A DNA stretch of 64,000 nt from contig JBAZBL010000003.1 in the NCBI GenBank assembly GCA_041671485.1, positions 25,412 through 89,411 on the forward strand, written 5' to 3'. Positions 1-64,000 of this stretch are shown here, in pieces. This stretch comes from Minisyncoccota bacterium. Its GTDB lineage: Bacteria > Patescibacteriota > Minisyncoccia > Phycocordibacterales > PALSA-1337. Position 1 is the first letter of the stretch; the number at the start of each line of letters is the position of its first letter. The translations under genes were made by a program, and so were the position numbers. The notes beneath the pieces are model-generated. The model did no database searches. It had not been told where the DNA came from and was given only the letters and a program-made list of their open reading frames with translations.

Positions 1-1292
1 AGATTGTCGAATACAAATATATTGTGGACCATGTATCCTGCAATAAGTCCTGTAAGTAATGTTTTATTCTTGAATGAAATGTTCGATTTCCAGACTCCTC
101 GAAATGCTAGAAAGTACAGTGACAGATATGCGAGAATGCCGACCAGACCAGCATTGATGAGCCAGTCAAGATAAATATTGTGTGCTCGATCGAACCATTG
201 TTCATGAGCCCACATCTTTGGATTGTAATTTGCATTGAATACATAATTGAAATTCTCTTGTCCCCAGCCGAGAATAGGCCTCTCCGACCATCCCTTCAAG
301 GCCATTGGCCAAACATAGCCACGCGCTTGAGTTTGTGTTTCTTTGAGAGAAATAGATGCTAGACGATTCAAGACTTCATTGTCTCTCACAAAAGTCGAAT
401 CACGATTCATCCAGAATATTACACCGATAAAAATGATTGCTCCCATAATTCCTGCCGATATCCAACGACTCTTCTTTGTCTCACTTTTGCCAAATACAGA
501 GTACAAGAATAGGGCGAGCATCACACCACCTATGAGACCCAGTATTGTACCCCTAGTCCCTGTTTCAAAGAGTAAGAATGCTGAAATAAGTGAATATATT
601 CCATACACCAAAAGTTTAAACTTTGATGCAGAATAACCCTTTTGTTTTTCTAGGAAGAAGAAATAACCAGCCAAGAATGAATGGAAAAGCATATAGACTG
701 CCATATAGATAGCATTGCCAAGTGATGCATCTATACGAGTCGAACCTTGGTGAATATCTGCCCAGCCAAATAGTTGCGCAAAACCATATATAGCAACAAT
801 TGCTGATATAGCAAGAGAAGTATTGAGCCAACGATGCCAATATTTTATAGAATCACTATTCCCTGTTGATGAAATCTTTCGAACATTACTTTGCTCACCA
901 GAATTTTTTATGACTATATCATTTACACCAAATACAGAAGTGGTCACAATAAAGAATGCCCATAGATGCACAATCGTCATCCAACCCTCCATACGCTCAA
1001 AGTTGGACCAGATACTGCGGAGTGGATTGACACCTAGAAGATCTGCTACAAGAGCGACCAATGCAAATACAGTAACTGCTACTGTAAGCTTATTTAACTT
1101 CGGACGATATCTAGCATCCAAGAAAGCTAGGATAGCCCAAGAAGCAAAAGCAATCTCTACTAGAAGTCGGAAATAGAAAGCTTTGCCTGTGATAAATGGG
1201 AAAAAGAATGGATTGGCGACGATAAGAGGGAAAAGAGGTATCAAAAATATCACAGTCAGCACGATGGAACGGTTTATTTTCTTCAATATCAT
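1..1292 (-). CDS. O-antigen ligase/polymerase family (Wzy_C-like) polytopic membrane protein, partial; C-terminus lies beyond the window start
   Basis: Continuous - strand frame from the ATG (revcomp of cat at 1290-1292) to the window edge. It is missing from the ORF track because it has no in-window stop. Hand translation gives many hydrophobic segments plus ETGTRG and RAHNIYLDWLINAGLVG motifs typical of the O-antigen ligase family. Confidence 0.5.
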   Translation of the reverse strand, partial: MILKKINRSIVLTVIFLIPLFPLIVANPFFFPFITGKAFYFRLLVEIAFASWAILAFLDARYRPKLNKLTVAVTVFALVALVADLLGVNPLRSIWSNFERMEGWMTIVHLWAFFIVTTSVFGVNDIVIKNSGEQSNVRKISSTGNSDSIKYWHRWLNTSLAISAIVAIYGFAQLFGWADIHQGSTRIDASLGNAIYMAVYMLFHSFLAGYFFFLEKQKGYSASKFKLLVYGIYSLISAFLLFETGTRGTILGLIGGVMLALFLYSVFGKSETKKSRWISAGIMGAIIFIGVIFWMNRDSTFVRDNEVLNRLASISLKETQTQARGYVWPMALKGWSERPILGWGQENFNYVFNANYNPKMWAHEQWFDRAHNIYLDWLINAGLVGILAYLSLYFLAFRGVWKSNISFKNKTLLTGLIAGYMVHNIFVFDN

Positions 1293-1363
1293 ATATCCGA
1301 TAATACTAGCTTAAACAAATAAAAAACTCAACAATTTCCTTTAAATATGATAGTATATTCCTC

Positions 1364-2191
1364 ATGTCAAACACGACATTAACGGTCATAAAGCCAAAGC
1401 GCCTCTTTCATCTTTCGGATCTGAAGGAGCTTTGGAATTATCGTGAACTATTGTATTTCTTTAGCTGGCGTGATCTCAAGGTACGATACAAACAAACTGC
1501 AATTGGTGTTGTTTGGTCAATATTACAACCATTCATAACAATGGTCATATTTTCTATATTCTTTGGCAAATTGGCAGGAATTCCCTCTGATGGCGTACCC
1601 TATCCTATATTCGTTTATACTGGTTTACTCTTCTGGCAATTTTTCGCTGATGCTTTGGGAGAAACAAGCAATTCACTCATAGCCAATAAAGCAATTATTA
1701 CCAAGGTTTACTTCCCTCGCCTCATATTGCCTGTTTCTTCTGTTGTAACCAAATTTGTTGATTTTGCAATTGCTGCAATTATTCTTATTGGTCTTATGTT
1801 CTATTATGGTTATACACCAAATTTGGTTGGATTACTTATATTACCACTTCTACTACTACTAACTTTTATGATAGCTATAGGTCTTGGACTTTTCCTGTCT
1901 GCGGTGAATGTGAAATATAGAGATGTCCGCTATGCTCTACCTTTCTTCATACAACTTCTTCTATTTGTCACACCAGTCATATATCCCGCTTCTATTGCTG
2001 GTAAATATTCATATCTCTTAGCATTCAATCCAATGATGGGTGTTATACAAGGTGCTCGTGCAGCTCTTCTTGGAACAACACCCATCAACTGGTTACTTAT
2101 TTTGGCTTCAGCAGTTGGTTGTGTGATAGTGCTAACAATTGGAATCATATATTTCAAGAAAACAGAACGATATTTCGCAGATATTATTTAG
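1364..2191 (+). CDS. wzm: ABC-2 type polysaccharide/O-antigen export permease (Wzm/TagG-like)
   Basis: 275 aa with six predicted TM segments and the ABC-2 permease pattern (WRDLKVRYKQTAIGVVWSILQP). It sits immediately upstream of the ATPase. Confidence 0.8.
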   Translation: MSNTTLTVIKPKRLFHLSDLKELWNYRELLYFFSWRDLKVRYKQTAIGVVWSILQPFITMVIFSIFFGKLAGIPSDGVPYPIFVYTGLLFWQFFADALGETSNSLIANKAIITKVYFPRLILPVSSVVTKFVDFAIAAIILIGLMFYYGYTPNLVGLLILPLLLLLTFMIAIGLGLFLSAVNVKYRDVRYALPFFIQLLLFVTPVIYPASIAGKYSYLLAFNPMMGVIQGARAALLGTTPINWLLILASAVGCVIVLTIGIIYFKKTERYFADII

Positions 2192-2201
2192 AATAAAGAA
2201 A

Positions 2202-3449
2202 ATGGATAAACCAATTATAGAAGTAAAAAATATAGGCAAGAAATATAATATCACTCATATGAAGGGTGGATATATTGCATTGCGTGATGTAATAGCAAGT
2301 GCACTCAGAAATCCTTTTTCATTTATCAAGAACAAAGCCAAACAAGCTGTTGGCTTGACGAAGAAAGAAGAATTCTGGGCTCTAAAAGATGTTTCCTTCA
2401 CTGTGAAGAGAGGAGAGATCGTTGGTGTGATTGGCGCAAATGGAGCTGGAAAATCGACTCTCCTAAAAGTATTATCACAAATAACTCCACCAACAGAGGG
2501 TGAAGTTATGTTACATGGTCGTGTCGGTTCCCTACTCGAAGTTGGTACTGGTTTTCATCCAGAATTGACTGGCCGAGAGAATATATTCCTGAATGGAGCA
2601 ATTCTTGGCATGAAGAAAGGTGAGATTGCCTCCAAGTTTGATCAAATCGTAGAATTCGCAGGAATTGAGAAATTCCTCGACACACCGGTCAAATATTATT
2701 CGAGTGGTATGTATGTTCGTCTAGCTTTCTCCGTAGCAGCACATATGGAACCAGACATTCTACTCATAGATGAAGTCTTGGCAGTTGGCGATGCAGAATT
2801 CCAGAAGAAGTGTTTGGGTAAGATGAATGAGATCACAAAGAATGAAGGAAGGACGATTTTGTTCGTGAGCCACAATTTAGAAGCTATCCGTAATTTGTGT
2901 CCAACAACTATACTCCTAGAAGGTGGAAAGATTAATTTTAAAGGTTCCACAAATGAAGTTATCAAGAAATATAATAGCGTAACAAAAGATAATTTTGATT
3001 TTTCTAAAAATTTCAACAGACGAGGAAATGGATTGATCAAATTAACAGGATTCGATATCGTCGATGAAAATAATAAATCTGTTGAATTAATAAATACTGG
3101 AATGAAAATCTCATTTAATTTTTTCTATAGATGCGAGAATCCTGATAGCATATCAAATGTAGATGTTGGTTTCTCAATCTGTAAACAAGATGGAATGTTG
3201 CTTGGAACAAGATATAGCTCATATACCGGAGAAAAGTTAAATGTCAAAACAGAAGGTTGTTTCAAATATTCTATAGACAACCTACCTTTGGATCCAGGCA
3301 CATATGGCATTAATGCTAGAATACTTGCTAATGGTTCTGAGTCTGATTGGCCCAAAGAGCCGATTAAGTATTTGACATTGACTAGTAAAGAAAACGAAAG
3401 AACATACCCCGATTCGATCGTTTGTATTAGTGGAAAATGGTCTACATAA
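2202..3449 (+). CDS. wzt: ABC transporter ATP-binding protein Wzt/TagH-like with a C-terminal extension (possible glycan-binding domain)
   Basis: Walker A GANGAGKST, signature YSSGMYVRLAF and Walker B LLIDEVLAVGD are present. About 180 extra C-terminal residues follow the NBD. Start placed at the ATG at 2202 (MDKPIIEVKN), not at the ORF-track extension. Confidence 0.8.
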   Translation: MDKPIIEVKNIGKKYNITHMKGGYIALRDVIASALRNPFSFIKNKAKQAVGLTKKEEFWALKDVSFTVKRGEIVGVIGANGAGKSTLLKVLSQITPPTEGEVMLHGRVGSLLEVGTGFHPELTGRENIFLNGAILGMKKGEIASKFDQIVEFAGIEKFLDTPVKYYSSGMYVRLAFSVAAHMEPDILLIDEVLAVGDAEFQKKCLGKMNEITKNEGRTILFVSHNLEAIRNLCPTTILLEGGKINFKGSTNEVIKKYNSVTKDNFDFSKNFNRRGNGLIKLTGFDIVDENNKSVELINTGMKISFNFFYRCENPDSISNVDVGFSICKQDGMLLGTRYSSYTGEKLNVKTEGCFKYSIDNLPLDPGTYGINARILANGSESDWPKEPIKYLTLTSKENERTYPDSIVCISGKWST

Positions 3450-3470
3450 AAGATTTAAATTATTTACAAG

Positions 3471-4181
3471 ATGATAAAACAAATGATTTCTCACTTGATA
3501 CCATCGCGCTTACTTGAAAGAATAATGTTTTTAAAATTCAAGTATGCCACAGTCTCTTTTTCCCAACATGGCGAAGATACTATTCTACGAGATCTTCTTT
3601 GGAAGACAAAAAAGGGATTCTATGTGGATATTGGAGCGCACCATCCAACAAGATTCTCCAATACATATTGGTTCTATCGCAACGGTTGGAAAGGTATCAA
3701 TATAGATGCTTCACCTGGATCTATGAAGAATTTTAGAACTATTAGACCAAATGATATTAATATAGAGATAGGTATATCTGAAAAGCCAAATGTGATGAAC
3801 TTTTTTCGATTCAATAAGCCGGCTTTCAATACTTTCTCGATACAATTGGCAAATAAATACAAAGAACAAGGATTCAAATTATTAGATACGGTCAAAGTCA
3901 ACACTGATACTTTGGAAAATATATTAGATAAGAATTTTCCTTTGGGACAGACTATTGATTTTATGAGTATTGATGCCGAGGGATATGATCTAGAAGTATT
4001 AAAGTCCAACGACTGGTCTAGATTTATACCCAAAATCATAGTAATAGAGGACAATAATTTTTCAGTCGAGAATCCATATAATTCACCGATAGCCAACTTT
4101 CTAAAAGAAAAGAGTTACAAAATAATTACGTATACGGGACATACTCTTTTTTTATTAAACAATAATAATTATATTTCATGA
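3471..4181 (+). CDS. FkbM-family SAM-dependent methyltransferase
   Basis: FSQHGEDTILRDLL and DIGAHHPT motifs characteristic of the FkbM methyltransferase domain. Confidence 0.7.
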   Translation: MIKQMISHLIPSRLLERIMFLKFKYATVSFSQHGEDTILRDLLWKTKKGFYVDIGAHHPTRFSNTYWFYRNGWKGINIDASPGSMKNFRTIRPNDINIEIGISEKPNVMNFFRFNKPAFNTFSIQLANKYKEQGFKLLDTVKVNTDTLENILDKNFPLGQTIDFMSIDAEGYDLEVLKSNDWSRFIPKIIVIEDNNFSVENPYNSPIANFLKEKSYKIITYTGHTLFLLNNNNYIS

Positions 4182-5878
4182 AAACCCCAATTCTCTTTAT
4201 AACATTCAATAGACCTGAACAAACTGAACGTGTTTTCGCAGAAATCCGTAAAATACAACCCGAAAAACTTTTCATTGCTGCGGATGGACCTAGAGATAAC
4301 AGGCCTGAAGATGTAGAGAAGTGTGCAAAAACAAGAAAGATAATAGAGAAGGTTGATTGGCCTTGTGATCTGAAAACTTTGTTTCAGGATAAAAACCTTG
4401 GCTGTAAGATCGGAGCAACTACTGCTATTGGTTGGTTTTTTGATCATGTTGAAGAAGGGATAATCCTAGAAGATGATTGCATTCCCGATAAGTCTTTTTT
4501 CCCTTTTTGTGCAGAAATGCTCAACTATTTTAGAAATAAAGAGAAGATTATAATGATTTGCGGATATAATATCAACGAGAAATCAAATATCCCATATTCA
4601 TATACTTTTTCACGATATGGACATCTTTGGGGTTGGGCATCATGGAGACGAGTATGGAAACAGTATGATGTAACAATGAAGATTTGGGAAAGCAAAGAAA
4701 ATCAGAGAAAGATAAAGAAGGCCATGGGTGATCGCCAGCATTGGAATTATCGGCAATGGCTTTACAACGAAACGTATCATGGAAGAAAAGATACTTGGGA
4801 TTATCAATGGGAATCATACCGATTACTTCACAATCAATTATCAATCATTCCTGCAACCAATATGATAGAAAATATTGGTTTTGGAGCTGATGCAACACAT
4901 ACAAAACAAACAAATTCCCATTTGCTAATAAAAAGAAGGGCGATCACTTTTCCGATTGTTCACAATTCAAATATTATTGCTGATGACAATTATGACAAAT
5001 TATTGAGACCACCAAATAAAGCACCTAGCATGTGGATACGAAACATTAAAGAAATGATCAAGACAAATGCCAAAGACATTGTTCCACCACTTCTATACAG
5101 GACAATAAGACAGATACTTTTACGTCAAATAAAATTTAGACCTAGATGGAATACACTACAATACAAATCGATGGAAGGAGTACAAATGTATTTTGACCCA
5201 TCTGGATCGTGGCAAAAAAAGATGCTCGATGGTTCATATGACAAATTCCTCTTCGATAGACTTCGTGATATTGGTGCAAGTAACAAAGTTATCTATGATA
5301 TTGGTGCTCATGTCGGATATCACTCACTGTATTTTGCTCGAATGGTCGGTGAAGGTGGAAAAATCTTTGCCTTCGAACCAAATAATAATAATCTTGATCG
5401 AATAAAATTAAATCTTGACCATAATAAAGATCTGGAAAAAAGAATTAAGATTTTTAACATTGCTATTTCAGATGAGTATGGAAATGCAGAGTTTAATATC
5501 AACAATGATATTGAAAGTGGTAGAAGTTCTGGAAACTTTATTGGTGGGGCTCATCCTTTCTGGAGCCGAGATGTTTACAAGATAAAGGGGTTTATCAAAA
5601 CACGAGTGAAGACAATTCCGATTGACATGTTTAGAGAACATCTCGATATAAATAGTTCTCCAGATATTATCAAACTCGATGTTGAGGGAGCAGAATATCT
5701 AGCACTCAAAGGTGCGAAGAATACCTTGCTATCGAAGAGACCAATAATATTTATAGAAATTCATTCAATGCAGAGTATGTTCGAAGTTATTACATTTCTT
5801 ACATCATTATCATATAGCTCAAGAATTATTCATGTTGAAGATAATGGTGTTTGCTACATAGAAGCACAAAAATTATGA
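4178..5878 (+). CDS. Two-domain protein: N-terminal GT-A-like glycosyltransferase region fused to a C-terminal FkbM-family methyltransferase
   Basis: N-terminus ILFITFNRPEQTERV, typical of a nucleotide-sugar transferase. The C-terminal 230 aa has the FkbM pattern (YDIGAHVGYHSLYFA ... KLDVEGAEYLAL). It overlaps the upstream gene by 4 nt (ATGA). Confidence 0.6.
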   Translation: MKTPILFITFNRPEQTERVFAEIRKIQPEKLFIAADGPRDNRPEDVEKCAKTRKIIEKVDWPCDLKTLFQDKNLGCKIGATTAIGWFFDHVEEGIILEDDCIPDKSFFPFCAEMLNYFRNKEKIIMICGYNINEKSNIPYSYTFSRYGHLWGWASWRRVWKQYDVTMKIWESKENQRKIKKAMGDRQHWNYRQWLYNETYHGRKDTWDYQWESYRLLHNQLSIIPATNMIENIGFGADATHTKQTNSHLLIKRRAITFPIVHNSNIIADDNYDKLLRPPNKAPSMWIRNIKEMIKTNAKDIVPPLLYRTIRQILLRQIKFRPRWNTLQYKSMEGVQMYFDPSGSWQKKMLDGSYDKFLFDRLRDIGASNKVIYDIGAHVGYHSLYFARMVGEGGKIFAFEPNNNNLDRIKLNLDHNKDLEKRIKIFNIAISDEYGNAEFNINNDIESGRSSGNFIGGAHPFWSRDVYKIKGFIKTRVKTIPIDMFREHLDINSSPDIIKLDVEGAEYLALKGAKNTLLSKRPIIFIEIHSMQSMFEVITFLTSLSYSSRIIHVEDNGVCYIEAQKL

Positions 5879-6819
5879 GAACCCATATTGTTACAATATC
5901 TGACAAAAACCACCTAGGTAGGATGATAGCACTACGTCAATCGTTAACAGTTCATGCACCAGATTCACATATTTATTATTTATGTCTTGATGATTTGGGA
6001 TATCAAACTGCAAAGAAATTGAACATACCAGAAACAACTATTCTGAGACCAGAGGATCTAAACGATAAAGAGCTCCTAGCCTCACGTTCAACACGAACAA
6101 ATCCGGAATTTGCGTCAACATGTAAACCTGCTTTCTTATTGTTCACAATGAAGAGTGGCATTGTTAGATCAGATGATTTATTGGTATTTGTTGATCCAGA
6201 TTTTTATTTTTATAAATCAGCACAACCTTTATTCGAGAAAGTCTATAGTTTGGGTTCAATAACTATTACTCCGCATCGCTTTCCGCCCAATCGCGAGAAT
6301 GAACAATGCAAGAAAGGTATATATAATGCTGGAATAATGTTTTTTAAAAATGATGATTCTGCCCTCCAATGTTTGGAAGAATGGAGAAAACAATGTATTG
6401 ATTGGTGTTATCTACGTTACGAAAATGGGAAGATTGGCGACCAAGGATATCTGAGTGATTGGCCACGAAAATACAAAGGCGTTTATGAGCTTAGAGATAA
6501 GGGAGTTAACCTTAGTACTTGGAATATTAATAATTACAAAATAACAAAAAATAAAGATGGAGGGTTCTTTGTTGATAATGAACCTCTTATTTGTTTCCAC
6601 TTTCATGGACTAAAATTGTATTTCGACAGAAAAGGTTGTTTACGAGCATACCCTATCACAATATTTCACAAAGAAATATATCGATTGTGCCTTGAAGAAT
6701 TAGAGAGAGCATACGATAAAATACAAACTATAGATTCTTCATGGCGATTTGGTACATTATCACAACTAAACTTATTCAGAATAATAAAACAGACAGTATC
6801 AAGCTATTTTCCACGCTAG
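5875..6819 (+). CDS. GT-A-fold glycosyltransferase-like protein (DXD motif VDPD)
   Basis: 315 aa; Rossmann-like N-terminus (HIVTISDKNHL), a DXD-like VFVDPDFYFY and a conserved HFHG. 4-nt overlap with the upstream gene. Confidence 0.4.
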   Translation: MRTHIVTISDKNHLGRMIALRQSLTVHAPDSHIYYLCLDDLGYQTAKKLNIPETTILRPEDLNDKELLASRSTRTNPEFASTCKPAFLLFTMKSGIVRSDDLLVFVDPDFYFYKSAQPLFEKVYSLGSITITPHRFPPNRENEQCKKGIYNAGIMFFKNDDSALQCLEEWRKQCIDWCYLRYENGKIGDQGYLSDWPRKYKGVYELRDKGVNLSTWNINNYKITKNKDGGFFVDNEPLICFHFHGLKLYFDRKGCLRAYPITIFHKEIYRLCLEELERAYDKIQTIDSSWRFGTLSQLNLFRIIKQTVSSYFPR

Positions 6820-6916
6820 TTTGACTCTCGAAGGTTTGTAGACAGATGGATGTCTAACAGGTATATTGATCTTGGAAAGATAATTTGTTGTTTTACAACC
6901 AACTTTAGAAAGATGT

Positions 6917-8455
6917 ATGAAAACACTCTTAAACACGCAAACTTCGGTTCTTCTAGATAACACCTCAGGAAAAGTCTGTCTCATCATACCACCCTCTCCA
7001 TTTCTATTGGATGAGCGTGTATTCATGTCACTTGGAATTCTCAAGGTCGCAGCCACTCTGGAACAAGCAGGAGTTGATGTTGATGTACTTGATCTCTCTG
7101 GTATCAAGAATTTTCCAGATGTAATCTCTGATTATGTGAGAACTCGAACAGATACTATCTTGTTCGGAATAACATCTACAACACCTCAATTGCCTGCAAC
7201 AACAATAATTGCTCGCACAATACGTTGTTTACGTCCTTGTGCAAGAATTATAATCGGTGGTCCACATGTAACCCTTGTTAATGCTGCATTCAAAAAGGAA
7301 AGACTCCTCGGGCGAAATGGAAGAGCCACTAGAGCGATGGAACAATTAGAGACTTGTTTCGATGTTCTTGTCGCTGGGGATGGAGAGGAAGCTGTTTTTG
7401 GTGCATTGGATGAAAATCCACCCAAATTGATTGATGCTGATATAGTGGACTCACCTCTATTCCTAGACAATGAGCGTCTGACCGCACTTCCTTTCCCTGC
7501 ACGACATCTCATCGACGAAAAAAGCTATCACTATTCTATAGATAGTGTTCCCGCTTTATCACTTATCGCACAGCTCGGATGTCCATTCGCTTGTGGATTC
7601 TGTGGTGGACGAGAGTCTCCATCCCTTCGGAAAATACGCATGCGAACTTCCGAAAACATTGTTGCGGAAATGATCCACATCTACCAAACAACTGGAAAGA
7701 GAGGATTCATGTTGTATGATGATGAGCTCAATGTTAACAGAAACATGGTTCCTCTCATGAATCTTATTGCAAAGACACAGAGAGATCTAGGAGTTACGTG
7801 GCGATTACGTGGTTTCATAAAATCACAGCTTCTTACAGACGAACAAGCCCAAGCCATGTATGAAGCTGGATTCAGATGGATTCTGGTTGGCTTTGAATCA
7901 GGTTCGTCTGACATTTTAGAGGCTATTAACAAAAGAGCAACACGTGATGAGAATACTCGGTGTATGGAAATCGCGAGACGTCATGGGCTGAAAATAAAGG
8001 CACTGATGTCTATTGGTCATCCAGGAGAAAATATTGCAACTATTGAACAAACCAGGGACTGGCTCATTGAGACAAAACCTGACGACTTCGATATCTCTCT
8101 TATTACATGTTACCCAGGAACACCTTATTACGATCAGGCTATCCCATCCCATGGTAAAGATATGGTTTGGGTATATACCTATCCAAATACAGGTGCCAAA
8201 CTGTATCAATACGCTGTTGATTTTATGGAAACAGCAAACTATTACAAGGGCGATCCTGATGGTGGTTACAAAGCATATGTCTTCACGGACGAACTCTCAT
8301 CTGATGATTTAGTGTTCCAACGTGACCGCTTGGAGAGAGAAGTGCGTTCTATTCTTGGTATTCCATTCAATCCGAGTACAAAAGCAGTTCTTTACGAACA
8401 TTCAATGGGACAATGGGGAAAACTTCCTCACAATATTCTTCGTACCAAAGACTAA
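6917..8455 (+). CDS. B12-binding radical SAM protein (class B radical SAM; possible methyltransferase)
   Basis: N-terminal cobalamin-binding-like Rossmann segment followed by the CxxxCxxC radical SAM cluster motif (GCPFACGFCGG). Confidence 0.75.
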   Translation: MKTLLNTQTSVLLDNTSGKVCLIIPPSPFLLDERVFMSLGILKVAATLEQAGVDVDVLDLSGIKNFPDVISDYVRTRTDTILFGITSTTPQLPATTIIARTIRCLRPCARIIIGGPHVTLVNAAFKKERLLGRNGRATRAMEQLETCFDVLVAGDGEEAVFGALDENPPKLIDADIVDSPLFLDNERLTALPFPARHLIDEKSYHYSIDSVPALSLIAQLGCPFACGFCGGRESPSLRKIRMRTSENIVAEMIHIYQTTGKRGFMLYDDELNVNRNMVPLMNLIAKTQRDLGVTWRLRGFIKSQLLTDEQAQAMYEAGFRWILVGFESGSSDILEAINKRATRDENTRCMEIARRHGLKIKALMSIGHPGENIATIEQTRDWLIETKPDDFDISLITCYPGTPYYDQAIPSHGKDMVWVYTYPNTGAKLYQYAVDFMETANYYKGDPDGGYKAYVFTDELSSDDLVFQRDRLEREVRSILGIPFNPSTKAVLYEHSMGQWGKLPHNILRTKD

Positions 8456-8458
8456 GCT

Positions 8459-8536
8459 TCAAACGAAGCATAATGTTGTATTACACTTCAACTCCCCTTT
8501 CATTAGTCATCATAGCAATGTTGACTAAAAAAAGGG
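8459..8536. terminator. Nested hairpins in a convergent gene junction; likely bidirectional intrinsic terminator
   Basis: gcttcAAACgaagc directly after the radical SAM stop, then ccccttt...(ttagtca/tgactaa)...aaagggg followed by a T-run (tctatttttt). Confidence 0.4.
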
Positions 8537-8540
8537 GGGT

Positions 8541-9380
8541 CTATTTTTTAATAAATCGCCGATTTATATGGTATCGATAAGCCGCTTGAATTTTTCCAAA
8601 CCAATCGAATAGGAAAGCTGTTATAGGATCAAAACTTTCTTTGCCAAGAAAATAGATGATTGATTTCAGAAATGTCTTTTCATGTGTATCAATATATCGA
8701 ATCATTGGGAGTAGCATCATGCCTTTATTGCCAGCAAAATGGATAAAGCTATTTTCATGATACATTTTCAATATCTTTGATAAACCCCAACCATAAGCAT
8801 AACGATAACAAAAAACAACAGTATTGAATTCTGCTGGCATCAGAATCCCTCTGCCATCATTTAACAAATGATATGAAAGAGGTCCATTGTCACAACATTG
8901 CTGTTCTGGATAGTCATTATAGATCATCTCCATAATTGGTTTAATTTCTTTGGTAACAATAAATACACCAGAATTAATCAATTTATCTGGACGATTTTCT
9001 TTAGGGCAAAACTTATACAAATCTGGATCAGTCTTCTTGAGAAAATCTAGATTATAAACATTATTATCAACTATTCCCCATGGTTTGTTACCAACAACAT
9101 CAAATGGATTGTGTGCATGTTTGGTAATATATATGTCTGCATCCATGAACATTACCCTGTTGTATGGTGCTACTCGTGGATGATCGAAGATCAGCAATTT
9201 CTGCCAAGGAGCGCGTTTGTCAGACTGCTTGATAAATTCATCTACCACTACAAATTCTAGATTGTGTCTTTCGGCAAACATCTCGAAACTACCTCTAAAT
9301 TCCCTGTTAAAATTATCTAGATATTTCTTGCCAATAGCAAGAGTGACGAAAACGTCTTTTACTTTTTGATTATTATCCAT
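8541..9380 (-). CDS. GT-A-fold glycosyltransferase-like protein (DXD motif FMDADIY)
   Basis: Start moved to the internal ATG (MDNNQKVKDVFVTLAIGKKY). Has a DXD motif and shows no TM segments. Confidence 0.4.
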   Translation of the reverse strand: MDNNQKVKDVFVTLAIGKKYLDNFNREFRGSFEMFAERHNLEFVVVDEFIKQSDKRAPWQKLLIFDHPRVAPYNRVMFMDADIYITKHAHNPFDVVGNKPWGIVDNNVYNLDFLKKTDPDLYKFCPKENRPDKLINSGVFIVTKEIKPIMEMIYNDYPEQQCCDNGPLSYHLLNDGRGILMPAEFNTVVFCYRYAYGWGLSKILKMYHENSFIHFAGNKGMMLLPMIRYIDTHEKTFLKSIIYFLGKESFDPITAFLFDWFGKIQAAYRYHINRRFIKK

Positions 9381-9410
9381 AATATGTGATAGAGTAACAC
9401 AAAACAAAAA

Positions 9411-10727
9411 ATGAAGCACTCTAGAAATAATAATGTAATCCTAGGTGGTGGTATAACAGGGCTTTCGGCTGGATATGTATCCAAACTACCTATATATGAA
9501 GCAAATGATATTGCTGGTGGTATTTGCACATCGTATTATATGAGAAAGGGTGAAAAGAAACGCCTATCAGAACCTCCAAAAGATGCAGAATCTTATCATT
9601 TTGAGATAGGTGGTGGTCATTGGATTTTTGGTGGAGATCCTTCGATAATTCAATTCATTCAAAATCATTCCCCTTTCAAAAGATATTCTCGTAAAGCAAG
9701 TATTTATTTACCTGAAAAAAATATTTTCATACCCTACCCTATTCAAAATAATTTGTATTATTTGGACAAGAAAAGTTCGGCAAAAGTAGTCGACGAAATC
9801 ATCAATGTAAAAGTCACAGAATACAAGATTCTAACAATGTCCAAATGGTTGAAGATAAATTTTGGACAGACATTATGTAATATATTTTTTCATCCATTTC
9901 ATAAACTATACACGGCAAACTTATATCACAAGATCGCTCCACAAGATCCACACAAATCTCCTATCAATATGAAAGAGATTATGAATGGTCTTCGTGGTAA
10001 GGCAAATCCTGCAGGATATAACACAACATTTATATATCCAGAACACGGACTAGATTCTCTGATGAGAAGCTTGGAAAAAGAATGTAATATCAATTATGGA
10101 AAAAAGGTAGTCAAGATTGATATAAAAAAGAAAATAATAAAATTTTCCGATTCAACTACTATTGGATATAACAAAATCATATCAACATTACCACTAAACA
10201 AGATGATTCAGATGACTGGTATCAAGATCGGTGAAGAGCCTCATCCATCACCTGCTGTATTGGTAATAAATATAGGTGCCAAAAAAGGTCCAAAATGTCC
10301 AGATGATCAGTGGGTATATATTCCTAATTCAAATACAAAATTCCATCGAGTAGGTTTTTATAGCAATATTGATACTTCATTCTTACCGAAATCCAACAGA
10401 AAGAAGAATGATAGAACTTCAATATATGTAGAAAAAGCATATCCAGAAAATTCAAAGCCAAATAAGAAAGAGATAGAAGAGATCTGTCAAAAAACAATAA
10501 AAGAACTACAAGAATGGGGCTGGATAGATGAAGTCGATGTTTATGATCCAACATGGATAGAGACGGCGTATACTTGGAGTTGGCCCAATTCTTCTTGGAA
10601 AGAAAAGGCATTGAAAGAGTTGGAGAAAAATGGAATCTACCAGATCGGTAGATATGGAAGATGGATTTTCCAAGGCATTGCTGATTCTATCAAAGATGGA
10701 CTGATGGTTGGAGGTGCTTTCACATAA
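9411..10727 (+). CDS. FAD-dependent oxidoreductase, possibly UDP-galactopyranose mutase-like
   Basis: N-terminal dinucleotide-binding motif VILGGGITGLSAGY...ANDIAGG. GGGHWIF and IYLPEKNIFIPYP resemble Glf motifs. Divergent and longer than canonical Glf. Confidence 0.5.
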   Translation: MKHSRNNNVILGGGITGLSAGYVSKLPIYEANDIAGGICTSYYMRKGEKKRLSEPPKDAESYHFEIGGGHWIFGGDPSIIQFIQNHSPFKRYSRKASIYLPEKNIFIPYPIQNNLYYLDKKSSAKVVDEIINVKVTEYKILTMSKWLKINFGQTLCNIFFHPFHKLYTANLYHKIAPQDPHKSPINMKEIMNGLRGKANPAGYNTTFIYPEHGLDSLMRSLEKECNINYGKKVVKIDIKKKIIKFSDSTTIGYNKIISTLPLNKMIQMTGIKIGEEPHPSPAVLVINIGAKKGPKCPDDQWVYIPNSNTKFHRVGFYSNIDTSFLPKSNRKKNDRTSIYVEKAYPENSKPNKKEIEEICQKTIKELQEWGWIDEVDVYDPTWIETAYTWSWPNSSWKEKALKELEKNGIYQIGRYGRWIFQGIADSIKDGLMVGGAFT

Positions 10728-10760
10728 ATAGTATAATTTTGATGTAATCTTTATTCGATT

Positions 10761-11804
10761 ATGACAATAGACAAAGATAATCACGCAGAAATATCTATAT
10801 TAGTAACAGGTGGTCTTGGTTTCATCGGAAGCTGTTTTATCGAGATGCTCCTAAAGAAAGGAGATAGTGTTATAAATGTTGATAAAATGACTTATGCAAT
10901 AAGAGAAGACACCAATTTTGAAAAGCATCCAAATTATCAATTCGTTAAAAAAGATATATGTGATCTTAGAGGTTTACCTCAAAATATAAAATATATTGTA
11001 AATTTTGCAGCAGAATCCCATGTAGACAATTCAATAATAAGTACTGCCCAATTTTTCAAAAGCAATGTTCGTGGCGTATATAACTTGCTTGAATTGATAA
11101 GGAGATTACCGAAAGAAAGACGACCTGTATTTATTCAGATCTCAACTGATGAAGTCTATGGTGATATATTGACAGGATCATTCAAGGAAACAGATCCACT
11201 CAAACCCTCTAGTCCATATTCGGCAACAAAAGCAGCAGCAGATCAATTGGTCATGGGTTGGGGAAGGACTTATGGATTGAAATATCGAATAACTAGAAGT
11301 AGCAATAATTATGGATATGGGCAACGTCCAGAGAAATTGATACCAAAAGCAATGAAATTGGCTATGAAGAATGAGAAGATACCAATTCACGGTGATGGTT
11401 CATATCGTCGCGAATGGATATATACAGAGGACAATTGCAGAGCTATAATCCTTGTCATGGAAAGAGGTCTTGATGGTGAAATATATAATATTTCTACTGG
11501 AGAAGAATTCACAAATCTTGAAGTTGTAAAAAAAGTATTGGTAACCATGAATAAACCCAATAATATGTATAGATACGTAACAGATCGTCCAGGACAAGAT
11601 GTCAGATACTATGTCGATTCGAGCAAAATAAGAAGTCTTGGTTGGCAACCCAAAATGACACTCGATCAATATCTACCCATCTGTAAAAAACTGAATGAAG
11701 AAAGGACTCGAAATTTACCCCTCGGAAAAAAAGAACGTTTAGCAAGAATGTTTGGTCTATCAAAACTATTTTATGCCCAACCCAATAAGGAAAATATTCA
11801 ATAA
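10761..11804 (+). CDS. NAD-dependent epimerase/dehydratase, dTDP-glucose 4,6-dehydratase-like
   Basis: VTGGLGFIGS Rossmann motif, DKMTYA, STDEVYGD and the YSATKAAAD catalytic YxxxK. Confidence 0.65.
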   Translation: MTIDKDNHAEISILVTGGLGFIGSCFIEMLLKKGDSVINVDKMTYAIREDTNFEKHPNYQFVKKDICDLRGLPQNIKYIVNFAAESHVDNSIISTAQFFKSNVRGVYNLLELIRRLPKERRPVFIQISTDEVYGDILTGSFKETDPLKPSSPYSATKAAADQLVMGWGRTYGLKYRITRSSNNYGYGQRPEKLIPKAMKLAMKNEKIPIHGDGSYRREWIYTEDNCRAIILVMERGLDGEIYNISTGEEFTNLEVVKKVLVTMNKPNNMYRYVTDRPGQDVRYYVDSSKIRSLGWQPKMTLDQYLPICKKLNEERTRNLPLGKKERLARMFGLSKLFYAQPNKENIQ

Positions 11805-12474
11805 AGCTGGTATCGATCTGCATAGATATCATCCTTCGGCCGATCGTTTGGCTTGGCTTTCTGGTCTCAATATTAAAACGGTCTTTGATACAGGTGCAAA
11901 TATCGGCCAATTCGCAACCGAAATAAGAGAAAGACTTCCATTTGTACAAATATACTCTTTTGAACCAATCAAAGAATGTTACGAAAAATTGATAGTGAAC
12001 TTTGCTAATGACAAGAATTTTCAAGCTTTCAATTGCGCTTTGGGAGAAATAGAGGGATTATTGAATATGAATAAGAGTTCCTATACTCCTAGTTCTTCCC
12101 TTCTTGCTATGGCAGATTCGCACAAACAATTGTTTCCTCATACAAAAGACAATAGATCAGAGTCTATTAGCATTAGGCGTTTGGATGAAGTATCAAATGA
12201 GATCAATGTAGAAAAAGATATACTGATCAAGGTTGATACCCAAGGCTATGAAGACAAAGTCATTGCTGGTGGTATAAAAACATTTTTACAAGCCAAAGTT
12301 GCAATCATGGAAGCATCTTTCATACGTCTATATGAAGGTCAGCCATTATTCGATGATATATATGAAAAAATGAAATCTCTTGGTTTTACATACAATGGAG
12401 CACTACATCAAAAGATCAATCCAAAAACTGGTGAGGTCATATTTGAAGATGCTATATTTGTACGCAATCAATAA
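11773..12474 (+). CDS. FkbM-family methyltransferase
   Basis: TGANIGQFATEIRE and FEPIKECYEKL motifs; start placed at the internal ATG (MPNPIRK). Its 3' end overlaps the convergent GT1 gene by 23 nt. Confidence 0.6.
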   Translation: MPNPIRKIFNKAGIDLHRYHPSADRLAWLSGLNIKTVFDTGANIGQFATEIRERLPFVQIYSFEPIKECYEKLIVNFANDKNFQAFNCALGEIEGLLNMNKSSYTPSSSLLAMADSHKQLFPHTKDNRSESISIRRLDEVSNEINVEKDILIKVDTQGYEDKVIAGGIKTFLQAKVAIMEASFIRLYEGQPLFDDIYEKMKSLGFTYNGALHQKINPKTGEVIFEDAIFVRNQ

Positions 12475-13504
12475 TATCTCTTGCCAACTTCTTATTGGTT
12501 AATCTTTCCTCATACAGTTTTTTCCCATTCTCTGCAAGGCTTCGTACTAATTGGGGTTGATTTTTCAATAATAAAATCTTTTCTGCCAAATCTTCTGGAT
12601 CACCACAATTGACCATAAGACAATTGACATTATCAGTCAATAATTCGCTAATTCCATTTGTACGACCTGTGATATAAGGAAGACCGAGAGCTAGTGTTTC
12701 GAAAGCTTTATGAGGAATAGTACGTTCCAATCTTTCATGAATTCCAAACTGCCCCAAAGAAACATGACATTCGAGCATTTTCTGTCTTACTTCATTGGGC
12801 AAAATATGTTCAGTGATCCATTTGAGATTTTTTGGTTTCAATTCATCTATACAAGATTTGATCTCTTCTTCTGTGCGTCCACTACCAATAATGAGAAATT
12901 CTATATCCTCATTTTCAAGAAGTTTTGCTGTTTGGACAACATATTGAATACCAGCTTCAGGCAAGAATTTGCCACGGAAAATAGCGGTGAACTTTTCCCT
13001 CTTTTCGACACTTGAATCTTCATGAAAAATTTCTTCATCGGCACCCGTTAGAACACACACAACCTTTTCAGCTTCCAATAAAAATCTTTTTATGAAATAT
13101 TCTTTCTGATGATTTGTCTCTACCAAAATAAGATCAGCCGACTTTGCTGACAACAAATCGATAAGCCTAATCCATAATCTCATGAAAGGGTTATAACGAT
13201 AACGACCACGAGAAATAACTTCACCTTCATATAGAGAACAAAGAGCGTCGAAAACAATAGGTTTACAAGAAATCATTTTTGCGAAAGATACAACAATATG
13301 TCCTGGATAACCAACAATCATCACATCATAACCGCCATTTTTTATAATCATTCTGTGTTTCTTCCATAATCTCCAATACTTGAGAAGTCCAAGCGAATCA
13401 TCATGACATTCTATAATTTCTATACCATTTTGCCTCAGACCAGAAATATAGACCTTATTACGGCCAAAGTTACTATTATATATACCAAAATAACATATTC
13501 TCAT
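12452..13504 (-). CDS. Glycosyltransferase family 1 (GT-B); paralog of 18144-19196
   Basis: N-terminus MRICYFGIYN...ISGLRQNGIEIIEC is near-identical in pattern to the ORF at 18144-19196. The C-terminal half has the GT1 E-x7-E region (ETLALGLPYI). Confidence 0.7.
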   Translation of the reverse strand: MRICYFGIYNSNFGRNKVYISGLRQNGIEIIECHDDSLGLLKYWRLWKKHRMIIKNGGYDVMIVGYPGHIVVSFAKMISCKPIVFDALCSLYEGEVISRGRYRYNPFMRLWIRLIDLLSAKSADLILVETNHQKEYFIKRFLLEAEKVVCVLTGADEEIFHEDSSVEKREKFTAIFRGKFLPEAGIQYVVQTAKLLENEDIEFLIIGSGRTEEEIKSCIDELKPKNLKWITEHILPNEVRQKMLECHVSLGQFGIHERLERTIPHKAFETLALGLPYITGRTNGISELLTDNVNCLMVNCGDPEDLAEKILLLKNQPQLVRSLAENGKKLYEERLTNKKLARDIIDCVQI

Positions 13505-13506
13505 AA

Positions 13507-14232
13507 TTATTTATTTATTAGTATCTTTCGCAATCGAGATTTCAATCTTAAAAGATCACAAAACATCCCTATGGAATCTTTAAATAAAGTTACTTTGGAT
13601 TCAGAACTATCTCGCCAAATGATATCTATAGAATCAATCTTATACTTATACCATTGTGATATGACTATAAGTTCAGTATCGAATATCCAAGTCCTTTCCT
13701 GAAGAAGAGGGGCAATCTTTTCGAAAGAACTTCTTTTCATGGCCTTGAAACCACATTGATGATCTGCGAGACGACTACCGAATAAACTACGAACAAAAAA
13801 ATTATAGAACCATGACGAGATCTTACGCACTTTTTTCTTGGATATAACTTGGGATTGTGGCCCAAGACGATTCCCTATTGCCATATCATTCCCTTTTATA
13901 GCAATCGAATCAATAAGTGGTCTAAAAAAATCGAGATCTGAAGACAAATCTATATCCATAAAAGAAAGTACATCAGCCTCACTTTTCATCCATGCAGTCC
14001 TGATCGCCAATCCTTTTCCTTTACCATCTATTTTCAGACTTTTAACATTATTATACTTTCTCGATAAATCACTACATATTAAAGGTGTACGATCTCTACT
14101 ACCATTATCTGCAAGAATAATAGAATAGTCATAAGGAAAAGAAGAAGACTTCAAATGTTCCACAAGCTTCATTATTGAGTCTGTCAATATCTTTTCTTCA
14201 TTATATAACGGAATAACGATATCTACCTTCAT
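13507..14232 (-). CDS. Glycosyltransferase family 2 (polyprenol-phosphate sugar transferase-like)
   Basis: MKVDIVIPLYNEE ... ILADNGSRD ... DIDLSSD are the classic GT2 motifs. Start set at the third ATG. Confidence 0.7.
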   Translation of the reverse strand: MKVDIVIPLYNEEKILTDSIMKLVEHLKSSSFPYDYSIILADNGSRDRTPLICSDLSRKYNNVKSLKIDGKGKGLAIRTAWMKSEADVLSFMDIDLSSDLDFFRPLIDSIAIKGNDMAIGNRLGPQSQVISKKKVRKISSWFYNFFVRSLFGSRLADHQCGFKAMKRSSFEKIAPLLQERTWIFDTELIVISQWYKYKIDSIDIIWRDSSESKVTLFKDSIGMFCDLLRLKSRLRKILINK

Positions 14233-14276
14233 TAGTGTGGTATTATATAGCATATTACCCATTTTGGATACATTTT

Positions 14277-15170
14277 ATGAGAAATATATTGAGTGGCATT
14301 ATCAAACATATATTAGGAATCTTACCTCCTACTTTGCCGCCCAAAATATACAATTTTCTTATCAAAATACCTGTTTTCAAATATGTGTTAAATAAGCTTA
14401 TAAAGAATATAACTCCAGACTTTATTGATATTAGTGAGGGAAAGATCTACTTCAATAAAGCAGATCCAGTTATGACAGCGTGGACAACTATGGGTTCCTT
14501 TGAGCCCGGAACAGTAAAATTCTTTAGAGAAGCTATACGAGAAGGAATGAACATAATAGATATTGGTGCAAATATTGGTTATTACACTGTTATCGCCAGT
14601 AAGAGGGTTGGACAATCTGGAAAAGTTTTCTCATACGAACCAGATCCTGAAAATTTTCGTTTTCTAGAAGATAATATTAAAAAGAACAATTTAGAAAATA
14701 CTATACCATTAATGACTGCTCTATCTGACACGATCAGTGAGAGAAAACTTTATCTTGGTAATAATAAATGTACTACTCATGCTTTCACAGACAATTCAGG
14801 AACTGGTAAATCAGAACTTGTAAACACTGACACTCTTGATCATTCACTAATTCAATATGGTTCGCCGATAATAGACATTATCAAAATTGATATTGAGGGA
14901 GCAGAAATATTAGCACTTGAAGGTATGAAAGAGACAATCAATAGAAGCCCAAATCTAATTATGTTTACAGAACTTTACCCAAAAGCTATGAGGCGACTCA
15001 ATAGAAATCCAGTTGAATATCTAGAAAGATTACAAAGATTTGGATTCACACTATTTCTTATTGATGAGAACAAACAAAATCTTGATACGATAAATGATAT
15101 CAATAAATTTATTTTGACTTTTAGAGATGATGAATCAGTAGAAAATATTTATGCTGTCAAGAAACATTAA
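14277..15170 (+). CDS. FkbM-family methyltransferase
   Basis: IDIGANIGYYTVIAS ... FSYEPDPENF ... KIDIEGAEILALEG. ATG start at 14277. Confidence 0.65.
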   Translation: MRNILSGIIKHILGILPPTLPPKIYNFLIKIPVFKYVLNKLIKNITPDFIDISEGKIYFNKADPVMTAWTTMGSFEPGTVKFFREAIREGMNIIDIGANIGYYTVIASKRVGQSGKVFSYEPDPENFRFLEDNIKKNNLENTIPLMTALSDTISERKLYLGNNKCTTHAFTDNSGTGKSELVNTDTLDHSLIQYGSPIIDIIKIDIEGAEILALEGMKETINRSPNLIMFTELYPKAMRRLNRNPVEYLERLQRFGFTLFLIDENKQNLDTINDINKFILTFRDDESVENIYAVKKH

Positions 15171-15179
15171 TAGAATCTT

Positions 15180-16673
15180 CTAGCGATGTTTTAAAATTGA
15201 ATATTTATACGCCGTCTGATCTAAAATATAGTTTCCGAAGACAGTATCTTTTTGTGGATCATATTTTGATGTTTCAACTATAACCATATCTATTGTACCA
15301 GATTTGAGATGAGATAATTGTTCTTTACCGATCGTATTGATACGCGTCGTAAGAATAGATTGATAATAATTCTTGCTTTGAATAAATGGTGCAACTTCTG
15401 GTGTATCATAAAAAAATACTGATGTTGTAGTTGAGGTCTTGCTAAAATATTCTTGCCAAAACTCTGTTTTATGACTTCCATATGCTTCTGCAACCCAAGA
15501 ATTGAACATTAACTGATATAGGCCAAATAAAGAAAGAAGTACAATCGCAATAACAGGAATACTTTTCTCGTAATACTTAAAAATATTTAGATACCTAGAT
15601 CTATCAAAAATGAAATTATTTATAACTCTTAGTGTATTTGGCAAAAATACAAGTATCAATATCTGTGCTGGGAAAAAATATCTGAATATTCCACCAATGC
15701 GCAGATAAGAAACCATAATAGTAATACTAAATATAAAAGCAATTATCTCCTCGATATTGATCTTCTCTTTTATATATACTTTTATTGATATAGCGAAAAC
15801 CCAAAGTGATATGAGGATCACTGTATATATAGTACTTATATTTGTGAACAAAGCATTGATACTCTGCATAACAACGGTCAAAATACTCTTATGATAATTT
15901 GGATCTTCAAAAGCATAAGGATTGGCATAATAACTAAATACTTGAAATACCGAATCACCAGACTGAAATTGGATGAAAAACCAAGCAATAATTGGCATAC
16001 AAAAAGATAATACACCTATCAGAATACTCTTTTTGGAAATATCCCCACGTTTCCACCCAACAATAATCCCTACAATAATTGCAGGTGCCAATAGGATAAA
16101 AAAAGGTTTAGTTGATATACATAAACCTGCAAAGATGCCAGACAAGATTATCCACACTGTCTTCTTGTCTTTTGTAGATATGACAAGATTTAAAAATAAT
16201 AGAAATAAGATAAAATACAATAGACCAGGAACTTCACCCAGAATACTCTTGCCATTACCATACAATGGTGCAAACGTTGCAAGAAGAGCCATCGATCCAA
16301 GAGCTGTAATATTACTAAATATTCTTTTTACCAGAAAATAACTTGCTATTATGAGTGCCAAAATAAACACTGCCATAAGTGCGCGACCAGACAATACACT
16401 TATCCCAAAGACTTTCATCCATAAGGCCAATGGGTAAATAAGTGGATAACTCACTGTCTGATACATTGAAATATGCATGATATTTCCCGGAGCCAATTGG
16501 AGTCCAAATACACCACTTTCGGCCAAATTGGTGGCGCTTTGGAAATACCATCCTTCGTCATACCAAAAAGATGGACTTTCAGTTAGTTGATAGGTTGCAA
16601 AAAAAATAGTGACTACAAATAAGACACATATAATTACTTTACTTATTTGCCTGCTACTAAGATCTTTAAACAT
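15180..16673 (-). CDS. GT-C fold glycosyltransferase, PMT/ArnT-like (family 39/83-like) polytopic membrane protein
   Basis: About 12 TM helices. First extracytoplasmic loop carries SPSFWYDEGWY (DE motif) as in ArnT/PMT enzymes. Confidence 0.55.
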   Translation of the reverse strand: MFKDLSSRQISKVIICVLFVVTIFFATYQLTESPSFWYDEGWYFQSATNLAESGVFGLQLAPGNIMHISMYQTVSYPLIYPLALWMKVFGISVLSGRALMAVFILALIIASYFLVKRIFSNITALGSMALLATFAPLYGNGKSILGEVPGLLYFILFLLFLNLVISTKDKKTVWIILSGIFAGLCISTKPFFILLAPAIIVGIIVGWKRGDISKKSILIGVLSFCMPIIAWFFIQFQSGDSVFQVFSYYANPYAFEDPNYHKSILTVVMQSINALFTNISTIYTVILISLWVFAISIKVYIKEKINIEEIIAFIFSITIMVSYLRIGGIFRYFFPAQILILVFLPNTLRVINNFIFDRSRYLNIFKYYEKSIPVIAIVLLSLFGLYQLMFNSWVAEAYGSHKTEFWQEYFSKTSTTTSVFFYDTPEVAPFIQSKNYYQSILTTRINTIGKEQLSHLKSGTIDMVIVETSKYDPQKDTVFGNYILDQTAYKYSILKHR

Positions 16674-16684
16674 CTAAAATAATA

Positions 16685-17428
16685 TTATGGCTTTCTTCCA
16701 AAAATTATAACCGAACCAGAAATTTCTCTTAATAATGGTATCTTTTCAACTAATTTTCCAATCTTATTTACCAATGAAAGAAATATATTTGGTGTTGATG
16801 GATGTAGAAAATCATAAGTAAAAATAGAAATATCTATAAAGCCAATTCTCTTCATTAGTCTAGCGAATTTCCAACGAATAATTGCAGTCTCATCTGGAGA
16901 ATCTCCTAACCATTTCTTAATAAAAGGAATATTTTTTTGGACAAAGATTTGTGGATTCAACATATTCGGTTCAGCAAAAACCATTCTTCCTCCTGGTTTC
17001 AAGACCCTTAATATCTCAGTCAGTGCTGGAATGAAATCCAAATGATGAAGTATAGAGCTACCAAAAACAACATCAAATTCATTATCAACAAATGGTAAAT
17101 GCATTGCATCAGCGAGCAGAAAATTAACACCATGCACTTCATTCTTTGCTATATCTAATAAATCTGGAGATAGATCAGTTGCTATGATATTGGCTCTGGT
17201 CAATTCTTTGACTTTCTTTGTAAATAAACCAGTGCCACAACCAATTTCAAGTACTTTATCAGTTAAAGTAATTTTTCCAACAGAAACAAAATATCTAGCA
17301 CGACGTTCTGCTCTAATTTTCCCAGCTGGACTTGACCAATTCCAAATAGCCTCAGCTCCTTCACTTGTCAATTTTTTACCATGTTCTATCTCATGTTCAA
17401 GACGAATATTATATGATTTATCTGACAT
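16685..17428 (-). CDS. Class I SAM-dependent methyltransferase
   Basis: VLEIGCGTGLFT motif I, acidic DL at the end of strand 2, LKPGGRMVF. Confidence 0.7.
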   Translation of the reverse strand: MSDKSYNIRLEHEIEHGKKLTSEGAEAIWNWSSPAGKIRAERRARYFVSVGKITLTDKVLEIGCGTGLFTKKVKELTRANIIATDLSPDLLDIAKNEVHGVNFLLADAMHLPFVDNEFDVVFGSSILHHLDFIPALTEILRVLKPGGRMVFAEPNMLNPQIFVQKNIPFIKKWLGDSPDETAIIRWKFARLMKRIGFIDISIFTYDFLHPSTPNIFLSLVNKIGKLVEKIPLLREISGSVIIFGRKP

Positions 17429-17442
17429 AATATAATAGTAGA

Positions 17443-18132
17443 TTACTTAACCCTACAATAATAAACCATTCTAAAACCTAATAAATTTTTCCACAATCTT
17501 GGTAACCATGGCAAAAGTCCCCTGAATGAGAAACCATCAGAGACTGGTGTTGATATCACTTCAAGTCCCATTGCTTCCAGCCAATCGAGAAAATCAATAT
17601 GAGACCAGTAACGGAGATGTTCTGATGGATGATATACCCATTGAGTAAAGAATCTACCACGAAACATTAGTCCATAACGAAACTGATAAGAAGCACTATT
17701 CGGAACAGTTATTAGAAAATATTTCGTATATGGCTTTAATGCTTTGACGGTCTGCTCTGGATTGCGAGTATGTTCGAGAACTTCACTCAATATCAAATAA
17801 TCAAACTTATCTGACAATTTTATATTATTAACTTTCTCAATATCAATCTCAAAACCATCAATACCTAGTGTACGGTACTGATCAAGAACTATTTTCGAAA
17901 TATCTGCTACTTTGACATCACATCCTTTTTCTTTTACTTTCACTGGTAACAGTGAATTCCCACATCCAATATCAGCAATTTTGGCTCCGATAGGAATAAT
18001 ATCTAGCATAATTTGCTCCCTTGGTTTCAACTTTTTATTGAGTTGCCAACCACGATAATTCCAATAGTCATCATAGTCAATATCTTTTATATTGTGAAAG
18101 TCGGGCTTTCTTATCCAAGGTGATGTAAACAT
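17443..18132 (-). CDS. Class I SAM-dependent methyltransferase
   Basis: IADIGCGNS motif I; VADIS; ILSEVLEHTRNPEQTVKALKP. Confidence 0.65.
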   Translation of the reverse strand: MFTSPWIRKPDFHNIKDIDYDDYWNYRGWQLNKKLKPREQIMLDIIPIGAKIADIGCGNSLLPVKVKEKGCDVKVADISKIVLDQYRTLGIDGFEIDIEKVNNIKLSDKFDYLILSEVLEHTRNPEQTVKALKPYTKYFLITVPNSASYQFRYGLMFRGRFFTQWVYHPSEHLRYWSHIDFLDWLEAMGLEVISTPVSDGFSFRGLLPWLPRLWKNLLGFRMVYYCRVK

Positions 18133-18143
18133 AGATAATAAAA

Positions 18144-19196
18144 TTATTTAGAAATATATTTAGATATTACAGCAACAAGTGATTTTGCGACAGGTGCAGG
18201 GAAATATCTCGATACTGCAATATAACCATTCTTGGCAAGACTTGCACATCTCTCTTTATCATTTGCTAACATCTTTATACCATCTACTATAGATTTAATG
18301 TCATTATTTACAAGTAATATTTCACTATCAGAAAAGATTTCTCTTATTGCAGGAGTATCCATAGTAATTACTACTCTACCTGACGCCAATCCTTCATATA
18401 CTTTATTTGGTACGGCCCTTTGCCCTTTTGCAGTATCACCAAATATACCTAATATTATATCAGCTTCTGCCATGTATTTATTTAATTCACTCGGTGGTAC
18501 TGGTGCTCTTGATACAAATTCAATATTCTCTAGTTTATAACTCTCGGCAAGATCCTTGGTTCTTTTATATTCTTGACCATTACCAATGAGTCGAAATCTA
18601 AGTTTGGGATTATCTGCACACAATCGTGCTACTTCAATTATCTTATTTGTCCCTTGAACTGGAATAAATTTTCCATGCCAATTGATCAATATATAATCTT
18701 TATTGATATATGGTAATGGATGATAAAGCTTATCATTGACACCTAGATATACTGCATGTATTTTATCTTTATTCACACCAAACCATGACAACCAATATTG
18801 TCTATTACCTTCTGTATCAGTTATAGATACATGTGAAAACATTATTCCAAGCCAGTCAAGAATGAGTAGTTTCATCGCTCTAGGATGCCACCACGCAATC
18901 TCCTTACGATCGTAGACTACGGCTTCAAACATAGAATAAAAAGCATCAGAAATTATAGGTTTTGATGATATGAGACGAGCAAGAATGGTTGCAACAGGAG
19001 AAGGATATGCAACATATACACAATCATAATCATTATGTAATGCACGAAGATTTTTCCAGAGTTCGAAATATCTTCTCTTATATCTCCAATCTTCCCTACA
19101 CTCTGTAACTTCAACACCTATCTCTCTCAATCCAGATAAAAGAATATTATTTCTAGAATATGTAGGATCATAAATACCAAAAAAACAAATTTTCAT
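18144..19196 (-). CDS. Glycosyltransferase family 1 (GT-B); paralog of 12452-13504
   Basis: MKICFFGIYDPTYSRNNILLSGLREIGVEVTEC shares its N-terminal pattern with the paralog. C-terminal VYEGLASGRVVI motif. Confidence 0.7.
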   Translation of the reverse strand: MKICFFGIYDPTYSRNNILLSGLREIGVEVTECREDWRYKRRYFELWKNLRALHNDYDCVYVAYPSPVATILARLISSKPIISDAFYSMFEAVVYDRKEIAWWHPRAMKLLILDWLGIMFSHVSITDTEGNRQYWLSWFGVNKDKIHAVYLGVNDKLYHPLPYINKDYILINWHGKFIPVQGTNKIIEVARLCADNPKLRFRLIGNGQEYKRTKDLAESYKLENIEFVSRAPVPPSELNKYMAEADIILGIFGDTAKGQRAVPNKVYEGLASGRVVITMDTPAIREIFSDSEILLVNNDIKSIVDGIKMLANDKERCASLAKNGYIAVSRYFPAPVAKSLVAVISKYISK

Positions 19197-20489
19197 TTAA
19201 ATAAATTTAATCTTCCTCGCCGCAAACACCGTCATCTTGAGTAATAACCATCCATGTTTCCATCGACTTATATTGGTAGAACCGTAAGTCCTTTCTTGGT
19301 ATCGGATTGGTAAATCGATAATTTTCATATTGAGTTTTGCTGCGCCGAAGAGCAGATCGAAGTCACCAAAAGGATCAAAATCACCAAAGAATGCACGGTT
19401 GCTTTTTATCTTCTCATAATCCACACTCCAAAGCATCTTTGTACCACAGAGTGTATCTTTGATTGTTTGATTCAATATCCAACTGAAAGCCATTCCAAAG
19501 AATTTATTAGCGATAATATTGAGTAAACGCATTGAATCTTTTTCTAATGGATATACAAGTCGTGAACCATTGATAAAATCTCCTTTATTATTTACTATCG
19601 CATCATAAAATTTCACCATCTCAAATGCTGGTACAGTCATATCTGCATCATATATCGTCAAGATATCACCTGTTGCCATATCAAATCCTTTTCTTACTGC
19701 ATCACCTTTACCATTTCCTTCTTGTTTAGAATATTTGAATATTTTTTGTCCATTATCTGTATTTGGATTTTTATTTTTTTTATCAATATTCTCTCTTTCC
19801 ACTACCCTTCTGATTTCATCAAAAGTATTATCTGTTGAATTCCCTTCTACAAAGATGATTTCGGTGAATGAACCCAAACTTGGCAATTCTTTTGCAATCT
19901 TCTCTATAGTCCCAGATTCATTTCTTGCTGGAACGATAATTGATATAGATGGTAATTTATCATTTTCATTAATCCTAGTTATTGACTTTCGAATCACCAA
20001 ATAATGAAATAGACCAAAATAATTAAATGGCCAAATATTTGCAAGATATTTATTGAGTAAAAATGAGACAAGTGGAATATAAACTGGCATTAACATTTTT
20101 GTACCAGATTTGACTGTTTCAAATCCTGCCAAATATGCAAAATTCTTGAGATCTCCGATTGAGAGCCAATTTTGCTCTATTACAGCATCTCGGAGTTTCA
20201 ACCATGAAGCCAGCCTCAAAATAGGCTCCCAGAGTGCATTATATTGAGTTATGACGATCCTTCCATCACTATTTAGGCTTTTCCCTACTTCTTCTAGGAA
20301 TCCCTGTATATCGCCTATATTACCCAATAAATCAGAGGCAACTATATATTCATATTTTTCTTCTGATCTTTCATCTGATAAGACAGTATTTTCTTTATCA
20401 AAAATAAATGATTTTGCATTGGAAGGTACAAGAAAATCAGTTATTGATTTCAAGTAATTATAATAATATCTTTTCCAGAATGATTTCAT
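19197..20489 (-). CDS. Bifunctional methyltransferase-like / glycosyltransferase family 2 protein
   Basis: N-terminal SAM-MT-like segment (YIVASDLLGNIGDIQGFL...DGRIVI). C-terminal GT2 segment (ISIIVPARNE...EGNSTDNT...YDADMT). Confidence 0.65.
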   Translation of the reverse strand: MKSFWKRYYYNYLKSITDFLVPSNAKSFIFDKENTVLSDERSEEKYEYIVASDLLGNIGDIQGFLEEVGKSLNSDGRIVITQYNALWEPILRLASWLKLRDAVIEQNWLSIGDLKNFAYLAGFETVKSGTKMLMPVYIPLVSFLLNKYLANIWPFNYFGLFHYLVIRKSITRINENDKLPSISIIVPARNESGTIEKIAKELPSLGSFTEIIFVEGNSTDNTFDEIRRVVERENIDKKNKNPNTDNGQKIFKYSKQEGNGKGDAVRKGFDMATGDILTIYDADMTVPAFEMVKFYDAIVNNKGDFINGSRLVYPLEKDSMRLLNIIANKFFGMAFSWILNQTIKDTLCGTKMLWSVDYEKIKSNRAFFGDFDPFGDFDLLFGAAKLNMKIIDLPIRYQERTYGSTNISRWKHGWLLLKMTVFAARKIKFI

Positions 20490-20500
20490 AGTAATTATGA

Positions 20501-22210
20501 TTATATATTATTTAACAATGTTTTATTATTTGAACAGTCATATACGCTACCAACTATTGCTTTCGATGAAGTATCAAATAAGATATTACATTTATTGAAA
20601 AATTTTCCATAGAATGATTCTTGACCAAGAGGTGGAATACCTACTACCAAGAAATGTCCTCCGAGAGCGACATGTTTTGCAAATTTTTCTCTATAGCCCG
20701 ATTCGGATTCGGGTATAGCATAGATCCTACCACCATATTTCCCAATAGGAGATAAATATTGATTGCCAATATCATTGTAAGAAAGAACACTCTTTATCGA
20801 ATCATTTTCTTTTATATAATTAACCGATTCATTCAAGACTCTTGTTGCGCTACCATTCAACTTTCCAAATAGATATTCTTCAGCAAAAATAATATTATAA
20901 GTCATACCAGTAATAATTAAGATTGACATTATAGCGACTCTCCATTGCTTCTTGAAAAGAGCCACAATGCCCAAAGTGATAGATATTACAAATGAGACTA
21001 CAATAAACATAAAAGAGACATAGAATCCCAAAGGACCAGAACCACCATTGAATGGATTGAGCATTAACCATTGCCCATCAAGGACTCGAGAAAACCATAG
21101 TGTTTTCGGGTATAGAGGCAATACTTCATGTGGCAAGAAATTAGTCAAAATTAATACGACTGATAATACAGCACCTATTATGATCGGTATACGAAGAGTT
21201 TTCCAAATATTTTTGATATCAATCTTTTCAAATATATTAGAGAGTATCATGCCGACTATTATTGATAGTGGTACAATCAAGAACATAAGATATTTGTCGA
21301 GTGCTCCACGTGAGAAATCGAATAAAACAATATAGAATAACAAGCCGAGTATTATATATATAAAAAATATTCTGGTTCTATTGAATATTTCCTTTGTAAT
21401 AAATAGTAGAGGAATAATGAGAAGTGGAGATAAATAGAAAATTGCTTTTACAGCTTGGACAATTATTTGTAGCCAATTTCTGCCAAGACCGTCAGCAAAT
21501 TGATTTGCATGGCCAAGCATTATATTGATACTAAAAGCTGGATATATTGCCTCAAAAAAAGATAAGGAAATAATATATAACAAAGAAAAGCCGATTGTAA
21601 CCATTGAAACAAGTCCTATCTTCCGGATCGTAAACTGCTTCCAATTACTCCAAATATAATCAATTATTAAAACACCAATAACGAGAATAAAGTTCAATTT
21701 AATCAGAAATCCAAACAAAATAGAGACTGTGAGTAATACAAACCATTTCCATTTATTCTTATCTTCTGACTTATTGAATAAGTCATAAAAATAGACTGAT
21801 AGAAGAAAGAAGAAAGGAATGATTGCACCATCAACATCTGGTACTACAGAACCAAATATATTATAAAAACAGATAGTAAATAATACGATTACCCATGTGG
21901 CAATTTTCTTATCTGTCCTATTCCGAACAATTAGGAATAATAGGATACCAGAAGCAATGGAGAATAAAAGTGGAAATATACGAAAATTGTTCTCACCAAA
22001 GATATCGTATGCTGTCACAAATGCAATTTGCATGAGAGGTGGATGAGCAAAGAATCTACCTGCACCTTCTATCGTCTCTGAAGTAGCAACATTTTTCCAT
22101 TCATCTTGATGATACGGATAGTGAATAGCTGGCAATCGCAATACCAAAAAAACCAATGCAATCAATATTACAAAACGCCATTTCTTGATAAATCTAAATA
22201 GATGATGCAT
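20501..22210 (-). CDS. GT-C fold glycosyltransferase, PMT/ArnT-like polytopic membrane protein
   Basis: More than 12 TM helices. YPYHQDEW motif in the first loop (DE motif). Paralogous in architecture to 15180-16673. Confidence 0.55.
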   Translation of the reverse strand: MHHLFRFIKKWRFVILIALVFLVLRLPAIHYPYHQDEWKNVATSETIEGAGRFFAHPPLMQIAFVTAYDIFGENNFRIFPLLFSIASGILLFLIVRNRTDKKIATWVIVLFTICFYNIFGSVVPDVDGAIIPFFFLLSVYFYDLFNKSEDKNKWKWFVLLTVSILFGFLIKLNFILVIGVLIIDYIWSNWKQFTIRKIGLVSMVTIGFSLLYIISLSFFEAIYPAFSINIMLGHANQFADGLGRNWLQIIVQAVKAIFYLSPLLIIPLLFITKEIFNRTRIFFIYIILGLLFYIVLFDFSRGALDKYLMFLIVPLSIIVGMILSNIFEKIDIKNIWKTLRIPIIIGAVLSVVLILTNFLPHEVLPLYPKTLWFSRVLDGQWLMLNPFNGGSGPLGFYVSFMFIVVSFVISITLGIVALFKKQWRVAIMSILIITGMTYNIIFAEEYLFGKLNGSATRVLNESVNYIKENDSIKSVLSYNDIGNQYLSPIGKYGGRIYAIPESESGYREKFAKHVALGGHFLVVGIPPLGQESFYGKFFNKCNILFDTSSKAIVGSVYDCSNNKTLLNNI

Positions 22211-22646
22211 TTTCGGTTTTCTTCTTGAAGATAAATATTTGATAAATAAAAAAACTTTCTACCGCTATGAAAACACTTGCAATCAATTGAGCAACTATAT
22301 AATGAATACCTAGATATTCGACCTGCATATATAGTAAACCTGTATTTATAAACAAGTTAAATAGAGCAACAGTCAAATAAACCATAGCTTGTCTATGGAT
22401 TTGATCTTTCGACACATCTTGAAAAGTCCAGAATTTTTGCAAAGTAAAACTAACAATAAAAGCTATGGAAAAAGCCATGGCTGCCGAGGCTATATACCAA
22501 ATACCAAAAATTTCAGTAAATAAGTAAAGCAGGAGAATATTGGTAAAAGCAGCAGTACCACCAGATATTAGATAACGTACGACCTTTGCATGAATTGGAT
22601 ATCTACTACTGAGTTCTCCGTATTTGTTTTTTGTCCAGTCAATCAT
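22194..22646 (-). CDS. GtrA-family small membrane protein (polysaccharide synthesis/flippase-associated)
   Basis: Four TM segments; RYLISGGTAAFTNILLLY is the GtrA signature region. Start set to the internal ATG. Confidence 0.7.
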   Translation of the reverse strand: MIDWTKNKYGELSSRYPIHAKVVRYLISGGTAAFTNILLLYLFTEIFGIWYIASAAMAFSIAFIVSFTLQKFWTFQDVSKDQIHRQAMVYLTVALFNLFINTGLLYMQVEYLGIHYIVAQLIASVFIAVESFFIYQIFIFKKKTENASSI

Positions 22647-22651
22647 ATAGA

Positions 22652-23695
22652 TTATGTGATAGATTCTATAGCACCACACAAGGATAGAGCAAGTTTAGAA
22701 AGACTGTGTTTGGAGTCTACAAGTTCTATAGAGTCTCTACATAATTTATCTTTTTCTTGTCTCGATATGGTCAACAATGTTTGAAGTCTATTAGATAGAG
22801 AGTCATTATTACATTCTTTGAATAGGAGAGAACTAGCGATCATACCTTCAAGATTTTTATTTGATGAGATAGATAGACATCCACACGCCATGGCTTCAAA
22901 TATTGTCTTATCATACATACCACTTGGACTAAGGTTTACAAATATCTGATGGCTTGAATATATTAATGGTGTTTCGTGATTTGGTATACAAGAATGAAAT
23001 TTGATCTTTGGAATAAGATTGGAGTTTTGAACTTTATCAATTAATGATTGATAATACTCTCTACTATCATTTGAAGGATCACCATAGATTGAAGCAGAAA
23101 AATCAATACCCTTTTTATCGAGTAGAATCAGAGAATCAATGAGGATATCTGGTCTCTTTGACGGCGCAATCCTACCTAAAAATAAAATAGAATCTTTCAT
23201 ACGATCAACAGTATCGACAGGCTTAAATATTTCCGTATCTATACCAACGGGCATGAGAACGGTCTTCTTATATTTTGCCGTAAAAGAATATTTGGAAGTA
23301 CAAAATATTTTATGACAGAATATTGATGCAACATCAGTGAGAGATGACCCTTCATAATGATTCCTCCACATATATACCTTCTTGCCCCACAGTCTCCAGA
23401 GCCAACCTGCCAATATTAGATACTCTTGATTCATATGCACAAAAACTGCATCATAATTTTTCTTTTCATGCTGAATATACCAATAAAAATGAATGAGATA
23501 CTGTAGTCGTGATTGTTTCTCCTCCTTCCCTAGAGAAAGCACCTTCACATTCTTTGGCAATTCATATTTACCCATCTCTAGACATATGACTGTGATTGAC
23601 TCAAAATGCTTCGCAAATTCTATGATCCATCTATGAAAAAAGCCGAGGATCGGATCGTCTTTATTTACTTTCTGTGTGACGATGAGTAATTTCAT
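22652..23695 (-). CDS. Glycosyltransferase family 1
   Basis: GT-B architecture; FLGRIAPSKRPD and FEAMACGCLSIS motifs. Confidence 0.65.
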   Translation of the reverse strand: MKLLIVTQKVNKDDPILGFFHRWIIEFAKHFESITVICLEMGKYELPKNVKVLSLGKEEKQSRLQYLIHFYWYIQHEKKNYDAVFVHMNQEYLILAGWLWRLWGKKVYMWRNHYEGSSLTDVASIFCHKIFCTSKYSFTAKYKKTVLMPVGIDTEIFKPVDTVDRMKDSILFLGRIAPSKRPDILIDSLILLDKKGIDFSASIYGDPSNDSREYYQSLIDKVQNSNLIPKIKFHSCIPNHETPLIYSSHQIFVNLSPSGMYDKTIFEAMACGCLSISSNKNLEGMIASSLLFKECNNDSLSNRLQTLLTISRQEKDKLCRDSIELVDSKHSLSKLALSLCGAIESIT

Positions 23696-23722
23696 TTTAT
23701 TCTCTTTATATCATGGATCTGT

Positions 23723-24745
23723 TTAAGACTTACTCAATTGATTTACTACCGCCCTCGCCACACTCTTCTCGCAAAACTCCACAATAGTTGCCCCCATTTC
23801 TTTTGCCACCCCCACATCAGTCGATATTATCGAACAATCTGCTGACTTGGCTTCTACGAAAGTCATACCATATCCTTCATATAGTGAAGTAGACAAGAAG
23901 GCATCAGCAGTCTTGTAATACGATGCAAGTGTCTGATTGCTTGTCCATGTTTCAAATTTTACAGAATTAGAAAGACCAAGCTTCTTCACCAATGACCTTA
24001 ACTTTGATCCTTGTGAACCCAAACCCACTATGATCAAACCCGCTTTTGGTAATTTCTCTACAACTTTCTTCCAAGAATTTATTGCAAGATCAATATTTTT
24101 CTCCTTTTCAAATCGTGATGCCATGAGAACAATATTATCGAATTGACCATACTTATCATGAAGATCAACTGTTATTGGCGCATTCTTTATCCATTCCGTA
24201 TCAATTGATATTGGTCTTACTATGATCTTTGAATCATCTATTTTTAATCTTTTTATCAGATAATCTTTCAATCTATTTGAAACAACCCTTATCGTATCTG
24301 CTTTTGGCAAGTAAGATAAAGCCATAAATTTACGTATGCCATTCAAGACCGAATGACTAAAATACTGACTTGCAATATCTGTATGCAGTTGTATCTCTAG
24401 TGGAATCTTGAATCTTTTCTTGAGAGATATTCCAGCCATAGATGTCAAAAATGGATCTTGGCATGTGATATGACTTATTTTTCTCTTTTCAATGATAAAT
24501 CTGCCAAGCCTTATAGCATCAAGTGAATATGTAAATTGACTTATAGACTCTGTAGAATATGCCCAACAATTGTCGGAGAGAACTACTTCACTCGGAACAC
24601 CCACATTTTGTGTTGCAAAGACAATTATATGCACTTCATCCCATTGTTTTGCATATTCTATCTGTCGCATACGTACAGCACTATCACTTTCGAATATCTT
24701 TCGATCTGTCGATATCATTAGTAATTTTTTAACTAGATTATTCAT
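23723..24745 (-). CDS. Glycosyltransferase family 1
   Basis: GT-B; VLMASRFEKEKN...SLYEGYGMTFVEAKSADCSIIST. Confidence 0.65.
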   Translation of the reverse strand: MNNLVKKLLMISTDRKIFESDSAVRMRQIEYAKQWDEVHIIVFATQNVGVPSEVVLSDNCWAYSTESISQFTYSLDAIRLGRFIIEKRKISHITCQDPFLTSMAGISLKKRFKIPLEIQLHTDIASQYFSHSVLNGIRKFMALSYLPKADTIRVVSNRLKDYLIKRLKIDDSKIIVRPISIDTEWIKNAPITVDLHDKYGQFDNIVLMASRFEKEKNIDLAINSWKKVVEKLPKAGLIIVGLGSQGSKLRSLVKKLGLSNSVKFETWTSNQTLASYYKTADAFLSTSLYEGYGMTFVEAKSADCSIISTDVGVAKEMGATIVEFCEKSVARAVVNQLSKS

Positions 24746-24755
24746 TATTTTAATT

Positions 24756-25907
24756 TTAGCATTTACCAGAACATGTATGATGAGAATTATTTTTAATATC
24801 CATCAAAAATAGTTTACATAGTTGATCCAATGTATTATCTATAGAAAATTGTTTTGATTTTTGCTTTGCTATCATCCTTATTTTCTCTCTAAAATCAGAA
24901 TCATCTAGTATTTTGAGAATTGATATTTTCAATGCTTCTCTATCATCTGGCTTCACTAGAATACCAGAATTACCATCTTCTATTATTTCTGGAATATTTC
25001 CAATATTTGTCGATACAACAGGTATTCCAGCATACATTGCTTCGACTATTTGGAATGAAAAACTCTCAAAAGAAGTATTCAAAACAAAAATGTCAGAAGC
25101 TATAAGATAAGAGAACATCTCTGATCTTGATATTGATCCTGTCAATATGACTATACTTTCAAGACCTTTGTCTACTATATATCTTTCCAATGCAGGTCTG
25201 TCTGGACCATCACCTATTATATATAGTTTACAATTCGGTATATCTTTTACTAGATTTCCTATAACATCGATCAATGTGAAAAAACCTTTCCATGGAACCA
25301 GGCGACCAGAGGATACAATTGATATCACATTATTTGAAATAGAAACTTTTTCTCTCGCAACATCTTTAGATTCATCAAGTGTAGGGAATTCAATACCATT
25401 ATAAATATGAAAAACTCTTTTTTGTTTTTTATTCCATCTAGATACCAAATCTCGAAAATAGATACTAGGAGTAATAACAGTATCCGCATGACCTACAACA
25501 AACTTTTGTATTGATCTCAAGAATTCAACATTCGTTTTGTATTTCTTGTTTTGAAAATCATCTATAGTATCACTGATACCAAATCTCTGCATCGATTGTT
25601 CCCAAGCATAATCACCAGCTACTCGTATAAAAAATTTCTTACCCAATATCTTGGATACAAATAAAGATGGCAGACCAACAGAGACAGGATCTTGGGCAAA
25701 TATAATATCACACCCTCTGGATCTTTTAATAAGTTTAAAGAAGAAAACAATATGTCTTATAACCTTGGGCAAATGCCTCACCTCACCAAATGACAAAATC
25801 AAAACCTCTATCCCTCTTTTTGGCAATTCATCATTTAGGAGTTTGGAATAGGTTGCCGGCCCCCCAATATCTGGCGGATATATACCCGTTGCTATCAATA
25901 TTTTCAT
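24756..25907 (-). CDS. Glycosyltransferase family 1
   Basis: MKILIATGIYPPDIGGPATY ... SFESFSFQIVEAMYAGIPVVSTNIGNIPEII (E-x7-E). Confidence 0.7.
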   Translation of the reverse strand: MKILIATGIYPPDIGGPATYSKLLNDELPKRGIEVLILSFGEVRHLPKVIRHIVFFFKLIKRSRGCDIIFAQDPVSVGLPSLFVSKILGKKFFIRVAGDYAWEQSMQRFGISDTIDDFQNKKYKTNVEFLRSIQKFVVGHADTVITPSIYFRDLVSRWNKKQKRVFHIYNGIEFPTLDESKDVAREKVSISNNVISIVSSGRLVPWKGFFTLIDVIGNLVKDIPNCKLYIIGDGPDRPALERYIVDKGLESIVILTGSISRSEMFSYLIASDIFVLNTSFESFSFQIVEAMYAGIPVVSTNIGNIPEIIEDGNSGILVKPDDREALKISILKILDDSDFREKIRMIAKQKSKQFSIDNTLDQLCKLFLMDIKNNSHHTCSGKC

Positions 25908-25944
25908 GAGTGTAGTCTACCAAAAATCCACGAAATTCCAAGTG

Positions 25945-26135
25945 TTTTGGATAATTGCAAGCAACATTTGATTTTTAGTTTTGGCAACCTGTTTGAGCGC
26001 AGTATAAATTTCTTGACAAAATACTGCTGTTAGCTGGAATTGCTCGATGTATGACATCGAGCAATTCCGCAAGTATTTTGTCTAGAAATTTAACGGAGCG
26101 AGTCTTGCCAAAACTAAAAATCAAATGTTGCTTGC
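25945..26135. repeat. Family A long nested palindromic repeat, copy 1
   Basis: Perfect 32-bp terminal inverted repeat (ttgcaagcaacatttgatttttagttttggcaa / ttgccaaaactaaaaatcaaatgttgcttgca). Inner perfect 15-bp IR (ggaattgctcgatgt-atg-acatcgagcaattcc). Conserved unpaired motifs tgagcg (left) and ggagcgagt (right). Confidence 0.6.
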
Positions 26136-26139
26136 ACTA

Positions 26140-27360
26140 TCACATATTCTCAAATATCTCATTCATCTTTTCTGCAACCATATCCCAATCATATTTTTGT
26201 CTGACCATCTCACTCGCCTGTCTTATGATATATTCTCGGGATTCTTTGTCTTTCATAAGCTTTTCTACTTTCTGTGCAATACTCTTTGGATTCTTAACCT
26301 CACAGAAAAGTCCAGTCTCACCATTCTGGAGGAAATCAACAATACCTCCAACTGGCGTTGCAATAACTGGAATACCCGCAGCCATCGCTTCTATAAATGA
26401 ATTGCCAAATCCTTCAGAAAGTGATGGACGTACAAATATATCAGACACTTGCAAATATTTTGGTAATTGATCGTGTGGAATATTCCCTAGGAATTGAACT
26501 CTCGATCCGAGGGTAGGCCCGCCTTCGGCGGGGTAGGCCTCGGGAACCACCTCCGACATCGCTTTCAATCTACTTTCTTCATAACCACTTCCCAATATCA
26601 ACAATTTGACATTTTCTGGCAAATATTGAAGAGAGTCAATAATGTCATTCACTGCATTTTTCACGACCAATCTGGATGTTGTTATGATGAAAATATCGTC
26701 TTTTTGCTTGCCCAATTGCCCTTTTAAGGCCTCTAAACGCCCACTAGAGACCTGTTTAGAGAAATAAGCATAATCTACACCATTTGGCACTATTTTCACC
26801 TCGCATTTGGCCCCCATATCTACAGCCCAATCTGCCAGATATTTTGATATTGTCTGAATACAATCTGCACGTCTAAATATCATTTTGAAAAGTGGATATA
26901 GTGGTCTAGCGCGTTTCTTGATATATGGTATAGGATCGCCATCTTGGAGAGTAAATATAAATGGGACTTTCGGATGAATGAGTTTGAAGAAAAGTGCAGC
27001 AAATGAATTGTATGTAGCCATAAGTGACCATATAGCATCGTATTTCTTTTTCCTATGAAGAGAGACTGCTTTCAGAAAACCAGTTATCAAGAAAGCATAT
27101 TTATTCAAATCTAAATACCAATGCAAAGAATCTGAAGAAGTTTTTTGCTTACCCGTCCAACCTACACGATATATATCAACATTCCCAATACGTTCAAATT
27201 TGGGCAAGCTAGAATCCAGATGCAAAGTCACCATGTCAAACTGGACATCATCTGTAGATATCCTATCTGTTATTTCTTTTATCGCTATCTCTGCCCCGCC
27301 TATATAACGTGGATAGTAGACTAGCGAAAATATGAGTATTTTGCGCATATCTTCATTCAA
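26140..27360 (-). CDS. Glycosyltransferase family 1
   Basis: GT-B; RVQFLGNIPHDQLPKYLQVSDIFVRPSLSEGFGNSFIEAMAAGIPVIATPVGG. Contains the GC-rich in-frame insertion at 26497-26553. Confidence 0.7.
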   Translation of the reverse strand: MNEDMRKILIFSLVYYPRYIGGAEIAIKEITDRISTDDVQFDMVTLHLDSSLPKFERIGNVDIYRVGWTGKQKTSSDSLHWYLDLNKYAFLITGFLKAVSLHRKKKYDAIWSLMATYNSFAALFFKLIHPKVPFIFTLQDGDPIPYIKKRARPLYPLFKMIFRRADCIQTISKYLADWAVDMGAKCEVKIVPNGVDYAYFSKQVSSGRLEALKGQLGKQKDDIFIITTSRLVVKNAVNDIIDSLQYLPENVKLLILGSGYEESRLKAMSEVVPEAYPAEGGPTLGSRVQFLGNIPHDQLPKYLQVSDIFVRPSLSEGFGNSFIEAMAAGIPVIATPVGGIVDFLQNGETGLFCEVKNPKSIAQKVEKLMKDKESREYIIRQASEMVRQKYDWDMVAEKMNEIFENM

Positions 27361-29120
27361 TCAACTTTCAAGACATTTTTCAAGACATATTCTGGAACTT
27401 CTTTTGGTTGTGGAGAACCATGATCAGTTGAATTATTTTGGACCTGATCTTTTGTATCATTTGGCTTTGGATTATTTAGTATTACAGGATTTGGCTTAAC
27501 ATTCTTGCTCATAATTGCTTGAAGCGCACTTTTCAATTCATTAACATTTTCTTTTGTCTGTACTTTGGGATCGCTCTTTAATTTATTTTTATTTAATACT
27601 GATAGTGGAGCAGGTTTAACATTTGTATTCATTGTATGTCCGTGTTGAATCGGCATATCATACTGTTTCTTTTGATGATTTATATTTGGGCTGACATTTG
27701 GTACTTCAACATTTTTTGGCACACTAGTACTACTGTAGTCAGTTTTGACAGGAATTGGAGGAATTGGCTTTGAAATATTTATAGTTTGATTTATAGGAAT
27801 TGACTTCAGTACTGATGGTGGTGCCACTTTTACAGGTGGTTCATGGAATTTGATGATTTCTTCCTCTACTCCTGCCCTCTTCCTTGCAAATTGCTCTCTC
27901 GAAGCCTCGATAATCTCTTTTACAAAGGATTCATCTGGCTGTGTTATGGGTGGTAATGTTACAGCAGAGAAAGGTGGTGATGTTAGTCCATCTATCATAA
28001 GTTTGAGATATACCTGTGCAAAGCCGAGATTTACCAAATCTTCTATGACAAATGTTGGCGAGAATTCTTTTTCCAATAATTCTGCATCTGTTGCACCTAC
28101 TCTAAATACAATCATTGTTCCAACGTTACCAAATACTGCAGCACAAACATCTTCATCCATTTGTTCGACATATTGATGTGCAATAGTTAGATTCAACTTG
28201 TATTTCCTAGCTTCTGACAAAATATCAGCAAAAGAAGCATTTGCAAAGTTTTGGAATTCATCTACATATAGATAGAAATTTGGCAACGCCTTTGCTATCC
28301 TATCCGGCGTATCAGCCCTAGACATTGCCGAGAGATATATCTTTGTTACAAGCATACCTCCTAGGAGCTTCATATTTTCATCACCTATCCTTCCTTTCGA
28401 AAGGTTTATTATCACAATCTTTTTAGAATCCATAGCTTCTCTAAAGTCAAAAGATGATTGTGGTTGACCTATCATATTCCTGATCAGAGGATTGGCTGTG
28501 AATTGACCAACTTTATTTTGTATAGCTGGTACAGCTTCGGCGGCCATGCGTTCTGTATAGTTAGCAAATTCTTTTGCCCAGAAGTTTTTGACCGATGGGT
28601 CTTTGATCTTGGAGACAATCTCTTTTCTATATTCTTTATCAGAGAGAATCCTATTTACCCCTAAAAGTGTTGAGCCAGGAACTTCGAGCAATGCCAAGAG
28701 AGTATTCGTCAATATGTATTCCATTCTGGCTGACCAAGCATCAACCCATATTTTCTTGAATGTACTCATGAGACCCGATACTACTAGATGCCTCTTGTCT
28801 ATATCTACACTCTCTAGAACATTGAATGATATCGGGTATTCAACATCAAATGGTGCAATATAGATAACATCTTTTATTCTTTCTTTTGGAACATATTCGA
28901 GAAGTAAGTCAGCAGTCTTGCCGTGTGGATCAATGAAGCATAGACCTTCGCCGGCCTGAATGTCCTGCACAGCCATATTCTCGAGCATTGTTGACTTGCC
29001 CATGCCTGTCTTACCTATGACATATACATGCTTCGTCCTGTCTTTTGCTTTGATACCAAATCTTACTCGTTTATTACGAGCATCTGTTTCTCCGAAATAT
29101 GTTATGCGATTTTCATCCAT
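27357..29120 (-). CDS. P-loop NTPase of the FtsK/HerA/TraD-VirD4 superfamily (possible type IV secretion coupling-protein-like ATPase) with a Pro/Asn-rich low-complexity C-terminal tail
   Basis: Walker A VIGKTGMGKST, FIDPHG, Walker B YLYVDEFQNF and TIAHQ. The last 170 aa or so are low-complexity and Pro/Lys/Asn-rich. Confidence 0.5.
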   Translation of the reverse strand: MDENRITYFGETDARNKRVRFGIKAKDRTKHVYVIGKTGMGKSTMLENMAVQDIQAGEGLCFIDPHGKTADLLLEYVPKERIKDVIYIAPFDVEYPISFNVLESVDIDKRHLVVSGLMSTFKKIWVDAWSARMEYILTNTLLALLEVPGSTLLGVNRILSDKEYRKEIVSKIKDPSVKNFWAKEFANYTERMAAEAVPAIQNKVGQFTANPLIRNMIGQPQSSFDFREAMDSKKIVIINLSKGRIGDENMKLLGGMLVTKIYLSAMSRADTPDRIAKALPNFYLYVDEFQNFANASFADILSEARKYKLNLTIAHQYVEQMDEDVCAAVFGNVGTMIVFRVGATDAELLEKEFSPTFVIEDLVNLGFAQVYLKLMIDGLTSPPFSAVTLPPITQPDESFVKEIIEASREQFARKRAGVEEEIIKFHEPPVKVAPPSVLKSIPINQTINISKPIPPIPVKTDYSSTSVPKNVEVPNVSPNINHQKKQYDMPIQHGHTMNTNVKPAPLSVLNKNKLKSDPKVQTKENVNELKSALQAIMSKNVKPNPVILNNPKPNDTKDQVQNNSTDHGSPQPKEVPEYVLKNVLKVD

Positions 29121-29203
29121 ACAAGATACGAATTAACGAATTATTCAAATTACGAATGGATACAAATGTAACACATATTATTTTACCATATAATAAAGAA
29201 AAC

Positions 29204-29240
29204 CGGCACGCGCTCCTGTGGCGTGCCGGGGAAGATTACG
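29204..29240 (-). terminator. Rho-independent terminator downstream of the small ORF at 29267-29479
   Basis: On the - strand: ccggcacgccacaggagcgcgtgccgg (9-bp GC stem) followed by ttttcttt. Confidence 0.6.
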
Positions 29241-29266
29241 GTTGTCATTAGTACCACTGTGGCACA

Positions 29267-29479
29267 CTAATGAGTAGCGGGTAACATTGTTTCCGGAGGG
29301 ATCCATCCTTTTTGGATCAATAGATGAGCTTGAGCTCTGTCCTTGATCCGACGTCCAATACCGTGCCTCATAAGAAACCTCTGAACCTTGTCAAAGGCTT
29401 CATTAGGGACATGTACTCTTGGCGTTTTTGAATGATCCTTGAGAACAGGACCTACCGGTAACTGGAATGTTCTAGCCAT
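29267..29479 (-). CDS. Small hypothetical protein (70 aa), possible ribbon-helix-helix DNA-binding fold
   Basis: Intact ORF with its own terminator and a plausible upstream promoter. Pattern PRVHVPNEAFDKVQRFLMRHG..RRIKDRAQAHLL is compatible with a beta-strand plus two helices. Noticeably GC-richer than its neighbours. Confidence 0.35.
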   Translation of the reverse strand: MARTFQLPVGPVLKDHSKTPRVHVPNEAFDKVQRFLMRHGIGRRIKDRAQAHLLIQKGWIPPETMLPATH

Positions 29480-29499
29480 AACTTAACTAACGAACGTTA

Positions 29500-29575
29500 A
29501 CCGATTTTGATTTTGTATGTGCTTCCCACCCATCGAACAATCATCCGACTAGCACATGCTCCGAGTGAAGATAGT
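29500..29575 (-). promoter_or_regulatory. Putative sigma70-like promoter and long 5' leader for the small ORF
   Basis: - strand ttgcca-N17-actatc / tggtactat (extended -10-like) about 100 nt upstream of the ATG. Confidence 0.25.
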
Positions 29576-29608
29576 ACCACTTATGAAAAATATGGCAAGT
29601 GCATAACT

Positions 29609-29830
29609 ATTACTAATATTGTAGGCATCTAGGAAATATGAGTTTTCGCAAATCGAGGACTGTCTGAGCGACTAAAAATTGCTTGATAAAATGCGTAGGT
29701 TGCGGGAATTGCTACGATACTGAGGCATTTCTAATGCCGAAGTATCGAGCAATTCAATAGCATTTTATCTAGCAATTTAAGGAGCGAGTTCCGCAGATTT
29801 GCGAAAACTCATATTTCCTAGATGCCTACA
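29609..29830. repeat. Family A long nested palindromic repeat, copy 2
   Basis: Perfect 35-bp terminal IR (tgtaggcatctaggaaatatgagttttcgcaaatc and its reverse complement). Inner IRs aaattgcttgataaaatgc/gcattttatctagcaattt and gaattgctacgatact/agtatcgagcaattc. Shares actgtctgagcg and ggagcgagttccgcag motifs with the other copies. Confidence 0.6.
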
Positions 29831-31013
29831 TAGGAGACTCTTCGAGAAAAATCCTCTTATCATACACACTCCCTGCATTCCACAACATCCAACTATCGAA
29901 GCCAGCGTCATATGTCGCTTGCATTTGTTTCCTCACCATTTCTGGCGTATATGTTGCACCAAGGTTAAATGCTTGAAGCCATGGACGTAATTTGTTTGGT
30001 GTAGAAGAAGCATTGTATATTTTCACAAAAGCTTGATCCATAGAATATTTCACGACTTTATATGGTTCTGTAGCAGGTTTCTCTATACCGATAAAGCCAT
30101 ATGCAAAATGTGATGGATATACCATAGGACCAACATAGTCAAAATATATGAGAGCATCTTCTAGAACTTGACCAATACCCAAGTCACCACTAGCACTAGT
30201 CGTAAGCCCAAATAGATCCGCGGAGAGAACTGCTTTTGTTTCTGACATTTGCTGGCGCAGATATGCAAAGAAACTAGAAAGAATATTCGTTCTATGTGTT
30301 GTAGAACTTATATTATAAAGTATGTCTTTTATATTTCCATCAGATGGAAAACGTATATAGTCATAATTCAATTCATCGAAACCAATAGATGAAGCTTCTT
30401 TGGAAAGATCTACTATATAATCCCAAAATACTTTTGAACCAGGGTGAATATAAGCGAGACCCATATTGTCATGCCAAGACGATTCAGGATTGGATACTTT
30501 CTTTATAGCTGATTCAGGATACTTGGATGCATATAGAGGATCTTGGAATACTGTAATCCTAGCTATTACATATATACCCAATTCATGCAATTCATTTATA
30601 AATTCTGGAAAATCTTGTACGATACAACCTCTACCACGAGCATAATTCCCTACCGTCGTAGAAGAATACGATACTGTACCTGTATAGTCTTTTAGATCAA
30701 CAACGATACTATTCAATTCTGTTCCTTTGAAAAGTTCAATGGTTTTATTGCGCAATCTCTTTTCGCTAGCTGTACATGCGGTGATATATATAGCTTTGAC
30801 AGGAATGGGTGTAGCGATATGAGTGATGGTAGGTTTGGCAATAATATTATTGGTCAAAGTTGATACATCAATATCATCTGATGTATTTGAATATTTGATT
30901 ACGCCAATAGATGATATAAATATCAAATAAGAGAGTATTGCAAGAATAAAAAAAGCACCAACGATGACCGTGACAATTCGCGTTGCGCCAAACTTACGCC
31001 ACTCTTTTATCAT
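29826..31013 (-). CDS. Membrane-anchored putative glycoside-hydrolase-like (TIM-barrel) protein
   Basis: N-terminal TM anchor followed by a roughly 350-aa domain with alternating beta/alpha pattern and conserved acidic residues (GFDELNYDYIRFP). Family assignment is tentative. Confidence 0.35.
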   Translation of the reverse strand: MIKEWRKFGATRIVTVIVGAFFILAILSYLIFISSIGVIKYSNTSDDIDVSTLTNNIIAKPTITHIATPIPVKAIYITACTASEKRLRNKTIELFKGTELNSIVVDLKDYTGTVSYSSTTVGNYARGRGCIVQDFPEFINELHELGIYVIARITVFQDPLYASKYPESAIKKVSNPESSWHDNMGLAYIHPGSKVFWDYIVDLSKEASSIGFDELNYDYIRFPSDGNIKDILYNISSTTHRTNILSSFFAYLRQQMSETKAVLSADLFGLTTSASGDLGIGQVLEDALIYFDYVGPMVYPSHFAYGFIGIEKPATEPYKVVKYSMDQAFVKIYNASSTPNKLRPWLQAFNLGATYTPEMVRKQMQATYDAGFDSWMLWNAGSVYDKRIFLEESPM

Positions 31014-31015
31014 TT

Positions 31016-31276
31016 TTATATTTCGGATAATGGACGACTAATAATTGTTTCATCTCTTGTAGGAGGAGAAAGTGATTTTTCTTTATGTTCAATATATGGC
31101 AATGCTTCTTGATCGGCCTTACTCATCTCACGAGTAGTGCAAATCCTATAAGCCAAGAATATTATGAGAAGACCGATAAATATATATATTATATTGTCCC
31201 AAGTAGATGGAAAACCAAGATATGGTAATACCATAACGATGATTCCAAGAATTATTAACCATTGTCTTTTTGACAT
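31016..31276 (-). CDS. Small membrane protein (2 TM)
   Basis: 86 aa with two hydrophobic helices; tightly packed with the upstream gene. Confidence 0.4.
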   Translation of the reverse strand: MSKRQWLIILGIIVMVLPYLGFPSTWDNIIYIFIGLLIIFLAYRICTTREMSKADQEALPYIEHKEKSLSPPTRDETIISRPLSEI

Positions 31277-31334
31277 GTTGCAATTATAACCCGAAATGAT
31301 AGAATCGCGCTAGAAGGATAGTACGAAAAAAAAT

Positions 31335-31715
31335 ATGAATGAAATATCTGCGCAGATACCTGATGCAACATACTACAAGGTATGTATGTTTGGCACAGCG
31401 TTTGATGACAATTACGCTGGAGAATTGCGAAGTGCACATTTTGTGGAAAATGAGCTCCACGTAATCTTTCATTTTGTAACAAGGATACATAAGAGAGGTG
31501 ACCCTCCAAAGTGGCAGGTTGATGATAAGGGTAAGGTTATATGTGATTATGAGATCATCTTTGAGGGTTGTGTGGTCTTGGAAAATAATGGTATAGACCG
31601 CATCAAAGTCAAATCTACACAGGGAGATGTTGTAACCCTTTCCTCTACGAAACAAGACATTGCGATTGTCCACGAATTGATCGAGAATGCACTTGAGATC
31701 ATACGCAGTCGTTAG
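31335..31715 (+). CDS. Hypothetical protein
   Basis: 126-aa ORF with a downstream hairpin terminator; no recognisable motif. Confidence 0.4.
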   Translation: MNEISAQIPDATYYKVCMFGTAFDDNYAGELRSAHFVENELHVIFHFVTRIHKRGDPPKWQVDDKGKVICDYEIIFEGCVVLENNGIDRIKVKSTQGDVVTLSSTKQDIAIVHELIENALEIIRSR

Positions 31716-31721
31716 CAAAGC

Positions 31722-31753
31722 CACGTCTATTCAATTTCACTGACGTGGCTCTT
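31722..31753 (+). terminator. Hairpin terminator (agccacgtc...gacgtggct followed by cttttatttgg)
   Basis: 9-bp stem with a T-rich tail immediately after the stop of 31335-31715. Confidence 0.45.
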
Positions 31754-32560
31754 TTATTTGGAAACTATTACTACAAATTCACCGCGGACTTTATCGGAAT
31801 TCAATTCAAAATATTTCACAACTTCATCTACCGAACCACTGACTACTTCTTCGAATATTTTTGTAAGTTCTCTGCATACAGTTATTTTCATCGATTTTTG
31901 AATATCTTCATAGTATGCATGGCAACAGTCTCGTAACGAAGCCGACACCCCCCGACGAGACTTAACAGCGTGGTGCGATGCGTCTCGGAGGGGGGTAGTC
32001 GGCGAAGTTATCGAGATTGTTGCCAATGACTTCAGCGTCTTCAATATCCTATGTGGTGATTCGTAGAAAATCATGGTTCGTTTTGATGCAATAATTTCTT
32101 TTAGCAAAGTCTCTTTCCCCTTCTTATGAGGCAAAAATCCCAAGAAGGTGAAATCATTGTGAGATATTCCTGCAATAGAAAAAGCAGAGATGAGAGCAGA
32201 TGGACCAGGAATAGATTCTATTTTCAATTCATTTTCTTCTATCTCTTTTGCACATTCTTTCCTGATCCTCGCTACAAGCTCCGAACCAGGATCAGATATA
32301 CATGGTGTACCTGCGTCAGAGACAAGAGCAAGATTTTTGCCAGATTTCAAAAGTCCTATTATCTCCTCTACTCGCGAAAGTCTACTATGCATATGATATG
32401 AAAGTGTATGTGTTTTGATCTCATATTTATCGAGAAGTTTGCGTGTGACTCTGGTATCTTCGCACAATATCAAGTCCACATTCTTGAGTACTTCAATAGC
32501 CCGAAGTGTGATATCACCGAGATTGCCAATTGGAGTGCCAACGACAGATAAAGTAGACAT
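31754..32560 (-). CDS. rsmI: 16S rRNA (cytidine1402-2'-O)-methyltransferase RsmI, carrying an in-frame GC-rich palindromic insertion
   Basis: MSTLSVVGTPIGNLGDITLRAIEVLKNVDLILCEDTR ... YESPHRILKTL ... CRELTKIFEE tetrapyrrole-methylase-fold motifs. About 37 extra residues sit between LKSL and KITVCRELTK. Confidence 0.75.
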   Translation of the reverse strand: MSTLSVVGTPIGNLGDITLRAIEVLKNVDLILCEDTRVTRKLLDKYEIKTHTLSYHMHSRLSRVEEIIGLLKSGKNLALVSDAGTPCISDPGSELVARIRKECAKEIEENELKIESIPGPSALISAFSIAGISHNDFTFLGFLPHKKGKETLLKEIIASKRTMIFYESPHRILKTLKSLATISITSPTTPLRDASHHAVKSRRGVSASLRDCCHAYYEDIQKSMKITVCRELTKIFEEVVSGSVDEVVKYFELNSDKVRGEFVVIVSK

Positions 32561-32601
32561 AATAAAATGTTATTTAATTCGTTTAATAAAATTACTTTCA
32601 T

Positions 32602-33150
32602 CTACTCCTGATGAATGATATTTGTCAAAATAGCGTATTCATCCTTTTCCTTGACTTCATTATCTTTCCAATAATCTGTAAGATTATTCCGGATTTCCTG
32701 CCCCATCATTCTTTGTTGAATCCATTTTTGACTTCGTCCCATTCCCTGCCAATAATGTCTACTACGATTGAGCGCCTTTTCTGGGTCGTTTATTTCTTCG
32801 ATTCTTTCATAACCCACTTTCGCCAACCACAATTTGAACGGCTCAGCTTTTGGTGATGGGATTGACTGGATTACACGAAACATCGTCTCCGTATCAGCCG
32901 CATCTGTTAGATAAAATTTACCATCCGCAGCTCGCATTTTCAGTTGGTTACATTTTGTAACCACCTCACTTCCTTCTTGTTTTAAGCGGTTTTTCAACAC
33001 TTTCCAATAATTTCTCGGATTTTCACTAGCATTGAGCGCACCAACCACATCAACCACCGAAAAATACCATAACTCTTTTTCCTCATCCCAAATCCTGCGT
33101 ATTTTTTTGCCTTCGAATATGGCTAACTTATTTGATTTCATGATTACCAC
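32602..33150 (-). CDS. Bro-N domain protein, DinD-like (DNA-damage-inducible protein D / phage antirepressor-like)
   Basis: FEGKKIRRIWDEEKELWYFSVVDVVGAL (Bro-N) and IQSIPSPKAEPFKLWLAKVGYERIEEINDPE, as recalled for DinD-like proteins. Confidence 0.6.
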   Translation of the reverse strand: MVIMKSNKLAIFEGKKIRRIWDEEKELWYFSVVDVVGALNASENPRNYWKVLKNRLKQEGSEVVTKCNQLKMRAADGKFYLTDAADTETMFRVIQSIPSPKAEPFKLWLAKVGYERIEEINDPEKALNRSRHYWQGMGRSQKWIQQRMMGQEIRNNLTDYWKDNEVKEKDEYAILTNIIHQE

Positions 33151-33230
33151 TCTACCATACTCTTCACATCCATCAACTGAAATTTAACAATCATTTTACA
33201 TTTATCCATTTAGACACTAATATAGGTACT

Positions 33231-34460
33231 ATGTCTGCAAACGAACCAACAAACCGTATCGTTTATGTAACCCGCGACATCGAACGCGCTTTGGGTGTTT
33301 TGCCAAATGATAACTATATGATTGTCTCAAATAAGACTTCATACTCCGAAAAGATATTGAAAAATTTGAATAATACAAACAATTCGATTGGAAACAATAT
33401 TCTTTTAATTGAAAATGCGACCATTCTTGACACTGCAGAACTATTAGAACAGAACAAGGTACGAGATTATATCAATCAGAACGATTCTACAGTTTTGGTT
33501 TTTAAGAATACTTCGCTGATTGAAGATATCGTCAAAAAGAATGGCTGGAATTTACTCAATCCTCCATCCACATTAGCGGAAAAATATGAGAATAAGATCA
33601 CACAAGTCGAATGGCTCGGAGAATTGGCGAAATATTTACCACCACACTCTATTTCACTTGCTAAAAATTTGAAATGGTCCGACCAACCTATTGTCGTCCA
33701 GTGGGCGCACGGACATACAGGAGATGGAACTATTCTTGTAAATTCTCAAAAGGAACTTGATACCATTCAAGCAAAGTTTCCAGAAAGGTTGGCTCGAGCC
33801 ACAACTTTTATCAACGGACCTTCATTTACCGTTAATATGGTAGTGGCACCAAATACTATCTTAATTGGAAATATTAGTTATCAGATAACAGGTCTCCCAC
33901 CATTTACAGATAACCGATTCAGCACGATTGGTAATGATTGGGGGAAAATCGTACCAGCGTTACTCAATAAATCAGAGGTTGAATATATCCATCAAATAGC
34001 GCGAGAAATTGGTGAAAAAATGCACAAGGATGGTTGGAAAGGACTTTTTGGTATTGATATTATCAAAGAAGAAAAGACTGGTAAAATCTTTCTAATAGAG
34101 ATAAATGCTAGACAACCAGCTTCGACGACTTTTGAATCACAGTTGCAATCAAGATACGGAGGTCAGACCTCCGTATTCGAAGCACATTTACTTGCTTTGC
34201 AAGATATACAAATAGAAAGACCCATAATTGAGATCGAGGAGGGCGCGCAGATAATTCAAAGGGTTACAAAAGATATTACAAATATTTCAAAGAGTGTGAT
34301 CGACTCTCTGGAATCATCCGGATACAATGTTATTGCATATTCAAATACAGAGATAAATTCAGATCTTGTCAGGATACATAGTAATAAAGGGATAATCTCT
34401 AAACACAATCAATTTAATGAAGCGGGTGAGAAAATCAGAGCTTGCATTATTGGAAAATAA
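33231..34460 (+). CDS. ATP-grasp domain protein
   Basis: Central ATP-grasp pattern (IVVQWAHGHTGDGTILV ... GLFGIDIIKEEKTGKIFLIEINARQPAS). Confidence 0.6.
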   Translation: MSANEPTNRIVYVTRDIERALGVLPNDNYMIVSNKTSYSEKILKNLNNTNNSIGNNILLIENATILDTAELLEQNKVRDYINQNDSTVLVFKNTSLIEDIVKKNGWNLLNPPSTLAEKYENKITQVEWLGELAKYLPPHSISLAKNLKWSDQPIVVQWAHGHTGDGTILVNSQKELDTIQAKFPERLARATTFINGPSFTVNMVVAPNTILIGNISYQITGLPPFTDNRFSTIGNDWGKIVPALLNKSEVEYIHQIAREIGEKMHKDGWKGLFGIDIIKEEKTGKIFLIEINARQPASTTFESQLQSRYGGQTSVFEAHLLALQDIQIERPIIEIEEGAQIIQRVTKDITNISKSVIDSLESSGYNVIAYSNTEINSDLVRIHSNKGIISKHNQFNEAGEKIRACIIGK

Positions 34461-34492
34461 TCTGATAAAGAATTAATATAGTACCAACCACC

Positions 34493-35290
34493 ATGAACAC
34501 CAAAACGCTCTCATCTCGCGCCCTATCTGTTATTGATCAATATCGCCATTTCGCTGTAGGTAGTGCAGTGTGTAATGTTCCATATTTCAATAATAAAGCC
34601 TCTCGCGCACGAGCAACTCTCCGCACATACGGTGGCAAAGGAAGTCCAAAAGATATTTTTGAAGAAGTTCAAGGACTAATGATAAAGAGTCATATTTCTC
34701 CAAGTCTTTTGAATGATGAAGCATTGAAGAAAATGCTAGTAGAAAATAATATTGGTATAGATTGTTCTGGCTTTGCATACTATGTTCTAAATGCAGAAAA
34801 TGAAGAGCGTGGCTATGGATCGCTCGATAAACATATTCATTTTACCAGTTGCAAAGGAATAGTTGGCAAGATACGATGTCACTTTCGACCAGTAGAGAAT
34901 TGTGATGTGGCAACATTTGCAAATGATAAAAATAGTCGAATAATTGCTATAAAAGAAATACAAGTTGGAGATGTGATAACAATGCTTGCAAAAATAGATT
35001 CCAATAGTGATACCCAGATCCGCAACACTGAACGTGATCATATTCTAATCATTCATCAGGTTGATTATCAAAATTTTGTGCCAATAAAGATTTATTATAG
35101 TCACACAGTTGCATATCCAGAAGATGGTCTATATGGAACAGGCGTGAAGCAAGGTAGTATAGAAATACTCGATTTAAACAAATCAATTACCGAACAGAGT
35201 TGGAGTGAAAATGAAAGTGATACAAACAATCGCATCTTCAATAGAGCTCAAATATCAAATACAGAAGTTAGGAGAGTGATAAAGGATTGA
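34493..35290 (+). CDS. Hypothetical protein with a possible papain-like Cys/His (NlpC/P60-type) motif
   Basis: GIDCSGFAYYVL Cys motif and a later ILIIHQ His; weak assignment. Confidence 0.35.
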   Translation: MNTKTLSSRALSVIDQYRHFAVGSAVCNVPYFNNKASRARATLRTYGGKGSPKDIFEEVQGLMIKSHISPSLLNDEALKKMLVENNIGIDCSGFAYYVLNAENEERGYGSLDKHIHFTSCKGIVGKIRCHFRPVENCDVATFANDKNSRIIAIKEIQVGDVITMLAKIDSNSDTQIRNTERDHILIIHQVDYQNFVPIKIYYSHTVAYPEDGLYGTGVKQGSIEILDLNKSITEQSWSENESDTNNRIFNRAQISNTEVRRVIKD

Positions 35291-35295
35291 TACAA

Positions 35296-35466
35296 ATCAG
35301 GAAAAGGTTATGTCATTTCGTGAATCGAGTACTGTCCGAGCGTAGTCATTCGACTAGTATTTCCCAAAAGATGAGGCCGTTTATGTCCGAGAGGCCGAGT
35401 CTTTTGTGGAAATACAGGAGAATGACGCAAGCGAGTTACGCAGATTCACGAAATGACATAACCTTT
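35296..35466. repeat. Family A long nested palindromic repeat, copy 3
   Basis: Perfect 29-bp terminal IR (caggaaaaggttatgtcatttcgtgaatc / gattcacgaaatgacataaccttttcctg). Interior shares gtactgtccgagcg and gcaagcgagttacgcagatt motifs with copies 1 and 2. Confidence 0.6.
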
Positions 35467-35529
35467 TCCTGAGACTCATTCAAGGTTCTATAATCGCCAA
35501 AAACAGCTTTTTATGGTATCCTTTTTGTC

Positions 35530-36657
35530 ATGTTAACATTCCTGCAAGGAACTGCCGATCTGGCCTATATCCTCGGTTTTGCGATTATTGGGGCTGTCGT
35601 AGCTTTTGCTTGGGCACCACTCCTCACCAAATTCCTATATCAATTCAAGATCGTAAAAGGAGCAAAAGTTGAGCTTTCAAATCTCGGCTCTCATGCTTAC
35701 AAAGCTCAAACTCCTGTAATGGGTGGTTTACTAGTCATAATAACAACAGCAGTTGTAACTTATACTCTCAATTGGTCAAGAGGTTTCACTTGGGTACCAG
35801 TAGGTATCATGATTATGGCAGCACTTTTGGGATTTATTGATGATCTCATGAATGTATACGGTGCAGAGCGCCGTTCGCGCAAACTATCTCATATTTGGAA
35901 CTTGATACGTATTCACAAAGACTTTCGAATGCGTGTCTGGTATTTTATTACATTACCGTGGACTGCTTTCAAGCGCATTTCTGTTTGGTTCGGTTCGCGC
36001 ACTAGACGTGGAGTATTTGTACACGAGAAATTGATACTACAATTCATCGCAGGAACGATAGCCGCATATTGGATATATTCCAAGCTCGGACCTGCTTGGC
36101 ACTATGTCTATTTCCCATTCGGGTTCGAATGGTTGGCAGGCTGGATAATCGTACCAATAATGATCTTTGTAATCATGTTCACAGCAAATGCAGTAAATAT
36201 TGCAGATGGTATGGATGGTCTGGCTGGTGGAATGTTGATCACCACTTTCAGCGCTTTAACATTTTTGAGCTGGATCAATGGCTTCGGAGAAATTGCAATC
36301 CTAAATGCCACCCTCGTAGGCGCCTTGGCTGTTTATACATATTTCAATATCAAACCTGCACGATTTATGATGGGTGATGTTGGCTCTTTAGGCTTGGGAG
36401 CTTTGCTTGCGGTCAATGCACTTGCAATAGGTGAAATGCCATCTCTCATTTTCCTCGGCTTTATGTTCTATGTAGAAGCAGGATCAGTAGTCATACAAGT
36501 GATATCTAGATATTTATTTGGCAAGAGGATATTTGCTATGGCTCCTCTTCATCACCATTTTGAGATCAGAGGATGGAGTGAAGAGAAGACTGTTATGCGT
36601 TTTTGGGTTGTTCACTTTATCTTCGTAGTATTTGGTTTTTGGTTGGCATTACATTGA
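35530..36657 (+). CDS. mraY: Phospho-N-acetylmuramoyl-pentapeptide transferase MraY
   Basis: Polytopic membrane protein with NAVNIADGMDGLAGG and the MGDVGSLGLGA motifs of the MraY/WecA family. Confidence 0.7.
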   Translation: MLTFLQGTADLAYILGFAIIGAVVAFAWAPLLTKFLYQFKIVKGAKVELSNLGSHAYKAQTPVMGGLLVIITTAVVTYTLNWSRGFTWVPVGIMIMAALLGFIDDLMNVYGAERRSRKLSHIWNLIRIHKDFRMRVWYFITLPWTAFKRISVWFGSRTRRGVFVHEKLILQFIAGTIAAYWIYSKLGPAWHYVYFPFGFEWLAGWIIVPIMIFVIMFTANAVNIADGMDGLAGGMLITTFSALTFLSWINGFGEIAILNATLVGALAVYTYFNIKPARFMMGDVGSLGLGALLAVNALAIGEMPSLIFLGFMFYVEAGSVVIQVISRYLFGKRIFAMAPLHHHFEIRGWSEEKTVMRFWVVHFIFVVFGFWLALH

Positions 36658-37310
36658 TGAAATATTTGAAATGGGATGAAAAAACAATAACTGATTTCTC
36701 TACAGAGAATATAGATGTCATGTATGACAATGGCTATCTATTTACTCGTCTAGGCAAAGGTATTATGCATGAGACGAGAGGCGTTAGGATTGATCTGGAG
36801 AAATTTGAAAAAAGTAGTGAAAACCGCAGAATATTAAGAAAGATTCAGAATATAAATTTCAAGGTGAATAATTTACCTATGAAAGACTATGATTGGAAAA
36901 TATCCAAGTTGGCCAAAGACTTTTATGATTTGAAATTTGGGCCAGATATTATGAGTGCACAGAAGGTAAAAGAGATGCTCTCTAATGATTCAAAAAGTAA
37001 TTTCAATACTTTATTGGAATATTCAATAGATTCAGAAAAGGTCGGATATGCAATATGCTATCAAGATGATGCAATCATTCACTATAGCTACCCATTCTAT
37101 GATATAGAGTCTGCAATAAAAGATATGGGTTTGTGGATGATGATAAATGCAATAATATACGCAAAAGATTCTAGGAAAAGATACATATATCTCGGTTCAC
37201 TTCAAAGACCAAATGATACTTATAAACTCCAATTCAAGGGCCTACAATGGTTCGATGGCAAAGAGTGGTCAGATGATATAGAAAAAGTAAAAATACTGCT
37301 TAAAAAATAA
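36657..37310 (+). CDS. Hypothetical protein (possibly acyl/aminoacyl-transferase-like fold)
   Basis: ATG at 36657 overlaps the mraY stop (TGATGA). No confident motif. Confidence 0.3.
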   Translation: MKYLKWDEKTITDFSTENIDVMYDNGYLFTRLGKGIMHETRGVRIDLEKFEKSSENRRILRKIQNINFKVNNLPMKDYDWKISKLAKDFYDLKFGPDIMSAQKVKEMLSNDSKSNFNTLLEYSIDSEKVGYAICYQDDAIIHYSYPFYDIESAIKDMGLWMMINAIIYAKDSRKRYIYLGSLQRPNDTYKLQFKGLQWFDGKEWSDDIEKVKILLKK

Positions 37311-37378
37311 CTTAGAACACAATATTTTCATGTCTACAATATTGCAAGAATATATTTTTTAGTGATAAAATTATCCCT

Positions 37379-37774
37379 ATGAAAGCAAAGCAATCAAAAA
37401 AGAAAATACCGATCAAGAGTAGGTTTGTAACAGAAGGATTTGTCCATGAAGAGGTGGATAGTCTTGCTCGTATGTCGGCAGTGCAATTCACGTCTATAGA
37501 TAATAGATTTGATGGGATTTATAAAAGACTTGATAATGTAGAATGCCGACTAGATGGAGTCGAACAAGGACTTGGTAATTTGAGTTTAGAATTGATGAAT
37601 TTCAAAAAGGAGGTCTATATACAGTTCTCCCACCTAAGAGAAGACATGAAATATATGAAAGATATGCAAGAAAAGGGACAAATGGAAATACGAGCTTTGA
37701 TAGTATTCATGAAAGGTCATGAATCCAGAATCTCAAATCTAGAAGACAAGGTCACTGTATTAGAAAGAGTTTAG
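37379..37774 (+). CDS. Hypothetical coiled-coil protein
   Basis: 131 aa, Lys-rich N-terminus, heptad-like pattern. Confidence 0.35.
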   Translation: MKAKQSKKKIPIKSRFVTEGFVHEEVDSLARMSAVQFTSIDNRFDGIYKRLDNVECRLDGVEQGLGNLSLELMNFKKEVYIQFSHLREDMKYMKDMQEKGQMEIRALIVFMKGHESRISNLEDKVTVLERV

Positions 37775-37775
37775 T

Positions 37776-39191
37776 ATGGCTTCTCAATCACAAAATCTTC
37801 CAGGCCGAGTCCATATCATCGGTATATGTGGTGTAGCCACAAGCGCACTCGCAATTGCACTTCATAACAAAGGCGTGAAGGTTACTGGTAGTGATAAAGG
37901 ATTCTTCCCTCCTATTTCAACAGAATTAGAAAATAAAGGAATATCATTTTATGCTGGTTGGCATACAGAGAAAATGATAGAGAATGGAAATCCAGACATA
38001 GTCATTGTTGGTGGTAGTGGTACTAGTCCCAACAATCCAGAAACAATAAATGCAAAAGAGTTGGGCATACCAGTTATTTCATTTGCAGAAGCATTGGCAA
38101 AATATATTATAAAGAAAAATTCGATAGTTGTTGTTGGAACATGGGGCAAAACAACTTCATCAGCATTGTTGTCTTTTATTCTTGGAAATACCGAGATAAA
38201 ACCGAGCTATTTCACCGGCGGACTTTCCCTATCACATGATACTGGTCTCATCACTGATTCTGACTGGTCTGTAGTCGAGGGAGATGAATATCAGATTTCT
38301 ATTTCTGATAGAAGACCCAAATTCGATTTATTCTCGCCAACTCATTTATTATTAACATCTGTATCATGGGATCATGCAGATCTGTATCCGACAGAAAAGG
38401 ATTACTTTAATACATTCGAAAAACTTGTAAGACAAATTCCAGATTCTGGGATCGTAGTTGCTTGCATAGACAATGCTGGTGTAAATAAAATTTTGGCCAA
38501 TGCCAAAACAAAAGTAATTACATATGGAGAAAATCCTTCTTCAGATTTCAGATTGCATTCAATAGAACATACAAAGAAAGGATTGAGATTCAAAATTGAT
38601 CAACAAAATACTTCTTATGAAATAGTGTCCCCCATGCTCGGACGATTCAATGCAGAAAATATCACTGGGGCTTTTGCTATGGCAGTATCTATTGATATAG
38701 ATCCAAAAGAAATCATAAAAAGTATTGGTGAATTCAAAGGCATAAAAAGGCGATTTGAAAAGAGATTGGATGGAGATATAACAGTTCTAGACTGTCATGC
38801 ACCAACTCCAGAGAAAGCAAGTTCAGTACTTACAAGTATCCGTGAAGTCTATGATGCCAAAATTATCGCTGTTTATGAACCAAACATTGGTGGCAGACAA
38901 AGGGATTCTATAAAAGCATACAATAATGCTTTCAAAGATGCTGACTCTGTCTTGATTCCACGTCTCACAAAACTAAAAGTTGACCCTACAAATCCGAATA
39001 AACCACTTGAAGGAGAAGAATTGGCTAGCACCATGTCTTATACTCATGCAAATACAAAATACATTGACGATGATGAAATATTGATTCAATCACTCAAATC
39101 ACAATCAGAAAAAGGTGATGTTATCGTATTCTTGGGATCTCATGGTTTCCGTGGGATGATCGAAACTATTGTGAAGATACTAAGTAATTAA
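37776..39191 (+). CDS. murC: UDP-N-acetylmuramate--L-alanine ligase (MurC/Mpl family)
   Basis: HIIGICGVATSALAIALHNKG-VKVTGSD N-terminal MurC signature; VVGTWGKTTSSAL P-loop. Confidence 0.7.
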   Translation: MASQSQNLPGRVHIIGICGVATSALAIALHNKGVKVTGSDKGFFPPISTELENKGISFYAGWHTEKMIENGNPDIVIVGGSGTSPNNPETINAKELGIPVISFAEALAKYIIKKNSIVVVGTWGKTTSSALLSFILGNTEIKPSYFTGGLSLSHDTGLITDSDWSVVEGDEYQISISDRRPKFDLFSPTHLLLTSVSWDHADLYPTEKDYFNTFEKLVRQIPDSGIVVACIDNAGVNKILANAKTKVITYGENPSSDFRLHSIEHTKKGLRFKIDQQNTSYEIVSPMLGRFNAENITGAFAMAVSIDIDPKEIIKSIGEFKGIKRRFEKRLDGDITVLDCHAPTPEKASSVLTSIREVYDAKIIAVYEPNIGGRQRDSIKAYNNAFKDADSVLIPRLTKLKVDPTNPNKPLEGEELASTMSYTHANTKYIDDDEILIQSLKSQSEKGDVIVFLGSHGFRGMIETIVKILSN

Positions 39192-39201
39192 GATCAGTTT
39201 T

Positions 39202-39358
39202 CAAAAAAGCCCAACGAAATATACTCTCGAGCTGACACGCAATGCAATGTGAGCCATGAACAAATTGCCCATATTTGCTGAATCCTTGTAAGCAAATATG
39301 GTTGCAATTTGGAATGGCGACCTTGCGTGGAGGCGAGAGAGATATTTCGTCGGGCTTT
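39202..39358. repeat. Family B structured palindromic repeat, copy A (bidirectional terminator-like)
   Basis: Roughly 155-nt rod: an outer 25-bp stem flanked by T-runs on both strands and an inner long hairpin (cccatatttgct/agcaaatatgg). About 90 percent identical to 57180-57335, with compensatory substitutions in the stems. Confidence 0.6.
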
Positions 39359-39367
39359 TAATATAAA

Positions 39368-39568
39368 TCACTTCCCTTCATCAACAATATCAGTCTTGAT
39401 TTCGCCACTATCGGTAATATCCTTTACAAGAAGTGTCATACCACAATGATCACATTCTATAACCATACCTTGTGCAAGATTTGGATATCTAGACAAATTG
39501 ACAGTGTTTTTGCATTCTGGACAAATTAGCAATGAATTTTCGCTTTTCATATTTTGATGTATTGGCAT
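39368..39568 (-). CDS. Small zinc-ribbon protein, LysW-like
   Basis: CPEC...(24)...CDHC double CxxC plus an acidic C-terminal tail (DIVDEGK), as in LysW/ArgW carrier proteins. Confidence 0.4.
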   Translation of the reverse strand: MPIHQNMKSENSLLICPECKNTVNLSRYPNLAQGMVIECDHCGMTLLVKDITDSGEIKTDIVDEGK

Positions 39569-39646
39569 ATATTTATAACTCTGACCTATCGAATTAGCTG
39601 TCGATAATGCCTTTTAATAATAGCGAGAAAAGTGTAATATTGCAAT

Positions 39647-40525
39647 ATGATTACTCCGTATCAAAAATATGAAAAATTGGCGCAAGCAATCGGCTTTTCA
39701 GGAAATCTTTACTTCAAACGCGAAGATCTGCATCCCCTAGGATCTCATAAAGGTAGATCAATACCTTTTATGATTGACCATTATCTTAAAAGTGGTGATA
39801 GACATTTTGCAATCTCTTCATCTGGTAATGCAGGTTTAGCAGCAACATTATATGTGAAAGAAATCAATGCAAAGAATTTAGATGCTCCAATCAAGCTCGA
39901 TATATTTGTTGGGAATAATATAGAAAGAGATAAATTGGAAAAGTTGAATAATCTTATTGATGAGAATATCAAGATATCCAAAATAGATCGTCCACTTCAG
40001 GCTCTAACTGAAGCAGCAAAGAGTGGTGCTAGAAGTTTACGTCAATCAACAGATGATATTGCCCTTATCGGTTATCAATCTTTAGCAGAAGAAATATCGA
40101 GCATTAGTAATATTGGTGCGGTCTTTATTGGCACTTCTTCTGGCACAACTGCACAATCTTTGGCTCAAAACTTTTCTGATAATAAATTACCAATTCAAGT
40201 TCATATCGTTCAAACTTCTTCTTGTCATCCGATTATAGATTCATTTGGGCCTTTTGATACTTCAAAAGAGAGATCTGTCGCTGATGCCATAGTCGATATA
40301 GTAGCAAATCGGAAAGACGTACTAGTATCACTTATCCAAAGAGCTGGTGGGAATGGATGGTTAGCTACAAATGACGATATTCACTCTGCAATACAACTAG
40401 CAAAAGAAAATACTGGAATAGAAATATCTACAAATAGTGCATTATCTATAGTCGGTGCAATGAAAGCAGTAAAGACAAAACATCCTATAAATGGAGCTAT
40501 TGTATGCCTGATTTGTGGTGATTGA
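39647..40525 (+). CDS. PLP-dependent enzyme of the tryptophan-synthase-beta superfamily (threonine synthase-like)
   Basis: REDLHPLGSHKGR (PLP lysine) and SSGNAG motifs. Confidence 0.55.
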   Translation: MITPYQKYEKLAQAIGFSGNLYFKREDLHPLGSHKGRSIPFMIDHYLKSGDRHFAISSSGNAGLAATLYVKEINAKNLDAPIKLDIFVGNNIERDKLEKLNNLIDENIKISKIDRPLQALTEAAKSGARSLRQSTDDIALIGYQSLAEEISSISNIGAVFIGTSSGTTAQSLAQNFSDNKLPIQVHIVQTSSCHPIIDSFGPFDTSKERSVADAIVDIVANRKDVLVSLIQRAGGNGWLATNDDIHSAIQLAKENTGIEISTNSALSIVGAMKAVKTKHPINGAIVCLICGD

Positions 40526-40550
40526 TAATATGTGGCAGTCATTTTATAAA

Positions 40551-41852
40551 CTACAATCCTCTCACAGATTTTACAAACCTTTCACCTCGATCTTTTCTCG
40601 ATGGATCTATGCCATTTGCAGAAAATCCTGGACTAAATAAAATCTTATCCCCACTTCTCGCATGTTCGCGAGCCAATACTGTCGCTTCTTCTATGGATGG
40701 TACTGACATGACTTCGACATGATCGAGTCTTTCTATCGTTCTTCTTTCTTTCATTGTCCCACTACCAGGGATAAGTATCACCGTATGTACATATTGTGGC
40801 AAGATTGCATGCAATTCACGATAATCAAAGCCACTCTCTGCTCCACCTAGGATAAGAATAATATTTCGATTTAGAGACAATGAAATAATACTAGCTATTG
40901 TTGAAGCAGGATTTACAGATGCACTATCATTATAAAATTCAATACCTTTGATCTTCTTTATAAGTTCTATTCTACCCTTGAGTGGTTTCCAATTGCTCAA
41001 TATTTCTTGGATAAAGTCATCTGGAACCTTGAATAATCTTGCAGCCTGAAATGAAAGAGCCGCATTTTCACGATCATGTGTTCTACCTTTGAAATCAAAC
41101 TCTTCTGTAATAAGAGATGGTTTGGTACGTAACATCTTGGCTTTTGGCTGGAATCTATAGAGACGAGTAGCATCTATGATCTCATCACTCGCAATAATAA
41201 AATTATTGTATGTCTGAAAATCCAATATCTCAAAAGGAGAATCTGCATATGTGCCTTTTTGAGGTACAGTAGTAAATATTGCAACTTGTGGACTGATCCT
41301 TACTTCTCGCAATTCATTGAATATGATGTCTGTTATCTTCAATATCAAAATGTCTCCATTTTTTGCTTTTCTTAAAAAAGATAATATCCCTTTGCCAGAT
41401 TCATGATCAGCAGTGAAAACACTATCACTCACTTTTTCGAGCATAGGCCGTAGCATTGAGATCAAAGATGTCTTGCCACACATACCCATAATACCAACAA
41501 CAGTAAGTGGTGGAGCGAGTCTGAAAAATAAAGTCTCTGGATATTCGATCTGGATATTCTCTTTTTTTGCTAGTGTGAGAAATGATGAATCCCGTGGGTA
41601 TTCATGTGACAATATGATGAGATCCATATCAACAAGGTCATCCATGGGTATTGATCCACAAACATAGTTGGCTAGACCTTCTCCACGCAAAAAAACAAGA
41701 TAGCTCTTGAGTTTGGCTTCGCTCTGTAAATCATATACTGACAGTATCGCCCCTGCCTTTATAAGAAATCTTGCATCTTCAACCATTTCACCATTATGGC
41801 CAAGACCTATAAGGGCAACTCTTTTTCCTTTGAAATAATCCCGGGAAGTCAT
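40551..41852 (-). CDS. murD: UDP-N-acetylmuramoylalanine--D-glutamate ligase (MurD-like Mur ligase)
   Basis: KRVALIGLGHNG N-terminal motif; GMCGKTS P-loop; Mur ligase middle and C-terminal domains. Confidence 0.65.
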   Translation of the reverse strand: MTSRDYFKGKRVALIGLGHNGEMVEDARFLIKAGAILSVYDLQSEAKLKSYLVFLRGEGLANYVCGSIPMDDLVDMDLIILSHEYPRDSSFLTLAKKENIQIEYPETLFFRLAPPLTVVGIMGMCGKTSLISMLRPMLEKVSDSVFTADHESGKGILSFLRKAKNGDILILKITDIIFNELREVRISPQVAIFTTVPQKGTYADSPFEILDFQTYNNFIIASDEIIDATRLYRFQPKAKMLRTKPSLITEEFDFKGRTHDRENAALSFQAARLFKVPDDFIQEILSNWKPLKGRIELIKKIKGIEFYNDSASVNPASTIASIISLSLNRNIILILGGAESGFDYRELHAILPQYVHTVILIPGSGTMKERRTIERLDHVEVMSVPSIEEATVLAREHARSGDKILFSPGFSANGIDPSRKDRGERFVKSVRGL

Positions 41853-41909
41853 AAAGACAGTTTACGGTAAAAAGAGATAGGTGAAAAGAGTGTGTATAGA
41901 GAGTGAAGT

Positions 41910-42230
41910 TTATTCTGATTTTGTATTTTGAGCCAAAAGTTTTTTTACTTTCGTGAATTCTTGTAACATTGCCTGCAATTTTACTGCCTCATCAGATGAA
42001 GGTGAAGCATCTATAGAGAATTGAGAAATCTTTTTTATCAATACTCCATATAGATCATGAAAATAATCTTCGATAATATGTCGTTCTGGTAACTTTTCTC
42101 TATTACACCATTCTGGCCGATCAAATATCCTTACAATTTCGAGAGGTCTCTTCAAGCCATCATATACTACTGATTCATGAGATAATATCCCATCTAGAGA
42201 TGGGGATACAATATTATAATTTCCAACCAT
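41910..42230 (-). CDS. Hypothetical protein
   Basis: 106-aa ORF with tight spacing to radC. Confidence 0.35.
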   Translation of the reverse strand: MVGNYNIVSPSLDGILSHESVVYDGLKRPLEIVRIFDRPEWCNREKLPERHIIEDYFHDLYGVLIKKISQFSIDASPSSDEAVKLQAMLQEFTKVKKLLAQNTKSE

Positions 42231-42244
42231 TTGTTTTTTATTAT

Positions 42245-42976
42245 TTAATAATTTGCCTTTATACTGACGAATTCATCTTTTGTTATTATGATATGATCGA
42301 GAAGTGAAATACCTAGAATTTTACCTGCTTGTATGATCTGTTTGGTTATCTCTATATCTTCGGATGAAGGTGTCGCTTCACCAGAAGGATGATTGTGAGC
42401 AAGAACTATAGCAGATGCATTTGACTCTATTGCAGGACGAAAAACTTCACGGGGGTGAACAATATTTGTATTTATTGTGCCTATTGATATAACTTCATCA
42501 CGAATGATATGATTTCGACTATTCAAATACAATCCACGTAAATGTTCTTTTGGCAAATTACGCATATCCTGTAAATATTCATAGGCATCTTTTGCACTTC
42601 TTATCGTCGCGAAATTTGATTGGTTTCGATCGTAAAAACGTCGTCCGAGTTCACCACAAGCTACAATAACACACGCTTTAACAATCGGTACATTCATCTC
42701 AAAAGCAAGATGCTTAGCATCTTTTTCGGCCAAGATGCTCTTTTCACCATATTCACGAATGAGACGGTTTGCCATTTCGAGTACATCTTCTTTGACCGTA
42801 CCGACGCCTAGGACTACCGCTAAAAGCTCCTTCACACTCAATGCTTCTGGCCCTTGTGACATCAATCTTTCGCGTGGTTTCTCTTCTGTCGGCAAATCAT
42901 GGATCGTCTGAACATACTCACGATTCATGATCGAGTCGAGAAACAAAACATTTGAACGAATGGCATAAGTCTGCAT
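42245..42976 (-). CDS. radC: RadC-family JAB-domain protein
   Basis: HhH N-terminal region and JAMM motif HNHPSG. Confidence 0.8.
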   Translation of the reverse strand: MQTYAIRSNVLFLDSIMNREYVQTIHDLPTEEKPRERLMSQGPEALSVKELLAVVLGVGTVKEDVLEMANRLIREYGEKSILAEKDAKHLAFEMNVPIVKACVIVACGELGRRFYDRNQSNFATIRSAKDAYEYLQDMRNLPKEHLRGLYLNSRNHIIRDEVISIGTINTNIVHPREVFRPAIESNASAIVLAHNHPSGEATPSSEDIEITKQIIQAGKILGISLLDHIIITKDEFVSIKANY

Positions 42977-43010
42977 ATCGGGATTATATCATATAATATA
43001 ATTATGCAAA

Positions 43011-44894
43011 TTATATCCTTCGTCTTTTATTGATTTCTGCTTTACGGATCGAAAGGGCCTGACATTTCTTTGCCAATTCTGCAACAGATTTTGTATTATG
43101 ACGAGCTTCGGCAATTTTCAATTCTTGCATAGTATCTATCAATTCTATATTGATGAGATCCTCTTCAAAATTGATCAATAATTCTTTTGCATTTTTTTCC
43201 CATAAATCTTCATCATTGCCAAAGAATGCTTCAGCCTCAAATACTAGATCACTCGCTATACTATCTGCTCTAGCTTTACGTATGTCATAAGATTTCTGAT
43301 CAAGTCTCTTCAATTCTTCTATAAATGTATCTACCTTTTTTGACTTCTCTTTTTTCATGAGATACAAAAGTCCAAATAGACGTCTTTCTATAAGATCAAT
43401 GCGTTTGGATTGTTCATCGCTGGTCTTGGTAACAATTTTATCATCGGTTTTATTTTCTTGCTTCAAACGCTTTTCTATAACTTTCAAATCTTGCCATATT
43501 GTATCTATTGGAGTCTTTGAATGATCGGCAATCATCTGTACAAAATGTGATTGATCACTAGCACTTTCTATCCTTGCAAGTAATGGTAATACACGCTCTT
43601 CTATTGCTCGGATAAGTTTGCGTTTATCTTGAAATTCACGTAAAACATTGTTTATCTCAAATTCAATAACTGGTTTTGCATTGCGCAATACTTCTTTCCA
43701 CTTGTTTGTATCTTCTCTTGCAAGATCGGCAGGATCTTTGCCTCCGACAATATCAGCAATCTTTACATCCATGCCGAGCGATAAAGCAATACCTGATGCT
43801 CTCATAGCTGCTTTTCGTCCTGCAGGATCGGAGTCAAATGCAATAATTATATTTGGTGATAGGCGTCTCACCAAGCCGAGATTACTCACAACTCCATCAC
43901 TTTTATAAACTTCATCTCCTAGAGCAGTTCCTGAAGATGCAACTGTATTACAAATCCCTGCTTGATGTGACATGACTAGGTCCATTTGACCTTCGACAAA
44001 TATAGAATAATTGAGTCTTCTTATCTCACTTTTTGCTTTGTCCAAGCCATACAAGACTGCGGATTTATCGAATAGTGGTGTATCTGGACTATTCAGATAT
44101 TTTGCAGATTGGCCATCATCTTTGAGTATTCGTCCGGAGAATGCAATCACCCGACCACTAGAGTCATTTATTGGAAACATTATTCGTCCACGAAATCGGT
44201 CGTAAAACCCACTGTCATTCCCGCGAAAGCGGGAATCCATATTTACATGAGCAGGATCCGCCGCTCCCTCCTCGGGGCGACTAAATGCCTTCGTTCGCTT
44301 CGCGAAGTCGCCATTTGTCGCCCCTGCGACGGTCGCGGCTCCTATCCCACTTGATTCTTTCCTCTTCACAAGACCCACTTTTTCGAGGATGGCATCATTG
44401 TAACCTTTACCCTTCATATAAATAGAAAGATTGCGCCAACCATCTGGAGCAAAACCTATTCGAAATAGTTTTCGAGTTTCTTCTTTTATTCCACGACATT
44501 TCAAGTATTCCCTTGCTTCTTTGGATCTTTCGAATTGAAATTCAAAATACTTTGTTGCTTCTTCTATGAGAGCGTATAGATGATCTCTTTCACCATCAGA
44601 TTTTTGATCATGAACAATAGGTACGCCAGCCTTTTCTGCAAGAAGCTTCAATGCCCCACGAAAGTCCAGTCCTTCAAACTGTTCAACAAATGAGAATATA
44701 TCTCCTTTGGCACCACAGCCAAAACAATAATAACCACCTCTTTCCGGAGAGACGAAAAAAGAAGGAGTCTTTTCATTGTGAAATGGACACTTTGCTTTCA
44801 ATGATTTGCCTGCTCTTTCTAGTTTTATATAAGAACCAAGAACATCTTCTATTGAAAGTCGAGCTTTGATTTCTTCTACGGTAGAACGATTCAT
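43011..44894 (-). CDS. dnaG: DNA primase DnaG, carrying a roughly 45-aa GC-rich in-frame insertion
   Basis: CHC2 zinc finger CPFHNEKTPSFFVSPERGGYYCFGCGAKGD and TOPRIM motifs. Extra segment lies between KRKESSG and FYDRFRGRIMFPI. Confidence 0.85.
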   Translation of the reverse strand: MNRSTVEEIKARLSIEDVLGSYIKLERAGKSLKAKCPFHNEKTPSFFVSPERGGYYCFGCGAKGDIFSFVEQFEGLDFRGALKLLAEKAGVPIVHDQKSDGERDHLYALIEEATKYFEFQFERSKEAREYLKCRGIKEETRKLFRIGFAPDGWRNLSIYMKGKGYNDAILEKVGLVKRKESSGIGAATVAGATNGDFAKRTKAFSRPEEGAADPAHVNMDSRFRGNDSGFYDRFRGRIMFPINDSSGRVIAFSGRILKDDGQSAKYLNSPDTPLFDKSAVLYGLDKAKSEIRRLNYSIFVEGQMDLVMSHQAGICNTVASSGTALGDEVYKSDGVVSNLGLVRRLSPNIIIAFDSDPAGRKAAMRASGIALSLGMDVKIADIVGGKDPADLAREDTNKWKEVLRNAKPVIEFEINNVLREFQDKRKLIRAIEERVLPLLARIESASDQSHFVQMIADHSKTPIDTIWQDLKVIEKRLKQENKTDDKIVTKTSDEQSKRIDLIERRLFGLLYLMKKEKSKKVDTFIEELKRLDQKSYDIRKARADSIASDLVFEAEAFFGNDEDLWEKNAKELLINFEEDLINIELIDTMQELKIAEARHNTKSVAELAKKCQALSIRKAEINKRRRI

Positions 44895-44943
44895 ATTGCA
44901 AGTATATGATAAGATAGCAAAAGTACAAATATTCAGATCTTAT

Positions 44944-47900
44944 TTATTCATTTGACTTTATCTCTCTTTTCATATCATTTATCATCTTTTGCTTTGGTGA
45001 ACCAGGGAAGCCAGTACCAGCTGGTACAAGGCGTCCGATAATAACATTTTCCATTAGTCCAGTTAGATCATCCTCTGCCGAGCGCACGGAATTTGCTATG
45101 AGAACACGAGTAGTATGTTGGAAAGATGCAGCCGAAAGGAAAGATTGTCTTGTAAGAGAAGTCTCTGTGATTCCCATAACAATCTTTGTCACTTTTGCTA
45201 TAGAACCCCCTTTAGCTTTTGCCATAACATTTTCTTCTGCTAGTTGAACATCATCAACTATCATACCTTCTGTTAGATTTGTATCTCCTCCTTCAGAGAC
45301 ACGACGTCTGGAGAACATTTGTTTTACGATAATTTCGATGTGTTTTCTGGATACTGTTTCTCCTTGTAATTCATATATCTTACCAACCTCTGTAATAACA
45401 TAGTCTTTTGCACGCTCCTCTCCTCCATATTCAAATACTTCATCAATTTCGGCAGAACCATCTGTCAATAGATCACCCTTCTTTACTTTATCACCAGCTT
45501 TTACAAAAGGTGTTCTACGATATGGGAATACATATTCAATTTCACTTGCTTTTTTGTTTTTACCTTTATCTTCGATCTCTGGTATAACACGAATTAGTCT
45601 TTCTTTGCCCATATCTTTGACTTCAGTAACCATACCGTTAACAGTTGCAACTACAGCTGGATTCTTTGGACGACGTTTTTCGAATATTTCTTCAACTCGA
45701 GGTAAACCTTGTGTTATATCTCCACCATGTGAAGCAGTACCTCCAGCATGGAATGTTCTCATTGTAAGTTGTGTTCCTGGCTCACCTATTGCTTGTGCAG
45801 CAACGGTCCCTACAGCTTCACCTAGAGCAATTAGCTCGTTTTTACCCAAGTCTAGTCCATAACACTGTGCACATACACCCCTCATTGTTTTACATGAAAG
45901 TGGAGAACGTACATGAACTTCATTTACACCAGCTTCTTCTATTTTGAGTGCATCGCCTTTACTGATAATATGACCTTTATTGAATATCGTATTACCACTT
46001 ATATCTTTTACGGATTCTGCCAATACTCTGCCACGAATACTCTTCGAAATTGGAATATTTATACCAGAAGCTGTTTGTTTGTGGATAATAATAAAATCTT
46101 TTGTACCACAATCATCTTCAGAAATAACAACATCTTGGGCAACAACGAATAGTTTACGCGTGAGATAACCTGCTTTGGCAGTATTGAGCGCTGTATCTGT
46201 AAGACCTTTACGTGAACCGTGAGTAGTGATGAAATATTCGATAGGAGTTAGACCTTCCTTTGCACAAGAAATAATAGGAAATTCAATAGTCTCTCCAGAG
46301 ACTGAAGCAATCAATCCTTTCATTCCAGCCATTTGTGTGATCTGGGATAGAGAACCTCTAGCACCAGAAGTTACCATATCATAAACAGAACCATTCTTAT
46401 CCAAACTTGGTGGGATAGCTTTCTCGACTTCTCCTTTGACTTTTTGCCATGTTTCAATATGTTTCCTTATACGTTCTTCCTCGGTCAAAAGTCCTTCATT
46501 AAATTGTTGTGTAACGATATTTGCTTGTCTCTTGCCTTTTATTATTAACTCTCCTTTTGAAGAAGGAATCATAATATCATCAATTCCCCAAGTCGTACCA
46601 GAATAAGTCGCAAAACTAAAACCAAAACTCTTTATCTTATCGAGTATTGGGGCAATATTCTTGGCTCCATGGAAAGTGATCATATCATCAATTATTTGTC
46701 CCAATTTCTTTCGACCTACCTCTTCATTGACAAAAGGATAATCATCAAACAAAATATTATTGAATAATATCCTACCGACAGTCGTTTCAAATATAGCATT
46801 ATTGAATTTTTCGTATTTCTTATTGTTTGTTGCCAATACTTTTATAGGTTCACGGAGATCGATTGACTTAAAATCATAGGCGAGTACAGCAGCCTCTGGT
46901 GATTCAAACATTCTTATATTGTTAGCAGCATTTTTATTATTATCTCTCACTTTTATCTTTGTGACCCAGAAACAACCGAGAACAATATCCAACATTTTTG
47001 CAACAACAGTTGGATCATTGTTACCTGGTTTCAATACATTCTTATCAGCAGCCATAATTTCTCTGGCTTCAAGCTGTGCCTCCTCGGAAAGTGGTATATG
47101 TACTGCCATTTGATCGCCATCAAAGTCAGCATTGAAAGCAGTGCAAACCAATGGATGAACCTGGATTGCATTCCCTTCTATAAGTATAGGCTGAAAAGCT
47201 TGTATACCTAGGCGATGCAATGTAGGAGCACGATTTAGCAATACATATTTGTTTTTGATTACTTCTTCTAGGATTTCCCAGACTTCTTTTGAATCATCAT
47301 CTATCAATCTATTTGCACCACGAATATTGTAAGCCAATTCTCTTTTCAAAAGTCCAGAAATAACAAATGGTCGGAATAATTCTAATGCCATATGCTTTGG
47401 CAAACCACATTGATCTAGTCTCAATTCTGGACCAACTACGATGACAGAACGTCCTGAATAGTCTACACGTTTACCGAGAAGGTTTTGGCGAAATAGTCCT
47501 CTCTTTGATTTCAAACTATCAGACAGAGACTTGAGTGCTCGTTTTTGTGCAGCAGCTGCAGCAGCACCAGCAGAAGAGCCGTGACGGATAGAGTTGTCTA
47601 TGAGAGCGTCTACTGCTTCTTGGAGAATGCGCTTTTCATTGCGCAATATAACTTCTGGAGCATTGATATCTTTTAGTTTTAGTAAGCGATTGTTTCTATT
47701 GATTACTCTCCTATATAAGTCATTGACATCAGAAGTGGCAAATCTGCCACCATCTAGAGCAACCATTGGACGGATGCCTGGTGGGATTACAGGGATCTTG
47801 GTTAGGAACATCCATTCTGGACGAATATTTGCTTTTATCATCTGTTTTACCAATGATATCCTCTTGGCCAATTTGTCTTTGTCAGCAGAGCTTACAGTTT

Positions 47901-48633
47901 CATATTCTTTATCGAGTTCTACTTTGAGTTTTGGCATATCAACCTTCTTCAATATTTCAAATATTGCTTCTGCTCCAATTCCAGATTCAAAGAGTCCTCC
48001 ATACTTCATTGCATATTTATGATATGTAACTTCGTCCATAACAAAACCAGGAACAATTGTCTCTATCTCTCTTCTCGCATTTAATACCAGCTCTTTCAAT
48101 GCTTCTTTTGTTTTATCATCTTGAGAACTTTTTACTTTTGTTTTGTATTCATTGTCAAGTTCTTTCAAGAATTTTACTTTCTCTTGTTCATGAACTTTGA
48201 TGACTATATATCCAGCAAAGTAGACGACTTTTTCTAGATCTCCTGACGTCATACCTAGTATAAGACCAATCCTTGATGGTACACTCCTCAAGAACCAAAT
48301 ATGAGAAACAGGAGATGCAAGTTCGATATGGCCCATCCTTTCCCGTCTTACTATCGAACGAGTGATCTCTACACCACATTTTTCACAAACAATACCTTTG
48401 TATCGTATTCCTCTATATTTACCGCAATAACATTCATAGTCACGATCTGGTCCAAATATTCTTTCATCGAATAGACCACCCTTTTCACTTCTTTGCGTTC
48501 TATAGTTGATCGTCTCTGGCTTGGTAATCTCGCCATAAGACCATTCCAATATCTTCTCAGGGGACGCTATAGTCAATCGAATGAGGTCAAAGTCCTGAAT
48601 GTCTTGGGATTTTTTGGTTGTTTGTGTTTGCAT
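44944..48633 (-). CDS. rpoC: DNA-directed RNA polymerase subunit beta' (RpoC)
   Basis: 1229 aa with the NADFDGD catalytic motif and the zinc-binding N-terminus CYCGKYRGIRYKGIVCEKCGVE. Confidence 0.95.
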   Translation of the reverse strand: MQTQTTKKSQDIQDFDLIRLTIASPEKILEWSYGEITKPETINYRTQRSEKGGLFDERIFGPDRDYECYCGKYRGIRYKGIVCEKCGVEITRSIVRRERMGHIELASPVSHIWFLRSVPSRIGLILGMTSGDLEKVVYFAGYIVIKVHEQEKVKFLKELDNEYKTKVKSSQDDKTKEALKELVLNARREIETIVPGFVMDEVTYHKYAMKYGGLFESGIGAEAIFEILKKVDMPKLKVELDKEYETVSSADKDKLAKRISLVKQMIKANIRPEWMFLTKIPVIPPGIRPMVALDGGRFATSDVNDLYRRVINRNNRLLKLKDINAPEVILRNEKRILQEAVDALIDNSIRHGSSAGAAAAAAQKRALKSLSDSLKSKRGLFRQNLLGKRVDYSGRSVIVVGPELRLDQCGLPKHMALELFRPFVISGLLKRELAYNIRGANRLIDDDSKEVWEILEEVIKNKYVLLNRAPTLHRLGIQAFQPILIEGNAIQVHPLVCTAFNADFDGDQMAVHIPLSEEAQLEAREIMAADKNVLKPGNNDPTVVAKMLDIVLGCFWVTKIKVRDNNKNAANNIRMFESPEAAVLAYDFKSIDLREPIKVLATNNKKYEKFNNAIFETTVGRILFNNILFDDYPFVNEEVGRKKLGQIIDDMITFHGAKNIAPILDKIKSFGFSFATYSGTTWGIDDIMIPSSKGELIIKGKRQANIVTQQFNEGLLTEEERIRKHIETWQKVKGEVEKAIPPSLDKNGSVYDMVTSGARGSLSQITQMAGMKGLIASVSGETIEFPIISCAKEGLTPIEYFITTHGSRKGLTDTALNTAKAGYLTRKLFVVAQDVVISEDDCGTKDFIIIHKQTASGINIPISKSIRGRVLAESVKDISGNTIFNKGHIISKGDALKIEEAGVNEVHVRSPLSCKTMRGVCAQCYGLDLGKNELIALGEAVGTVAAQAIGEPGTQLTMRTFHAGGTASHGGDITQGLPRVEEIFEKRRPKNPAVVATVNGMVTEVKDMGKERLIRVIPEIEDKGKNKKASEIEYVFPYRRTPFVKAGDKVKKGDLLTDGSAEIDEVFEYGGEERAKDYVITEVGKIYELQGETVSRKHIEIIVKQMFSRRRVSEGGDTNLTEGMIVDDVQLAEENVMAKAKGGSIAKVTKIVMGITETSLTRQSFLSAASFQHTTRVLIANSVRSAEDDLTGLMENVIIGRLVPAGTGFPGSPKQKMINDMKREIKSNE

Positions 48634-48726
48634 ATTTGTTAAATTAAAATTGCAGTTGTGATAATCTCTGTAATCTTCAATATTGAACCTTTTTGTGTAT
48701 TTGTTTTCATAATATTAATCAAAAAA

Positions 48727-48984
48727 TTATTCATACAATTCACTGTGTGAACCAATCTTCAGAAGACGAATCCCATTTGCTTTTATTTCATAAATTACTC
48801 GTATATTTCCAGTCACATTGATACTACGACATCCTAAATACTTGCCATGAAGAGTATGATTATTCAATTCTGGTGCAGTTGGATCTTTCATGAAGATTTC
48901 TAATTTATCATCAAACTTTTGTTGTAATTTGGTTGGTAATTTATCATATTGCTTAACAAATCTCTTGTGAAAATCTATGATCAT
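48727..48984 (-). CDS. relE: Type II toxin, RelE/ParE family
   Basis: 85 aa; HTLHGKYLGCRSINVTGNIRVIYEI...IRLLKIGSHSELY. Confidence 0.75.
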   Translation of the reverse strand: MIIDFHKRFVKQYDKLPTKLQQKFDDKLEIFMKDPTAPELNNHTLHGKYLGCRSINVTGNIRVIYEIKANGIRLLKIGSHSELYE

Positions 48985-49265
48985 GATCTTTTCGAATGTA
49001 GATAACCAATAGCTTCCTTGGCAGAATCAAATGGTCCAACAAAATTCTTATTCTCTTTAGAATCAGCCAGAAGTTCATCCAATACTTTTCTTGTCTTTGC
49101 ATTTGGCATAGGATGGTCAGCAAAAGTGACTTTTCTTTCAGAAATAAATTCCTTTATAAAGCCATTGATAACCGCATTCAGAGACACGCCCAGATCATGG
49201 GCCAGATTTAAAGCCTGATCTTTCAATGTTTTCTCGATTTTCACACTCATCATAGTGATAGTCAT
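48981..49265 (-). CDS. relB: Type II antitoxin, RelB/DinJ family
   Basis: 94 aa; SVKIEKTLKDQALNLAHDLGVSLNAVINGFIKEF. 4-nt overlap with the toxin gene. Confidence 0.7.
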   Translation of the reverse strand: MTITMMSVKIEKTLKDQALNLAHDLGVSLNAVINGFIKEFISERKVTFADHPMPNAKTRKVLDELLADSKENKNFVGPFDSAKEAIGYLHSKRS

Positions 49266-49329
49266 AGTATTTTAATAATTGATTGTTAATTGATAGTATA
49301 TACAAAGTATATACTTAGTATAATATCTG
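49266..49329 (-). promoter_or_regulatory. Putative promoter/operator of the relBE cassette
   Basis: - strand TTGACA-N16/17-TATACT with the direct repeat gtatatact x2 overlapping the -10 region. Confidence 0.4.
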
Positions 49330-52300
49330 TCAATCCTTTTCATTACCAACTTCATCTTCTTTGACTAGCTCCACATTCAAGGCAAGACCTCTAAGAGTCT
49401 TCAAAAGTACATTGAATGATGCAGGCAGATTTGGTGGTTTCAGAGCTTCACCCTTCACGATCGAATCGAAAGTCTGCGAACGACCGATGATATCGTCAGA
49501 CTTGACTGTAAGGATCTCACGTAGTGTATGTGCAGCACCATGCCCCAACAATGCCCAGACTTCCATTTCTCCGAAGCGTTGACCACCTCCTTGTGCCTTA
49601 CCACCCAAAGGTTGCTGTGTAATGAGTGAATATGGTCCGATAGAGCGCATATGGATCTTATCTTCGACCATATGATGCAATTTCATTATATACATATATC
49701 CAACAGCTATCGGTTGATCGAAGTATTCTCCATTTCGCCCATCACGCAATTTCATCTTGCCAGAAGCATCATGTCCCGCTTTTACCAATTCTTCTTTTAT
49801 CTCGGATTCCAAAGCTCCCATAAATGGAGGAACAATGGCTTGATATCCGAGAGTATTTGCAGCAAGACCCAAATGTAATTCGAGGATCTGTCCTAGATTC
49901 ATACGTGATGGCACACCCAGCGGTGTAAGGATGACATCTATAGGAGTACCATCTTCCATATATGGCATATCTTCTTCTGGAAGGATTTTGGATATGACAC
50001 CCTTATTACCGTGACGACCGGCCATCTTGTCTCCTACAGATATATTTCTTACTTGAGCAACTTCTATATATATCTTTTTTATTATTCCTGATTCCAATTT
50101 ATCACCTTTCTCACGTGAGAATATTTTGATAGAAATAACTCGGCCCTGTTTGCCATTTTCCATTCTCTTTGAAGTATCCTTGACATCACGTGCCTTTTCT
50201 CCAAATATAGATCGGAGCAATCGCTCTTCTGGAGTTAGTTGTGTCTCACTCTTGGGAGAAATCTTTCCGACCAATATATCCCCAGGTCTCACTTCTGCAC
50301 CAACCCTTACGATACCTTCTTCAGTCAGATTTTTTAGTTTTGCTTCGCCAACATTTGGTATATCACACGTTGTCACTTCTGGACCAAGTTTTGTATCACG
50401 TACATTGACCAAGAATTCTTCTATATGTATAGAACTCCATTTGGCATTTTTGACTACACGTTCGGATAGAATTATGGCATCTTCATAGTTTGATCCTGAC
50501 CAAGACATGAATGCAACCAAGGCATTGTGTCCAAGAGCTATCTCTCCATGATCAGAAGTCGATGTATCAGCCAAAACATCACCTTTTTTGACCTTCTCTC
50601 CGAGTTCTACTATCGGTCTTTGATGAAATGCAGTAAAACCATTTGTCCTAGAAAATAGGATTAGACTGAAATCTTTTATTCCATTCTTGGTCTTGAGTGA
50701 TATACTTCTGGCATCAACTTTTGTGATCTCACCATCTTCTGGAGCAATCACAATGCGACCAGTTTCTATGATTGCTTTGCTCTCCATGCCCGTTGCAACG
50801 ATCGGCACTTCTGGTACGAGACATGGTGTTGCTTGTTTTTGCATATTTGAACCCATGAGAGCACGGTTTGCATCATCATGATTTAGAAATGGTATAAGTG
50901 ATGTTGCTACAGAAAATGCTTGATTTGCAGAAACATCGATAAGATCAACGTCTTTTTTATTGACTATTGCTGGTTTGCCATTTCTCCTAACTTCGACTTC
51001 ATCAATAGTTATATTTCCAGAATTGTCCCTAGGTATAGCAGCATGAGCAATATTGAAGCTTTCTTCTTCTAGAGCATTAAAATATGAAATCTCTTTTGTG
51101 ATTTTCCCATCTTTGACTTTTGCATAAGGAGTTTCTATCATGCCAAAATGATTGATACGTGCATAGTTGGTCAAGTGCAAAACCAAACCAATGTTTGGAC
51201 CTTCTGGAGTGTGTATTGGGCATAATCGGCCATAATGAGATGGATGGACATCACGTACTTCGAAGCCTGCACGTTCACGAGACAAACCACCCGGTCCAAG
51301 TGCCGACAATAGACGCAGATGTTCGATTTCATCTAGAGTATTGGTCTGTTGCATGAATTGAGAAAGCTGATTGGTAGTAAAAAATTCTTTGATCCTAGCC
51401 TGAAGTGGTCTTGGATAAACAAAAGATATGGGTTGAGTTATATCTGGCTCTATCGTAGACATCCTATCCTGAATATTTCTCTTCATCTGTGTAAGGCCCA
51501 ATCTGATCCTCTGTTCTATCAATTCACCGACATATCTCACACGACGTGAACCCAAATGATCAATATCATCAGCTTGCATTTCCGGATTAACATTCAAAGC
51601 AACAATATGTTTGATCGTTATAGAGAGGTCATTTGTATCTACAGTTCTGCGTTCCAATGATTTCTCATCCATTGTTTTATTGAAACGTTTATTGAAACGG
51701 AATCTACCAACTCGAGAAAGATCGTATCTTTCTACACTCAATATAGCTCGAACAAAAGAACGAGCATTTTCGGCTGTAGCTAGATCACCATCTCGAAGTC
51801 TTTTGTAGATCTCAACATAAGCCTCTTCCTGTGTTTTGGCATGATCCTTGGAAAGAGTAAGTTCAATAGTCTTTTTGGCATCTTCATCGTCTTTGAATAG
51901 GTCCATTATGTCTTCATTTTTCTCTGCACCCAAGACTCGTAGAAGTGAAGTGATGGGGAACTTTCTTTTCCTGTCTATTCTACAATACATCACACCATCA
52001 ATATCAGTCTCGATTTCCATCCATACGCCTCGTGAAGGGATGATCTTTGCACCATAATATACTTTGCCTCTAACGTCATTGGCAGTGAAGAAAACCCCAA
52101 AAGAACGAGCCAATTGTGGTACTATCACTCTCTCAACACCATTTATAATAAATGTGCCGTGGTTTGTCATCAATGGAAAATCTGCAAGAAACATTTCTTG
52201 CTCTTTTACTACATTTAGAGATTTATTTTTGAGTGTTACCTTTATCTTGATCTGTCCTTCATAATTGAGCTTATTGCTTTTTGCATAATGTTCATCGAAC

Positions 52301-52518
52301 TTTGGTTTGATCACTTCGAAACCACCGAGTGAAAGTTCAAACTTCTTTTCAGCATAATCTTTGATTGGTGAGAATTCCTTGAGAAGGTTTGGGATATTTT
52401 CTCCCAAAAGTTGCTTGAATGATGCCGCTTGTGCTTCAACCAAATTGGGCATATCTGCCAATGGAGCCTGATAGCGAGAAAAATATTTTTTTGGACGAGG
52501 AGCATGAGTATTGAACAT
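49330..52518 (-). CDS. rpoB: DNA-directed RNA polymerase subunit beta (RpoB)
   Basis: Start trimmed to MFNTHAPRPKKYFSRY; the ORF-track N-terminal 45 aa look like a spurious extension. Conserved rifampicin region and C-terminal motifs are present. Confidence 0.9.
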   Translation of the reverse strand: MFNTHAPRPKKYFSRYQAPLADMPNLVEAQAASFKQLLGENIPNLLKEFSPIKDYAEKKFELSLGGFEVIKPKFDEHYAKSNKLNYEGQIKIKVTLKNKSLNVVKEQEMFLADFPLMTNHGTFIINGVERVIVPQLARSFGVFFTANDVRGKVYYGAKIIPSRGVWMEIETDIDGVMYCRIDRKRKFPITSLLRVLGAEKNEDIMDLFKDDEDAKKTIELTLSKDHAKTQEEAYVEIYKRLRDGDLATAENARSFVRAILSVERYDLSRVGRFRFNKRFNKTMDEKSLERRTVDTNDLSITIKHIVALNVNPEMQADDIDHLGSRRVRYVGELIEQRIRLGLTQMKRNIQDRMSTIEPDITQPISFVYPRPLQARIKEFFTTNQLSQFMQQTNTLDEIEHLRLLSALGPGGLSRERAGFEVRDVHPSHYGRLCPIHTPEGPNIGLVLHLTNYARINHFGMIETPYAKVKDGKITKEISYFNALEEESFNIAHAAIPRDNSGNITIDEVEVRRNGKPAIVNKKDVDLIDVSANQAFSVATSLIPFLNHDDANRALMGSNMQKQATPCLVPEVPIVATGMESKAIIETGRIVIAPEDGEITKVDARSISLKTKNGIKDFSLILFSRTNGFTAFHQRPIVELGEKVKKGDVLADTSTSDHGEIALGHNALVAFMSWSGSNYEDAIILSERVVKNAKWSSIHIEEFLVNVRDTKLGPEVTTCDIPNVGEAKLKNLTEEGIVRVGAEVRPGDILVGKISPKSETQLTPEERLLRSIFGEKARDVKDTSKRMENGKQGRVISIKIFSREKGDKLESGIIKKIYIEVAQVRNISVGDKMAGRHGNKGVISKILPEEDMPYMEDGTPIDVILTPLGVPSRMNLGQILELHLGLAANTLGYQAIVPPFMGALESEIKEELVKAGHDASGKMKLRDGRNGEYFDQPIAVGYMYIMKLHHMVEDKIHMRSIGPYSLITQQPLGGKAQGGGQRFGEMEVWALLGHGAAHTLREILTVKSDDIIGRSQTFDSIVKGEALKPPNLPASFNVLLKTLRGLALNVELVKEDEVGNEKD

Positions 52519-52750
52519 ATTTGGTGAAAAGATTATTTTGACGCATAAAAATGCCGTCAAATTTAAACGGATTATTAAAACTAATTGCTTTATTATCTCT
52601 TTATCACGGTTTGGATGACTATCCAAATCCTCCGCATTTTGGCCGGAACTCAATCACGGCGAAGTTGTATGTACCCTAGCATATACAAAATCCTCGTCAA
52701 TATTGACATCTGATAACTTGTGTCTTGTAATAAGAATTGAGAGGATCTAA

Positions 52751-53470
52751 TTACTTCCCTTTTCTATTGACTTTCCAATCATTGATCTTTGAATGGTGCC
52801 CACTCAATAAGACTTTTGGTACACGATATTTCTTTTTCCCAAATTCTATAACTTCTGGCCTTGTATAGACATCTGGACTTGCAATCCTCTCTTCTTCGAT
52901 TGATAGTTTATCACCAAGTACACCATCTATTCTCCTTGCAATAGAATCAATAACTATCATTCCAGGCAATTCTCCACCTGTCAGAGTATATGGTCCAACA
53001 GAGATATCTGTCATCTTGAACATCTTCTTTATTCTAGCGTCTATACCTTCGTATCGTCCACATATTAAAATAATATCAGTATATTTTTTTAGTGTGTCCG
53101 CAACCTTGTTTGTAAACTGTTTTCCTGACGGACTAAAAAATACAATCTTTATTTTTTTATTTTTATTTTTTATCTTATTTATCGTCTCTTCTATCGCTCT
53201 TGCGATTGGCAATGCCTCAATAACCATACCCGGTCCCCCACCATATGGTCTATCATCAATTCTTCTTTCTGCATAAGTCATCTTTTTACTTTTTTTCGAA
53301 GGCTTGCCCGCCTCCGCTCGTATGAGCGAGCTTCGGCGTGGTAAAACGAAATCTCTAGGATTGTAATATTCAATCCCAATATATCCTTCTTTTTGCGCTC
53401 TCTTTACTATTGAAACATTGAGATACGATTCGAAGCTTTCAGGAAATAATGTAATTATGTGGAAATTCAT
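52751..53470 (-). CDS. trmD: tRNA (guanine37-N1)-methyltransferase TrmD, carrying a roughly 25-aa GC-rich in-frame insertion
   Basis: MNFHIITLFPESF...DDRPYGGGPGMV...ILICGRYEGIDAR...GGELP motifs. Confidence 0.85.
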   Translation of the reverse strand: MNFHIITLFPESFESYLNVSIVKRAQKEGYIGIEYYNPRDFVLPRRSSLIRAEAGKPSKKSKKMTYAERRIDDRPYGGGPGMVIEALPIARAIEETINKIKNKNKKIKIVFFSPSGKQFTNKVADTLKKYTDIILICGRYEGIDARIKKMFKMTDISVGPYTLTGGELPGMIVIDSIARRIDGVLGDKLSIEEERIASPDVYTRPEVIEFGKKKYRVPKVLLSGHHSKINDWKVNRKGK

Positions 53471-53482
53471 GGGATCTCACAC

Positions 53483-53818
53483 TTATTCCAATTTGAGGTC
53501 TGCCATTGCTTCATCTACAGACTTTGAAGCTTTTAGAGCAGCCGAAGGCATCTGATCCTTGAGTCCTCCAACAGGCTCATTTATCTTGAGGTTAACGCGA
53601 GAATTATTCTTCATACCCACGACACGGAGTAATGTACGGATTGATTTGGCAGTATTGCCTTGACGACCAATAATCTTGCCCATATCTGCTGCAGAAACTT
53701 CGAGAGTAAGCAGTACTCCCATCTCATCTACTGTGCGAACAATCTTGACCTGATCTGGATAGTCTACCAAAGCTTTGATAACCAATTCGAGAAACTGCTG
53801 ATCTGCGTGCTGATTCAT
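53483..53818 (-). CDS. KH-domain RNA-binding protein (YlqC/UPF0109-like)
   Basis: GKIIGRQGNTAKSIR KH motif; sits in the usual position between rpsP and trmD. Confidence 0.7.
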   Translation of the reverse strand: MNQHADQQFLELVIKALVDYPDQVKIVRTVDEMGVLLTLEVSAADMGKIIGRQGNTAKSIRTLLRVVGMKNNSRVNLKINEPVGGLKDQMPSAALKASKSVDEAMADLKLE

Positions 53819-53960
53819 GATATTTATAAGCTAAATTATAATCGTACAGTTCGCTGTACTACAAATATTCTATCAGAAAAATAATTACCGTCAATCGTTT
53901 TTGTTTCAAGTGATAATGTAATATTTTGAATCCTCTTCGGAGGCACCATAAAGTAAGATT

Positions 53961-54992
53961 TTAAAATGACCGCAGATATTCCTCAAGCAATCGGTCATAT
54001 ATTGGTTGCAATATGCACTGATAATTATAGGCATTACCATGCTTTAACATACCCAAATAAGACGAGACTGTTTCGAACTTTGGCTCGTTATTGCATTTAT
54101 TCATCATTCTTCTTCTGGTAGTTGTCCTTAACACCCGATGATCTGGAAAGTGTATCCAGCCCAAAAAGTCAACGCCCGAAGCAAAAGTCTTGAGAAATGT
54201 TTTGTCGGGATGTAATGACAAATGGAGTTTTTCTTTCAAAAATTGGTCCATATCTGTAAGCATAGATAAAAGTAATTTGTGATCAGTGTTAAGGATTACA
54301 AAATCATCGGCATAACGAATATAGTATTTGACTTTGATTTTATGCTTCATGAATTGATCGAATTTATTCATGTAAATATTCGCGAATAATTGAGAAGTTA
54401 AATTTCCTAGTGGCATACCAACATTTGGGTCACCCGAATGAAAACTGTTTATTATTTGATCTAACAGATGAAGAATGTCCCGGTCGGGAATATAGGAATT
54501 GAGTATGTCAAATAATATTTGATGATCTATTGAAGCAAAGAACTTTCTAATATCACATTTCAAAACCCAAACAGTTTTTGTATGATTGCACGATGCTTGT
54601 CTGGCAAACTCGCTAAATTTTTTGAAGGCTCTATGTGTACCTTTGTCGATCCTACAAGAATATGAATCAGAGATGAAAGTTCGGTCAAAGAATGGGTATA
54701 GTTTCCTGTAAAGTGCTCGATGTAAAATTCGATCTCTTACAGTAGCTTTATGGATATTACGAGGTTTGGGATCATTGATTTTGAAGGGCATATATGGACC
54801 ATGTACAAATGTTCTATTTTTCAAATCTTTGTGGAGTTGTAATAGGTGTCTCATTAACTGTAATCGAAATTCAGCTACATCTTCCCTTCTGTCTTTGTCG
54901 GCTGAAAATTCATTCCACGCCTCTAGTAAATTCTCAATGGATATGATAGCTTCGTAGTTATGGCTGAATTGAATTCGTCCCATATTTCTCAT
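53961..54992 (-). CDS. Diversity-generating retroelement (DGR) reverse transcriptase
   Basis: 343 aa; RT motifs including PLGNLTSQLFANIYM (the DGR-type I/LGxxxSQ motif rather than the group II QGxxxSP) and YIRYADDFVIL (YADD). Lies directly downstream of the TR on the same strand. Confidence 0.85.
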   Translation of the reverse strand: MRNMGRIQFSHNYEAIISIENLLEAWNEFSADKDRREDVAEFRLQLMRHLLQLHKDLKNRTFVHGPYMPFKINDPKPRNIHKATVRDRILHRALYRKLYPFFDRTFISDSYSCRIDKGTHRAFKKFSEFARQASCNHTKTVWVLKCDIRKFFASIDHQILFDILNSYIPDRDILHLLDQIINSFHSGDPNVGMPLGNLTSQLFANIYMNKFDQFMKHKIKVKYYIRYADDFVILNTDHKLLLSMLTDMDQFLKEKLHLSLHPDKTFLKTFASGVDFLGWIHFPDHRVLRTTTRRRMMNKCNNEPKFETVSSYLGMLKHGNAYNYQCILQPIYDRLLEEYLRSF

Positions 54993-55017
54993 AATACCCC
55001 CCCCACGGTTTTTACCA

Positions 55018-55404
55018 GTTGTCGAAAAGCTTAAATCAAGCTACAAACTTTGGCATGAATATCACGGACTCGTACCGAAAACACAAAGATATTCGCTTGG
55101 CAATAGAATAGATAATCTCTTAGTAGAAAGCATCGAAGCGACAGTAACTGCGACATTTTTATCAAAAGAAGAGAAATTACCGTGGATACGACTGGCAATT
55201 CGAAAAACCGATACATTGAAAGTTTTACTCATGATTTTATGGGAAACTAAATCAATAGATGATAAAAAATATATTGCTCTTTCTGTGAAATTAGATGAGG
55301 TCGGCAAGATGCTCGGTGGTTGGAGTGGACAGCTTATAAAATCTACCTCTACTAAAACTATAGTGAATAAACAAAACTCTCCAGCAAAAGCAGGAGAGAA
55401 ATGA
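55018..55404 (+). CDS. Avd-like four-helix-bundle protein (accessory variability determinant family) on the opposite strand to the RT; no canonical start codon as sequenced
   Basis: Frame open from 54973 to the TGA at 55402-55404. Translation ...KLKSSYKLWHEYHGLVPKTQRYSLGNRIDNLLVESIEATVTATFLSKEEKLPWIRLAIRKTDTLKVLLMILWETKSIDDKKYIALSVKLDEVGKMLGGWSGQLIK matches the 23S-rRNA-IVS/Avd four-helix-bundle pattern. An ATG at 54960 is one frame off, across a C8 tract. Confidence 0.45.
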   Translation, partial: VVEKLKSSYKLWHEYHGLVPKTQRYSLGNRIDNLLVESIEATVTATFLSKEEKLPWIRLAIRKTDTLKVLLMILWETKSIDDKKYIALSVKLDEVGKMLGGWSGQLIKSTSTKTIVNKQNSPAKAGEK

Positions 55405-55412
55405 AGAGAGTC

Positions 55413-55534
55413 GCCGACACCGCCGCAGGGTTGTTGTCTTTGAAGTCGTTGTCAAGCCAGTTGTAGTTCCAGTCCCACCTGCCGCCGTTCCAGTTGAGGT
55501 AACGAACATAGAGGTTGTCATCGGCGCTGCGGTA
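55413..55534 (-). repeat. DGR template repeat (TR)
   Basis: 122 nt aligning gap-free with 55861-55982. All 17 differences are at TR adenines (sense = - strand). The TR sense strand is rich in AAC codons. Confidence 0.85.
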
Positions 55535-55778
55535 TCGTATGAAGCACCATCCATACCACCACCCCTCGGATACCCTCAGGGCTGAATCGTATTTGGCATC
55601 GTAATGCCTTAGCACCTCATACCAAGTATTTTCATTTTTTAATGAAGTTCTGCATACACCACTCTACCCAAAATCTTGGTCGTGGATATTCTCGATGTAT
55701 GGATACTGGTTTCGGTAGCAAGCAACATTAGTCGCTCACATATTCACCTACTCCCGCCACATCTTACCATATAAATCA

Positions 55779-55802
55779 GCCCCGCGCGTTGTCGCACGGG
55801 GC
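55779..55802 (-). other. GC-rich stem-loop downstream of the VR (candidate DGR homing-enhancing hairpin/cruciform)
   Basis: gccccgcgcg-ttgt-cgcacggggc: 10-bp stem (one C-A mismatch) with a 4-nt loop, about 58 nt beyond the IMH-like end of the VR. Confidence 0.45.
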
Positions 55803-55853
55803 CAAGGTCAAAGGTCACAGGTTCTGAAGAACAAAGTGACTGATGTTCAAGAG

Positions 55854-56474
55854 CTAACTTGCCGACACCGCCGCAGGGTCGAGGCCCCTGAAGTCGTTGT
55901 CAAGCCAGCGGCAGTTCCAGCCCCACCTGCCGCCGCCCCAGCGGAGGCAACGAACATAGAGGTCGTCATCGGCGCCGCGGTAGATGGTCCCCCAGAAGAA
56001 GATGTAGCGGGTGTTTCCGTTTTCATCCTTTTTCCATGCCTCGGGAATGAGGTGCGGGTTCTTCAGGAGATAATCCAAAACATTGGCGTTGAGGACTCGT
56101 TGCTTGGCGAGTTCCTTGCGCAGGTCATTGCCACGGATGGCATTGCCTTTCTTCTGGAGCTTGGACAACCAAAACTCGATTTTCTTGCCATCGAGATAGA
56201 GGTCGTCTCCACGGCATTCGAGCTTGGCAACCTTGCCACTCTGGTGTTCTTCCACCTTCCAGCCGTCAGGAAGGTAGGGGTCGGCACCGAGGTCAATGGC
56301 GTGTTCGATAGGCTTGATTTCATACAAACCCAGTTGGACACCCCTCACACGACCGAGGAAATCCCCGACAGTGAGCGCTTTGACTTCTTCCAGCGATTGG
56401 AAGCCGTTGCGGTTGAGCGCATGCTCGATTTCTTGAGCCAAACCAACACCGAGCGTTAACTTTATATTATCCAT
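55854..56474 (-). CDS. DGR target (variable) protein, 206 aa, with C-terminal VR
   Basis: Intact ORF whose last 40 codons or so are the VR. GC content is far above the genomic background. No obvious signal peptide. Confidence 0.8.
   Translation of the reverse strand: MDNIKLTLGVGLAQEIEHALNRNGFQSLEEVKALTVGDFLGRVRGVQLGLYEIKPIEHAIDLGADPYLPDGWKVEEHQSGKVAKLECRGDDLYLDGKKIEFWLSKLQKKGNAIRGNDLRKELAKQRVLNANVLDYLLKNPHLIPEAWKKDENGNTRYIFFWGTIYRGADDDLYVRCLRWGGGRWGWNCRWLDNDFRGLDPAAVSAS
55861..55982 (-). repeat. DGR variable repeat (VR) at the 3' end of the target gene
   Basis: Cognate of the TR. Encodes YRGADDDLYVRCLRWGGGRWGWNCRWLDNDFRGLDPAAVSA, against TR-encoded YRSADDNLYVRYLNWNGGRWDWNYNWLDNDFKDNNPAAVSA. 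Confidence 0.85.
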
Positions 56475-56539
56475 AATGTGTTCTTTTTCTGTTTCGTGGA
56501 CATGTCCTTTTCGAGGACTGGTCCAAACTGTTGGGCTCG

Positions 56540-56586
56540 CAATTTAGCTTTGCCACAGCAGAGAATGGCCTAAAAAGCTACTTTCT
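56540..56586. repeat. Perfect 13-bp inverted repeat (ttgccacagcaga / tctgctgtggcaa) upstream of the DGR target gene
   Basis: Seen directly; 21-nt spacer; no T-run on either side, so it looks more like an operator or structural element than a terminator. Confidence 0.35.
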
Positions 56587-56784
56587 GCTGTGGCAAATGC
56601 AAGTTAGCATATCAAAGAACTTTACGCTAAAAGTCTATCACACCAATAACTTAAAGTCAAGGGCTTGAATTCACCGAGGAGGAATAATCCCACCTATTTT
56701 GCACTCTATTGAGTAAAGTAGATTTTAAGTTGTTGGTGCTACAGGTGGGGTTGTTACTGAAGCCTCTTTTGCTGTAATCTCAAC

Positions 56785-57135
56785 TTATTCTGACGGAACA
56801 GGTACAGGTTCAGTCACAACCACTTTCGGAGCTTCTTTCACCTCTTCCTTTTTGATCGGAGTTTTCCTAGGTAATGCATTCATCTTTTTGCCAGCAATTA
56901 CCTTCTGCGAAACAAGATAATTGTGAATTGTTACAGATGTTTGTGCACCTTTTGATATCCAATACTTGATACGTTCAACATTCAATTGTTCCAATTTATT
57001 CTTGAGTCTAGAATCATACCAACCCAAATTTTCTAGATATTTACCACTCTTTGGTCCATTTTTGGAATCAGTCAAAACCAACCGAAAAGTTGGTTCGTGT
57101 TTCCTACCAGTGCGTTGCAGTCTTATCATCAACAT
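56785..57135 (-). CDS. rpsP: 30S ribosomal protein S16 (with short C-terminal extension)
   Basis: MLMIRLQRTGRKHEPTFRLVLTDSKNGPKSGKYLENLGWYD is the canonical S16 N-terminus. Confidence 0.85.
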   Translation of the reverse strand: MLMIRLQRTGRKHEPTFRLVLTDSKNGPKSGKYLENLGWYDSRLKNKLEQLNVERIKYWISKGAQTSVTIHNYLVSQKVIAGKKMNALPRKTPIKKEEVKEAPKVVVTEPVPVPSE

Positions 57136-57179
57136 GGCTATGATGCTAACATATACAATCTATTTCTGCAATTGTCTTA

Positions 57180-57335
57180 TAAAAAGCTTGGTGAAATATC
57201 TCTCGAGCCAACACGCAATGCGATCTGAGCCATGAACAAATTGCCCGTATTTGCCGAATCCTTGTAGGCAAATACGGTGCAATTTGGAATGGCGACCTTG
57301 CGTGGAGGCGAGGGAGATATTTCACCAAGCTTTTT
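57180..57335. repeat. Family B structured palindromic repeat, copy B (bidirectional terminator-like)
   Basis: Homologous to 39202-39358 with covarying stems (gcttggtgaaatat/atatttcaccaagc versus gcccaacgaaatat/atatttcgtcgggc; ccgtatttgcc/ggcaaatacgg versus cccatatttgct/agcaaatatgg). T-runs on both strands. Confidence 0.6.
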
Positions 57336-58381
57336 TAGAATTCAGTTACCTTATCACGAATATGTACTTCACTTTCGATACGCATTGCTATTTCTGCCAT
57401 TTCCTTCACCGTCTCTATCGGATATTCACCTATAGCAGTCTCTTCGGATAACATCACTGCATCAGCTCCATCTATGATTGCATTTGCAACATCGGATACT
57501 TCTGCCCTAGTCGGAATAGGATTCTTGACCATAGACTCCATCATTTGTGTTGCAACTATTACCGGCTTATTGGATACATTACATTTATATATTATAGTCT
57601 TCTGTATCAATGGTACTTCTTCGGCTGGAACTTCTATAGACAGATCGCCACGAGCCACCATTATGCCATCTGCTTCTTTTATGATTTCATCAATATCTTT
57701 TAGAGCTTCAGGTGTTTCGATCTTGGCAATGATTCTTGAAGTCAAACCTTTGTCTTTCAATATCTGTTTCAAATGAATTATATCTCCAGCATTGCGTACA
57801 AATGAAAGAGCAACTAGATCAACTTTATTCTTTACACCAAATTCAATGTCTCTCATATCTTTCTCTGTAATAGAGTCTAGTGATAGACCTGCGCCAGGAA
57901 TATTCATGCCAACATTATTCTGGACTTTTCCTCCTATTATTACTTTTGTAATTATTTCATTGCCATTTATTTCCATGACTTCCAATTTCCTTGTACCATC
58001 TTGCAATAAAACAATATTTCCAACTTTGATTTCTTTTGGTAGTCCAGAATGATTGATACTAACGACCTCATTTCCTCCTTCAATATCATCAGTAGTCAAG
58101 GTAAAAGTCTGATCTTGTTTCAATTCTACCATTCCACCTTTGAAAGTCCCTACTCTTATCTTTGGACCACAGAGATCTTGCATTATTTTGATTGATTTGC
58201 CGATCTTCTTCTCTACCTCTTTTACGGTATCAAATCTTCTCTCATGAACTTCAAATTTATCGTGCGAGAAGTTGAATCGCGCTATATCCATACCAGCTTG
58301 TATGAGTTTTTCGATCTTATCAGCACTTTCAGTTGCTGGACCAATAGTACATACAATCTTTGTCTTTTTGGCTATATTCAT
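57335..58381 (-). CDS. pyk: Pyruvate kinase (short form lacking the C-terminal regulatory domain)
   Basis: [10 protein letters not shown]..., [16 protein letters not shown] and the [12 protein letters not shown] motifs. Confidence 0.8.
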
Positions 58382-59385
58382 TGTTGGATTATGATTTGCT
58401 TTACTGGTACTTGTCTCAATAGTTCATTCTTCGAATATATTTCTGGATCAATCATTCTATCAAAACAAGTATTTCCAGATCTATGATTCCAAGAATCATT
58501 GTTGTATTTTAGGTCGGGTGCATTGACATATACTGATGTTGGACCACGGTTCTTCATATCTTCCGATGGTAGTGCAAATATTGCACAAAGTTCAAATGTA
58601 GTATCGCCTTTTTTATTATAAACATAATCAGTATCATCCTTGGGATCTTGTGGGATCAACCATCCAGATATAGGATCATTTGTATCATCCAATACGTTTG
58701 GTAATTTACTCTTATTCTGCCAATAATTGATAATTTGCCATTGAATATTCGTCAAATCATTTACCCTCTGATTGTCAAAACGAAGATTTCTTTGTTTGGA
58801 TGGAGAACCAACTGCTACAAAACCTCCGATAATTCCTGCAATAACTATTATGATACCTATACCTGCAAGTATTTTGCGCAGACTTCTTCGTGTCTCAATA
58901 GATCTTTCAAAGAGATAATAAGCAAATATGATTATAGAAACAATGAGTACAGCCAATATTTTGTATACAAACCGACTAGTTATTTCTCCGTTCAAATATG
59001 TATTTATGAGTGCAATGAGATCAACAATGATAGCTACACCTGCCGAGAAAAGTGTGAGATATATTCTCCAACGACGTATCCATATCTCTCTTTTTTCTGG
59101 TGTTATAGATATATCACGATTCGTTAGCCATTCTAGGATATATAGGATTGGTACAAGGACAATAAGCATAGAGACTGGCCATACGATACTATTGCCATAG
59201 AAATATCCTGCAAGTCTATCAGGAAGAAAATAATTTATCACACTGAAAAGCAAGTTGAGTAAAGCAATCGCTGAAGCATATAGGGCTATAGTTGCACCCA
59301 AATGCAAGAAGAAGTCCTTTGGTGTCATCTTAGGAGATACTGTATCCATAGAAGTAGTGTTTGTCGGTAAATTATTTGGTGGCAT
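58378..59385 (-). CDS. Polytopic membrane protein of unknown function
   Basis: Six or seven TM helices in the N-terminal two-thirds and a hydrophilic C-terminal domain. Confidence 0.45.
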
Positions 59386-59456
59386 AAATATAATGATTAA
59401 TTACTAAAAACTTATGTTGATTATAACATATTGGTGTATTTAGAATTTTTGAAAGA

Positions 59457-60269
59457 TTAACTATCAGAATAAGAAGTTAAATATAAATGAACTATTTTTG
59501 ATAAATATCTTTGATCAATTTTAAAGAATTTCGTAATTCTTCTAACATTATCTAAAGCAAACTTTGATGCCATTCTTTCTTCTTCTAATATATTTGCAGT
59601 ATCACTAACTTTTCTAGTTTTTTGTTCTTTCTTACGACTTTCTTTTAATTCTTCTTTTCTTTCTATATCTAATTTAGCCATATATTTTAAATGTCCAATT
59701 TCATGAAATAAATTAAATATTGCTAGGATATTATCTATTGGTAATCCTGAATATATAATACCAGAATCTGGATTAGTTCTAGATAATAACATTCTTTTGA
59801 ACCTATCTTTTGATGAAATGCCACTATTAATCAATGGAGAAATTATAAAATATTCTTGATCTTCGCTTGGTTTTAAATCTAATTCTTCATTACCTATCTT
59901 GATTTTTAAATTAGAAATATGAAATGTTCGTTCTTTTATACCATCTTGTTTAAAACTTTGTTCTAGATTAAAAAATGCTAAAGTTTGATTTGTCGATAAA
60001 GAATATATATCTAGTTTTTCACAGAAAAAAGAAATTTGTAAAGTATCTTTTTCATTACCAAAACTAAATTGATTAAAACCTTCCTTTATTCCGTAAATTG
60101 GAGTAGAAAGGTCCTCTATGGCAACTAAAATTGTTTTATCTTCAAAAGATTGTTCTATAATATTTCTTGATTGTCTAGTTTTTCTATCTATATAATCAGA
60201 ATCAATTTCTTCCTGTGTTTCTGGTTTGACAAGATCATCTGGTACTTTAAATAGTTTAAAAAATTCCAT
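59457..60269 (-). CDS. Hypothetical protein with an HExxH motif (possible zinc metallopeptidase)
   Basis: FHEIGHLKYM. The gene is distinctly more AT-rich than its neighbours. Confidence 0.4.
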   Translation of the reverse strand: MEFFKLFKVPDDLVKPETQEEIDSDYIDRKTRQSRNIIEQSFEDKTILVAIEDLSTPIYGIKEGFNQFSFGNEKDTLQISFFCEKLDIYSLSTNQTLAFFNLEQSFKQDGIKERTFHISNLKIKIGNEELDLKPSEDQEYFIISPLINSGISSKDRFKRMLLSRTNPDSGIIYSGLPIDNILAIFNLFHEIGHLKYMAKLDIERKEELKESRKKEQKTRKVSDTANILEEERMASKFALDNVRRITKFFKIDQRYLSKIVHLYLTSYSDS

Positions 60270-60407
60270 ACAAATATATTAACACGATTGCGGAGACAAT
60301 GGGATGAAGTTGGAACTTATTTGGCCTGTAATATAACCGAAATCTAAATCTTTAATTTTGCTGGCACAAAAAGCCATGTAGGTATATTATTATGTCTAAT
60401 AAATATT

Positions 60408-60667
60408 ATGAAAAAAGATTTTGACTCATGGAATACCCGTAAAAAAGAAATTAATGAAAAAGGTTCAAATTTCTACCGAATGAGAGACATCAGATGGTGT
60501 TCGCTTGGTATTAATGTTGGCTTCGAACAAGATGGCACAAGTGAAGCATATCGTAGACCAGTACTCATTTTAGATTGATTGACACAAAACGGCTACATGA
60601 TCGTCTTGCCATTCTTGACCAAGAGAAGTTTGAGGAAATAAGAAAAGCCATCAGAAACTTAATCTAA
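60408..60667 (+). pseudogene. Degraded MazF/PemK-family toxin gene (internal stop and frame jump)
   Basis: MKKDFDSWNTRKKEINEKGSNFYRMRDIRWCSLGINVGFEQDGTSEAYRRPVLILD-stop-LTQNGYMIVLPFLT... then a frameshift to QEKFEEIRKAIRNLI. The segments match the order of MazF-like motifs but are interrupted. Confidence 0.5.
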
Positions 60668-60840
60668 TGGCTTTCCCTTGTTCTCTCCGACTTTCATCGG
60701 AGGACGGCCCGAAGGCATTTGTACCAATATACTATCAAATCAAAGCTGAAAGTCAAGCAAAATCGGTTCTTTAAATAATTGGTTCCAAACCACCAAACTA
60801 TTACCGAAAATAACATTGATAAATAAGGCTAAAATATTTG

Positions 60841-60927
60841 CGGAGACGATGGGATTCGAACCCATGAAGCCGGTTAAGGCTTACCTCGTTAGCAGTGAGG
60901 CGCTTTCGACCGCTCAGCCACGTCTCC
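60841..60927 (-). tRNA. tRNA-Ser (anticodon GCU), class II with long variable arm; CCA not encoded
   Basis: Hand-folded: acceptor GGAGACG/CGTCTCC, anticodon loop CUGCUAA, variable arm AAGCC-TTAACC-GGCTT, T-arm ATGGG-TTCGAAT-CCCAT. Confidence 0.75.
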
Positions 60928-60984
60928 TTTCATGTCGATCGAATCTTATTCTTGCACAAAATCTGTATTTTTCAAAGCGAGTAA

Positions 60985-61005
60985 TACGGAGGTCTGACCT
61001 CCGTA
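60985..61005. repeat. 21-bp perfect palindrome tacggaggtc-t-gacctccgta; second copy at 34155-34175 inside the ATP-grasp gene
   Basis: Identical palindrome arms at both sites (centre base a versus t, i.e. reverse-complement orientation). Confidence 0.4.
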
Positions 61006-61068
61006 TGAGAATCAATATGAGAACAGGTCTATTTGCGTGTAAATCATTTAAAGCCTAAAATAAAATCC

Positions 61069-63255
61069 ATGAACATCTCCCTCTCCGATGCCGTGGTAGA
61101 ACACTTCCGCCTTACTCCCATACAAAAGCTGGCCCTAAAGAAGCTTGGCATAACAAGTATCCGTGATCTCTTGTATCATTTCCCTTCTCGATACGGCGAC
61201 ACAGCAGAGACTTGTAATATTGATTCACTAGACAAGGGTGATACTGCTGTTGTATATGGCAAGATCACAGGGCTCAAAACTAGCAAGGGCTTCAAATCCA
61301 AAATCCCGATGGCAGACGGTTACGTACAGGATGAAACAGGTAAGATACATTGCGTATGGTTCAATCAGCCATATCTAGCAAAAACAATACAAGAAGGTTC
61401 TATGGTTAGGATTGAAGGCAGAGTCAGTCAGAGACAAAAGACCAATGAACTCTATTTCTCAAATCCGAAAGTAGAAATGGTTACAAAGTTGCCAATAGGA
61501 GTTGGCGATTCCCTATTTAGTGGATCTACAGATGACAGCGAATCACATACACTGTATCCAGTATATCCAGAGTCTCGTGGCATCACTTCGATCTGGATAT
61601 ATCACAATATACAAAAGATATTTAGGAGTGGTTTATTGGATACGATATCAGAATGCATTCCAGAAGATATACTAGAAAAATACCATTTACCTCAAGTAAA
61701 AACTGCACTTATATGGATACATACCCCGATGAAGCGTGACGATGCTCTATCTGCACGCAAACGATTTTCTTTCGAAGAAATATTCTTGATACAGATAGGA
61801 AAATATCAAGAAAGAAAGAAATATGAAAGTCTTCCATCATTTACTATTGAAGAAAATCCAAGAAGTGTACAAGAATTTATCCGCCGCTTCCCATTCCATG
61901 CAACAGAAGCACAAGAGAAGAGTATAGATACTATCCTAAATGATATGAAAAGGGGCATTGCTATGTCACGACTCTTAGAAGGAGATGTTGGCTCCGGCAA
62001 AACCGCCGTGGCAGCAACATCTGCTTATTCAGTCATTACATCCAGAGATGAAACAGGCAAAAACAATTATTTCCAAGTAGCATATATGTGCCCAACAGAA
62101 ATATTGGCAATGCAACATTTCGAATCATTCATACAATATTTCTCATATCTAGGTGTACAAGTAGGACTTTTGACATCCTCTGGTTGTCGCAAATTCCCAT
62201 CGAAAGTCAATCCAAAGGGCTGGACAGATATTTCACGATCCCAACTTTTGAAATGGGTGGAGGGAGGTGAAATACCAATAGTCATAGGCACACACTCTCT
62301 CATACAAAAGTCTGTTCAATTCAAGAAACTTGCTTTTGTTATTATAGATGAACAACATCGTTTTGGTACATCACAGAGAGCACAATTGGTTAGGAAAAAT
62401 GGACATAGTTCTGTTGCACCACACCTTCTGTCTATGACAGCTACACCTATTCCACGCACATTAGCACTCACCATGTATGGCGACCTCGATCTCACTCTAC
62501 TCGATCAATCTCCATCTGGTCGCAAGCCGATAATAACAGAGATTGTCTTGCCAAATCATCGTGATCAAGTATATGAAAAAGTTCGTCAAGAATTGAAGAC
62601 TGGGCGACAAGTATATGTTATTTGTCCTAGGATAGATGAGCCAGATCCAGACAAAGAATTGGCATTGAATGCAAGATCAGTCAAAGCCGAAGCAAAAAGG
62701 TTGAAAGATGATGTATTCCAAGAATATGAAATAGGTATTTTGCATAGTAGGATGAAACCAAAAGAAAAAGATATGGTAATGAATCAATTCAAAAATGGAG
62801 ATATAAATATACTCTGTGCTACTTCGGTCGTAGAAGTGGGTGTCAATGTACCAAATGCAACAGTGATAATCATAGAAGGCGCAGAAAGATTTGGTCTAGC
62901 ACAACTCCATCAATTGCGTGGACGAGTCATGAGAAGTACCTATCAACCATATTGCTATGCATTCACAGAATCAAATGGAGCAAAATCAATAGAGCGTCTC
63001 AAGGCTCTCCAAAACGCAAAGAATGGCTTTGAATTAGCAGAACTCGATCTAGTCCAGCGTGGTACTGGTGGTTTGTCTGGCAATAAACAATGGGGTGTAT
63101 CTGATGTCGCTATGGAAGCCCTGAAGAATCTGAAAATGGTCGAAGCCGCGCGCAATGAAGCACAAAGATTGGTAGACCTAGACTCTACTCTCACTAACTA
63201 CCCTGTCTTGAAACAAGAAGTAGATAATAAGAAAAAGAATTTGCATTTTGAATAA
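61069..63255 (+). CDS. recG: ATP-dependent DNA helicase RecG
   Basis: Wedge/OB N-terminal domain, Walker A GDVGSGKT, DEQHRFG, TATPIPRTLAL and the C-terminal helicase motifs (HGRMK-like ILHSRMKPKEK). Confidence 0.85.
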   Translation: MNISLSDAVVEHFRLTPIQKLALKKLGITSIRDLLYHFPSRYGDTAETCNIDSLDKGDTAVVYGKITGLKTSKGFKSKIPMADGYVQDETGKIHCVWFNQPYLAKTIQEGSMVRIEGRVSQRQKTNELYFSNPKVEMVTKLPIGVGDSLFSGSTDDSESHTLYPVYPESRGITSIWIYHNIQKIFRSGLLDTISECIPEDILEKYHLPQVKTALIWIHTPMKRDDALSARKRFSFEEIFLIQIGKYQERKKYESLPSFTIEENPRSVQEFIRRFPFHATEAQEKSIDTILNDMKRGIAMSRLLEGDVGSGKTAVAATSAYSVITSRDETGKNNYFQVAYMCPTEILAMQHFESFIQYFSYLGVQVGLLTSSGCRKFPSKVNPKGWTDISRSQLLKWVEGGEIPIVIGTHSLIQKSVQFKKLAFVIIDEQHRFGTSQRAQLVRKNGHSSVAPHLLSMTATPIPRTLALTMYGDLDLTLLDQSPSGRKPIITEIVLPNHRDQVYEKVRQELKTGRQVYVICPRIDEPDPDKELALNARSVKAEAKRLKDDVFQEYEIGILHSRMKPKEKDMVMNQFKNGDINILCATSVVEVGVNVPNATVIIIEGAERFGLAQLHQLRGRVMRSTYQPYCYAFTESNGAKSIERLKALQNAKNGFELAELDLVQRGTGGLSGNKQWGVSDVAMEALKNLKMVEAARNEAQRLVDLDSTLTNYPVLKQEVDNKKKNLHFE

Positions 63256-63370
63256 TATCTCATTTACAACATAATCATACAAAACAAACAATCACCAAAT
63301 CCAAATTCATCCGAACATCAAAGCACAATGTTTCAAAGCGCAAGAATATCAATGATTCAAGGTGCAATAA

Positions 63371-64000
63371 TCAAATCTCGAGGAGCACAACACGACAGCT
63401 CGAGTCCCACTCATCGTCGAGCCAACCCGCACCGCGGAGCCACCCAGCCCCATTCCACCCCGCATAAGGCAAATACCAGCTGCCATCCGAGAGGCGAACA
63501 AGAGAGCCGAAGTTGAAGTACCAGTTTCCGTCTTTTAGTTGATCTGGGACTTTGTCAGGGTTTTCTAACATGAATTTCCAGTATTCTATGCCTGGTATTT
63601 TGTATTTGTCGGAGTATTTCTCAATCAAACGGTTGGCAACATCCTGAACTGTACTACAATCTTCAAATTCCTTGGGATCTGGTATGAATATCTTGTCCTT
63701 GAGTGCTTCCCAGTCTAGGCCTTGTGTGTCAGGATTTAGGGTGAATTGACCAAATTTGTCTGGATCTATGTCTGCTTTTCTTTCTGAATAGTCTTCGTCC
63801 TTTGGATTCTTGATTTCTACAGATATTTGAGTGTCTTTGATCTTTTCTTCGTCTACACCCCATATCTTCCATGTTTCCTTGAGGAAAGAGGTAAAAGAGC
63901 CATATATGTGTTCTGCTTGTTCTACTGTGACTTCTTGATTGCCAAGCTTGATCTTTGTACCTTTTAGGGACTCTCTTAGTTTGGTGATGCTTTCAGTTGT
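63371..64000 (-). CDS. Hypothetical acidic protein, partial (N-terminus beyond the window end) with a GC-rich Trp/Gly-rich C-terminus resembling a DGR VR-type segment
   Basis: Open - strand frame from the window edge to the stop at 63371. C-terminus ...SDGSWYLPYAGWNGAGWLRGAGWLDDEWDSSCRVVLLEI. Local GC spike at about 63380-63500. Confidence 0.5.
   Translation of the reverse strand, partial: TTESITKLRESLKGTKIKLGNQEVTVEQAEHIYGSFTSFLKETWKIWGVDEEKIKDTQISVEIKNPKDEDYSERKADIDPDKFGQFTLNPDTQGLDWEALKDKIFIPDPKEFEDCSTVQDVANRLIEKYSDKYKIPGIEYWKFMLENPDKVPDQLKDGNWYFNFGSLVRLSDGSWYLPYAGWNGAGWLRGAGWLDDEWDSSCRVVLLEI

Follow-up and report, generated by a model that had tools for sequence, protein, structure and literature searches.

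The DNA analysed here is a stretch of 64,000 nucleotides (the window), the right edge of which is occupied by the 3′ part of a minus-strand gene (63371–64000), comprising 209 codons and a stop codon, that runs off the window at position 64000. The minus-strand translation of 63368–64000 is a single open frame with the end ...SWYLPYAGWNGAGWLRGAGWLDDEWDSSCRVVLLEI*, and the stop codon of this edge gene lies at 63371–63373. The full protein, P0001 (MFA6974644.1, WC237_01625), is 260 aa long and is encoded on a 95,112-nt contig of a Candidatus Paceibacterota MAG. Searches of P0001 against Pfam and PHROG returned no family match, nor was there a match by sequence among solved structures. A 115-nt spacer (63256–63370) separates the stop codon of the edge gene from the convergent recG gene (61069–63255, plus strand; 728 aa).

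The 45 codons that precede the stop (63374–63508, minus strand) encode GSLVRLSDGSWYLPYAGWNGAGWLRGAGWLDDEWDSSCRVVLLEI, in which hypervariable codons are interleaved with a conserved scaffold, GS.R..G.W.P.A.W.G..W.R.A.WL...W....RVVLLE. An earlier, sequence-only reading of this DNA had described the end of the gene as a GC-rich, Trp/Gly-rich segment resembling a VR, and this description was borne out. Five Trp and seven Gly residues occur among the 45, and the GC content in 60-nt windows reaches 0.57–0.68 vs about 0.3–0.45 in the flanks, the edge gene and the genome around the spike having a GC content of about 0.36–0.40. When all 120-nt windows across the 64 kb were ranked, 63377–63496 (GC 0.642, z = 4.6) came second, the highest value belonging to 55861–55980 (z = 5.7), the VR of the window’s own DGR. 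The segment closes with an invariant stretch encoding RVVLLEI (CGTGTTGTGCTCCTCGAGATT; 63374–63394, minus strand), which we infer to be the position equivalent to the IMH because the TR/VR homology of relatives stops there.

The DGR of the window reads, in minus-strand order, 206-aa target, TR, Avd (opposite strand) and RT. The target gene (P0150; 55854–56474, minus strand) contains its VR at about 55860–55982, and the TR (55412–55546, minus strand) differs from this VR by 17 adenine mismatches and one other; the TR/VR pair is also apparent as a 122-nt direct repeat (55413–55534 and 55861–55982) with 86% identity. The Avd accessory gene (55021–55404, plus strand; PF22296 bAvd-like, 44.5 bits with a cutoff of 40) abuts the TR on the strand opposite to the reverse transcriptase gene (53961–54992, minus strand; RVT_1, E = 1.2e-23), the product of which belongs to a very abundant Patescibacteria RT lineage according to a homologue search with more than 8000 matches. 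An RT and an Avd are present 7.4 kb from the edge VR, but they are paired with a different TR. The VR of this DGR and the entire 206-aa target showed 100% identity across two NCBI MAGs, an ENA assembly and a Logan contig; consensus-level VR variation across these four assemblies is nil for a DGR that is apparently intact. Apart from short Logan contigs, look-ups of recG and the 206-aa target returned an ENA contig that stops at 63950, and each of these sequences matched the window with 100% identity.

To judge from profile alignment, the likeness of the edge VR to the TR and VR of this DGR is real homology and not chance. The profile of the edge gene’s family aligned with the 206-aa target over 61 columns (hhalign; 96.3% probability, E = 1.6e-9, 31% identity), and a family TR peptide matched the window’s TR by tblastn (E = 1.9e-6). 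The pattern that the sequence-only reading had seen in both proteins, WNG...W...WLD(N/D)D, is shared because their C-terminal ~61 columns are homologous, and the two scaffolds are of equal length; at 31% identity, however, the edge gene is no close paralog of the 206-aa target. The N-terminal two-thirds of the two proteins are unlike, the 206-aa target ends in PAAVSAS vs RVVLLEI in the edge gene, and the former has a matching TR whereas the edge VR has none in the 64-kb window. These sequences assign the two genes to different target families with different 3′ ends.

The claim that the edge segment is not templated by the window’s TR was also upheld, as was the remark on many non-adenine differences. 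A gap-free alignment of TR and edge VR in their common codon register gave mismatches at 70 of 132 bases, distributed across all four TR bases (A 20/32, C 28/40, G 12/34, T 10/26), while a TR scan of the segment counted mismatches at 23 adenines and at 49 other bases. No relationship is seen between the 3′ ends (CGTGTTGTGCTCCTCGAG vs CCTGCGGCGGTGTCGGC). It could be argued that the edge VR is nonetheless a divergent yet usable target of the TR at 55412–55546, since a complete cassette is present on the same strand 7.4 kb downstream of it, a layout like that of the remote targets in three related loci (L012, L062 and L075), and since its fold is homologous and its scaffold of equal length. However, 49 non-adenine mismatches in 132 nt, together with unrelated 3′ ends that leave no homology to prime or resolve homing, reduce the likelihood of this to practically nil, and the alignment refutes it.

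The search for a second TR that the sequence-only reading had proposed covered the 64-kb window. Within it, an adenine-tolerant scan of both strands found no second template, the best non-self match having 36 non-adenine mismatches over 140 nt, and tblastn of the window with VR/TR peptides gave no second TR either. Beside the edge gene itself, the 115-nt spacer has no room for a TR, which in relatives sits 310–430 nt downstream of the VR, and recG occupies the site of the relatives’ TR-Avd-RT cassette.

P0001 has 25 homologues at an E-value of 1e-10 or better. A block just upstream of the VR (IPGIEYWKFxLENPDKVP...LKDGN.YY.FGS) is strongly conserved among them, and in their last ~45 residues an invariant scaffold alternates with hypervariable positions. 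A profile of the C-terminal 132 residues retrieved 591 representatives (50% clustering) from 1.84 billion proteins, with the domain always C-terminal. One set of family members, 745–806 aa long in the profile search and 745–862 aa over all fusions noted, combines the variable domain with an AAA_5/MoxR ATPase in one protein. The closest relatives have a separate MoxR gene (637 aa) that stops 4 nt ahead of the family gene, and a MoxR gene directly precedes the 86–90% identical copy in L110–L112. Since the hypervariable domain is fused to this ATPase or follows it directly, these arrangements suggest that it is the ligand-sensing module of the ATPase. A MoxR homologue search gave no WC237-tagged entry among the few entries shown with names. 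MoxR-fused or MoxR-adjoining variable domains were also observed downstream of ftsH (L028/L110 at 2905–4818, L111 and L112; P0164, P0151 and P0155).

The combination of a CLec domain and an AAA ATPase is the commonest CPR DGR target in the findings of Paul et al. (2017), as summarised by Doré et al. (2024, PMC10907252). By sequence relationship, the edge gene is a further member of this already described AAA-ATPase/CLec-type target family. It shares the C-terminal ~132-aa domain, and 21 loci of the family have the TR-Avd-RT cassette after the VR; it differs in being a short stand-alone form (260 aa) that lacks an ATPase domain of its own, and in having no cognate TR beside it. The AlphaFold model of the variable domain has a pLDDT of 94.8, and the best Foldseek matches are C-type lectin domains, none of them significant (E = 0.44, TM 0.36), so the predicted structure is consistent with a CLec fold without demonstrating it. 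The prototype Mtd of Bordetella phage BPP-1 offers several parallels, namely a C-terminal VR, a correspondence of variable codons to adenine-rich (AAY) template codons, an invariant GC-rich 3′ end and a cassette with RT and Avd. Unlike in that phage system, the host of the edge gene is a cellular organism (CPR), the edge VR has no perfect hairpin of 6 bp or more within 100 nt, and the edge domain gave no detectable sequence match or significant fold match to Mtd or other solved structures.

For comparison, 105 related loci were collected and every VR-like or TR-like segment in them was located. Removal of duplicates left 93 distinct VRs, 62 of which had at least 700 nt of downstream sequence. 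An Asn-rich TR was found 310–430 nt downstream in 21 of these 62; three were remote, with a matching TR 1.3–6 kb away in their locus, and for 38 the available sequence contained no TR. When the set was restricted to the 27 VRs flanked by 3 kb or more on each side, the TR was adjacent for 12, remote for two and absent for 13. The TR/VR pairs of the family differ by 9–24 adenine mismatches and 0–4 others, and the cassette order (VR, TR, Avd on the opposite strand, RT) is that seen in the window. On the strength of these pairs, the edge gene belongs to a family of genuine DGR targets. Its Avds are 30–46% and its RTs 50–59% identical to those of the window. The idea that the window’s cassette is a retargeted descendant of the family’s cassette gained no specific support, since unrelated Patescibacteria RTs, at 61–68%, are more similar to the window’s RT than the family-linked ones.

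Several VRs of the family that lack a TR nevertheless vary in the manner expected of DGR targets. Between L002 and L017, the closest relatives of the edge gene and both TR-less, VR mismatches fall 11/10/0 at codon positions 1/2/3, with a single mismatch in the 90 nt upstream. Corresponding counts are 6/7/1 for L006 and 9/8/3 for L046, neither of which has a TR within 2–10 kb (the limits of the loci), and 6/13/1 and 8/10/0 for the TR-linked controls L012 and L062. The near-identical strains L041 and L045 share 98% identity upstream vs 90% in the VR, and VR-only differences also occur in L081/L018. In L002 and L017, a 9-bp hairpin begins 6 nt past the stop codon; the edge locus lacks it (an 18-nt gap in the alignment), and no perfect hairpin of at least 6 bp was found within 100 nt of the edge VR. 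The window’s own VR has no perfect stem of at least 6 bp downstream either. A perfect stem of at least 7 bp follows 22 of 39 TR-linked VRs, and as a marker of active vs inactive VRs the downstream hairpin was discarded owing to poor separation (56% vs 31%).

Signs of cassette decay were encountered in the same set of loci. In L014 (10602–10796), an RT fragment corresponding to residues 270–335 only directly follows the VR, and L046 (5061–5627) has an RT fragment and no TR. In the decayed cassettes of L003 (10258–10536) and L031 (11609–11887), TR and Avd are intact but the RT is detectable at residues 230–322 only. L032 equals L033 minus 6.4 kb between two paralogous target genes, with TR, Avd and RT included in the missing segment; its sequence is compatible with either a natural recombination deletion that orphaned a VR or an assembly collapse. 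In L005, by comparison with L033, the downstream locus carries the VR sequence of the upstream copy.

The contigs of all six 3′-truncated relatives (L025, L028, L043, L066, L076 and L093) break off within the VR or where it begins (residues 220–245), as expected if VR heterogeneity breaks metagenome assemblies, although the search patterns bias which truncations are detectable and the excess of VR-located ends is only moderately significant. L028, which carries the sister MAG’s 86–90% identical copy, stops precisely at base 1 of its first hypervariable codon. This break was considered as a sign of population polymorphism, but it is ambiguous, since near-identical paralogs in one organism would break an assembly there too.

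The edge VR itself bears the marks of adenine-directed change. When it was compared with heterologous TRs of the family, 67% of TR adenines differed vs 20% of other bases in the best case (L012; Fisher p = 5e-6). Moreover, identity across the closest clade at codon positions 1/2/3 is 0.74/0.75/0.64 in the VR vs 0.71/0.83/0.53 in the 50 codons upstream, an inverted pattern. The most informative comparison is with a family paralog on the same contig, P0295 (WC237_01635, MFA6974646.1; 259 aa), which a cluster look-up placed two locus tags from the edge gene. Its VR, GSLVRLSAGRWCLPCARWRGAGWDRNAGWLGGAWDSDYRVVLLEI, has a private scaffold in common with the edge VR, with LP in place of the family’s VP and GAGW in place of GSxW. 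The two VRs differ at 13 of 45 residues, all of them at adenine-coded positions (a comparison at the protein level only). Eight of the 13 fall on the 10 positions with Asn codons in 30% or more of family TRs (p = 2e-4), the remaining five lie at Asp, Tyr or Glu codons, which contain adenine, and all 13 are explicable, given the edge codons, by changes at codon positions 1–2. P0001 and P0295 are about 98% identical once the VR and two mosaic stretches (residues 30–40 and 158–180) are set aside. Because the private scaffold is shared and the differences are confined to adenine-coded positions, these sequences are most simply read as the products of two independent writing events from a single template outside the window, here called TR2.

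The edge VR is identical in the ENA assembly and in the sister MAG (P0146; MFA6404749.1, WCW03), the protein copy of the latter having six N-terminal differences. This identity between MAGs is weak evidence, since the VR of the window’s own DGR is also invariant in every assembly found. The excess of third-position GC in the edge VR over the upstream sequence, +0.20, corresponds to the 15th percentile among TR-linked VRs (+0.31 ± 0.10) and to the middle of the range of TR-less VRs (+0.21 ± 0.14; p = 0.0014 between the two groups). As to the mosaic stretches, P0146 carries the residues of P0295 at 30–40, and P0001 and P0295 show a block difference at 158–180 (window about 63615–63680; PKEFEDCSTVQDVANRLIEKY vs LSHLNGKTLQEVAQYLITNY). 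The pattern among the three proteins suggests gene conversion between tandem paralogs or chimeric assembly.

We therefore consider it highly probable (about 0.85–0.9) that the edge VR is a DGR-written VR of the CPR family, and that its template was other than the TR of the window. The edge VR forms the C-terminal ~45 residues of a compact domain that is C-type-lectin-like according to the literature. In the proposed mechanism, an RT would copy the transcript of TR2 while misincorporating opposite adenines (mutagenic retrohoming), and the cDNA would replace the VR up to its invariant RVVLLE-coding 3′ end. TR2, which would encode roughly GSLVR(L/N)SNGNWNLPYANWNGAGWNRNAGWLNNNWDSNYRVVLL, would also have written the VR of WC237_01635. 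It would lie beyond position 64000 or on another contig, the edge gene being a remote target of a second template, and it may possess an RT of its own or be served in trans by the RT of the window. Of the alternatives that the sequence-only reading had listed, a second DGR or template elsewhere is the likelier, a formerly diversified, now orphaned VR is less likely, and the third, a fixed segment that was never diversified, is disfavoured by the TR-templated relatives and by a paralog differing only at adenine-coded positions.

We lean, with modest confidence, towards the joint statement that the edge VR is a genuine DGR VR written from TR2 and that TR2 survives outside the window. One argument for a living TR2 is that the diversification appears recent relative to the divergence of the paralogs; this follows from the contrast between about 98% identity outside the VR and mosaic stretches and 13 differences at about 16 variable codons, unless gene conversion homogenises the rest of the genes. 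Remote and TR-less but still varying targets are, furthermore, frequent in the family, and multiple DGR loci per CPR genome have been documented (PMC10907252). With 120 of more than 8000 RT homologue matches listed, no WC237-tagged second RT was present among the matches listed. One specific version, in which TR2 is located immediately past the window, in the interval that separates the edge gene from its paralog, accompanied by WC237_01630 only (e.g., an Avd) and by no RT of its own, strikes us as rather improbable. Were it true, the window’s RT would serve two unrelated templates with three targets in two protein families, and a minimal CPR genome would hold a satellite template locus without an RT.

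The opposite outcome for TR2 is that it wrote both VRs and was then lost together with its Avd and RT, leaving two frozen specificities that change by ordinary mutation only. Much of the local evidence is compatible with such a history: no matching TR was found in the 64 kb, with recG and a 115-nt spacer at its usual position; the edge VR is identical in two MAGs despite a differing N-terminus; its third-position GC excess is of the size usual in TR-less VRs and small by the standard of TR-linked ones; and the post-VR hairpin of L002/L017 is deleted at the edge locus. The family also offers precedents, in the RT fragments that alone remain in L014 and L046, the truncated RT of L003/L031, the loss of a cassette by recombination or assembly collapse between paralogs in L032 vs L033, and the 38 of 62 distinct VRs without a TR in reach. 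Against this history stand paralogs that have diverged in their VRs and hardly elsewhere (unless gene conversion keeps the rest alike), a scaffold, RVVLLE end and high GC that are all intact, and the strain-level, VR-only variation that persists at TR-less loci elsewhere, and we regard loss of TR2 as possible but on balance doubtful. That the edge gene is instead a fixed homologue, sharing fold and motif while its C-terminus was never rewritten by a DGR, would accord with the lack of an observed cognate TR in the 64 kb and with the lack of variation between two MAGs. Yet the gene is nested among TR-templated relatives at 58–65% identity (L003/L031 and L033), its divergence from family TRs is concentrated at adenines, its differences from the paralog are restricted to adenine-coded positions on a shared private scaffold, and its codon-position identity is inverted in the VR relative to upstream. 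A history without any rewriting is accordingly very improbable.

Remote or trans DGR targets, incomplete DGR loci and several DGR loci per CPR genome are already known (PMC10907252; PMC8144416). The closest parallel to the arrangement proposed for TR2 is Thiohalocapsa PB-PSB1 (Doré et al., 2024, PMC10907252), in which a VR likewise lies apart from any matching TR, several paralogous targets depend on one template, and a complete DGR with a different TR is nearby. The difference is that in PB-PSB1 the matching TRs were located in a closed genome and diversification was measured from reads, whereas the TR2 of the edge VR is deduced from two VRs. If TR2 is found, the locus will provide a compact natural example of one small genome with two templates acting on two target families. 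For annotation, the edge gene should be labelled as a DGR-type variable protein, which standard DGR finders will miss because they require a TR/VR pair. Several TR-less VRs of the family retain a pure adenine-site signature between paralogs or strains. With 38 of 62 VRs out of reach of a TR and several of these showing the adenine signature, surveys restricted to RT-adjacent targets underestimate the DGR-diversified repertoire of CPR, a limitation acknowledged by Roux et al. (2021, PMC8144416).

Two further features of the window were observed. The third most GC-rich 120-nt stretch (44220–44339, GC 0.625) lies within a DnaG-primase-like ORF (43011–44894, minus strand) and encodes an apparent insertion, ...GIGAATVAGATNGDFAKRTKAFSRPEEGAADPAHVNMDSRFRGNDSGFYDRFRG...; it was not VR-like by tblastn and looks like a GC-rich inserted element that is translated in frame. 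In addition, an element of ~155 nt is present in two copies with 90% identity (39205–39359 and 57182–57334), each of which forms one long, nearly perfect hairpin with 56 predicted pairs. No Rfam family was matched at the gathering threshold. The second copy, within which a Logan contig breaks, has the pyruvate kinase gene on one side and rpsP on the other and lies some 700 nt upstream of the gene for the DGR target. At six pairs the two copies differ by compensatory double changes, e.g., CCCAACG/CGTCGGG vs CTTGGTG/CACCAAG in the terminal stem, and the element could be MITE-like or a structured RNA.
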